A stretch of DNA of 63,331 bases, counting the filler, from Stramenopiles sp. TOSAG23-2 (Eukaryota), in the NCBI GenBank assembly GCA_900128395.1. It is 57 parts of 57 records of this genome, joined end to end, with 100 filler letters (N's around TTAATTAATTAA, not from the genome) between each part and the next. Parts side by side here need not be neighbours in the genome. Positions count along the whole stretch, not along the records: positions 1 to 1,020 come from LT654006.1; 56 more parts are not named here. One strand, written 5' to 3'. Numbering within the stretch: the stretch's first letter is position 1; each line of letters begins with the position of its first letter. The translations under genes and the position numbers were made by a program. The notes under the pieces are model-generated. The model was given only the letters and a program-made list of their open reading frames with translations. It was not told the DNA's origin and did not search any database. This document shows positions 1-63,331 of the stretch, in pieces.

Positions 1-68
1 GTCTGAAGAATTACTAGTTACATACAACCGCTTGGAAGGCGACTATGTTACCACTGCTCCAAAGGTGC
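1..68 (-). tRNA. trnG-UCC: Second, contig-truncated copy of the intron-containing tRNA-Gly(UCC) (exon1 26-68 plus first 25 nt of intron); D-stem degenerate
   Basis: Identical to 454-521 except two D-stem substitutions (GAGC vs GTGT). Offset is 453 bp. Confidence 0.8.
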
Positions 69-355
69 GAGGGAATATTACTACACACTCTGTTCAATAA
101 AGTAGTTGTATATTTTGTCATATCAATAAAGTAGTTGTATATTTTGTCATATATAATAACCTAATATAATACTTTTGTATGTCCTACTTGCATGTCACAT
201 AAAGCTGATACGAACAAGACTGTTTCCATGGAATTGAAAATAAGAAGTAGAAAAGACAAGACTAGAAAAGTATGTTTCCAATGTCAGAAAAAGATGAAAA
301 TTAGTGGAAAGGAAAGGGAAGGAAAAAAGAGAGAAGAGGAAGGGGGGAAAGAGAG

Positions 356-363
356 AAAAAAAA
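356..363 (-). terminator. Pol III oligo-T terminator of tRNA-Gly
   Basis: T8 run on the minus strand about 14 nt downstream of the discriminator base. Confidence 0.6.
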
Positions 364-376
364 TAAGCAAGGTTAT

Positions 377-521
377 TGCACCTTGCGGGAATTGAACCCG
401 CGGCCTAGAAATTTCAAATTTTCAGGATTTTGTTAGAGCTCTGCAGATGTTTTGTCTGAAGAATTACTAGTTACATACAACCGCTTGGAAGGCGACTATG
501 TTACCACTACACCAAAGGTGC
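377..521 (-). tRNA. trnG-UCC: tRNA-Gly(UCC) split by a 74-nt intron in the variable loop (exon1 479-521, intron 405-478, exon2 377-404)
   Basis: Joined exons give a 71-nt cloverleaf: acceptor GCACCTT/AAGGTGC+A, D arm GTGT-AGTGGTA-ACAT, anticodon arm GTCGC-CTTCCAA-GCGGT, variable loop TGCC, T arm GCGGG-TTCAATT-CCCGC. Confidence 0.93.
405..478 (-). other. GT-AG spliceosomal-type intron inside the tRNA-Gly gene
   Basis: Minus strand begins GTATGT, has CTCTAAC with the branch A 28 nt from the end, and ends TTTCTAG. Exact removal restores the 4-nt variable loop. Confidence 0.8.
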
Positions 522-1020
522 GAGGGAGTATTACTACACACTCTGTTATTATAAGAAATGGGATTTTTTTGATATATATAGTCTAATATTTTTTAGCAGG
601 TAAATAGTATTTACTATATGAGGATAGCGTAGCACCAAACAACTTTTCCATCTAGATTCAGAACTTTTTTAAAAAATAATTCTATGGTGCTGTAATGCTA
701 TTTCCTTGCTACAGTAGCGATGTGTCTTTTTGGTTGCGAATTGTGGCTGTTCTTGTGTTTCAGTTGTGATCCAAGCTTCTCATATGAATAACAGGTAAAT
801 AGCATTGAACGCACACTGCCCAAACCTCGACAAACTCCATTTCTCCACCATTAAAATAAATATATATATCCCATAATAGCAACATACATACATATACCTC
901 CCCTGTAACCAACAGACAAAACAGAATATATTGAAAGTTATAATAGATATATATATATATATATTTATATCTTCACTTTTAAATACTTGCAAATTTCAAA
1001 AAAAAAGAAATATATACTAC

Positions 1021-1120
1021 NNNNNNNNNNNNNNNNNNNNNNNNNNNNNNNNNNNNNNNNNNNNTTAATTAATTAANNNNNNNNNNNNNNNNNNNNNNNN
1101 NNNNNNNNNNNNNNNNNNNN
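1021..1120. other. Artificial contig spacer (example; recurs about every 1.1 kb through the window)
   Basis: N44-TTAATTAATTAA-N44, with stops in all six frames. Confidence 0.99.
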
Positions 1121-1249
1121 TTAATAGAGACCCATGTCAGAGAGAGGAGGAGACGACACCTGGGAGACGGAAAATGTATATTAACAGTTTGTAAAATTAT
1201 AATTAATAGTAAATAGTGTTTTAATCATTTAAATCACCATAACCAAATT

Positions 1250-2128
1250 TTACACTTCTACATCATTTAAATCACCATAACCAAATTTTACACTTCTACC
1301 ATCTGCATCATATCTATTTGCTTTTCCACCTTTTGAACGTATAAGTGCAATGATCTCATGGCGAATTGGACTACCATTATATTCATATGCCCTGTCCAGG
1401 GGAGTGTATCCCGCCCTGGACTTCTTATTAATGCTATCAAGAGACATATGAGTTAGTAACAATTCAATCAACTCAGTAGTTGTACTGTTATTACGTGCTG
1501 CTCTATGTAATGCATTAAATCCATACCTATCTGCAATATTAGGATCAGCTTCACCTTGTTCAATCAAATATTTAACTACTTGGAAATGTTCGCCCCATGC
1601 AGCTATCATTAAAGGTGTATAATAATAACCACCTTCACTATCTGTACCGAGTTGATTCACGTTTTCTCTCAATGTCATATTATTACCCTTCATGCATGTA
1701 ATAAATAATTTTACATCCTCAAAACGTCCTTTTTCACATGCACATACCAATGGAGTGCCTTGTGGAAATTCAGTTTTATAACCAACATTCAAAAGATTCA
1801 AAATATTCCTATAACAATTCGAAATATTACTATTATATACATCACGTATTGTCGGTACAGTTAAAAATCGTTTTGTTGTTTTTCCAAACATATTCATTAA
1901 CGCTTGACCATCGTTACCAAGATATGGTATAATAGTTTTTACACATATATCATCAATACCAGGTAGTTTTGAAAAGTCGCGCTTTACCACTGTATTGATA
2001 CAATGTTTACTTTGTTGCTTTATCAGTTTCAAATGTATTATAGATTCGATCCGTTCTAAAACATCTTTCTTGTTTTCTGGTGTAAGCTCACCATTGGTGC
2101 CATTATTAGATGATAGTTTATCATACAT
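1250..2128 (-). CDS. Ankyrin repeat protein
   Basis: GTPLVCAC, YTPLMIAA..EHFQVVKYLIE, NALHRAA and YTPLDRA ankyrin motifs. Confidence 0.9.
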   Translation of the reverse strand: MYDKLSSNNGTNGELTPENKKDVLERIESIIHLKLIKQQSKHCINTVVKRDFSKLPGIDDICVKTIIPYLGNDGQALMNMFGKTTKRFLTVPTIRDVYNSNISNCYRNILNLLNVGYKTEFPQGTPLVCACEKGRFEDVKLFITCMKGNNMTLRENVNQLGTDSEGGYYYTPLMIAAWGEHFQVVKYLIEQGEADPNIADRYGFNALHRAARNNSTTTELIELLLTHMSLDSINKKSRAGYTPLDRAYEYNGSPIRHEIIALIRSKGGKANRYDADGRSVKFGYGDLNDVEV

Positions 2129-2242
2129 TGTATTAATAAANNNNNNNNNNNNNNNNNNNNNNNNNNNNNNNNNNNNNNNNNNNNTTAATTAATTAANNNN
2201 NNNNNNNNNNNNNNNNNNNNNNNNNNNNNNNNNNNNNNNNAT

Positions 2243-3260
2243 ACAAATACAAATGTCACTGAGCATGATCAATTAGATGATTGTACGATATGTGGCGCAG
2301 GTAAATATAGCACAGGTACTGGAGCAAGTGCTAATAGCACGTGTGCCAATTGTCCAATAGGCACGTATATGGATCCTGGTAATAATGGAAACAATGCGTC
2401 GCAACATAACGACGAAAGTGATTGTAAACAATGTGAAAAAGGTAAATATCAAGATACTGTAGGTCAAACGTCTTGTGATATATGTATAGCAGGTAAATAT
2501 CGTGAAACACCCGGAACTAGTGCTGCATATAACAGTAGTAATGCTAATAATGATGGTTTGGATGCGTGTAAGGTTTGTCCAGGTGGCAAATATTTAGAAG
2601 ATGATGGAACACCAACCGCCTATGAACATGATGAACTAGACGATTGCGAGGATTGTCCAGTTGGTCGATTTGGTGTAAATACAAATACAAATGTCACTGA
2701 ACATGATCAATTAGATGATTGTACGATATGTCAACCAGGTAGTGTTACAGATACATTATCATTATCAGGTGGAACGAATTGTACGGATTGTAATGCAGGA
2801 ACTTATTCACCAAACTCTCAAACGGCGTGCCAGGATTGTGATCCAGGTAGTATTACAGATACATTATCATTATCAGGAGCGACAAATTGTACGGATTGTG
2901 ATGCTGGTAAATTTTCACCAAACTCTCAAACAGCGTGCCAAGATTGTGATCCGGGTAGTGTTACTGATGGTACAAATTGTACAGCGTGTTTGATTGGTAC
3001 ATTTTCACCAAATTCTCAAATTAATTGCAGTAATTGTTCAGCTGGTACATATAATGATTTAAATACTGGTATTGCTAATTGTAAAATCTGTCAACCAGGT
3101 AGTATTACAGATACATTATCATTATCAGGTGGTATAAATTGTACGGATTGTAATGCTGGTAGATATTCACCAAACTCTCAAACAGCGTGCCAAGATTGTG
3201 ATCCGGGTAGTATTACAGATACATTATCATTATCAGGTGGTACAAATTGTACAGCGTGTT
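2243..3260 (+). CDS. Cys-rich repeat (GCC2/GCC3, ephrin-receptor/TNFR-like) extracellular protein, internal fragment
   Basis: Repeated CxxCxxGxY/F units, with near-identical DNA repeats encoding CQPGSITDTLSLSGGTNCTDC. Confidence 0.85.
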
Positions 3261-4480
3261 NNNNNNNNNNNNNNNNNNNNNNNNNNNNNNNNNNNNNNNN
3301 NNNNTTAATTAATTAANNNNNNNNNNNNNNNNNNNNNNNNNNNNNNNNNNNNNNNNNNNNACTTGATTATTTATATTTTGTACGTCCCTATTTATACCAG
3401 CTTCGTCTTTTTGTAGTCTTCTTCTTTGTGTTTTGTAAAAAAAGGGGACGAGAATGTTGGTGTAGAAATGTGTATATATATATATATATAGTATAATGTG
3501 TATGGATGTATTGTAATATTGTAATACAAATGTGTGTATACGTATTACATATATATGTCACATATATTTACATGTTAATTAAAATGTGTATAGTGCTATA
3601 TGCATAGTATACATAATATAATGAATACAGTAAAAATGTATAATGAATAAATAAGAAGAATAATTGTTGTTTCTTCTTGATGAGCTGCTCACATAGGGGA
3701 AATATAAGACCCTTACGTTTAACACTACCTAGTGATTTTTAAGGGGTCCCAGTATGAAGAAATACTGTAACTGTACTGTAGTATGATTTAATGATTTCCT
3801 TTTGCTTCTTTTCTCTCAGGCTCCTTTTACAGAAAGATCTGCTATTGTACCTTCTACTATGTAGTATGTATTCCTTACTAATTTCACATGGCATGCAATT
3901 ACGTTCCACTGCTACTCTGGGTACTCTGCTTCTTTTATCATCTTATACACTTCGTTGGAAAAAACCCTAAATAGCAAAAGTAAAAGTTTAATATCTAAGT
4001 AAGTTCTCTTTAACGTTCCGGTGCCATTGTACATTGATGTTTGTTAGCATTTAATGCCATTACTTTATTGGCTATTTTGTTGATGTTCAAAAACCCCAAC
4101 CACACAGATGGTGCATACATTACTGCACCATCCTCGTACTTTTTCCTACAATACAATATTGCATAGGAACAAAGTAACTGATGTTTCATCTTCATCTTCA
4201 CCTCCTTTGTTTCCTGATCTTTCCTCTCTTTTTTAAATTCTCGCTTGCCGAGGTATTTTGCTCGTTATTATCCATCAAAAAAATATATTTTTTAAGGTAC
4301 AAATATCACTGAGATAAGCGTGAGCCTATGAACGTTAACGTTATAAACCATATAATACGCAGGGAATACCATTAGCATTCNNNNNNNNNNNNNNNNNNNN
4401 NNNNNNNNNNNNNNNNNNNNNNNNTTAATTAATTAANNNNNNNNNNNNNNNNNNNNNNNNNNNNNNNNNNNNNNNNNNNN

Positions 4481-5344
4481 CTTAGTCTTTTAGAAACGAG
4501 TGTGTCATCTAGTACCATGATTTCTGGCACCTCGTGCATTTTTACATTTTGTTTAGCTTATTATTGGAAACGTGAACAATTTAATTGGTATAAAGTATTA
4601 AGTATTTTTTTAACAATTTTTGGCATGGCATTAGTTATTGCAAGTGATTCTAATGATAAATATAATCGTGGTACATGTACATATAATGGTTTAAGTAATA
4701 GTAGTAGTAGTAGTAACAACAACAACAACAAAAATCAAGATATATCGAAAGAGGTTTCACCATCTCTCCTTGGTGATTTATTTGCATTCATTGCAGCAAT
4801 ATTCTATGCATTATATATTGTCAATATTGATACAAAATTAGAAAAAAATAATTCTTTTGAAGATCTTGCATTATTTTTAGGTTATGTTGGTTTACTCGGT
4901 TTCGTCTTTTGCTCACCAATTGTTCTTATATTAAGTGTAACTGGTGTAGAGAATTTATCTGAATTATCCATCGGTACACTTTTCATGGTTTTTTGTAAAG
5001 GTCTATTTGATAATGTTTTAAGTGATTTATTATGGGCAAAAGCTGTTATTTTAACTTCCCCAACTGTATCAACAATAGGTATAAATATGACAATTCCTTT
5101 ATCGATTATAAGCGATTGGTTTTGTGGTAAAACTTTATTATTTGCACATTTTCTTGGTGCCATTTCTATGACATCTGGATTTATTTTAATTAATTTACAC
5201 AATAATAATAAGGACGCAGATGGTAATAATAATAATAGTCGCAGTGTTGACAATAATGATGGTGATGATGGAAATGTTACAACCGATAATAGTTATAAGA
5301 ATGATGGTGGTATTATGACTGATAATATTGTTACAGAATTGTAA
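4481..5344 (+). CDS. SLC35F5-like DMT/EamA transporter, 3' part
   Basis: TSVSSSTMISGTS, LLGDLFAFIAAIFYALY, VLSDLLWAKAVILTSPT motifs and multiple TM helices. Confidence 0.85.
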   Translation, partial: LSLLETSVSSSTMISGTSCIFTFCLAYYWKREQFNWYKVLSIFLTIFGMALVIASDSNDKYNRGTCTYNGLSNSSSSSNNNNNKNQDISKEVSPSLLGDLFAFIAAIFYALYIVNIDTKLEKNNSFEDLALFLGYVGLLGFVFCSPIVLILSVTGVENLSELSIGTLFMVFCKGLFDNVLSDLLWAKAVILTSPTVSTIGINMTIPLSIISDWFCGKTLLFAHFLGAISMTSGFILINLHNNNKDADGNNNNSRSVDNNDGDDGNVTTDNSYKNDGGIMTDNIVTEL

Positions 5345-6969
5345 GGTAGTGAGAGTATAAAAGAGAGAGAGGGCATACACGTGTGTGTACACAACTGTGG
5401 ATGAAATATTTTAATATTTATAAATGATGGGTATATACTTCGTATGTTCGTACACAATGCAAAAAAATACACACCGAAAAGTATATTTACATATAAAACA
5501 NNNNNNNNNNNNNNNNNNNNNNNNNNNNNNNNNNNNNNNNNNNNTTAATTAATTAANNNNNNNNNNNNNNNNNNNNNNNNNNNNNNNNNNNNNNNNNNNN
5601 ACTAATGGTGGATGGTTATTTTGAATATCTGCTTTTATATATTTGATTTTCAAAAACATTAATAAGTAAAATATATTTATCATTATCAGGTAAAAAAAAA
5701 AGTTTCTATCATTTTTACGGCAAAACGATTTTCTTTTAAGAAACGGCATATTTTAATGTTATTTACGTCTATGTGTCGTCTTCTATTGTATCTTGTACGA
5801 GATATTTGATGGATATCTATGTCTTCTAGTTGTATTTCTACGTATACCATTATAGTAGTTTCTGTGATGAACTCAGGTAATCCGTAATCCAAACATAAAC
5901 ATACAGTTATACAGTGTAAACAAATTGAGGTCGTTTATTTCATCCTATAATTAGGAATAATAATAACTGTCGCTGTGTTGTCGTGCTAAAATACTCCAAT
6001 GGACAATGGTAGCTCTACAGTATATATTTATGTTGTACTGTAGCACTACTGTATGCTATGTATGTGCTAGTAAATACAATGCTATGTAGTGTATACCTCT
6101 CCCGAGCAGGTAAGACGGTGTGAAACACGGTTTTGAAACACTTTCTTTTTGTAATGTGCTACATGTAGATTTATTACTGAGGTTTGACCACCCATTTGAG
6201 TAGCAAATAACAAAGGTGGTTCTCGATCTTCTAATACTGTACAGTATTACATTATAATTATAGTTGTTTTGATATTCTATTTGATTATTTGTCTTTTGGA
6301 AAAGGCTGTTAAGTTAAGATATCATAGAAGTATCATTAGAGCGACTCATAAATTATTAAACCAATAAATTTATCCAAAATAATAATAAGATTGTTAAAAT
6401 AACACGGTACAGCACTACAATAAGCAGTTGTTCTACCACCAGTTGGTAGTTCTAAAAAATAATATAGCTACTAGTAGATAAATCTAGAAGAATAAATAGG
6501 GACAAGTAATAATTATAAAACTACCACAGGACATACATATAATACTAAAAAAAATATATATACAGTATAAATAGATATAAATAGATAGTATGTACATAAA
6601 ACATATACATACAAATAAAGNNNNNNNNNNNNNNNNNNNNNNNNNNNNNNNNNNNNNNNNNNNNTTAATTAATTAANNNNNNNNNNNNNNNNNNNNNNNN
6701 NNNNNNNNNNNNNNNNNNNNTATTTTCATCCAATGCAATGGTATTTATTATACAAGATATATAATAATGGTAATAATAATCCTAAATATATTGACAAGAA
6801 GTATTAAATATTAATATTATATTCTATATTCTATCTATAGTGCTATTATAATATTAATATGTATATTCAATAAAATATATTATTATTTTTATTGCCAGCA
6901 GCCCTAAGGCCAGATGCCAGATTTAGATTGGTGGCACGTTGTTGCATTCTGGCATTCCAGCATTCCAGC

Positions 6970-7009
6970 ATCATTGGTAGAGAGGATCCGGATCCTCTCT
7001 AATCATTGG
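6970..7009. mobile_element. 24-bp perfect palindrome flanked by an 8-bp direct repeat (hAT-like minimal element or footprint)
   Basis: ATCATTGG-[TAGAGAGGATCCGGATCCTCTCTA]-ATCATTGG. Confidence 0.55.
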
Positions 7010-7402
7010 CATTATTGAAATTATTGATTGCCAGATTGCATGTTTTAGTATAATAATACCGCTAATGTTTTAGTGAGCCCTATAACAGGCTACGAGCTGA
7101 TGGCTGATGGCTGATGGCTAGCTCCCTTATAACCTAATAGGAACTGTATATATATACTATTCAGTATACAGTATACGTATAATGTCCCTACCGTCAGATC
7201 AGAGAGGACAGTGTACTTACATGTTCACCACATCAGTTATTTCCTCCAATTTATTATATATATCAGCAGTACACATTTTTTACTTAGTATGTGAAGAAAA
7301 TGTTAATGTTCCGGATTCCATACACTATGTATATTTAAGAGAATGACGTATAATATATATTTTCGATTGTTTATTGCCTTTTAATATATATATATAATAA
7401 AA

Positions 7403-7739
7403 ATGAGAAGACGAAAAGAACAGAAAAAGAATATTAAAGTCTTGGATAGAAATGATCAAACAAATAATCAATATGATAATGATGAAATTATATTATTAGA
7501 TAATAGTAGTAATGATGATGATAATACGATTATTGATGAAGATAATGGTGAAATAGATGATTCGAATATGATATTTGATCTAGATGATGAAACATTTCAT
7601 GACAGTAGTGAAACAGATGAAGAATTTATTAAAGCACAAAAACAGCATGAAGAAACGTCAGCAATTTCATGAATGGGCTGAGGCATCAAGCGAATTTTCT
7701 AAAAAATCAGCAATTTTAAGAAATATTAAGCAACGCATT
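7403..7739 (+). CDS. Acidic hypothetical protein, 5' part, apparent frameshift near 7655
   Basis: ORF 7403-7672 overlaps a second frame that continues KRQQFHEWAEASSEF to the contig end. Confidence 0.45.
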
Positions 7740-8180
7740 NNNNNNNNNNNNNNNNNNNNNNNNNNNNNNNNNNNNNNNNNNNNTTAATTAATTAANNNNN
7801 NNNNNNNNNNNNNNNNNNNNNNNNNNNNNNNNNNNNNNNCATAATGTGCCAGGTTAAGGTGCCAGGCATGCAAATAATCTTTTTTTATTTTGATGATATT
7901 ATTATTAATAAAATATAAAAAAGCACTTCTTCTGTTATACTACTTATATACTTATTATATATATCGGTTTAGGTTGTTTGTGTAATAAAGGCTGTAAAAC
8001 AATATTATATAATAGATACTGTATGTGAAGACTAAAAACACACGGTGAAATTGAAATATTCAATTTTATAATTAATATACATAACATTTAACACCAAGTA
8101 TTCTTGATGTTTAAAGGGAAAAAAGAAACAAAAAAAAAAAGACACTACAGCTTGTTGTAAACTAATATAGATATATAACT

Positions 8181-8858
8181 ATGTTAAAAAACATAAGATT
8201 ACCATTTAATTATGTCGTCGTACCCGTACGTTCTAGAATAATGGATAGGAATATAGTTTATTTTTATAATATAGCATTTTTTATTACTTCAATAGTAGCA
8301 ATTGTAATTTTCATTTTTGGTTTGAAAGGTTGGGCAGATTTTACACCAATAATTGCTGGCGCAAACATGTGGATGAATAACCTTGACGAAACTGTCATCA
8401 ATTCCACTTCTGCCCCTATCTATTGCGACAATCCAGACTATGATTATATTTATGACTCACAATGGAGGTATGATAAAAATTCTTGTATTGATAAGCCTGT
8501 GAATGAAATTTTTAACAAAGGCAGTGGTATGCCAGGGGCTTTTTGGACCACAACTTACGAAACAGCAATGACGCTTAAAAGTAGACAATGCAATGCCACG
8601 TCGCAAATATGCAAAGGTCATTCTGACAAAATTGCAACTCAAAACTTTTTTGTAAAGCATGTGGAAAAGTATTCTTTATCTGCTCAAATTAATGCTGAAG
8701 TACCATATTTACAATATGATGGTAGAACAGATAATGCAAAACTTTTTTTTGAAATGCCAAATGGAACCGTAGTTCAAATACATGACACAAATAAACTATT
8801 GATTAAACGAAAAATAAGTGAATGGTTAAAATATTTTGGAATCGAAAGTTTAGATACA
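8181..8858 (+). CDS. P2X-receptor-like channel, 5' part
   Basis: Short N-tail FNY..V...IMDR, one TM followed by KGW, and a Cys-containing ectodomain with FWTT and FFVKHVEKYSL. The layout resembles protist P2X proteins. Confidence 0.55.
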
Positions 8859-9161
8859 NNNNNNNNNNNNNNNNNNNNNNNNNNNNNNNNNNNNNNNNNN
8901 NNTTAATTAATTAANNNNNNNNNNNNNNNNNNNNNNNNNNNNNNNNNNNNNNNNNNNNCATCATGGATGAAATGTTTTCAAAAAACACCACTTTTCGTTT
9001 TTTCTCCTTCTTATTCTAGACTTATTATATATATCTTGAATAAATATAATATATATTAATTAATTTGTTGAGTTGGATGGATAGATGACAAATATATATA
9101 TTATTATTACTATTATTATATGTAAATATATAAATAAATATATATATATACACCATATAAG

Positions 9162-9692
9162 ATGGATAAGAAAAAAAGAAAAAGTGGTGGATCGTCGTCT
9201 AGTTCAAGTGGTAAAAAAAGGCAAAGGGCACAGAAAGTATCATGGGAAGATATTAAATTTGTACAAAATCTTATTGAACGGTGTTTATTGCAATATATGA
9301 CGCAAGCTGAAATTATAACAGCGTTACAAGCACAGGCAAATATTGATCCTGCTTTCACATGTTTGGTATGGGAAAAGCTTTTGGATCAGAATCGTGATTT
9401 TTTCTATTTATATGGAATTAAATTACGGATGAAAGATCAAATAGTTGCATTTAATTATCTCGTCGACCAACATGTACAACTTTTAAAAAGTGTTGGTGGT
9501 GGAGCTAATAATTCTACTGGTATGTTTAATGGTGAAGAAATAACAAAACAAGCAGCATCTTTATCGAAAGCACTTGAAATTGAAACAAATATTGATTCTG
9601 GAACAACAGGTTCAAATAGTAGTAAGAACAATACTTCAACTACTAAATTGCCATCTCCTACTACTGCTGATACAGATAAATTCTTTGCATAA
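9162..9692 (+). CDS. A_thal_3526 (TIGR01589-type) domain protein
   Basis: VQNLIERCLLQYMTQAEII..L..QANIDPAFTCLVWEKL..QN.DFF..Y signature. Confidence 0.85.
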   Translation: MDKKKRKSGGSSSSSSGKKRQRAQKVSWEDIKFVQNLIERCLLQYMTQAEIITALQAQANIDPAFTCLVWEKLLDQNRDFFYLYGIKLRMKDQIVAFNYLVDQHVQLLKSVGGGANNSTGMFNGEEITKQAASLSKALEIETNIDSGTTGSNSSKNNTSTTKLPSPTTADTDKFFA

Positions 9693-10079
9693 TATATATA
9701 TTTTAAAAATAAAAAAAAATAATGATATAAAGTTTAATGATGATTTATCATTAGTATCATTATGTGTGTGTGAGTGTGTTATATGTTTTAAATCTGAAAA
9801 TTGTACGCTTGTATGATACGAAGCTTCGTATTGATTATCAAAAATATTTTATGATATATATATATATGTATATAATTTTCTCTTACTCGTATACTATAAA
9901 TAAAAAATATTTTATATTAAATATATTTATATACGAAAGGAGCTCGCAGCTTCCAATTGGATTTCTACTACGTAAACNNNNNNNNNNNNNNNNNNNNNNN
10001 NNNNNNNNNNNNNNNNNNNNNTTAATTAATTAANNNNNNNNNNNNNNNNNNNNNNNNNNNNNNNNNNNNNNNNNNNNTT

Positions 10080-10571
10080 TATAAAGCAAATGGTACCGAA
10101 CAACCAGCTGATTCCTTTTTATTTGGCGTCAATACCCAAAGACCAGAATTACAACCTCCACCTTACACTGGATATGGCGACAAGGAAGATAGTGATTTGA
10201 ACTGGAAACGCTTAATACCAAAGCAACCTAAGAAAGATTACAATCGTTTCATCGGTAAAGATGGCCAAGTTCTACGTTACACGGCTAAATTAAAAACGGA
10301 TAACCCAGATGATGCCATGCGTAGATTTGTCATTTCATATTTCTTAAATGATGAAACATTAAGAGTATATGAACCACCAGTAAGAAATAGTGGAATTGTT
10401 GGAGGAAGGTTTTTAATGAAAAGGAAATATTTACAAGATGATCAAAGTGATTGGATAGGACCAATACATTTACAACCAGGTACTAATGTTATATTGAATA
10501 AATTTGAGTTTGAAATCTTAGGTTGTGATGCATTTACAAAAGACTTTTTAGCAATGATTTCGAAAAAATAA
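10080..10571 (+). CDS. EFHC1/2 (Rib72) DM10-domain axonemal protein, 3' part
   Basis: PPYTGYGDKEDS, VLRYTAKL, RRFVISYFLNDET..VYEPPVRNSGIVGGRFL, D.FT. Confidence 0.9.
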   Translation, partial: YKANGTEQPADSFLFGVNTQRPELQPPPYTGYGDKEDSDLNWKRLIPKQPKKDYNRFIGKDGQVLRYTAKLKTDNPDDAMRRFVISYFLNDETLRVYEPPVRNSGIVGGRFLMKRKYLQDDQSDWIGPIHLQPGTNVILNKFEFEILGCDAFTKDFLAMISKK

Positions 10572-23480: not shown

Positions 23481-24494
23481 ATGTATGCCAGCGGTTTGGA
23501 GATGATGATGATGACGACGAAGACGACGATGCTTTGCGCGTCGCGGCGATGCGGTTCTCCTCCGTCGACGTCTTCTCGAAGAGAAAGCAAAGGGACGACG
23601 AGAAGGACATTCCAACAACAACAACAACAACAACAACATAAATTCGTAAAACGTTTCGCATCGTCCACTCCGGATGCGACGACGACGACCAAAAACGAAC
23701 GCGCAGAAAAAACGAAGAAAAAAGTGTTGGTGATTTCTGGGCCAACCTCGGTGGGGAAATCTGGCGTCGCCATCTCGTTGGCGAAACGATTGAACGGCGA
23801 AGTGATCTCCGCCGACTCGGTGCAAGTGTACGAACACTTAAACGTCGGTTCGGCGAAACTTTCGCGAGAGGAGATGCAATCGATTCGACACCACATGCTA
23901 GACTTGAAATCACCCATAACGGATGATTTTGACGTCGCGGAGTTTTACCAGCTGGCGAATCAGTGCATGGACGATATTCATGAAAGAGGTAAAGTACCGA
24001 TCGTGTGCGGCGGCACCGGGATGTACTTGAAATGGCTGACGGACGGGAAGCCTGACGTGCCGAAATCGACAAAAGAGAGCAGTCTAAGAGCAGAAAAGGT
24101 AGTGAAAGAGATTCGTGATAGATATAATAAGAATGCTAATGATGATAATAATAATAGTAATATTGACAAAGCATGGGATGAAGCCATCGAGTATTTAAAA
24201 CAACGAGGAGATTCGGAAACTGCTGCAAAATTAGCGCGAAACGACTGGTATCGGTTGACGAGAGCTTTAGAAATTTTAAACGTTTCTGGAGGGAAACCAA
24301 AAGGGTCTTTTCAACCAATAAAAGGCGAGAGTAGACATTTTCTCTGTTACGCATTATCGATGAATAGAATCGATTTGTATCGAAGAATGGATCAAAGAGT
24401 GGAAGAGATGGTCGCGAACGGCATATTGGATGAAGCGGCATATTTGTTGAGAGAAGGCGTGAAGCCGAATACGAATTCGGCATCGAGAGCGGTT
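23481..24494 (+). CDS. miaA: tRNA dimethylallyltransferase (MiaA/IPT9-type) with transit-peptide-like N-terminus, 5' part
   Basis: ISGPTSVGKS, GEVISADSVQVY..L.VGSAK, PIVCGGTGMYL, NDWYRL.RALE, RIDLYRR.D.RVEEM. Confidence 0.93.
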
Positions 24495-24628
24495 NNNNNN
24501 NNNNNNNNNNNNNNNNNNNNNNNNNNNNNNNNNNNNNNTTAATTAATTAANNNNNNNNNNNNNNNNNNNNNNNNNNNNNNNNNNNNNNNNNNNNTCCTAT
24601 AAACGGGTTAGTAGTAAGTTTATCCAGT

Positions 24629-25423
24629 ATGACAACGACCACTACTAGTAGTGATGGTGCAAGTGGTCAGCAACAAGCTGATCAAATGGGTAATGACAAT
24701 GTTGAAAAGGGTGAAGATCAAACTAACAGTGTAAAGCAAGAAACGACGACAAAGCAAGAACTTGTTGAATCGTTAGAAGTACAATTTTTTGATGGTGATA
24801 CAATTTATAAAGTTTATGCAAATGACACAAAAGAATTACCATATAATTCATTGCCAATGTTATTAGCCGCTTCAGAAGGAAATATTGCTAGATTAGTAGC
24901 TTTGATTGAAAATAATTCCACTAATGTTATATTAATTCGAACTGGATGTTCGTTGCTGATTAGTTTAACTGTTGGTAAAGGTGGTAGTATTAATAGTGAT
25001 GTCGATCGCAATCAAATGTTAAGTGAAACAAATTGTATAGAAGTAGCATGTTCATTATTGGCGCAAAGAAAACAATTTGTTGATGATGGCGATACAGTTG
25101 AAAGTGTATTGCGTGTTCTTTTGAATTTAGCTTGTAACGAATACAACATTCCACGAATGTGTGAAGCAAATGGAGTTGAATTAATTATACAATCCATGGA
25201 AATATTTCCACAGCATTCAGGGGTACAATATGCAGCATCAAAAACGATACATAATATGGCTATTGACAATGTTGAAATTGCAAATAAAAGTAGAACATTA
25301 GGTATCGAAGCTTTGATTAACCAAGCAATAAAACGTTTCAAGGATTACACAGCATTGAAAGATTGGGGTGAATCATCGATAAATGTTATTAAACGATTTG
25401 CTACGATTACAATTGAAACGTGA
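24629..25423 (+). CDS. Armadillo-repeat-like protein
   Basis: LRVLLNLAC, NGVELIIQSM..FPQH.GVQ.AA..TI.NMA. Confidence 0.7.
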   Translation: MTTTTTSSDGASGQQQADQMGNDNVEKGEDQTNSVKQETTTKQELVESLEVQFFDGDTIYKVYANDTKELPYNSLPMLLAASEGNIARLVALIENNSTNVILIRTGCSLLISLTVGKGGSINSDVDRNQMLSETNCIEVACSLLAQRKQFVDDGDTVESVLRVLLNLACNEYNIPRMCEANGVELIIQSMEIFPQHSGVQYAASKTIHNMAIDNVEIANKSRTLGIEALINQAIKRFKDYTALKDWGESSINVIKRFATITIET

Positions 25424-26823
25424 TTTTTTTTTCACTGAGATTAATCACGTATAAGGCTACATATAGTAGCGAGAGAGAGAGAGAGAGAGATAAAAAAGTT
25501 TTAGACTCTATAGATTATTTCCTCATGTCTCATCTATGATACTTTAAATATTTGTGACTGTTAGATTTTAACCAATATTATATGATATTAATTATCATAT
25601 CATAATTANNNNNNNNNNNNNNNNNNNNNNNNNNNNNNNNNNNNNNNNNNNNTTAATTAATTAANNNNNNNNNNNNNNNNNNNNNNNNNNNNNNNNNNNN
25701 NNNNNNNNCGATATGTTATTGTTACAATATGTACTTTTAACACTTACTGTTCCAAATGTTATCTATATATTGTACATTATACACTATATATATGTGTATA
25801 GTTTATATATTTTAAAAATGTATTTTGATCATGTTAAGGATAAGTGATGTATGTATAGATAGTATTGTAATCCTATAGTATATTAATTTTAAGTAAATAT
25901 TATATATAATCCTTAATAAATGAAAAAAGTATTTTACATTTTTTAACCAAAAATTATTTATCGTTAAACCAACCGATTTGAAAAAATAAGATAGGAATAG
26001 CATTATAATACAAAGGAATAGCATCGAGAAAAAAGTACAAACCAAAAACAAAATTAAATTTGATGAAAATAGTATTCTAATGTCCCTTTCAAGTACAAAT
26101 TATGTGGCATTTGATAGTTGGTGGTGAAAATTATTTTTTATTTCATATTCTAATTCCCCTTTCAAGTATAAATTATGTGAAATTTCCTATGTAGTTCAAA
26201 AACCTGGTCGTATTCACGTATTCACCTGCTAGCCCAAGTTTTAAATTTTCTATAACATTTCAGGAATTTTATCATATAAAAATAATCCTCAAATAACTTT
26301 CTGTAAATTGTAAATAATTATTTATTATCGGATATCATTATTCCTATTCCACTATAAATAGTCAGTTCGGTAACTTAAAACTTCTAAATCCTACAAGATA
26401 ACTCTAATTTTTGTGATTTTAATGCTATGTCATGCTAAAATCCATCGGCATCACGAGCATCATTAAAAAATTTACCGGGCTAGCTGCTAGCTACCTGCTA
26501 ATCTGGTATTCCACAACGGGTACTTATAATATACTAAATATTATAATATCTCTATCAATAGAATCAAATATGTATATAATGGTATGTCTATCGCAGATGT
26601 AAACAACAACAATCATCCAGAGAGAAAACAACCAAAACAACCGTTATAGAAGATAAAAAAATGATACATATAATATAGAAATATAGAAGATAGCAGCAAT
26701 AAATGAAATAAATGGAATGCATNNNNNNNNNNNNNNNNNNNNNNNNNNNNNNNNNNNNNNNNNNNNTTAATTAATTAANNNNNNNNNNNNNNNNNNNNNN
26801 NNNNNNNNNNNNNNNNNNNNNNA

Positions 26824-27753
26824 GAAATTGAATATAATAAGGAAGAGAGTTTGATTGCATCCATGAGTAGCGCAACAATAATTGATAGTTACAATAAAGG
26901 TTTTGTTGATAATAATGATGTGAGAAAATTAAACTCAAAAGGCCAAAATAATAAAGACTTTAATTTAAAAGCAAAACAATTAATACAATTGATTGGACCT
27001 GTAAATACTACGTATAAAAAACAAGCCTTGTTGCTGTTAAAAAAACACCATTTAAATGAAACGTATGCACGAAATATTTTTTTCAGAGAAATTTATTTAA
27101 ATAATATGAGTAATAAACACTTTGAATTGTATAATAGTGTATACAAAAAATATAATAAAATGGATAATAATAATAATAATAATAACAATCTTTTTGATCC
27201 TGTTGTCGCTATAATATCTTCCAGAGAGGAAGTGATGAATAATGCTGACTTAATTATGCGTATATGTACATATTTTCCAGGTATTGGTGATTTATATAAT
27301 TTTGGATGTTGCTGTAAATTTTTATCGAAAGAACTCCTAAGTGAGGAAACTAGTTCAACGAGTATTGTTTGGAAACGAATTGTATATAATAATTTCCAAG
27401 TCGCTAAAATGAAAGTTGACAAAAAAAGTAAGATTAATAATATAAATATTGTAAATTGGAAGCAAATCGCAAAACAAACCATTTTCATGTTTAGTTCGTT
27501 TTCTTGTCCAAAATGCAACGCATACAAGAGTATCATACCAGTTGTTTATGGCTATCCACATAAAGATTTAATCAAAGTCATGACAGCGAAGAAAATTATT
27601 CTTGGTGGAGATCATATATTTCCAAATAGCAGAATTTGGCAATGTATTAATGCCAAATGTAAAATAGCATTTCCTGTATTCCCTTATAACAATATAGCAG
27701 AAAATTTACGGGTAGATATGTGTAATCAACATAAAAAGTCAGCCAAAAGATAA
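26824..27753 (+). CDS. F-box-like protein with C-terminal Zn ribbon, 3' part
   Basis: DLIMRICTYF....L.....CK...WK, then CPKC...IIPVVYGYP...IILGG...WQC....C. Confidence 0.6.
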   Translation, partial: EIEYNKEESLIASMSSATIIDSYNKGFVDNNDVRKLNSKGQNNKDFNLKAKQLIQLIGPVNTTYKKQALLLLKKHHLNETYARNIFFREIYLNNMSNKHFELYNSVYKKYNKMDNNNNNNNNLFDPVVAIISSREEVMNNADLIMRICTYFPGIGDLYNFGCCCKFLSKELLSEETSSTSIVWKRIVYNNFQVAKMKVDKKSKINNINIVNWKQIAKQTIFMFSSFSCPKCNAYKSIIPVVYGYPHKDLIKVMTAKKIILGGDHIFPNSRIWQCINAKCKIAFPVFPYNNIAENLRVDMCNQHKKSAKR

Positions 27754-27961
27754 AAAAAAATGTTTTTAACGTGTGTGTAATACAAGGGTGTAGTATATAT
27801 AAAAAATTCTCTTATTTAATATATATATAACCCCATNNNNNNNNNNNNNNNNNNNNNNNNNNNNNNNNNNNNNNNNNNNNTTAATTAATTAANNNNNNNN
27901 NNNNNNNNNNNNNNNNNNNNNNNNNNNNNNNNNNNNATGGTTTTTATTTTAATATTTTTTT

Positions 27962-27985
27962 CAAGCAGAAGACGGCATACGAGAT
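27962..27985 (+). other. Illumina P7 adapter (artefact)
   Basis: Exact CAAGCAGAAGACGGCATACGAGAT. Confidence 0.97.
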
Positions 27986-27987
27986 AA

Positions 27988-28950
27988 GAGAGGAAAGACA
28001 TCGCGTTTCAACGTTTGGAAGCGAAAACGAGAGGAAAAGAAAACGGAGAACTGTGCGAGAGTGAAAATCGTAAACTGTTCGTCCCGGAGTTGAAAATAGG
28101 GACGTTAGATTCGTTGTTAGCGTTATCGGACGATTTACAGAAGATTAACGGGCAAATAGAAAACGTGACGCAGAAAATAAAGCGTCAGATTCAAGAGATT
28201 GGCGAACACATTGCCAAAGAATCCATACGACAAAGACGGGACGACAATAACGAGAATAATAATAATAGCAACGAAGCGTTCGCCCCGCAAGTGATATTAA
28301 CCGTAGATGGCGTTCCAACTGAGCAGTATCTTGCGGAATTCAAATGGGACGAGGCTAAAAATCCAGCAAAACGACAACTAAGAGAAACCGTGGAGAAGAT
28401 AACCGAGAACGTCGCGAAGATTGATGATGAGCTGAAGATGAAGTTGGGCGAGTACGTCATGGCAAAGAATTCGTTGTCAACGGTTGTGAGGAAAACGCAA
28501 GGATCGTTAGCGACGAGAGATTTAGGTGACCTCGTGAGAGAAGAAGATATGATTGAAACTGAAAATTTGACGACTTTGTTGGTCACCATTCCAAAGTTTT
28601 CAACGCAAGACTGGCTGGATTCTTATGAAACTTTGGCGCAGTTTGTCGTCCCTCGATCATCCAAAATGTTGAAGGAAGAGAGCGATTACGCCTTGTTCAC
28701 TGTAACTTTGTTTAGAAGAACGGTCGATTCGTTTAAGAATGCCGTGAGAGAAAAGAATGGGTCGTTCCAAGTACGAGAGTATAGCTACAACAAGGAGAAA
28801 ATTACGGAGAATAAAGAAGAGAAGCAAAGTTTAGAAGAGGAAGTTGAGAGACGAAGAATCGAATTGTACGAGTGGTGTCAAACTTCGTACGGAGAAGTTG
28901 TTTCGTCGTGGATACCCGTCGTCGTAGTTCGTTTGTTCGTGGAGAGTATT
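27988..28950 (+). CDS. VMA5: V-type ATPase subunit C, fragment
   Basis: PELKIGTLDSLLALSDDL, FKWDEAK, RKTQGSLATRDL, YETLAQFVVPRSS, VRLFVESI. Confidence 0.95.
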
Positions 28951-29203
28951 NNNNNNNNNNNNNNNNNNNNNNNNNNNNNNNNNNNNNNNNNNNNTTAATT
29001 AATTAANNNNNNNNNNNNNNNNNNNNNNNNNNNNNNNNNNNNNNNNNNNNATACCTGTAATAATAATAATATAATAATACTGCTGTACATACAATTATTT
29101 GAATATTTGATATATTTGTCTAAAAAACTAAAATAAAAGTTTGTTCCATTCTTGGTATGAAAAACCAAGAAATTAATTAAAGTTTACAACAAAAAAAACT
29201 GCA

Positions 29204-29615
29204 ATGGTAAGTAATTTATCTAATTCACCACAATCTTCTCTCAGCATTTCGCTGTAACAGCTAAATGCATAGTATAACTTAACTAACAATAATATATATC
29301 GTCCATGTATAGTCTGAAATCGAGGAAACACTAGAAAGAATCAAAAACGTTAAAGGCGTTGAGAACTATGTAATTGTTGATAAAGAAGGTACAGTAATAA
29401 GAAAATATCCAGGCATGTCAGTTACTAGAGCAGAGCAGTTTGCTGCATATTTTAGAAAATTAGCCAACCAAGCAAGCCATGTTGTACGCGATGTTGATCC
29501 AGAGGACAGGTTAACGCATTTTCGTTTGAGAGCTAATAAACATGAAATTTTGGTATCTGAAGGTTCGGACTACATGGTGGTTATACAGCATCGTTGGACA
29601 CCAGCTATGAGTTAA
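29204..29615 (+). CDS. DYNLRB: Dynein light chain roadblock; exon1 = ATG 29204-29206, intron 29207-29312, exon2 29313-29615
   Basis: Splicing gives MSEIEETLERIKNVKGV...VRDVDPEDRLTHFRLR..KHEILV. Intron reads GTAAGT..CTAAC..TAG. Confidence 0.92.
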
Positions 29616-31276
29616 TATGCTTTTGCTGAATAATTCGTATATATGAATATATGATATTATGATAATACTTATGCATTTCATGCAGTGATTGCATCTGTTT
29701 AACTCCTCAATTATTGCTTCGTACATTTTAGAAATAATGGTACGTTTCGCGGACTAGGATATACGATGTATCATCTGTATTCAATTACAGTGAGATAGAT
29801 ATTAATGTTGGCTTGGTTAATATATTCTTTGGAGAGTAGGAATTATCACCGAGAATACGTAGAAAATAAAAAGAATTAACATAGGCAAATATGTTTACTG
29901 TATATATATATATATATGTATATATGTATAATTTAAGATACATTTACTGTAATATATTACGCGTATATATAATAATTATAATTTAATATAAAAAATTCTC
30001 TTATTTAAATAAGTTAAAGATTTTATTATTTTTAAAGATAAATATATATATATAATATATATANNNNNNNNNNNNNNNNNNNNNNNNNNNNNNNNNNNNN
30101 NNNNNNNTTAATTAATTAANNNNNNNNNNNNNNNNNNNNNNNNNNNNNNNNNNNNNNNNNNNNATGTATTTGTGTTAAATAATAAATAATATATACGTTT
30201 AAATAGCTAAGATTTGTTATATTTATTTTTTTGTTAGTTTGTTTGTTTTGACCATATGTTTATGTTCAACAATGTGGTATGTTTTTCTCTCTCTCTCTCC
30301 ATTTTTGATGCATTTCTAGCCACTGGCTAGCCATGTTAATGGTTTTAGTCGTCTGTAATAATGTGTGCGAGTATTAATAGCATGGAAATAGGCACCAGAA
30401 AGTTATTCACTGGACCACGACGTCGCAATTTCCATAAAAGATGGCTCTACACACCTTTTTACAGGAGGATACTACTGTAGTTGCAGGACATCGGAACCCA
30501 GCCCAGTCAATTTTTTTCAGTGAACGATACGTTAGCATGGAATAGCATTGAGGTCCAAAATAATGTATCGTTCATTATCGTTCACTGATGCTGTGTCCAT
30601 GCTAGATAAAAGATGAAAAAATGAGATTTATCGTTCAATAAAATTGTTCTAAATTTTGGGAATCTGAAAATAAAAATATGGAAATCATATTAAATAATTT
30701 CAAACCAGCACGTAGTAAATAAATAATAATAATAAATAACTAAATGAAATACAACTACCAGGTCGGTACCATAGGACTTCAACATATTTATGGTAACTAA
30801 AAAATTGTTATGTATAACATACTCTCTTCGTAAACATGATATACACGTATATATATATAGATATATATATATATATATGTATGTATGTATATATGTATAA
30901 AGATTATTTGATTTCGTTAGAGGAAACCATCAATACTAATATATATATATGTATTGTATATTTATTTTTTTTGATTTTAGTATAAGAAACCAACAACACT
31001 TACAAAATGAGCAAAAAGAACCCCCAGGGTTAAGAGAAGAATATATATATATTCCATATCCTCGTAGTATGATGTGTAATGAAATAATATTTTAACACAT
31101 CCTATAGTGTGTAATTTTATTTTATATTTAATATTTTACGGATATTGTTATAGATTATTTTCATGTAGCCAAAAAANNNNNNNNNNNNNNNNNNNNNNNN
31201 NNNNNNNNNNNNNNNNNNNNTTAATTAATTAANNNNNNNNNNNNNNNNNNNNNNNNNNNNNNNNNNNNNNNNNNNN

Positions 31277-31803
31277 GATGTTGGTGGGGCAACTTTGCTT
31301 GTAGCAGTGGATGTTTGTTGTTGCGCAGGAGCAGATACTGTTTCAGCTGGTTCTGCCTTTTCCTCCACAACCTCATCATCTCCTTCTTCATCCTCTGTTT
31401 CAAAGACATCTTTGCTGAAGATACGAAGTACATCAACTAGTAAGTAATAATTACTTGCCTTTTTCTTTCTTAGAATGAAATTATGACTGAAGATTTGCCA
31501 TGGTGACATATCAATTTTAATTTTTCCAACAACAACGCAAGAAATACTTTGGTCATCAATCAAGGTAAAATGTCGCTCTAAAACTTCCAAGTCAGTCATC
31601 TGTTCCGATATCGTTGCCAATTTTGCTTTAACTTCATCCCTCCCATCTGCTACGTATTCAGTGTCGTTAAATTTGTAAGATACTTTTGACTCTTTACCCA
31701 TGAATTTTACAACATTTGTAACACCACTTACATTGTCATCATTCGCTAGTATTGCATTATAGTAAGCTCGCATAAAGGCGCCGACAATCTTTTCTTCTGA
31801 CAT
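31277..31803 (-). CDS. NTF2-domain protein (G3BP/Bre5-like), 5' part
   Basis: IVGAFMRAYY, VVVGKI, FSHNFIL, YYLLVDVLR, followed by an acidic linker. Confidence 0.75.
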
Positions 31804-32475
31804 TTTTTTGTAAAATTTTTGATGTAGTTATTATTATTAAAAAATATAAAGTGATATTGTTTGTGTATTACGTATACGCCTCTGTATTAGTAATATGTAT
31901 GTATGTATATATATAATACGAATCAATATATGTATATAACTATACAATTTGTATATGTATACTTTTTCTTATATGTATATATATAGTTTTTGTTTTTAGT
32001 ATAATTATTATTATACCAGACGACTACGAATATTAATAAAATGATATGTCTTTGAAAATAAATAAATATATTATCGATCTATCTACTATATTATATATGT
32101 ATATGTATATAAACAATATAAAATATCGATACTTTGTTATCTATCTATTTGTACTTATATATATCTATCTATATATTCTCTTCTATCTTTATTTTCGATC
32201 TATATATCTCTATATCAGTTCGTATGTATTGTTCTATTGTTGTAATGACGACTTTCTACTTCTTCTTGTAGTCGTCATATATATTTAGTNNNNNNNNNNN
32301 NNNNNNNNNNNNNNNNNNNNNNNNNNNNNNNNNTTAATTAATTAANNNNNNNNNNNNNNNNNNNNNNNNNNNNNNNNNNNNNNNNNNNNTCATGAAGGTG
32401 CGTGGGGACAAGGTAGATATATATTAATATAAATATAATATATAAAATATATAAAATATATAAAAAGAAATCAAT

Positions 32476-32868
32476 ATGTGGGGTATAAAAAAGACTATTT
32501 ACGACAGACAAAACAACATTATTAAATCTGCAATACAAAAGTATGCACGCAGGTGCGATTATTATAAAATGAGCAAATGTTGTCTAGAATTATTGGACAG
32601 TGGTTCTGGACGAGCAGCACTATACCATAGAGATATCAAACCGGACAATGTATTGATCAAAGGTGATTCTGTATGGTTGTGTGATTTTGGCTTATCGCGT
32701 CAACATTGCAATGAATTTTCTAATGGCACTGGTTCTGTACAAACGGAATACTACAGAGCCCCAGAGATATGGAAAAAGACCGGGGTTTATACAGATACAT
32801 CGGATATATGGGCAGTAGGTTGTATTTATTACAAACTAATACATAATGAGCAACGATTTAAAAAATGA
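32476..32868 (+). CDS. Truncated or chimeric Ser/Thr kinase (partial C-lobe only) with an unrelated N-terminus
   Basis: HRDIKPDN, DFG, YRAPE and DIWAVGC are present; Gly loop and VAIK are absent. N-terminus has KSAIQKYARRCD. Confidence 0.75.
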   Translation: MWGIKKTIYDRQNNIIKSAIQKYARRCDYYKMSKCCLELLDSGSGRAALYHRDIKPDNVLIKGDSVWLCDFGLSRQHCNEFSNGTGSVQTEYYRAPEIWKKTGVYTDTSDIWAVGCIYYKLIHNEQRFKK

Positions 32869-32915
32869 AGAATCTAGTTGCATGATAGTATAAATAGAAA
32901 ACGAATGTATCTTAA

Positions 32916-33140
32916 ATGAAAATAGATTTACCATTAACTTTAGATTTAACTGAATGGGAAAATACCTTTACTATTATATTGATAGTCCTTGGAGGTATAT
33001 TATTTTTGTCCGTGTTATCGTGTGTATGTAGATTGGTAGGATGGATGGAGTGGATTTATAAGGGATTATGTTGTTACTGTAGGAGACCAAAGACCGGGAA
33101 TAAAGAGGAGAGGAGTAATTTACTGAGGCAAGAAGTATGA
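32916..33140 (+). CDS. Small single-pass membrane protein with Cys cluster and basic tail
   Basis: 74 aa; TM TIILIVLGGILFLSVLSCVC, then LCCYCRRPK. Preceded by TATAAATA and TAAATG. Confidence 0.6.
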   Translation: MKIDLPLTLDLTEWENTFTIILIVLGGILFLSVLSCVCRLVGWMEWIYKGLCCYCRRPKTGNKEERSNLLRQEV

Positions 33141-33502
33141 AAAAACTCAAAATATTGGTAGTCTTTTTTTGTACTAAAAATATATTTTCAACAATGAATG
33201 AAAATATTTAATATATATAATCAAATAATAAAATAAAATAAATAAATATAATATAATTTTTTTTATATACATCATACATATATATATATATATATCCATA
33301 GAACATCTATCGAAACGTTATTAAGCATCTATTGAACACACGTGCATATTAAATATAGATATAGATATATATAGATATATATATACATAGGTAGATTTAA
33401 ATNNNNNNNNNNNNNNNNNNNNNNNNNNNNNNNNNNNNNNNNNNNNTTAATTAATTAANNNNNNNNNNNNNNNNNNNNNNNNNNNNNNNNNNNNNNNNNN
33501 NN

Positions 33503-34514
33503 ATCTCCATCTGTAAATTAGAAGGGCAATTGTGCCTATTGAAGTAATAATAGGGATCGCATTCACTGGCTTTAAACACATTCCACAGATTAGCCAAAAT
33601 AAAGGCGTTCCAACTAGGAACCCCAGATACCCCAAAATTAATGAGCACAAAACTTTTACGATATTTGATCTTATGCGAACCACGATATATCTTGATGCAA
33701 GCGACCATTCAACTGCACCAACAGACAAAAAGAATTGAACATATAGAACACCATACAATAATAAAAATTGCAGGTCCTCATCCATATGGGCATCAACAGC
33801 AACATTTTTTATTTGATATAACAAATGATATTGAACTAATATTGGGAACGAAAACAATATGACCAAATAAAGTGGCACAAGTACAAAAAGTTCATACCAA
33901 AACAAAGTTTCATCAGGTCTATCATCAAGTTTTTTTTGTTGGAGCAGAAATACATGTTCACCGGTTGTTTTAAACGATGGTTCTGCATGGTAAAGATTTT
34001 TATACACTGTTCTACAATTATGCGAACGACATAATATAGTGTTTATCGGAAACCCACTTTGTTCCTTGGTGTATGATAACTGTTTCATTACTTCGGTGTA
34101 CGGTCTTTCGTAATGTAACATTGAAAGGCTAAGATGCAAACTGTATAACTCATAGATATTTACAAGTTCTTCCCATGTTGTGGAAAACCGGAAAGGCTTT
34201 TCTTTAAGTGCATTAACAGATTCATTTCCTGCTGGAGCTGTATCATTTTTATCAGAAGCCTCAACAGCAGTATTTCTTATATATCGATAGGTCCACTTTA
34301 TAATATCTTTCCTTTCTTCGTCTCCTGCAGTATTTTGTTCTTCATCATCATCTGATCCATTATTATTTTGTGCATCTTCATAGCAACATAATAAATGAAA
34401 TAAAACATTTGTTAAAAATTCTGTTTCTATGCTTTTTCTTTTCAAAGAATTGTGATCTCTTTTATTTTTCTCTATTTTTGTCCGCAAAACAGTGAGAAAT
34501 TGAAGAATATTCAC
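33503..34514 (-). CDS. Multi-pass membrane hypothetical protein, fragment
   Basis: ORF spans the contig, with several hydrophobic segments. Confidence 0.7.
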
Positions 34515-34619
34515 CNNNNNNNNNNNNNNNNNNNNNNNNNNNNNNNNNNNNNNNNNNNNTTAATTAATTAANNNNNNNNNNNNNNNNNNNNNNNNNNNNN
34601 NNNNNNNNNNNNNNNTATA

Positions 34620-35591
34620 TTGCAAGGTAATTTAGCTGCTGAAGCATCGATTTATCTAGAAAAAGGTAAATTATACCGTCATAAAGGTTTGGTTGAAAAA
34701 GCACTGAGTTTCTTAGAAAAGGCATTAAAAATGAGTTTGATGCCAACAGGTAGAAAAGAAATTTTGATAAAGGTGTATAAAGAAATTGGCGTGGTAGAAA
34801 GTGCTCAATATAAGCATAAGATGGCATTAACATCACTAAATTTGGCTTTAAAGGTAGTGTTACAAGAAGGTGTGAAAACAAGTGAACGCAGTATTTCAGA
34901 ACTGTACAATGATATTGCTATAATATATAAGAATATGGAAAAATATGAAAAGGCGGCCGATTATTGTAATGGTTCTTTGTCCATAAGACGGATTGTATTA
35001 GGTTCCAATCACCCTGATGTTGCCAAGTGCTTAAATACACTTGGCAATATATATAAAGACAAATCGATTTTGCTTCGATCCTCTAAGAATGGATCTAATA
35101 TAGATAAGGTAATATCTGGCTTCACGAAAGCTCTAGCATTTTATGAATCTAGTTTAGCCATTCAGCTCACGGTCTTTGGTAAATATAATCATTTTGTTGG
35201 TAAGAGTTATCACAATATTGGCGTGGTATATCGCCATTTGGCAGCGTTATTTCCAAAAAAAGAATATGCAGAAAACGAATCATCTATACCACCTGGTTTA
35301 ATGATGATGCAAATGTCAGTCAATGCTTTCGAACCTTTTGGACCTGTAAAAACTGAAAATGATCAAGATGTTAAGATGAAATATTATGACAAATCTTTAG
35401 AAAACTTTATAAAGATGGAGGATATATATCATAAAGTATTTGGCGATAGTCATCCTGAATTGGCTGATGCATATAATAGCAAAGCGTGTTTATTTCAAGA
35501 TTTTTCTAAATGCAACGAAGCCTTAGACTTATACAATAAAGCTTTAGAAATGTACATGTTGTTTTACGAAACTTCACACACAAATCGATAA
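34620..35591 (+). CDS. Kinesin-light-chain/NPHP3-type TPR protein
   Basis: LG.NHPDVAKCLNTLG.IY, SYHNIGVVY, FGDSHPELADAYN repeats. Confidence 0.88.
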   Translation: MQGNLAAEASIYLEKGKLYRHKGLVEKALSFLEKALKMSLMPTGRKEILIKVYKEIGVVESAQYKHKMALTSLNLALKVVLQEGVKTSERSISELYNDIAIIYKNMEKYEKAADYCNGSLSIRRIVLGSNHPDVAKCLNTLGNIYKDKSILLRSSKNGSNIDKVISGFTKALAFYESSLAIQLTVFGKYNHFVGKSYHNIGVVYRHLAALFPKKEYAENESSIPPGLMMMQMSVNAFEPFGPVKTENDQDVKMKYYDKSLENFIKMEDIYHKVFGDSHPELADAYNSKACLFQDFSKCNEALDLYNKALEMYMLFYETSHTNR

Positions 35592-35727
35592 CACCCCTTA
35601 AATTTATCGTAATAATAATGAGTGCTANNNNNNNNNNNNNNNNNNNNNNNNNNNNNNNNNNNNNNNNNNNNTTAATTAATTAANNNNNNNNNNNNNNNNN
35701 NNNNNNNNNNNNNNNNNNNNNNNNNNN

Positions 35728-36387
35728 GACAAGTTCTCTGCAAAGCAACTCCCCGCCATTCAAATACGATAGTCTCCCAACTTTTTGCGCCTCATCTCGT
35801 ACTAGCATGCTTGTTTTTTCATCACATAATAAACGCCCAATTATTTTAGCGTTGATTGGAAATGGGTTTGTAGCATATCTTTCAGGATTCACAGCAACCA
35901 ACGCATGGCCTAATTTTAATAATTCTGATGTAGACTTTAATGATGAGCACGTCAATGATTCCGGAACTTGGGACTTTGTCACCAAATCGTTAAGTTGACT
36001 CAATACATATTTTCCGATCCAATTAATTAATGCTAAGCCTTCCCCATCTCCATCAGTTCCATATCCTTCTACTTCGTCCACCGTTGTCAATAATGTTTTA
36101 AATTTCGGTTTTGTTCTAAATAGGTAAATAATTTTTTCAAAATGTCTTAAAAATTCTCCTTGAGTATATTCAAAATCTTGCCCCATATATACATTGGATT
36201 CGTTGACTCTCATTAAAAAGGATATAGCTTCTTTTGTCGTATCAACCATTTCTTTCGCACCACCTTTAAGGGTTAATTTCGCATGTTGTTTCGCTACATT
36301 AAACCATAATTCATAAATCTTATTCCCAATTTCTGTACCATTATTTCTACCATCCTGCTTTAATTGTATTTCTTGTTCTTCAAACAT
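35728..36387 (-). CDS. Hypothetical protein, 5' part
   Basis: ATG-initiated ORF running into the contig end. Confidence 0.65.
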
Positions 36388-36839
36388 AATGACTGATGAT
36401 TGAAGTAGTCAATAAATGGACTCTTTGGTATAGGCTATTGTTGTTATTGTAGATAATTATGTTTTTTTATATTGACTGAATGATGAATTAAATTATGAAG
36501 TTTGGAACATGTCTTAGTTTCTATCAGAATAAATTATAGTATTCCGTATGTAATAACTGCTGCGTGCATATAGACGACTATAGAAGCTGATAATAATGTA
36601 CTGTAATAAATGATGAGCTGATGTGTGTTGTGATATTAATACTTATAGGCAAGTATAAATAATAGTTTTTAAATACGAATTATCATAGAGAGTATAGTGT
36701 AAATATGAGTTTATATAATTTATTGGAAAAGTCGAAAGGNNNNNNNNNNNNNNNNNNNNNNNNNNNNNNNNNNNNNNNNNNNNTTAATTAATTAANNNNN
36801 NNNNNNNNNNNNNNNNNNNNNNNNNNNNNNNNNNNNNNN

Positions 36840-37851
36840 AGAACCAAATGAAAGACCATTTGATTTCGCATCGCTTCCATCGCTATTACCGAATCCTCCT
36901 CCACTACCAAAACCACCCATGTCAACCGGTTTTGGTGCATTTGAACTACCAAATCCTCCAAAGCCACCACCACCTCCATTATTATTACTGCTAACAGCAC
37001 CAAAACCACTACCACCACCTGAGCTTTTACCGAATCCTCCACTACCAAAACCACCCATGTCAACTGGTTTTGGTGCATTTGAACTACCAAATCCTGCACT
37101 AGAACCAAATGAAAGACCATTTGATTTCGCATCGCTTCCATCGCTATTACCGAATCCTCCTCCACTACCAAAACCACCCATGTCAACCGGTTTTGGTGCA
37201 TTTGAACTACCAAATCCCCCACTACTTGTATTAGCAGTTGCCAAATATTTTTTTTGCATCTTCTCAAGCAATTCATGCCCTTTTCCTTTATATTTTCCAT
37301 TCAAAAGTATATCAATATTGCCAAGCTTTGCCGGATTATACTGTTTAATTATTTTTGTTATTTCCTCTTTGTAATCCACCATCTTTGTTTTTGTCTCTAA
37401 TTCAGTCTTGCTTTTATCATCACTGCCAAAACGTACTGAAGCTGGTCTTTCTTCAGTTGGCAATGCATCACTACCAAACATGGGTAATGACGTATCTTTC
37501 TTTGATTCAATGTTTGAAGTACTACCACCACCAAATAAACTGGTTTCTTTTGCATCATCGACTTTTTTAGGGCTTGTTTTTTCTCCAAATCCACCAAAAC
37601 CACCACTAGTCTTATCTTTTTTGGTATCGCTTTTATTATTATCACTGCCGACAACACCTCCTCCAAACCCAAACGTAGATGATGTCGTACCTTTCTTTGA
37701 TTCAATGTTTGAAGTACTACTACCACCACCAAATAAACTGGTTTCTTTTGCATCCTCGACTTTTTTAGGGCTTGTTTTCTCCCCAAATCCACCAAAACCT
37801 CCAAAATCAAACGTGGATGATTCGGACGTATCTTTCTTCGATGCATCTTTT
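36840..37851 (-). CDS. FG-repeat (nucleoporin-like) protein with an embedded YNPxKL helical module, fragment
   Basis: Many GGFG/SLFG/FGS repeats with duplicated DNA blocks, around YKEEITKIIKQYNPAKLGNIDILL..KYKG..ELL.KMQKKY. Confidence 0.7.
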
Positions 37852-38386
37852 NNNNNNNNNNNNNNNNNNNNNNNNNNNNNNNNNNNNNNNNNNNNTTAAT
37901 TAATTAANNNNNNNNNNNNNNNNNNNNNNNNNNNNNNNNNNNNNNNNNNNNCAATTGTATATAAATACTCTTCATACTATTATATACACATTTACAAAAA
38001 CATATACTGTACAATACAATACATGCATTAATGAAATTAATAATGTAGTAAAAATACATCATTTCCTTGTCATAAAAAAGCTGGATGATAGAATTAGGCT
38101 AGGGTTTAATTTAAGTACTAATATAGTAGTATACTAATATATATATATTTGGTTGAGAGGTACTGGAAATTGCCAAAAATCCAAAAATAGCCAATAAGAG
38201 CCATGACATCATTGAGATGGCCAGGTGATGATGGGTTTCCAACAATGAATTTGTAATACTGATTGAATTTCCTTGTTTTATTCCAAATTCTGTTATTTTG
38301 TAAATAATATAGTCTTTCAATTTATATTGAATGCCATAGTTTATTCTATCTAGAGATTATTATATAAAATACCATCTCCACACTTT

Positions 38387-38964
38387 TTAAAGATCTTTAC
38401 CCTTCTCGTCTGCTGACACAGGCAACGATGCTAACAACATTTGTGGTAAAGCCATCTCGCCATGATGCCCGTATGTACTATTTGTTGTAGCTTTAACATA
38501 CAAGGGGATTCCTGACACAAGTGGTGGTTTTTCGAAACCTTCGTAATCGCCCCAAAGACATATACGTTGANNNNNCATTATTGTTACCTTCTCCATGATA
38601 TGGTGTTTCTTTGCAAATTAATTCACCTGTTTTATTGTTCCAAATTTCCAAACTAAGACATGTTGGAGCATGACAATGATAATGTGCTGCAACAAAGTGA
38701 AGGTCAGTACCACCCGGGAGGATAGTTCCTTCAATTTCATGAATACAATCTTTTGTTGGTGTACCTGGTTTGCATTGTGGCACATCATACTCACCAGTAT
38801 CACCACCAATACTCCATGTAATATCTTTTGTCAATATATGTTCTTTTAATTCTTGAAAATATAAACGAAATTTCATATAATATTCCAAAGGCTGATCTTG
38901 CCATGGTATTTCTTGATCTGCATCTAATAAATGCCATCCATGATGACAAGTTGATAAACCACCN
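38387..38964 (-). CDS. SURNod19/copper-monooxygenase-like His-rich protein, 3' part (internal N gap)
   Basis: GEYDVPQC, FVAAHYHCHAPTC, TGELIC...P, CLWG...G..KPP, NSTYGHHGEMA. Confidence 0.65.
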
Positions 38965-39063
38965 NNNNNNNNNNNNNNNNNNNNNNNNNNNNNNNNNNNN
39001 NNNNNNNTTAATTAATTAANNNNNNNNNNNNNNNNNNNNNNNNNNNNNNNNNNNNNNNNNNNN

Positions 39064-40075
39064 TGATATTAAATTGTAAAGATCTTTACGCAATAGATCT
39101 TTATTTTTCGCTAAAAATCCAGTCGCATCGTAACTTACTGGGCCAGCATAATGTTTAATCGAAAAACTAGATTTACCTTTTAATGAATGTGACACATCAA
39201 TGTAATTTGGATTTTTTTTATGTATTCGATCAATTTTACCAACAAATCGTTGATCATTATGTCCTGGCGTTTTAATTTCATCATCAGCTATTAACAAAAT
39301 TCCAGGCGGCCTGCGACCTTCCAATAAATCAATAATTGGTTTGTTATCAATGTAACTTACATGTTCAAAATCTACGCCTTCACTTTTATAAAATGCCTCT
39401 TCTTCATTGAATGTATGGTTATTAAACAAACGTTGTAATTTTTCATTCGTAAAATTAATACATAATTGTTCAAATAAATTTTTTTCGAAAACTTCAAATC
39501 CAAATATATCAAGTATACCTATGAAGCTACCACTACCACCTTGCAAGGCAAGGTTGATACGATTTACCAGCCAATCAAATAAATTGCCATAAATAGCTTT
39601 TGCCAATGCGCCTGCTCCTTGCTTAGCATCCAATGGCCTCATTGGTAGTATCATATGTTCATTATTGATAACTACTTCTCTTGTCAATAACGATGCTTTT
39701 AACTTGTCAGCTGATACACCTAATGTTTTTGCCGTTAACTCTAATGCTTTTTCACTTTTAATTACGCTACCTTGATCACCATCACTTGCAAAAATAATAT
39801 TACCTATATGCAATACAACAGCAACTAATGAATAGACCCAATGAATTTGTTCCTTTGTCATGCCTATTTGCTCCAATGCATTGTAACAATCTTCATGTTC
39901 AAATGCATCATCAATCCCAAGCACTTCCGTACAACCAGACTGCGCTGCATAATAAAAGCAATCCGCACCATCTTCCAATCCAAAATCTTTTGCCAAATCA
40001 CTTGCCAATAATTGGTAGAAAACATGGTAATTTCTTTCCCCTTCTTGTTGAAATGGTACACGGGATTTTTCCAAT
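39064..40075 (-). CDS. Myosin motor domain, internal fragment
   Basis: LEKSRV..Q..GERNYHVFYQL, IGILDIFGFE, FEQLCINFTNEKLQ, F.IKHYAG.V.Y..GFL.KNKD. Confidence 0.97.
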
Positions 40076-40350
40076 NNNNNNNNNNNNNNNNNNNNNNNNN
40101 NNNNNNNNNNNNNNNNNNNTTAATTAATTAANNNNNNNNNNNNNNNNNNNNNNNNNNNNNNNNNNNNNNNNNNNNACAATTAATAATGCCGGTGCGATTA
40201 AACCAACTAATCATATTATTCTCCTCCTAGATTCTTTTTTTCCCTCTAATTAATTCAGCTAAAAAAAGTAAAATCCAAGAATCCCCAAGAAGAATTTTAT
40301 ACAAATAGTTTCGACTAATACAGATACATCTCTTCCATTATTCAACAATA

Positions 40351-41186
40351 TTAAAAATTAAATTGTGCAGCTGTTTTGTTTACAACAATTTCATTAATTG
40401 CATCTCGAAATATTTCATATTCTTCGAAATGATTATAGGCAGCAACGCTTATGCGCATCCATAATCTACCATTTGCTGGGAAAGAAAATTGTGTCATAAT
40501 TTGATTATATGTACCAATAGACATCGTTTGTAATTCTTTTCGTAATATTGCAGCATCTTTCAATGTACTTCCTAATGCTTCTGGTAAACCAACCATAACC
40601 ATGCAACCAATCATATCATGCGGTATACCAACACTTGTTTCCCATGCTTTTGATAACATATCACTAACTTTAATAGCTAAATCACGATTACGCTTTGCAA
40701 TTTGATCACCTCCAATTTTTAAATAAAATTGTATTGCATCGGGAATAGAAAGCATTGCACTATAATCTCGTGTTCCCATCATTCTAGATTCACCTGCAAG
40801 GCCACCTACTAGACCATCTCTAGTTCTTTCATTGTCTGCAAATCCATAATTATGTGATATTATTGGATGGTGTAATTCACCATGCCTATCACTATGTTGA
40901 AATAAAAATGCAGCTGCTGTTGGTGCAAATGACCATTTATGTAAATTTGAAGCATAGAAATCACATCCTAGCTTTTGTACTTCCAAATTAGGTATGTATC
41001 CTGGTGAATGCGCGCCATCACAATAAATGGTATTAAATCCTCCCTTTTTACAAATATCAGCAATTTTTCTGACTGGTAATATCATACATGGATTCGATAT
41101 AATATGATCTAAATATACTAAACGTAATGAAGAAACATTAGGATATTTTTCATTTAATTCTTGCATTTTTTTTTCATAAACATTTT
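40351..41186 (-). CDS. Class V PLP enzyme (L-cysteine desulfhydrase/Egt2/isopenicillin epimerase family), 3' part
   Basis: DHIISNP..ILPV, DGAH, DFYASNLHKW, GTRDYSA, RIS...YN. Confidence 0.9.
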
Positions 41187-41487
41187 NNNNNNNNNNNNNN
41201 NNNNNNNNNNNNNNNNNNNNNNNNNNNNNNTTAATTAATTAANNNNNNNNNNNNNNNNNNNNNNNNNNNNNNNNNNNNNNNNNNNNAGAACTAGAACATC
41301 GAAATATACACCAGAACAGCGAAGTGAACGCCGTAGAAAAAGAAATATATTAAAAAAAGAAATATACGACAGGCAACAAAGTAGACAACTTGCTTTTTTC
41401 GTTGCTTGTGTGCTATTATATATATTATATCGTGTTATGAGAATATTGTACAAGTGGTTTTAATTGTAGATCATAAAATATAAACAG

Positions 41488-42296
41488 ATGGATTTTTTTG
41501 TAAAAGCAAAGAAAAAAACACCAATTCCAAAAAAAGATAATAATAATATAACATCAACAAATGAACACACCAATGACGATGATAATAATAATACCACCAA
41601 CACCACCACCACAACAACAACGACGACGAACAAACCCACCTTTAAAGCAGTAAGATACGATGCAGATTGGGGAAAATTTGAAAAACATACCAAAGGATTT
41701 GGCTCTAAATATTTAGAAAAATTCAATTTCAAAGGTAGATTAGGTAAAAATGAACAAGGAATAACAAAACCAATTATGGTATTAACACGTAAACAAGGTG
41801 CTGGATTAGGTTCAGTACGTGAAGCAACTAATTTAAAAGAAAATAGGGAAATTGCGGAAGATATTTTTGGTAAGAAACCTGATGGGGATACAGATGATTC
41901 TTCTTCATCATCTGAGGAAGATGAGGATAATATTCCATTATGGCAACGTGGTTATGGTGAAAATGGATCTGCTGGATATGCTAGTTTAAATAATAATAAT
42001 AATAAATCGAAAAAACGAAGAAACCGAAAACGCAAATCATCAATCGATGGTATCATGCCATTTCAAAGTAATAAAAAACAAACAACGACAACTATTATAG
42101 ATATGCGTCATGGTATTGTTAGTCAATCGAACAACTTGGCATTGAATAAAACAAAACGTGGTGTTGGTATTGAATTATTTTACAATGTAAATATGTTAGT
42201 TGAACAAATTGATAGTGAAATCCATAATTCAAAACGTGAAAAACGTATAAAAGAATTGAAAATTCAATCATTACGAAAATCAAAAAATGAATTAAC
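41488..42296 (+). CDS. TFIP11: Tuftelin-interacting protein 11 / Ntr1 G-patch spliceosome disassembly factor, 5' part
   Basis: WGKFEKHTKGFGSKYLEK..F.GRLGKNEQGI..PI...R..G.GLG, IIDMR, EL.YNV.MLV. Confidence 0.85.
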
Positions 42297-42396
42297 NNNN
42301 NNNNNNNNNNNNNNNNNNNNNNNNNNNNNNNNNNNNNNNNTTAATTAATTAANNNNNNNNNNNNNNNNNNNNNNNNNNNNNNNNNNNNNNNNNNNN

Positions 42397-43406
42397 ATAT
42401 TATGTACAACTTGTATACAACGTTCTAACCTACGATGGTATTCATTCATAACAACTGCATGGAATACAGATCGATTTTGTGGATACATAGAATATTTCTT
42501 AGTCGTTTTAAGTATATTATTATTATTATTATTATTATTATTGGCGGTAGTATTAACAATAGTAGTATTGGTGGTGGTGATTGAAGCTGTATTATTTCTT
42601 TTCTTTTTCTTCTTCTTTATTTTCTTTTTCTTATTGTGATTTCCAGTTGATTCTTGTTGTTGAATATTGTTATTATTATTCATATTAACCACATCAGCAT
42701 AAAAACAATTTATACAATCAAACATGGAATTAACAACATTTTCTACAGTTTTGTACTCATTTATTTTAACAATCATCGTGTTATTATTATTATCCTTGTT
42801 GTTGTTATTGTTTACATGATTTATGGAAGTATTATTGTGATTTCCAGTTGATTCTTGTTGTTGAATATTGTTATTATTATTCATATTAACCACATCAGCA
42901 TAAAAACAATTTATACAATCAAACATGGAATTAACAACATTTTCTACAGTTTTGTACTCATTTATTTTAACAATCATCGTGTTATTATTATTATCCTTGT
43001 TGTTGTTATTGTTTACATGATTTATGGAAGTATTGTATTTTCTTTCATATTGCATTGCAAATTGATTTGTAATATCAATCCCATGAATTCTTGGGTGGGA
43101 CATATTCATATGTTGATTATCAAATTGCATTTGATCCTTCTTAGTATTACTATTTTTACGACCTGTAGAAGAACCACCATTGCTAACTCGTCCATCATTC
43201 ATTGTATTTGATGTTGTTAATGTATTTGCACCACTTTGACCAGTAATTTGCGGCATATTACTATTTTTATCATTTTTGTTCTGTCCTTTTGATGTAGGAG
43301 TTGGTGGTGAAATAGTTCCTAAAGGTGTTTTACAAAGCAACCGATGTAACACACCAAGTGCTGCACTATGGTATTCAATCCTTGAATTATCGACATCCAC
43401 AAAAGG
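42397..43406 (-). CDS. Asn-rich hypothetical protein fragment with an in-frame 201-bp duplication
   Basis: ORF spans the contig; a 67-aa block is repeated exactly. Confidence 0.65.
42631..43032. repeat. Exact 201-bp tandem duplication
   Basis: 42631-42831 is repeated at 42832-43032. Confidence 0.9.
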
Positions 43407-43506
43407 NNNNNNNNNNNNNNNNNNNNNNNNNNNNNNNNNNNNNNNNNNNNTTAATTAATTAANNNNNNNNNNNNNNNNNNNNNNNNNNNNNNNNNNNNNN
43501 NNNNNN

Positions 43507-44414
43507 ATTCCTATTTTTTGGCCCAATTTCCATAATTGATCTGCCATTGGTCCAGCATCCATATCGCCAGTTAACGTGCCATCCTTATCCAGCCATTCAT
43601 AAATATATAATTCTAATTCCTCCGTCACTGATTGTAATATATTATTTGGACATGTTTCCATAATTTTTTTAAAATTTGGATCGCTTGTAACTAATAGTTG
43701 ACGCGCTTTTAATATACCAAATTCACCTATGTTTGCTTTTATTGCATTGAATTCGCCAGGATTAAGATGAAGTAGGTCGTTCTCCGAAACTAATGTACCA
43801 GTTGGAGCAGTACCTATGACAGCCCCTGGACCTTCTATTAATTTTAAAATATATTCACGTCCACGTTTTCTTAGTAGTTCTTCTTTTTTGCTTTTATTTA
43901 GTTTTATTGTAATCGTATGTGCATTACGACTATCTGCAGCTATAAATTTTTTATGGTCATCATGTTTAAAAAGAATCACGTCAAAATCGTTAAATGTTAA
44001 TTTTAATGGATTTAATGTTTTCCGCACTGATACAATTTTTTGTTTGTTTTCCTCCCATTCGGGTTTGTACCATAGTTTAATATTTCCAAAGCTTTTCGCT
44101 TCATTCCCTATTTCAATCACTATGTGATAACTAATATTCTTTTTTGATTCTTTGTCTGGTTTCATGTCAGACCAATTCACAAAAAAATTAAATTTTGATT
44201 TGTTTATTTCTGTGCTCCGTCGTTTTAGTTTTATTACATCACTATCCGTTGCAGACACAGAATAATTATTATAAGCAGGATCTTTATTTTGTGGTGATAG
44301 TTGAAATTTAAATTTGTCAGTACCAGTTACTTGTGGATATATCTTTATAATTGTACAAGTTTCCTCCTCCTCCTCCTCATTGTTGTTGTTGTTGTTATTA
44401 TTATCAATATCCAT
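43507..44414 (-). CDS. Hypothetical protein, 5' part
   Basis: ATG at 44414 after a TA-rich leader; open to the contig end. Confidence 0.65.
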
Positions 44415-44448
44415 TTTATTATTATAATGCCTGATAATGTATATTACT

Positions 44449-44480
<32 letters not shown>

Positions 44481-45001
44481 TCTCGACGATGGTACAATAC
44501 AATTATACACGCTGTNNNNNNNNNNNNNNNNNNNNNNNNNNNNNNNNNNNNNNNNNNNNTTAATTAATTAANNNNNNNNNNNNNNNNNNNNNNNNNNNNN
44601 NNNNNNNNNNNNNNNGATTATAAATACAGAAAAAGGGCGTGTGTGCTTTTTTAGCAAAATTAACATGTGTTATTATATTTTTTTTACAAAAAAAAGAGAG
44701 AGAGAGGAGAGTGTGAAAAATGTATTTTATATACCATTTAAAATCTATTGTACACATTTTTTATATTTTTTACTAAATCATCCGCCAGAGTGTTTTTTCA
44801 TCTTTTTTAAAAGATCAAAATTGAAAGGAAGACAAAAAAAAAATATCGAGAGGGTACATATTTAAAATGTATGATGAAAAAATATAGTATGATAAATGGA
44901 TAAACCTTATCTATTATGTGACATATATTTTTAGAACACATATATATAAACGATACACTAATCTAGATATATATTCGGGGGGAAATATGACATATCAAAG
45001 C

Positions 45002-45388
45002 TTATTTTGGTACATCATATCCACCTAACTCCTCTTTTAAATTATTAAATGGCATTTCACGTGTAACTGTGCGCTTGCGTCCTGGTGCATCCCAAAAGTA
45101 AACAAGTCCCATAAGAACTGCAAAAAAACCTAAACCACTTCCAAACCATTGAGCACCTTCACTACGAGAATAGTTTGGTACGTCAAAATCAATACAAGTT
45201 TCTGGTGCAACACCATCATCCCAAATAAGCTCATGTTCTTCCGTCAATGGACGAGTAGGTTTACTAAGGCGTGCAAATGGTGCTGGTCTTGGGACATGTC
45301 CACCACCACGGGTTGGTAAATTCTTACGTGCTGCTGCTAATGCAGAACGACGATAAACAGATGATAATACAAATGCTCGGTTTGCCAT
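45002..45388 (-). CDS. NDUFB8: Complex I accessory subunit NDUFB8/ASHI-like
   Basis: Arg-rich presequence, HELIWDDGVAPE..IDF, single TM, R.MPF.NL..ELG. Confidence 0.7.
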   Translation of the reverse strand: MANRAFVLSSVYRRSALAAARKNLPTRGGGHVPRPAPFARLSKPTRPLTEEHELIWDDGVAPETCIDFDVPNYSRSEGAQWFGSGLGFFAVLMGLVYFWDAPGRKRTVTREMPFNNLKEELGGYDVPK

Positions 45389-45404
45389 ATTATTTATTTT
45401 GATT

Positions 45405-45437
<33 letters not shown>

Positions 45438-46244
45438 ATAAACAATAGACTACAATTACAGGTATATGTATTTTATGTATAAATATATCTATATCTAGCA
45501 CACAAGTTCCTGAACACTAAGACGACGATTGATTTATATATTTTAGTCTTTGATATCTGATATGTATAATTATCTTTCAATAACATAATATTTATTTTAA
45601 CGATCTTCATTCATTTTTCCTGTNNNNNNNNNNNNNNNNNNNNNNNNNNNNNNNNNNNNNNNNNNNNTTAATTAATTAANNNNNNNNNNNNNNNNNNNNN
45701 NNNNNNNNNNNNNNNNNNNNNNNTCCTTGAATCCGTTGTAATTGTTCTGATAAGGAGGACATTATGTGTGTGTTTTTTTGTAGGTAATTATTGCTTTTTT
45801 TTGTTGTTGGTATAATAAATATTTATATATATATTGTAATATTTGTTTGTGTTTGTATAATATACGTTGATGGTATATATCTATATCTGTCTGTCTCTAT
45901 CTGAATGTCTCTGTGTGAATGTCCTCTGCTATATCTTCACATACACACATACATATATATATATATATATTGTATTGGATATATGCGGCTCGATCAATGG
46001 CCTTGGTTGGCCAGAATTTATTGAGGAAGATGATTGTAAATAATATAGGAGGTACATAGCATTGTATAGGCTGGGTACAGCAGGGGGAACATTGTTGATA
46101 GGAGGTAGCGACAGCATTATATAGGCTGATAGTATTGTTATAGCTAATGTGTACATGTTAATGTATTGTATCATAAAATCATAATGATTTGTATACGAAT
46201 ATATATCCTTAAAACACAGACACATGAATTAAGAATGAAGTAGT

Positions 46245-46343
46245 CTGAGGCTGGAAAAGTGGAATCGTATTTTTTATACTTGTTAATATACTAATTAGTA
46301 GACAAATAATACCTAAAATACGATTCCACTTTTCCAGCCTCAG
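46245..46343. mobile_element. Short MITE-like element with perfect 29-bp terminal inverted repeats
   Basis: CTGAGGCTGGAAAAGTGGAATCGTATTTT at 46245-46273 and its exact reverse complement at 46315-46343. Confidence 0.7.
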
Positions 46344-46831
46344 TCTGTAATACATACTATAGTACATCCTCGTAAATGTCGGCGATCCTTAATCTGAAAT
46401 CCTTAATTGCCACAGCCCATCCTTATAGCCGCCAGGAGTAGATAAATAGATCTAAGGAAAAGAATGACCTCTTCTCTGCTGGAACTACTTCAAATATCTT
46501 TTCTTTTGCACAATATATAAATACATACAGTACTGTATTTTATAATAACATCAACATCCATGCGAATTAAGAATATATAAGAGGAAAGGTAAATATATAT
46601 ATGCAGTAAGAATAGAATATATATATATACAAAACAAACAGAAAATAATAACAACAATAAATTACAATATTGAAAAAAAACGATGTACAAACAAAAACGT
46701 TTGGAATTATCGAAAAAATATAAAATGACACNNNNNNNNNNNNNNNNNNNNNNNNNNNNNNNNNNNNNNNNNNNNTTAATTAATTAANNNNNNNNNNNNN
46801 NNNNNNNNNNNNNNNNNNNNNNNNNNNNNNN

Positions 46832-47734
46832 AAAGAAACCAAAAAACAAAAAATCGAAGATACCAACAATGTTGAAAACCTAGTACATGTAAAAAATCTA
46901 ACTTTCAATTATTTCGATAAAAAGGTATTATTTGATATTAACTTAGACCTACAACCTGGTCAGCGTTGTTTAGTTGTTGGTTCAAATGGTGCTGGAAAAA
47001 GTACCTTGCTGCGAGTTCTTGCCGGAAGACATATGCCTCCACATAATTGCGAATTTTCTGTACTTGGCTCTCGTGCACCACAAGATCAAATTGGTGGGTT
47101 AGCTTTCCTTGGTAATAATTGGTCTCGTACTGTTGCATTTGCAGCTAGTAATGTTGCATATCAGTGTGATATTCCTGTCAGAGACATGATGTCGAAATTG
47201 CAAAGAGATTACCCTGAACGACGTGATATGTTGGTCAAATTACTTGGAGTTGATTTAGACTGGCGTATGCATCAAGTATCGGATGGGCAAAGACGCCGTG
47301 TTCAAATTATGCTTGGTTTAATCAAACCATTCCGTGTGCTTTTGATGGATGAAATTACAGTTGATTTAGACCTTGTTGCTAGGCAAGATTTGTTAAACTT
47401 TTTAGTCAGTGAATGCGAAACTCGTGGTGCATGCATATTATATGCAACCCACATTTTTGATGGCTTAGACGACTGGACTACCCACGTGATGTATTTAAAA
47501 GCTGGAAGAACACAAGGTGTGAAACCACTATCAAATTTTGAAGATTGGAGCCAACGCAAAACTCGTGGGGAACATAACCCGTTACTTCGATCAGTTGAAA
47601 AAAGAATGAGAGCAGAACGTACAGAGGAGAACCATTTTGAACCTGCTGAATTGAAAGCTAAACAGACTGCAAGTTCTAAATTTGGACCACAAGGTGGATT
47701 TGCATCTGGTCGTTTCCATAATTATTGGGGTTAA
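46832..47734 (+). CDS. CAF16: Soluble ABC ATPase, CAF16/ABCI20-like, 5'-truncated
   Basis: GSNGAGKSTLL, DLDWRMHQVSDGQRRRVQI, LLMDEITVDLD, YATHIFDGL..W.TH. Confidence 0.9.
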   Translation, partial: KETKKQKIEDTNNVENLVHVKNLTFNYFDKKVLFDINLDLQPGQRCLVVGSNGAGKSTLLRVLAGRHMPPHNCEFSVLGSRAPQDQIGGLAFLGNNWSRTVAFAASNVAYQCDIPVRDMMSKLQRDYPERRDMLVKLLGVDLDWRMHQVSDGQRRRVQIMLGLIKPFRVLLMDEITVDLDLVARQDLLNFLVSECETRGACILYATHIFDGLDDWTTHVMYLKAGRTQGVKPLSNFEDWSQRKTRGEHNPLLRSVEKRMRAERTEENHFEPAELKAKQTASSKFGPQGGFASGRFHNYWG

Positions 47735-47940
47735 AACATATATCATTGGTATATATATGTAATATATATACACATAGAGAGGAGAGAGAGAGAAAACGGT
47801 AAAAAGTGTTAATTTTTCTTTCAATGAAAGTAAGATTAGNNNNNNNNNNNNNNNNNNNNNNNNNNNNNNNNNNNNNNNNNNNNTTAATTAATTAANNNNN
47901 NNNNNNNNNNNNNNNNNNNNNNNNNNNNNNNNNNNNNNNT

Positions 47941-48947
47941 TGGCATCTTGGCCGTAAAAAGTGGGATCATGTTTTCGAGGAAAACAATAAGGCAGCGGCA
48001 ACCAGGGAAATAAAAATGGGTACATGGAACAATGGTGTGTATACAAGTGCAGATGGGACACGAACATTTCGTGGAGATGAGGCTAAAAAGAATGCTGAAT
48101 ACGATCGATTACGAAGCTCGGGAAGGATGGAAGAGGCGGAAGCATATGGTAAGCAGGTGCACAATGATATGTGGGAAGAAAAATTAAAGCGCAATAATGA
48201 AGAGGCAAGAAACCGCCCCTCTGTGCGCCAAGTTGGAACAACAAACCCGGATGGTAGTTATACAACAGCAGACGGAACACGAACATTTCAAGGAAAACAC
48301 GCCGCAGCGAATAGAAAATACGATGAGTTACTAAACCAAGGAAAACAAAAAGAAGCAGAAGATTATGGTAAAAAAGTCCATGATGTAATTGCAAAATGTA
48401 AATCAACACGGGATACATTGCTTATTGAAATGGATACGCAAAGGAAGGAAAACTGTCCAAGTGGTATGTGCTACAATAATGGTTTAGGAGAATGTTGTCC
48501 GTTGGATGAAATGTTAGCTGCCGAAAAAGAAACAGACGGTTCGCCGAAAAAATACGGTCACCCATGCTCCGGTGGTATCGATGGTATATGCGTTGATACA
48601 AACTTAGCAAATCCATGTTTAGATGGTAAATTAATGAAAGGTAAATGCCCAGATGACCCAGTGCATGTGCGTTGTTGCGCAAAACAAACAGACGGTTCGC
48701 CGAAAAAATACGGTCACCCATGCTCCGGTGGTATCGATGGTATATGCGTTGATACAAACTTAGCAAATCCATGTTTAGATGGTAAATTAATTAAAGATCA
48801 ATGCCCAGATGACCCAGCGCATGTGCGTTGTTGCGCAAAACAAACAGACGGTTCGCCGAAAAAATACGGTCACCCATGCTCCGGTGGTATCGATGGTATA
48901 TGCGTTGATACAAACTTAGCAAATCCATGTTTAGATGGTAAATTTTG
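47941..48947 (+). CDS. Modular protein: two N-terminal ADGTRTF repeats plus 156-bp tandem six-Cys modules, fragment
   Basis: 52-aa units starting at 48531, 48687 and 48843 with C-x7-C-x8-C-x9-CP-x7-CC. Confidence 0.8.
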
Positions 48948-49047
48948 NNNNNNNNNNNNNNNNNNNNNNNNNNNNNNNNNNNNNNNNNNNNTTAATTAAT
49001 TAANNNNNNNNNNNNNNNNNNNNNNNNNNNNNNNNNNNNNNNNNNNN

Positions 49048-49956
49048 AGTTCTAAAAAAAAGAAAAAACAACAAAAATCAAAGTCATCGAAGAAGAAGAA
49101 GCAACAAAGTAGTCTTATGAAATTCCTAAGAAAACACATCCCATGTCTGCAAGTGAAGCAAGAAGTTAACTTAGAAGGTATGTCTTTGAATGCTGTAAAG
49201 TTATTGGGTTTTAGTGAAAAAGACATAATCAAAATCAAATTAAGATTTGATGATATTGATATAGATCAAACGGGTGAAATAGATTATACTGAATTTCTTG
49301 ACGACATAAGTGAAACTAGATCGCCGTTTGTAGATGCGGTTTTCCAATTGGTGGATGTTAATGGAAACGGTAACTTAGATTTTGGCGAGTATATACAAGT
49401 ATTTTGTTTATATTGCACGTATAATAAAGATGAAATTTTAACATTTGTTTACGAAACGTTTGATAAAGATGGCAGTGGTACAATTGATGAGGAAGAGTTT
49501 ATGTTATTAGCAAAAACTGTTTCTGCAGCAGCGCCCATGTTTCCCGGTAATTTTGGCCGCGCATTAGAAGAGTTTGATACAAATGGGGATGGTTTAATTG
49601 ATATGGATGAGTTTAGAGAATTAAATCGACGCTATCCACTTGTATTGTTTCCAGCATTTCGATTACAAGATAATCTTCAAAGAGGTTCACTTGGGTTAAA
49701 ACGGTGGACAAAAATATTGCAGTTAAGGCAAAAAGGAAAGACATTGCGAGAATATAAAAAAACACACCAAGGGCAACTACCACCAATTCCGCCACTAACG
49801 CGTTTTGGAATGCGGTTTTGTTGCTGTTGTGTCAAAGGTCCATACGCAGATGTGATATTGGATTTTGATGATGATGACATTGGCAGTGGATCACCGACAA
49901 CAACACCTCCTCCAGAAAAAGAGAAGAAGAAGAAAAAGAAGAAAAAAAAGAAATAA
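49048..49956 (+). CDS. Four-EF-hand calcium-binding protein, 3' part
   Basis: DIDQTGEIDYTE, DVNGNGNLDFGE, DKDGSGTIDEEE, DTNGDGLIDMDE. Confidence 0.92.
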   Translation, partial: SSKKKKKQQKSKSSKKKKQQSSLMKFLRKHIPCLQVKQEVNLEGMSLNAVKLLGFSEKDIIKIKLRFDDIDIDQTGEIDYTEFLDDISETRSPFVDAVFQLVDVNGNGNLDFGEYIQVFCLYCTYNKDEILTFVYETFDKDGSGTIDEEEFMLLAKTVSAAAPMFPGNFGRALEEFDTNGDGLIDMDEFRELNRRYPLVLFPAFRLQDNLQRGSLGLKRWTKILQLRQKGKTLREYKKTHQGQLPPIPPLTRFGMRFCCCCVKGPYADVILDFDDDDIGSGSPTTTPPPEKEKKKKKKKKKK

Positions 49957-50155
49957 AAGAAATAAAAGAAAAAATAAAAAATGTTTTGTAATACTCGTAT
50001 ATATAGATATATAAAATGTTCTCTTACTCATATCATATATTATATAAATTTCTCANNNNNNNNNNNNNNNNNNNNNNNNNNNNNNNNNNNNNNNNNNNNT
50101 TAATTAATTAANNNNNNNNNNNNNNNNNNNNNNNNNNNNNNNNNNNNNNNNNNNN

Positions 50156-50774
50156 TACGATTTGATAATAAAGCTAAGCAATCACGTTCCCAACTCAATT
50201 TTGGTAATGAAGCATTTTGTATTTGTTGTTTCGTTTCAAACATTATATTGAAATATTTATGATTTACATTTTCTTTTTCAATTCGTAATAAATGTGTTAC
50301 TATGTTGTTGAAAAAGCATAGTGTGAAATGTATGAGTAAGTGGGAAATGCATGTATAAATATATTGTTGTTAATAGATGGTTGGAGTGAAAGAAGGTTAA
50401 AATTGGATATGCAATCAAGTTTACTTACCAAGTTCTAATGTTTTTTTAATTAATAATGGTGGCTTTGTCATTCGTCTTAATTCATTCATTTTCCCACGAG
50501 ATAATTGACCTACTTCGTTTTTCATATCTTCCATGATTTTTTTAATTGCATCGTATGGTTCTTTCAAAGTTTTAATTAATTGCAATGCTAATTCTTTTTT
50601 GGCTGCTTCATCAATATTTAATTTTTGTAGATTAGCTAAATTGTCTTGTAATTTATTATTTTCCACTTCTAATTGTGCTAATTTTTCTTTCAACGTTTTC
50701 AATTTCTTCGTCAATTGGATGATTTCCCTATCTCGATTCAATTGGTGGTCTCGTGGGGTAAGTGGCTTGCTCAT
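50156..50774 (-). CDS. Coiled-coil protein with dynein stalk/MTBD-like segment; intron 50300-50428; 3'-truncated
   Basis: GTAAGT...TAG intron gives an in-frame join LSRGKMNELRRMTKPPLLIKKTLEL|VTHLL...LSWE. Confidence 0.6.
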
Positions 50775-51264
50775 GATGATGATGTCGATGTTGTTTATAC
50801 TCTCTATATATATATATATAGATGGATGGAAGTTGTCTATCAGGACATTGATTAAGATATATATGCATCAATAAATAGAGGGGTAAATATATATTATTAT
50901 CATCTTTGCATTTGCAGGAGTATTTAATAGGAAAATTATAAATATTAGAATACAAAATTAGTATAAAAAAGGATTTTAGTCCTTTTTTTCTCGACTCTCT
51001 GCATAAAATACCTTCTTCTTAGTAAGGCATACACACATGTATATATATACATTTCCGGCACGACTGTTTCTCTCTCCTCTCTCTCCTTCTCTTTCTCTCC
51101 CCCCCTTCCCCTACAAACAATATTGAAAATCAATATTTGTATCTATTAATTTATTTATTTTATNNNNNNNNNNNNNNNNNNNNNNNNNNNNNNNNNNNNN
51201 NNNNNNNTTAATTAATTAANNNNNNNNNNNNNNNNNNNNNNNNNNNNNNNNNNNNNNNNNNNNT

Positions 51265-51858
51265 ATACGAGTGACTGTACATTTTAATGGAAGTAGTGAC
51301 AATAATCCGAACGAGGATCAAATCATTTCAGTTAATTGTGGAACTGGACAACAAAGTATAAGATGGTTAGCACAAGTTGCATCGTTACAATTGACAAAAA
51401 AAGCAAGACCAAGTGGATATTCAAGACAACGAGATGTGAAATTAAAAATCAGAGGAAATTTATTACCAAAACATGTCGCTTTAACACCACGTGGCGATTT
51501 GCGAGAATTACTTGTTGAAGTGCCAGAGGATAAACGTGCACCAGTTCACCCAAAAGCAAAGATTATAGATGTATTAAAAGATGGCGCTCATGTAAGACTT
51601 AGTGTACAAAATGAAATAAAACCTACAAAAGCATTGCTACCAACAGGTGCAATTTTTGAACGGCCATCATGGACCGAAGTTGCATTTACAAATTCAAACG
51701 ATGGTGTACGACGTTCATCGATTCGTGAAGATGTTTCACCAATGCGTATGAAAAGCCATGGATCACCAGATCGAAAAGCATACGATAAAAAAATGAAATT
51801 AGATCAAGAAATGGAATTATTAAGATTAAATCAAGAAAATGATGATGAGTTCTTGTAA
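51265..51858 (+). CDS. Hypothetical protein
   Basis: 195-aa ORF from the contig start. Confidence 0.65.
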   Translation: MRVTVHFNGSSDNNPNEDQIISVNCGTGQQSIRWLAQVASLQLTKKARPSGYSRQRDVKLKIRGNLLPKHVALTPRGDLRELLVEVPEDKRAPVHPKAKIIDVLKDGAHVRLSVQNEIKPTKALLPTGAIFERPSWTEVAFTNSNDGVRRSSIREDVSPMRMKSHGSPDRKAYDKKMKLDQEMELLRLNQENDDEFL

Positions 51859-51886
51859 ATTTCGATGTGCATCACATGTTTATAAA

Positions 51887-52002
51887 ATTTAAAATAGTTG
51901 TAAAATGTAAAATATATAACTATATATATATACCTATAGTATATTTAAAATAGTTGTAAAATGTAAAATATATAACTATATATATATACCTATAGTATAT
52001 TT
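51887..52002. repeat. ~56-bp tandem duplication
   Basis: ATTTAAAATAGTTGTAAAATGTAAAATATATAACTATA..CCTATAGTAT occurs twice. Confidence 0.85.
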
Positions 52003-52371
52003 TATTGTTCCTATATAAACACAGGTATAATTAATAGTAGTGGCACCAATAATCCAATAATAACGCAGTATCCACAGTCCACAGCAGAGAGAGAAATACA
52101 GTAGATGTTATAGTATATTAATAGTTCTAAATAGTAAAAATAACAAAGCACACCAGCACAACATCGTCACTTTCCAGCTTACTACTACACCTCATAAAAT
52201 ATTTGATCATCATCCGAAGAAGAAGCACCGAATATTATTATTTATTATTTATACTAGGCTTACGCTGATANNNNNNNNNNNNNNNNNNNNNNNNNNNNNN
52301 NNNNNNNNNNNNNNTTAATTAATTAANNNNNNNNNNNNNNNNNNNNNNNNNNNNNNNNNNNNNNNNNNNNC

Positions 52372-53377
52372 GTAAGAACACATTGTGAGTCAATAGCTTT
52401 CTTTGGTGGTGGTGATCGTGAGAAAAGTATTGCATGGAAACGATTTCAAGGTGTATTAAAAGTTGAAAAAGAAAAAGTTTGGGCTGATTTTTGGTTTGGT
52501 AATATTAAATCATTTTTCGTACGCCAAATGCCGGATCGAGTACAACAACATTTACGATTTCAATTTGCAATAAATAATTTTCAAGATGATTCTAAAATAT
52601 TTGCAGATGGTGGTGCGGCACTAAGTATGGGACAACATATGATTTGGGGCGTACAAAATGCAGTGAAACGTAGTGTAAATGATCTTGTAGAAGTTTCGGA
52701 TAAATTTAATAATTTAAGTGGTGTTATTTTTCGCCTTTATGAAATGCAACTTGCAATTGAAGAATTGCCAATACCGGCATTCCGTACCTCTAGCAAAAAA
52801 GCTAAAATGATTGCTAATGGGAATAAGGACAATAAAAAAGTTGATTTGATAATTGATACCAAACCATTAAATCCAACAATTCAAATAAAAAATCTAGATG
52901 TTGTAACACCGACTGGGCAATGTTTATGTTCAAATATTAATTTAGATATTGATAAAGATAATCGATTATTAGTAACAGGTCCAAATGCATCTGGTAAAAC
53001 ATCTTTTTTCCGAGTCATGGGAGGCCTATGGCCTGTATATCCATCTAAAGATGGTCAAATAAATATACAAGGTGATTTATTCCTCGTACCTCAGCGTGTT
53101 TATAGCGTAACTGGTACGTTATTAGATCAAGTAACATATCCGATAAAAGTGGAAGAGAAAGATGTAACTGATACATTGATTGAGGAAGCTCAATCATTAT
53201 TAGATTTAGTTGGTATTGGATATTTAGTTGTTAGAGATGGTGGATGGAATATTGTTAGGAAATTTGAAGATGTGTTGAGTTTGGGGGAGCAACAACGATT
53301 AGGGATGGCTCGATTATTTTTTCATAATCCATCCTTTGCCGTATTGGATGAATGCACCGATGCAGTAAGTGTGGATG
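52372..53377 (+). CDS. Peroxisomal ABCD transporter, fragment
   Basis: EAA-like ESIAFFGGG.RE, Walker A GPNASGKT, GLWP, VPQR.Y..GTL.DQVTYP, LSLGEQQRLGMARLFFHNP.FAVLDECT.AVS. Confidence 0.95.
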
Positions 53378-54105
53378 NNNNNNNNNNNNNNNNNNNNNNN
53401 NNNNNNNNNNNNNNNNNNNNNTTAATTAATTAANNNNNNNNNNNNNNNNNNNNNNNNNNNNNNNNNNNNNNNNNNNNTTAACATATACACAAACTTTACA
53501 ATATTAGTATATGCAAAAACACACCTATCAATATGTGGGATTTATAACAAAACAAAAAACGATCAAAAATATAGAAAAATAATTTTTTTCGATATGTAGA
53601 GTATTATTTTATTATTAATAAATCCATTAGTTGATGTTAAAAAATATTTGTTATTAATGGTATTAGTATATGAATAAGATTGATATTAAAATACTAAAAT
53701 ATCAATAATAGCATTGTTAATAGTATGATATACCCGATATTGGTTATTTTATCGTGCAGAAGTTGGCGATGGTAATTGAGTAAGGGTGATGATTTACTGT
53801 CATTAAAAGGGTTGTTTATTAATAGGTGTAGTTGTTACTTTACGATAATGATGTTTAATAGTCATATATACTTGATAGTATTTTTTTGAGGGTATGTGAT
53901 AGGGGAATATGTTTGAAAATGATGATATAATTATTGACATTGTTTATTTCACCTAGCTCTATTTGGTAGGATTTGGTCGAAATGGCTGGCTCAGGATGAA
54001 GGAAGAAGGAAAAAAATCTAATATTTTAGCAGGTACATAGCACCAATTAGATTAGCATATATATAGCATATATATAGCATTATTACTCCACAATATTTTA
54101 CATTT

Positions 54106-54200
54106 ATTGAATAGCATCGAATAGCATTGAATAGCATTGTAGCAGCATATAGCATTGTATAGCATTGTACAGCATTGTACAGCATTGTATAGCATTGTAG
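54106..54200. repeat. Degenerate 10-bp tandem repeat (AGCATTGTAT-like)
   Basis: About nine successive units. Confidence 0.85.
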
Positions 54201-54374
54201 GAAAAATTTCTGAAATCCGTCATACTTTTTTTAAAAATATATTAAGTATATATATTTGTATACTAATAGTTAATAGTGCTATCAAATCAAATAGGAATCT
54301 CACAGTATACCATTATATATACTTAATATAAATTTAAAAAAAATATATGAACAACGATTTCAGAAATTTTACCT
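54199..54374. mobile_element. MITE-like element with ~55-bp imperfect inverted repeats
   Basis: AGG(A/T)AAAATTTCTGAAATC...TATATTAAGTATATATA is mirrored at both ends. Confidence 0.55.
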
Positions 54375-55691
54375 TGTGCTGTGTACCTGGTACTTAGATG
54401 AAATTTTGGTGGATATTTAATTTATTTATTATTATTTTTTCTTCAATTATGAATAGTGTTATTATTGTATAATATAGATTTATTNNNNNNNNNNNNNNNN
54501 NNNNNNNNNNNNNNNNNNNNNNNNNNNNTTAATTAATTAANNNNNNNNNNNNNNNNNNNNNNNNNNNNNNNNNNNNNNNNNNNNCACTTAATTTTTATCT
54601 CGAAGGCAGGGGTCCTTGCCGTCTGTGCGGCAGCTGGAAATTTGTTTATTGTTTACCACGATTCAAGTACGTCTGAAATGCAAAAGCTAGCCAGCTAGCT
54701 CGCTAATATAATAGCAGCTACTACTGTGTAGTCCATCAAAAATCCTAGTACCTAGTAATAATTCATAAAAATTCATAATTCGCCTGAATGGTGAATGAAA
54801 TTATTAGCTCTACCTGGTATACTAATTAGTACAAAATAATATGATAATTTTCACTTTTCACATCACCCAGATCACATTTTGTTATCCATGCGGGCATGGA
54901 AGTATGCTGGTATGGTTATACCACCAGGTTAAGGTACATTACAAATAAAGGATCGAACACATTTTCCGAAACTATGATCTGTGTTTATTTATACAGATAG
55001 ATGTACATATTGACGTCATCAATAGTATAGACGACAGATGTAATTACTTTAGATTCATATCATTTAGCATTTTTAATAATATACAATTTGTATTGATTAT
55101 AAATATTCTGATGCTATAATAAATATGATATAAATATAAGTAATCGATGGCATTTCAATAAATCCAAACACATGTATTATTCATGTCATGTTATTCATGT
55201 CAAACATCTATATCTATAATAGCTAAGTCTACCTTTATTCATGTGTCTTCAATGTAAATAATAAATAATATTATTAATAAAAATACATAGGAGAGATGAG
55301 CAGCAACAGCAGTATATGAGCGAGATGTTCCAATGATGAGCACATGATGAAAAAATGCATAATTTATACTTGAAAGGTATAATAATTAGAATACTGATAT
55401 GCATATCGCGGTGCCTATCTATCACAGAATTGTAGAAACTACGAAACTACACATGATGTATTTATGATGAATTATGATGTATTACCGTACCTGTATATTT
55501 CAATGCCCAGATAGACGACGGCGACGGGTATCATTTTGGTGAGTCGTACAATGACTTGTACCCCGGTACAATTTATTCTCCGCCATCCTATNNNNNNNNN
55601 NNNNNNNNNNNNNNNNNNNNNNNNNNNNNNNNNNNTTAATTAATTAANNNNNNNNNNNNNNNNNNNNNNNNNNNNNNNNNNNNNNNNNNNN

Positions 55692-56697
55692 CGTTGACTT
55701 ATTGTTAAATTATAGATATCTTTTTGTTGTATTGGTTGTGGTTCATTGTCTTCATCTTTCTTTGTCGTTGTGTCATTATTATTATTATTAAATGATGGTT
55801 CTTTTGCATCGTTATTACTACTACCATATACACTTTGTTTTGCATTGCATTTTCTAAATGTCATCGCTATACTTATACGTGGTTCAATACATTCTTGTTT
55901 ACATTGACCACCCCAATGTATTAATGATGGTACCCATGTACATATATCACCAGCTTTACATATTAATTCACGATTATATGGTGTAATATCAATATTATCT
56001 TTCATTAATTCTTTATTATTATCATCCATGAATTGTAATGTTTTACTTGTTTGCATATGATATATATGTGTATAATCGTAGAAAAAATCATCATGTTCAA
56101 TTGGAACTACGTTCATACAACCATTTTGACTTGTTGCACCAATTGGATTTAATGGTATCCAACAATTTAATGATGTAAATGCTTCTGTATCGATATTATG
56201 GCAATTGGAATATTTCATATCACGATGAGATTGATTAAATAATTGGCCAATATAATTGTTGGATGTAGTGGTTGTGTTATTATTATTATTATTATTATTA
56301 TCCGATGAAGTTGTTGTTGTTGTTGGAGGACGTCGTAAGGACCAACAATTTAAATCACTTTCCATATATACATTTTCATCATCTAATAATAATGCATATA
56401 TATCAAACATATTTATAATGATGTTATACCATATTTCATCATAGATAAATATAAATGAAGGTGGAAAACCTTCTTGTTTTAAATTTGCAATAGTATTTTG
56501 TATTTGTTCATAGATTTGTTGGTTGTTGTTGTTGTCGTCGGTTGTTTTTGTGGTGGTTCTGGTTGCTGTTGTTTTATTATTATTATTATCTTTCATTTCT
56601 CCTAATTCAATAACGTCATAACCTTGATTATTAATTGTTGATATGGATGAGAGAATATTATCTTTGTTACGGTGTTGATTTGTTCTTGTTGCATCGT
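55692..56697 (-). CDS. PhyH-like Fe(II)/2-oxoglutarate dioxygenase, fragment
   Basis: HRD, LNCWIPL..AT..NGCM.VVP, AGD...W...LIHWGG, PRISIA. Confidence 0.82.
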
Positions 56698-56799
56698 NNN
56701 NNNNNNNNNNNNNNNNNNNNNNNNNNNNNNNNNNNNNNNNNTTAATTAATTAANNNNNNNNNNNNNNNNNNNNNNNNNNNNNNNNNNNNNNNNNNNNAT

Positions 56800-57090
56800 A
56801 TTACTGATGATAGTGGAATACAAAGTATTATTGATGTATTAAAAACAAACAAGACATTAAATTGTTTGCTCCTACGTAAGAATCAACTTAGTGATAATAT
56901 GAAATCACAATTATATCATATAGAACTATATAAAAGAGATGGATCAAACGGGTATCAACAAGTGGAGGGGATGAAGATACTGGTGTACTTCCAACCAATG
57001 ATATATTCCGGATTAAATTCAAGTTATGATTCCGATAGCTCTTCCAGCTCTTCCTCCTCTGATTCAGACAGTGATAGTGACAATGATTAA
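56800..57090 (+). CDS. Leucine-rich repeat (RI-like) protein, 3' end
   Basis: ITDDSGIQSIIDVLKTNKTL.CL.L..NQLSD. Confidence 0.6.
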   Translation: MTDDSGIQSIIDVLKTNKTLNCLLLRKNQLSDNMKSQLYHIELYKRDGSNGYQQVEGMKILVYFQPMIYSGLNSSYDSDSSSSSSSSDSDSDSDND

Positions 57091-57138
57091 AATCTAAGTT
57101 ATAATATAATTTTACACTTCTCATGTTAAGTAATATGC

Positions 57139-57803
57139 TCAAATACTCAATTGCAAGAATAATATGCTGATAAATAAAAATATATATATATTCAAATCGT
57201 GTACTTCTGCTTCAAAAATATCTACAAAAATATTTTTTGGGCGTTGTAATGTTCCATATTTCTCTAAAACACTTTGGATGCATATACGACTATTATTGTA
57301 TATCGATTCTATTATTGCTTTATCTTGTTTTAATAATGTTATATTATTATCTACATGACTATTCATATGTTCTTCGTGTGTTACATCATCATCATCGATA
57401 TTTATCTTTGTATTATTGTTAATTATTAATTTGACTAACTTTATTAATGTACGTATTGTTATTATACGAACTTTACCAACATCTTGATCATTATAATTAC
57501 TAATAAATTTATTAATAGCATTAAGTAATCCACTTGTTAATCCTTTTGGATAATTTACATGTTCTATGGTTTCTACATTGTTGTCATCATCGTTTGGCAT
57601 AGTTGCAGTTATCATTGGTGATAATTCATTTGTATTACGTTTAATATTGATTTCAATTTTCTTGAATGTCAATTTTATTCTTTGTAACGTTTGCTCATGT
57701 TTTTCTAGTTGGTTTATGATTGCTTCTACGTCTTGTTTGCTGGGATCATTATTTGTAGTAGTACTTGTTTGTTTGTTTCGTATCTTGTAACACTTCATCG
57801 TCC
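57139..57803 (-). CDS. Hypothetical protein fragment
   Basis: 219-aa ORF from the contig edge. Confidence 0.55.
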
Positions 57804-58373
57804 NNNNNNNNNNNNNNNNNNNNNNNNNNNNNNNNNNNNNNNNNNNNTTAATTAATTAANNNNNNNNNNNNNNNNNNNNNNNNNNNNNNNNNNNNNNNNN
57901 NNNTCAATTGCAAAGACGGGTTCACGAACTACATGTTTAGATGTATGTGTTCTTGGTATTAATGATAAAGAAATGATTGATACTAATTATAATAATAATA
58001 ATTCTGATGGTAGTAGTAGTAATAGTAGTGGCAATAACAATAACAAGAACATCCAAAAGAAAAAGAAGAATAAAAAAAGAAAGAAAAATGGTGGTGGTAA
58101 TAATAACAATAACTATAATAAAAAGAAGAAATAATTTTACGGTTCGTGCACCTAGAGACTTGGAATTTAAGATGTTTTATTTAAAAGCTGTGTGTTAAAA
58201 AATTTATATAAAATATGCATACGATACGTGTTTTTATATGTCGTCGCTAAACACACACACACATCACACATTTTAGCTCACTCTTTCCAGCAGCATTTTT
58301 TTTTAGGTTTTTGTACTCTCTCTCTCTCTCTCTTATCCACTCACCCTACACATTAACACTACACACACACATA

Positions 58374-58909
58374 TTACACTTTCATACTTCGCATATATTG
58401 TTTCCTTGCTTTTTTCATCATTTTCTTCCTTCCATGAGCACCACCCCATGCAGCTGCAAGATGTGCTTCTAAATCACCTTCTTGCTTTATCAATTGATGT
58501 GCCTCTTTCATACTTGCCGGGCGTTCACCACCACTTCCATGGTGTTTTTGAACCCAATTATGTAACATTTTAATATCAAAATAATTTTTACAAACTTGAT
58601 TGATTTGATCCAAGGAATGCCCAGTATCTTTCATAACCCTACGCTTGGACATAATATTTAAATATCCAACTTCTGATAATTCTTTTCTTTTAAAATTTTC
58701 CAAAATTTCCACATTCGCTTTAAATATTGCCAACTCTTTCTTTCCAATACCAGTAGCAGATGCAATTTTACCACGAATACCATCCGCACCACCTTGTTTC
58801 ATCAATTCCTTTGTAATTTTTAAATACGTTAAACTATCAAATTCTTTTGCTTTAACAAGTTCATCGTAAAAAAAATGAAATTGTTCCGTTTCTTGTTTTG
58901 CTTGCCTTT
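58374..58909 (-). CDS. Ffh/SRP54 M-domain-related protein (MAP67-like), 5'-truncated
   Basis: Frame is open to the contig edge: FDSLTYLKITKELMKQGG...ILENFKRKEL....L..SKRRVMKDTG.SLDQINQV.KNY..IKM. Confidence 0.6.
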
Positions 58910-59015
58910 NNNNNNNNNNNNNNNNNNNNNNNNNNNNNNNNNNNNNNNNNNNNTTAATTAATTAANNNNNNNNNNNNNNNNNNNNNNNNNNNNNNNNNNN
59001 NNNNNNNNNGGCAAT

Positions 59016-59717
59016 ATGTCCAAATTCTCGGCGAAGGAATTGGCTAGCCGCAGAGAAATGCTAGAAAAATCACGTTTAGTATTTTTTGAGAAGGTTAGGT
59101 TACAGCAATTGAAATCTAGGAATAGGAAATCGTCCGCGTCGAAAAAAAATAAGAAAATAACGTCAAATGTGTTGCCACGAGTGGACAATAGTTTAGCAGA
59201 CTCTGCTGATATACAAAATTTATCTAATTTGCTTGATGAACATGGTAGAAATTTTATTTCAAGTGAAAGCAATCAATTAAGTTTTGAAAATATAATTTCT
59301 GATAATAATAAATTGCCCCCAAAAAAGAAGAGGAGAAAAAGCAATACGTCGTCCCTATCATTAAGTAGAAGTAAGAAAAATAATTTGAGTACCAGCAAGT
59401 TAAAGAATAACAAACGTGGCAACCGCTCATCTTTGAAAAGTAATGAGAAACGGAATGTATCTAAGAAAAAAGTCACTAATACAGGAACAAAGGATCCTGC
59501 TGGAGATGCTAATCGTTCAAATTCTACTAACAAGAATAAAACAAAGCGAAGGCGTGTGAAAAAAAATCAACAAGTTAAGAAAGGGGCGAGTAATTTGAAT
59601 CCATCTGAAAGCGTTTTATGTTTGCAATCTTTCATTTCGGAAGATAATGATTTGCAAGTAGATATGACAATGTTTCATCCAGAAAAGGAGGAAGCTATCT
59701 TAGGTATACAATTTTGA
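59016..59717 (+). CDS. Lys/Ser-rich hypothetical protein
   Basis: Complete 233-aa ORF. Confidence 0.65.
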   Translation: MSKFSAKELASRREMLEKSRLVFFEKVRLQQLKSRNRKSSASKKNKKITSNVLPRVDNSLADSADIQNLSNLLDEHGRNFISSESNQLSFENIISDNNKLPPKKKRRKSNTSSLSLSRSKKNNLSTSKLKNNKRGNRSSLKSNEKRNVSKKKVTNTGTKDPAGDANRSNSTNKNKTKRRRVKKNQQVKKGASNLNPSESVLCLQSFISEDNDLQVDMTMFHPEKEEAILGIQF

Positions 59718-60115
59718 GAGATAATATATATATATATATACATGCGCATATATATATATATATATATATGATGGGTGTGGAATTATTTCTATTTATGCAT
59801 ACTGGCATACCTGGTATCATATCATTATGACAATATGATATGATAAGATGGATAAAGCTTGGTATATCTCAACAATAATATAATAGACTCTGAGAAGGGA
59901 GAAATATCATATTATATATAGAGACTATAATGGGTCAACGAAACTTGTAGAGACTTACAAGCTAAGGTGATCAAATCCGCGGCTTTTTGCCACAATCGTG
60001 CACTTCGAGATCTTTNNNNNNNNNNNNNNNNNNNNNNNNNNNNNNNNNNNNNNNNNNNNTTAATTAATTAANNNNNNNNNNNNNNNNNNNNNNNNNNNNN
60101 NNNNNNNNNNNNNNN

Positions 60116-61101
60116 AAAAAACGGGTATGCCTTTTCCAAAACCAGGGCCACCTGTATTATTAAATGCCGAGGTAAATTGGTTCCATGATGCGAAAAAAGT
60201 TATCCATCAAGAGTCATCGCCAGGTATGAAATGGCAAAATTATAGCTTATATGTCACTGTGAAACCTGGTAATGGTATTTATAAAGATCCATTTTTACAA
60301 CGCTGGGATGGTGGTCTGCCAATAATTAGATGCAATGCAAAAGCTATCGATAAAACAACTGGTTCAGGCCACGTGTAGTCACAAATATTTAACAAGTGAT
60401 TGGTCCAATAAATTAGCTCTGACTGTCCCGACACGGCTTCCTGAGAAGGATTATGCAAATTGCTATGTAGACCCGGGTGTGCTTAAAAGTGGCAAAACAT
60501 TCCGTTTGCCCGGTTTTAATGAGGCAAGGTATCTATCACGTGTAATATATACTTCATGTGACCTAAGGCATATACTCTTTCCTGGAGATTATGTTAAATG
60601 TGATGGATTAGAAAAAATTGTGACAGCTCCACAAGATCCTAGGCGCTTTACCACTAAACAGGTCTGGTGTGAACCCGATATAATGGAATTGGAATGCTTT
60701 AAAATGGGAATTGATTATAAACCTGAACCAAACGATTGGATTCCACTTAGTGGTAAATATGCCGTATTGAAAAATAGTACTTGCGTAACAGCTGAACAAG
60801 AAATGTTCCAAAAAAAAGATAAATCAAAATCAATAATTAGAACGCCTAATGAAGATATTCATAACACAGAGTGTATTAAATTAGGTTGTCGGCATTATAC
60901 AGTTGTCGATGGTGGATCGCCAGCAAAACCAGGCACTGTTTTACGACCATGCCCTCTTGATATGAGAAAAAAAACAGTAGACAAATATTTAAACATTCGT
61001 CAAGGTATTGATGATGTGGAGGACAAGGTAAAATCAGACAGATTAGTCGAAGAAATTGAAGAAGGTTTAGAAATGACAGCAGAACACATACCATTTGGTA
61101 A
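60116..61101 (+). CDS. Hypothetical protein fragment with apparent frameshift near 60365
   Basis: Overlapping ORFs 60127-60378 and 60335-end; both look coding. Confidence 0.55.
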
Positions 61102-61221
61102 ATATAAACCATCTAAAATTTNNNNNNNNNNNNNNNNNNNNNNNNNNNNNNNNNNNNNNNNNNNNTTAATTAATTAANNNNNNNNNNNNNNNNNNNNNNN
61201 NNNNNNNNNNNNNNNNNNNNN

Positions 61222-61547
61222 GACATGAAATAATGTGATAACGTTGGTTTCCATTCCCTGTTCGCTAAACCCAATATAAAAGGCCTTCTTACTTCAAGGT
61301 AGGGAAATTGATTTTCTTTAAATAAATCCCACGAAACGACTGTTGTAGGATCAGATGCCATAGCTGATTTTTCACTTTTACTAGCAGTCAATAATTCTGG
61401 CTTTAACGTATCATACATGCCTCCCGGGGAGCGAAAGTCAGGAATACCAGAAGCTACCGAGATTCCAGCGCCAGTTAAAATTATTATATTTTTTGCTATT
61501 CCATCATTAATTAGGCTAGCAATTTGTTTTACAGATGTTGATGCCAT
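61222..61547 (-). CDS. SIR2: Class I sirtuin NAD-dependent deacylase, 5' part
   Basis: IIILTGAGISVASGIPDFRSPGGMY, KPTLSHYF. Confidence 0.92.
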
Positions 61548-61980
61548 TAAATGTTAAGTATATATAGAATCCAAATATATTTTTGTCTTTTATTTGGTTG
61601 GTTTTGCTGTGTGTTTCTTTTATATAATATATATGCTCGTTTTGTTGCTTTTGATAAGGTGTTGTTTTTACAGTAATTTCGCTTATTATATATCTTTTTT
61701 CTATTATTGTTCTTTCTTTACTTTTCTTCCAATTAGTTTAAAAAAGGTGTTTGTCGGGGTATAAGTGTAGTAGCTATAGTAGTATTAATATATGCACAGG
61801 AAAGGAAGAAGAACACAACCTGAAAAAATAACAAAAAAAATTTTTATTTTCATACAGATTTTAGTAGACGATCTGGACGACTGGCCAAAAGAGATTTTTA
61901 TACTACACACACACACACGCCATAACATTATAAATCATCCATCATTCATATACACATGCACATATCACATAATATATACA

Positions 61981-62226
61981 TTATTTTTCTTCATCTTTTT
62001 CTGCTGCATTTTTATTATCATCATCATCCTTCTCATTATTTACGAAAATCTTTTTTTTTTCGTTGGAGGAAAAACGTTTTGGCATCAATTTTCTCCTCAT
62101 AATATTTAATTCTTTAGATAATTTTCTAACACCAGCAGCAAGTACTTCCGCATGATGTTCGTATTGGCCTCTTGTAATTCGTTTCTTAGCTGTATCAAAT
62201 CCATTATCAACAATAGTAACAAACAT
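61981..62226 (-). CDS. Hypothetical protein, 3' end
   Basis: ORF from the contig edge to TAA with coding-like composition. Confidence 0.5.
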   Translation of the reverse strand: MFVTIVDNGFDTAKKRITRGQYEHHAEVLAAGVRKLSKELNIMRRKLMPKRFSSNEKKKIFVNNEKDDDDNKNAAEKDEEK

Positions 62227-62946
62227 NNNNNNNNNNNNNNNNNNNNNNNNNNNNNNNNNNNNNNNNNNNNTTAATTAATTAANNNNNNNNNNNNNNNNNN
62301 NNNNNNNNNNNNNNNNNNNNNNNNNNTTGTCCCGCATTACCATCCATCTCTCTCTGTTTTTTAATTTTCTTATTAATCGATATAATCTAAGGTGGATAAT
62401 ATGTATATAAAACTATAATATCTCCGCGAAGATATATATATATTTGATAGTACGTATATGGATTCTTACTCGCAGCATCACGACTTGAAATTAATCAATT
62501 ATTTATTTCTAAAATAGATAGATTGCTGGATTGATTCAATTTAAATTCATAATGATCGATGTGATGATTATTATTTTGATGATTGACAAAACCATATTTT
62601 CCCTCTACTTAACATAGGAATAGTATTACTGTAATAATACTGCAAAGGAGCACGAGATCCCACCCAGAGATGATGATCACACAGAGGAGATCAAACAAAA
62701 ATATAGGTGATTGTGGTGATGGTAGTCAAAGGGGGAGGGCGAGTTACAAATTAGGGTTATTCATTTACGTTAGAAAAAAAATCTTCTTCGATCGAGACAA
62801 AAATTATTTAATTATGACAAAAGAAATTCGTTAAATATATAGACTATAATAAAACTCAGGAAAGAATATATACCATCATATAGAACTTTTAATTTTTAAT
62901 TGTGAAGACATCGTTGTACAAAGTTTTACACAGCAATATATTAAAA

Positions 62947-63318
62947 ATGGAGGAAGAGAATTATAATGATAATAATAATGATAATCAAAAACAACAACAA
63001 CGAAAAAAAAAGAAAAAAAAACAAATACATTTTACACATGTGAAATATATAACCACAGGCTCAGCAACAAAAGATAAAGTTAGTAGAAAGTGGAAAAGTC
63101 GACATTTATTAAAACGGGGATTTGAATATTTAAAGAATAAACGATATACGGAAGCGATAGCATTTTTTCAAAAGTGTATATTACGTGAACCAGATTTACC
63201 AGAAACTTATAATGCACTTGGCTATACAATGTTACTAAAAGCAGTACGTTATGAGGAATTTAAACGTAGTGTTGCTTTGCATTGTTACGTCAATCTAAAA
63301 AAGCAGCAGGTGATATGA
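62947..63318 (+). CDS. TPR-containing protein
   Basis: RGFEYL...RYTEAIAFFQKCI..EPD.PETYNALGY. Confidence 0.7.
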   Translation: MEEENYNDNNNDNQKQQQRKKKKKKQIHFTHVKYITTGSATKDKVSRKWKSRHLLKRGFEYLKNKRYTEAIAFFQKCILREPDLPETYNALGYTMLLKAVRYEEFKRSVALHCYVNLKKQQVI

Positions 63319-63331
63319 CAAAAGCAATCGA

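What the first reader, a model, noticed from the sequence alone, without database searches (positions are those of the whole stretch)
377..521. tRNA-Gly(UCC) gene interrupted by a spliceosomal-type (GT-AG) intron in the variable loop
Seen: two tRNA halves that join into an intact 71-nt tRNA-Gly are separated by 74 nt reading GTATGT...GCTCTAAC...TTTCTAG. That is a consensus U2-type donor, a branch site 28 nt from the end and a YAG acceptor. The boundary can slide by only one base, and one of the two registers is exactly GT-AG. The site is after the first variable-loop base, not the canonical 37/38, and I cannot build a bulge-helix-bulge in either register. An mRNA intron in this window (29207-29312) has the same geometry (GTAAGT, CTAAC 26 nt before TAG). 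Established: eukaryotic tRNA introns are cut by the TSEN endonuclease, while spliceosomal introns are known in some fungal U6 snRNA and rRNA genes. I know of no spliceosomal intron in a tRNA gene. Inference: this lineage may mature a Pol III pre-tRNA with the spliceosome, and standard tRNA finders could miss or mis-call such genes.
Basis: partly seen in the sequence, partly recalled or inferred. Interest (0 to 1): 0.95.

Follow-up and report, generated by a model that had tools for sequence, protein, structure and literature searches.

The report
Spliceosome-type introns inside a tRNA gene
A glycine tRNA gene of an uncultured, AT-rich marine microbe is interrupted by one or two inserts that look exactly like messenger-RNA introns; if they are really spliced out, this is a way of making a tRNA that I could not find described.

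Summary
On the minus strand, 521-479 and 404-377 join into a canonical 71-nt tRNA-Gly(UCC). They are separated by a 74-nt insert with GTATGT, CTCTAAC 27 nt before the end, and TAG.

ARAGORN and Rfam at gathering threshold both miss the gene. The window is 58 separate ~1-kb contigs joined by N linkers; the gene lies on contig 1, which also carries a second, truncated copy (68-1).

A signal-blind metagenome scan found one related contig, L001. Its orthologous copy has the same 74-nt insert plus a second, 61-nt insert in the anticodon stem: GTAAGT, TTTCTAAC, a C-rich tract and CAG. Comparison with the window copy, which lacks this insert, fixes its ends as exactly GT and AG.

Neither insert can form a bulge-helix-bulge. 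The one verified mRNA intron of this assembly uses the same signals. No target-site duplication or repeat family was seen.

Splicing itself is not shown: the single read-laying run gave no informative RNA. In the seven searches that ran I found no tRNA gene with a spliceosomal intron.

Verdict: real spliceosomal-type introns in a tRNA gene. Removal by the spliceosome is inferred, at about 0.6.

The parts
479..521 (-). 5' exon of tRNA-Gly(UCC) copy I: tRNA positions 1-44, covering the acceptor 5' strand, D arm, anticodon arm with anticodon TCC, and the first variable-loop base. The A-box-like TGGTGTAGTGG lies at 514-504.
405..478 (-). 74-nt spliceosomal-type intron (intron 2 in the L001 numbering). 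It has the donor GTATGT at 478-473, CTCTAAC at 438-432 with the branch A at 433, and the acceptor TAG at 407-405. Its longest T run is 3.
   Evidence: identical (74 of 74) in L001 copies I and II
377..404 (-). 3' exon: the rest of the variable loop, the T arm (B-box-like GGTTCAATTCC at 398-388), the acceptor 3' strand and discriminator A73. No CCA is encoded.
356..363 (-). T8 run 13 nt after the tRNA 3' end, a likely Pol III terminator. This is an inference from the recalled rule that Pol III stops at T runs.
   Evidence: read directly
522..547 (-). 26-nt upstream block. It is identical in window copy I and in both L001 copies (26 of 26) and has 1 difference in window copy II. It marks the upstream edge of both the duplicated unit and the conserved block, and may be a promoter or start-site region.
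   Evidence: (D13)
26..68 (-). 5' exon of copy II. The D stem reads GAGC instead of GTGT, which leaves 2 of 4 D-stem pairs.
1..25 (-). First 25 nt of the same intron in copy II, cut off by the contig end.
69..376 (-). Trailer and spacer between the two copies, including a CT-rich tract and a 29-nt tandem duplication. It is 98.7% identical to L001, and the reason for that conservation is unexplained.
29207..29312 (+). Comparator on another contig of the same assembly: a verified mRNA intron placed directly after the ATG of a Roadblock/LC7 gene. It has GTAAGT, ACTAAC 25 nt before the end, and TAG.

Best explanation
This is a nuclear tRNA-Gly(UCC) gene pair of an AT-rich (about 30% GC), intron-poor, uncultured marine eukaryote. 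The coding sequence is interrupted by genuine spliceosomal-type (U2-type GT-AG) introns.

One intron, of 74 nt, lies after variable-loop position 44 in every copy seen. A second, of 61 nt, lies between anticodon-stem positions 28 and 29 in one relative only.

Proposed mechanism, with what is shown and what is inferred:
1. The gene is transcribed, probably by Pol III from its internal A and B boxes, ending at the T8 run 13 nt downstream. This is inferred; Pol II is not excluded.
2. The spliceosome recognises GUAUGU or GUAAGU, the CUAAC branch site and YAG. It removes each intron as a lariat and joins the exons. This is inferred from sequence only.
3. The product is an ordinary pre-tRNA, which RNase P, RNase Z and the CCA-adding enzyme finish. 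This follows from established knowledge.

What is shown: the inserts have the sequence anatomy of this organism's own mRNA intron. Their removal at GT/AG restores a canonical cloverleaf. One of them is present or absent between relatives exactly at GT..AG.
For: 1. Joining the exons gives a canonical 71-nt tRNA-Gly(tcc) with discriminator A73 and no encoded CCA. Rfam's tRNA model gives 51.3 bits with the 74 nt as a single insertion.
2. The scan pattern specified only exon sequence and a gap of 59-89 nt, so it was blind to splice signals. It returned 1 contig, L001. That contig has two copies, both with the identical 74-nt insert.
3. L001 copy I carries a further 61-nt insert with GTAAGT, TTTCTAAC 14 nt before the end, a C-rich tract and CAG. 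The alignment with three copies that lack it places the gap uniquely, so its ends are exactly GT and AG without reference to any tRNA model.
4. After both inserts are removed in silico, L001 copy I equals the spliced window copy I, 71 of 71.
5. The chance of the three signals in one fixed insert is 2.4e-7, and it happened twice.
6. The one verified mRNA intron of the assembly has the same signals and geometry.
7. There is no BHB. In the registers that keep the mature RNA, the central 4-bp helix has 0 of 4 pairs for the 61-nt insert. For the 74-nt insert it has 3 of 4, all G-U, or 2 of 4. The 74-nt insert alone has no stable fold (z = +0.58).
8. There is no target-site duplication and there are no terminal inverted repeats (read). 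Neither insert has another copy in the 57.7 kb of window sequence plus 7.5 kb of L001; the best other matches are 11-15 nt.
9. The insert-bearing gene is seen in three independent assemblies: the window, L001, and a 638-nt contig of run X2.
10. Between window and L001 the far upstream region has 21 mismatches and 42 gap columns against 418 matches. The exons (71 of 71) and the -26 block (26 of 26) are unchanged.
11. Precedent: spliceosomal introns are on record in the Pol III-transcribed U6 gene, in U1, U2 and U5 genes, and in rRNA genes (passages of PMC5855946).
Against: - No RNA evidence of any kind. I saw no spliced junction and no lariat.
- The only contig laid on the locus (run X2, whose library may be DNA) keeps the 74-nt insert.
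- Conservation is not confined to exons or splice signals. The whole block from -26 through the intron and spacer into copy II is 490 of 495 identical between window and L001. The intact exons therefore cannot by themselves be read as purifying selection on the tRNA.
- Copy II has a weakened D stem, and its D loop differs among the three sources. It may be decaying.
- The absence of long T runs in the introns is what composition predicts: 69-80% of shuffles do as well. The 61-nt intron contains a T4 run.
- Only one mRNA intron could be verified as a comparator.
- No genome is held, so an intronless tRNA-Gly(UCC) elsewhere cannot be excluded.
- No other tRNA gene, split or not, lies in the window.
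- Spliceosomal action on such short, highly structured exons (27, 16 and 28 nt) is unproven.
Confidence: 0.6

Rival explanations
1. These are dead or dying gene copies. Spliceosomal intron sequences were inserted into tRNA-Gly copies, for example by reverse splicing into an abundant RNA followed by reverse transcription and recombination, or by an introner-like element. The interrupted genes yield no functional tRNA, and the cell relies on intact tRNA-Gly(UCC) genes elsewhere.
For: - Copy II has 2 of 4 D-stem pairs, and its D loop differs in all three sources.
- No spliced product was seen.
- No genome is available to show that these are the only tRNA-Gly(UCC) genes.
- Exon conservation is no greater than that of the intron and spacer.
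Against: - Copy I keeps a flawless cloverleaf, A and B boxes and a T8 terminator in two genomes whose adjacent intergenic DNA differs by 21 mismatches and 42 gap columns in about 480 columns.
- The 61-nt insert is present or absent exactly at GT..AG. That is what loss through a spliced RNA copy, or gain by reverse splicing, would give.
- No repeat family, target-site duplication or terminal inverted repeat was found.
Confidence: 0.2
2. The locus is part of a Pol II-transcribed, spliced non-coding or host transcript. The introns are ordinary Pol II introns. The tRNA is then either released from the spliced transcript by RNase P and RNase Z, or is only a tRNA-like relic.
For: - The spliceosome normally acts on Pol II transcripts (statement in PMC12530127, passages seen).
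- The unexplained 98.7% conservation of the 307-nt spacer suggests that the functional unit is larger than a tRNA gene.
- The two copies lie in tandem on one strand.
Against: - The gene has the full Pol III anatomy: internal boxes, and a T8 run 13 nt after the 3' end of copy I and a T7 run after copy II.
- No protein-coding frame with a Pfam match lies in the spacer (protein 5: 0 families).
- The neighbouring Pumilio gene in L001 is on the other strand and points away.
Confidence: 0.12
3. These are non-canonical tRNA introns removed by the tRNA splicing endonuclease and ligase, like the ectopic BHB introns of red algae, nucleomorphs and archaea. On this reading the splice-signal look is coincidental.
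For: Ectopic tRNA introns outside position 37/38 exist in some eukaryotes. This is recalled; the disrupted-tRNA review PMC3978253 was seen only in a search listing.
Against: - There is no bulge-helix-bulge in any register that keeps the mature RNA. The BHB cut geometry I used is recalled.
- The insert has no stable fold.
- The coincidence would have to occur twice, at 2.4e-7 each.
- The 61-nt insert also has a pyrimidine tract before its CAG.
Confidence: 0.04
4. Assembly artefact or a chance resemblance.
For: The window comes from a very fragmented assembly of ~1-kb contigs.
Against: The same interrupted gene occurs in three independent assemblies. The chance estimate is 2.4e-7 per insert.
Confidence: 0.01

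Closest known systems
mRNA-type (spliceosomal) introns in non-coding RNA genes: U6 snRNA of Schizosaccharomyces pombe and other fungi (Pol III), U1, U2 and U5 snRNA of Rhodotorula hasegawae, and rRNA genes of ascomycetes (PMC5855946, passages seen)
   Same: A GT-AG intron with a branch site interrupts a structural RNA gene that does not code for protein. For U6 the host gene is transcribed by Pol III. Intron presence varies between related species.
   Different: The host here is a tRNA. The review passage I saw names snRNA and rRNA genes and no tRNA gene. A tRNA is not part of the spliceosome's active site, so the usual 'reverse splicing into a nearby snRNA' explanation does not apply directly. 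Up to two introns occur in a 71-nt RNA, which leaves a 16-nt internal exon.
Canonical and ectopic tRNA introns cut by the tRNA splicing endonuclease (TSEN, or archaeal EndA) at a bulge-helix-bulge or at position 37/38
   Same: An intervening sequence in a tRNA gene whose removal restores the cloverleaf.
   Different: The positions are 28/29 and 44/45, not 37/38. No BHB can be formed. The ends are GT-AG, with a 5' hexamer, a CTAAC branch motif and, in one case, a pyrimidine tract.
Spliceosomal introns of intron-poor eukaryotes with strict signals, including this assembly's own Roadblock/LC7 intron at 29207-29312
   Same: GTAAGT or GTATGT, CTAAC 14-27 nt before YAG, and lengths of 61-106 nt.
   Different: The host is an mRNA, with the intron just after the ATG.
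   Same: A tRNA gene of a marine picoeukaryote with a spliceosomal-looking intron.
   Different: It concerns another genome and another tRNA. I did not see its sequence and did not test it.

Membership tests
tRNA gene (Rfam RF00005) | Full-length match to the covariance model and a cloverleaf with an anticodon | tested here: met
   51.3 bits against a gathering score of 29, model 1-71. ARAGORN calls tRNA-Gly(tcc) on the exons joined in a script.
Spliceosomal U2-type GT-AG intron | GT and AG termini, fixed independently of the host RNA model | tested here: met
   61-nt insert: the unique gap placement against three copies that lack it gives GT..AG. 74-nt insert: one of the two registers that keep the mature RNA is GT..AG.
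Spliceosomal U2-type GT-AG intron | A 5' splice-site hexamer and branch-site motif like those of the organism's own mRNA introns, with the branch 10-40 nt before the 3' end | tested here: met
   The inserts have GTATGT with CTAAC at 27 nt and GTAAGT with CTAAC at 14 nt. The Roadblock intron has GTAAGT with CTAAC at 25 nt. Only 1 verified comparator.
Spliceosomal U2-type GT-AG intron | Pyrimidine tract before the acceptor | tested here: inconclusive
   Clear in the 61-nt insert, where 11 of the 12 bases before the terminal AG are C or T, including a run of 7 C. Weak in the 74-nt insert, which is A/T-rich there.
Spliceosomal U2-type GT-AG intron | Removal as a lariat with exon ligation, seen in RNA | tested here: inconclusive
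   The one read-laying run gave no RNA contig on the locus from 3 RNA runs, and one insert-retaining contig from a run of uncertain kind.
tRNA intron of endonuclease (BHB/TSEN) type | Bulge-helix-bulge (3-nt bulges around a 4-bp helix) at the exon-intron borders, or position 37/38 | tested here: not met
   The positions are 28/29 and 44/45. The central helix has 0 of 4 pairs, or 3 of 4 (all G-U) and 2 of 4. The motif geometry is recalled.
Pol III type-2 (tRNA) gene | Internal A and B boxes and a downstream T-run terminator | tested here: met
   TGGTGTAGTGG at 514-504, GGTTCAATTCC at 398-388 and T8 at 363-356. The consensus motifs are recalled. Actual polymerase use was not tested.
Introner or transposon-derived intron | Many near-identical copies in the genome, with a target-site duplication or terminal repeats | tested here: not met
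   No other copy in 57.7 kb plus 7.5 kb. No TSD or TIR at either insert. The sample is a small part of a genome, so a family is not excluded.
tRNA-derived SINE or dispersed tRNA pseudogene | A degenerate tRNA head, an A-rich or LINE-like tail, and dispersed copies | tested here: not met
   Copy I has a perfect cloverleaf. The tail is T/C-rich on the sense strand. There are two local copies of a 244-nt unit only, and none elsewhere in the window.

The most novel reading that the evidence does not exclude
An uncultured marine eukaryote matures a cytosolic tRNA with the spliceosome. On this reading its tRNA-Gly(UCC) genes carry one or two true spliceosomal introns that are gained or lost between close relatives.
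Probability: 0.55. Interest if true: 0.92.

Novelty: new variant of a known kind. Interest (0 to 1): 0.85.

Why it matters
- Current accounts treat nuclear intron types as separate worlds. Spliceosomal introns belong to Pol II transcripts, with a few snRNA and rRNA genes as exceptions. tRNA introns are cut by TSEN (PMC12530127, abstract and passages; PMC5855946, passages).
- A tRNA gene that needs the spliceosome would cross that border. It would show that very short, highly structured and probably uncapped Pol III transcripts can be spliceosome substrates.
- The case offers a natural example of recent intron gain or loss with no transposon marks, which bears on how new spliceosomal introns arise.
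- It would also mean that tRNA gene sets of protist genomes and MAGs are under-counted, because ARAGORN and Rfam at default thresholds miss such genes.

Tried and rejected
1. RNA test. The look-up of sequencing runs listed 22 marine runs, the best holding 13% of the words of window:1-2200. Read laying on L001:6500-7207 with X1, X2, X3 and X13 laid 0 contigs from the three runs on record as RNA. It laid one 638-nt contig from X2, whose kind is uncertain, and that contig keeps the 74-nt insert. This gives no information on splicing either way. It is no evidence of absence of expression.

2. Whole genome. None is held. I could not search for an intronless tRNA-Gly(UCC), for other split tRNAs, or for TSEN genes.

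3. Other collections. The exon-donor 20-mer gave 0 hits in viral contigs and 0 in genome contigs.

4. Other split tRNAs in the held sequence. I removed 46,268 candidate GT..AG segments from the window and L001 and ran ARAGORN, which made 7 calls. Six are the two single-intron Gly copies, in three variants each. One is a tRNA-Leu(caa) call on the complementary strand inside L001 copy I, which I take to be spurious.

5. More mRNA introns for a consensus. Two heuristic scans returned 29 and 19 candidates, of which only the Roadblock intron was convincing. 11363-11579 fits the strict pattern but has no coding context.

6. Selection against Pol III terminators inside the introns is not detectable.

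7. Rfam on L001:6600-7469 at E up to 1 did not report either tRNA copy. I attribute this to the filters, since the near-identical window copy scored 51.3 bits.

8. Lineage.
   - An atlas search with the V-ATPase C fragment says only 'Eukaryota'.
   - The best solved relatives of the myosin fragment are 'Myosin-2 heavy chain' motor constructs, which I recall as Dictyostelium.
   - I regard this as too weak to name a lineage.

9. Opposite-strand ORF in the spacer (165-392, with CxxC...CxxC). It has 0 Pfam families and lies largely in a purine-rich tract that lacks stops by composition. Rejected as a gene.

10. Two segment comparisons at the end (the spacer and copy II) were mis-sliced and are not used. 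One search gives those figures.

11. Earlier-findings look-ups by sequence and by place found nothing.

Full report
**What the window is.** The 63,331 bases are not one locus. They are 58 pieces of 388-1020 bases, sorted by length and joined by N44-TTAATTAATTAA-N44 linkers. GC content is about 26-33% in 3-kb steps.

The pieces encode eukaryotic proteins with the standard code. Examples are a myosin motor (Pfam E = 1.2e-102), a Roadblock/LC7 light chain and a V-ATPase subunit C. Many have N-rich low-complexity runs.

Public runs that hold words of window:1-2200 are all labelled as marine or seawater metagenomes. The source is therefore a very fragmented assembly of an AT-rich marine eukaryote. 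I could not name its lineage. The finding lies on the first piece, 1-1020.

**The observation.** The minus strand of 521-377 consists of 43 nt, a 74-nt insert and 28 nt. Joined inside a script, the two outer parts form a 71-nt tRNA-Gly(tcc). It has a 7-bp acceptor stem, a 4-bp D stem, a 5-bp anticodon stem, a 5-bp T stem and discriminator A, and no encoded CCA.

Rfam's tRNA model matches end to end at 51.3 bits when contig 1 is searched alone with permissive filters. The 74 nt form one insertion between model positions 44 and 45. ARAGORN and Rfam at gathering threshold, both run on the whole window, find nothing.

The insert begins with GTATGT and has CTCTAAC with 27 nt to the end, which puts the branch A at 433. 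It ends in TAG. Only the GT..AG register and the one shifted by a single base keep the mature RNA.

It follows the ATG of a Roadblock/LC7 gene whose second exon matches the Pfam profile from position 2 to 89 of 91 and has an in-frame stop just upstream.

- The same contig carries a second copy at 68-1(-), cut by the contig end 25 nt into the same insert. Its D stem reads GAGC instead of GTGT.
- A T8 run lies 13 nt after the 3' end of copy I.
- A- and B-box-like motifs are in their usual places (the consensus is recalled).

**Related sequence.** I scanned the metagenome collection with a pattern that specified only 17 exon bases on each side and a gap of 59-89 nt, so that it was blind to splice signals. 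It returned one contig, L001 (JACLAD010016363.1, 7469 nt). L001 carries an intronless flavin monooxygenase ORF and an intronless 867-aa Pumilio ORF, and then two tRNA-Gly copies on the other strand from Pumilio.

- Copy II (7208-7353) is the GAGC type with the identical 74-nt insert.
- Copy I (6695-6900) is the GTGT type with the identical 74-nt insert and a further 61-nt insert at 6722-6782. That insert reads GTAAGT, then TTTCTAAC 14 nt before the end, then a C-rich tract and CAG.

In the four-way alignment the 61 columns are a single gap between ...CATAGT and CGCC.... The gap cannot be shifted in either direction, because the flanking bases differ. Comparison alone therefore fixes this insert's ends as GT and AG, with no appeal to a tRNA model.

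With both inserts removed in a script, L001 copy I is identical to the spliced window copy I (71 of 71). ARAGORN calls all three spliced copies tRNA-Gly(tcc). ARAGORN on the raw L001 sequence finds no tRNA.

**Is it chance?** On both strands of the window's real sequence (115,452 positions) the frequencies are 6.5e-4 for GTAWGT, 4.7e-4 for CTAAC and 2.1e-2 for YAG. The probability that one given insert has all three in the right places is 2.4e-7, and two different inserts do.

The strict pattern GTAWGT...HCTAAC...YAG occurs three times in the window: the tRNA insert, the verified Roadblock intron, and one unplaced case at 11363-11579.

**Rivals at the sequence level.**
- BHB. With the geometry I recall (a 4-bp helix between two 3-nt bulges, cuts after the second bulge base), the central helix has 0 of 4 pairs for the 61-nt insert. 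For the 74-nt insert it has 3 of 4, all G-U, or 2 of 4.
- Fold. The 74-nt insert has no fold beyond shuffles (z = +0.58).
- Mobile element. Neither insert has a target-site duplication or inverted ends. Neither has another copy in the window or L001. The sample is small, so a repeat family is not excluded.
- SINE. The duplicated unit is 244 nt, made of 26 nt upstream, the gene and about 71 nt of T/C-rich trailer. It occurs twice locally. No other copy of the gene, of its 3' exon or of the insert occurs in the window. That does not fit a SINE.
- Artefact. Three assemblies agree: the window, L001, and a 638-nt contig of run X2.

**What comparison can and cannot say about function.** Window and L001 differ clearly upstream of -26. 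There are 418 matches, 21 mismatches and 42 gap columns, and BLAST gives 88.1% over 530 columns.

From the site of the 61-nt insert onward they are 490 of 495 identical. That block includes the 74-nt intron (74 of 74), all exons (71 of 71) and the spacer (98.7% over 308 columns).

By my arithmetic, at the upstream substitution rate (0.048) about 3.4 changes would be expected in the exons and about 24 in the block; 0 and 3 are seen. The block as a whole is constrained, homogenised or recently exchanged. Because the intron and spacer share this, the intact exons are not on their own proof of selection on the tRNA. The predicted signature of 'conservation only at the donor, branch and acceptor' cannot be tested with these two genomes.

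Copy II looks less healthy. Only 2 of 4 D-stem pairs remain, and its D loop is AGTGGTAA in the window, AGTGGGTAA in L001 and AGTTGGTAA in X2.

**RNA.** The single read-laying run gave nothing usable (details under Tried and rejected). Splicing is therefore inferred, not observed.

**Mechanism proposed.** The gene has everything a Pol III tRNA gene needs. In L001 copy I the A and B boxes start 177 nt apart. From memory, TFIIIC tolerates such spacing. Neither intron has a T run longer than 4, but composition alone predicts that.

I propose the following sequence of events:
1. Pol III transcription. Pol II is possible.
2. Recognition of GUAWGU, CUAAC and YAG by the spliceosome.
3. Lariat excision and exon ligation.
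4. Ordinary end processing.

The precedent is the mRNA-type intron of the Pol III-transcribed U6 gene, together with those of U1, U2, U5 and rRNA genes (PMC5855946, passages).

The precise presence or absence of the 61-nt intron, without transposon marks, fits three routes. These are gain by reverse splicing, loss through a spliced RNA copy, or conversion from the neighbouring copy that lacks it. I cannot tell which.

**Novelty.** Seven literature searches ran. An eighth attempt failed on a term that was too short. The exact phrase 'spliceosomal introns in tRNA' gave 0 papers. None of the searches turned up a tRNA gene with a spliceosomal intron.

- The U6 review passage I saw names snRNA and rRNA hosts and no tRNA gene.
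- A 2025 paper describes the nuclear intron types as unrelated, with tRNA introns removed by TSEN (PMC12530127, abstract and passages).
- The library lacks most subscription journals, and supplements were not seen.
It is unchecked and I did not test it, but it suggests that this may not be a one-off.

**Verdict.** The sequence-level reading is supported and extended: these are spliceosomal-type introns, not BHB introns, in a tRNA-Gly gene, and tRNA finders miss the gene. The functional claim remains an inference, which I put at about 0.6. I classify it as a new variant of a known kind, namely mRNA-type introns in structural RNA genes, now in a tRNA.

Noticed in passing
window 1-63331: The window is a concatenation of 58 short contigs (388-1020 nt, in descending length) joined by N44-TTAATTAATTAA-N44 linkers. 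Apparent ORFs of about 370 aa, and adjacent ORF ends, are artefacts of these joints.
   Followed up: yes
window 69-376 (-) = L001 6901-7207: The 307-nt trailer and spacer between the two tRNA copies is 98.7% identical between the two genomes, while DNA upstream of -26 is only about 87-88% identical. Rfam finds nothing there and I have no explanation. Possibilities are another small RNA, concerted evolution or recent exchange.
   Followed up: partly
window 165-392 (+); L001 6869-7111 (-): A stop-free frame of 76-80 codons lies opposite the spacer and the 3' exon, with a CxxC...CxxC spacing. It has no Pfam match and lies largely in a purine-rich tract, so it is probably not a gene.
   Followed up: partly
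window 11363-11579 (+): A 217-nt segment has GTATGT, two CTAAC motifs, a pyrimidine tract and CAG, but no coding context on either side. It may be an intron in a UTR or in a non-coding gene.
   Followed up: no
L001 2495-2550 and 4493-4546: A stretch of about 56 nt downstream of the monooxygenase ORF is repeated almost exactly inside the Pumilio coding region, which lies on the opposite strand.
   Followed up: no
L001 311-631 and 2393-2487: These are tandem repeats: units of about 58 nt in 4-5 copies upstream of the monooxygenase ORF, and units of 21-27 nt in 4 copies just after it.
   Followed up: no
window 96-153 (-) = L001 7124-7181: An exact 29-nt tandem duplication sits directly upstream of the conserved -26 block of copy II.
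   Followed up: no
window 29204-29312 (+): The only convincing mRNA intron in about 58 kb sits immediately after the start codon (Roadblock/LC7). Long ORFs such as the Pumilio and monooxygenase genes are uninterrupted. The organism appears to be intron-poor, with strict splice signals.
   Followed up: partly
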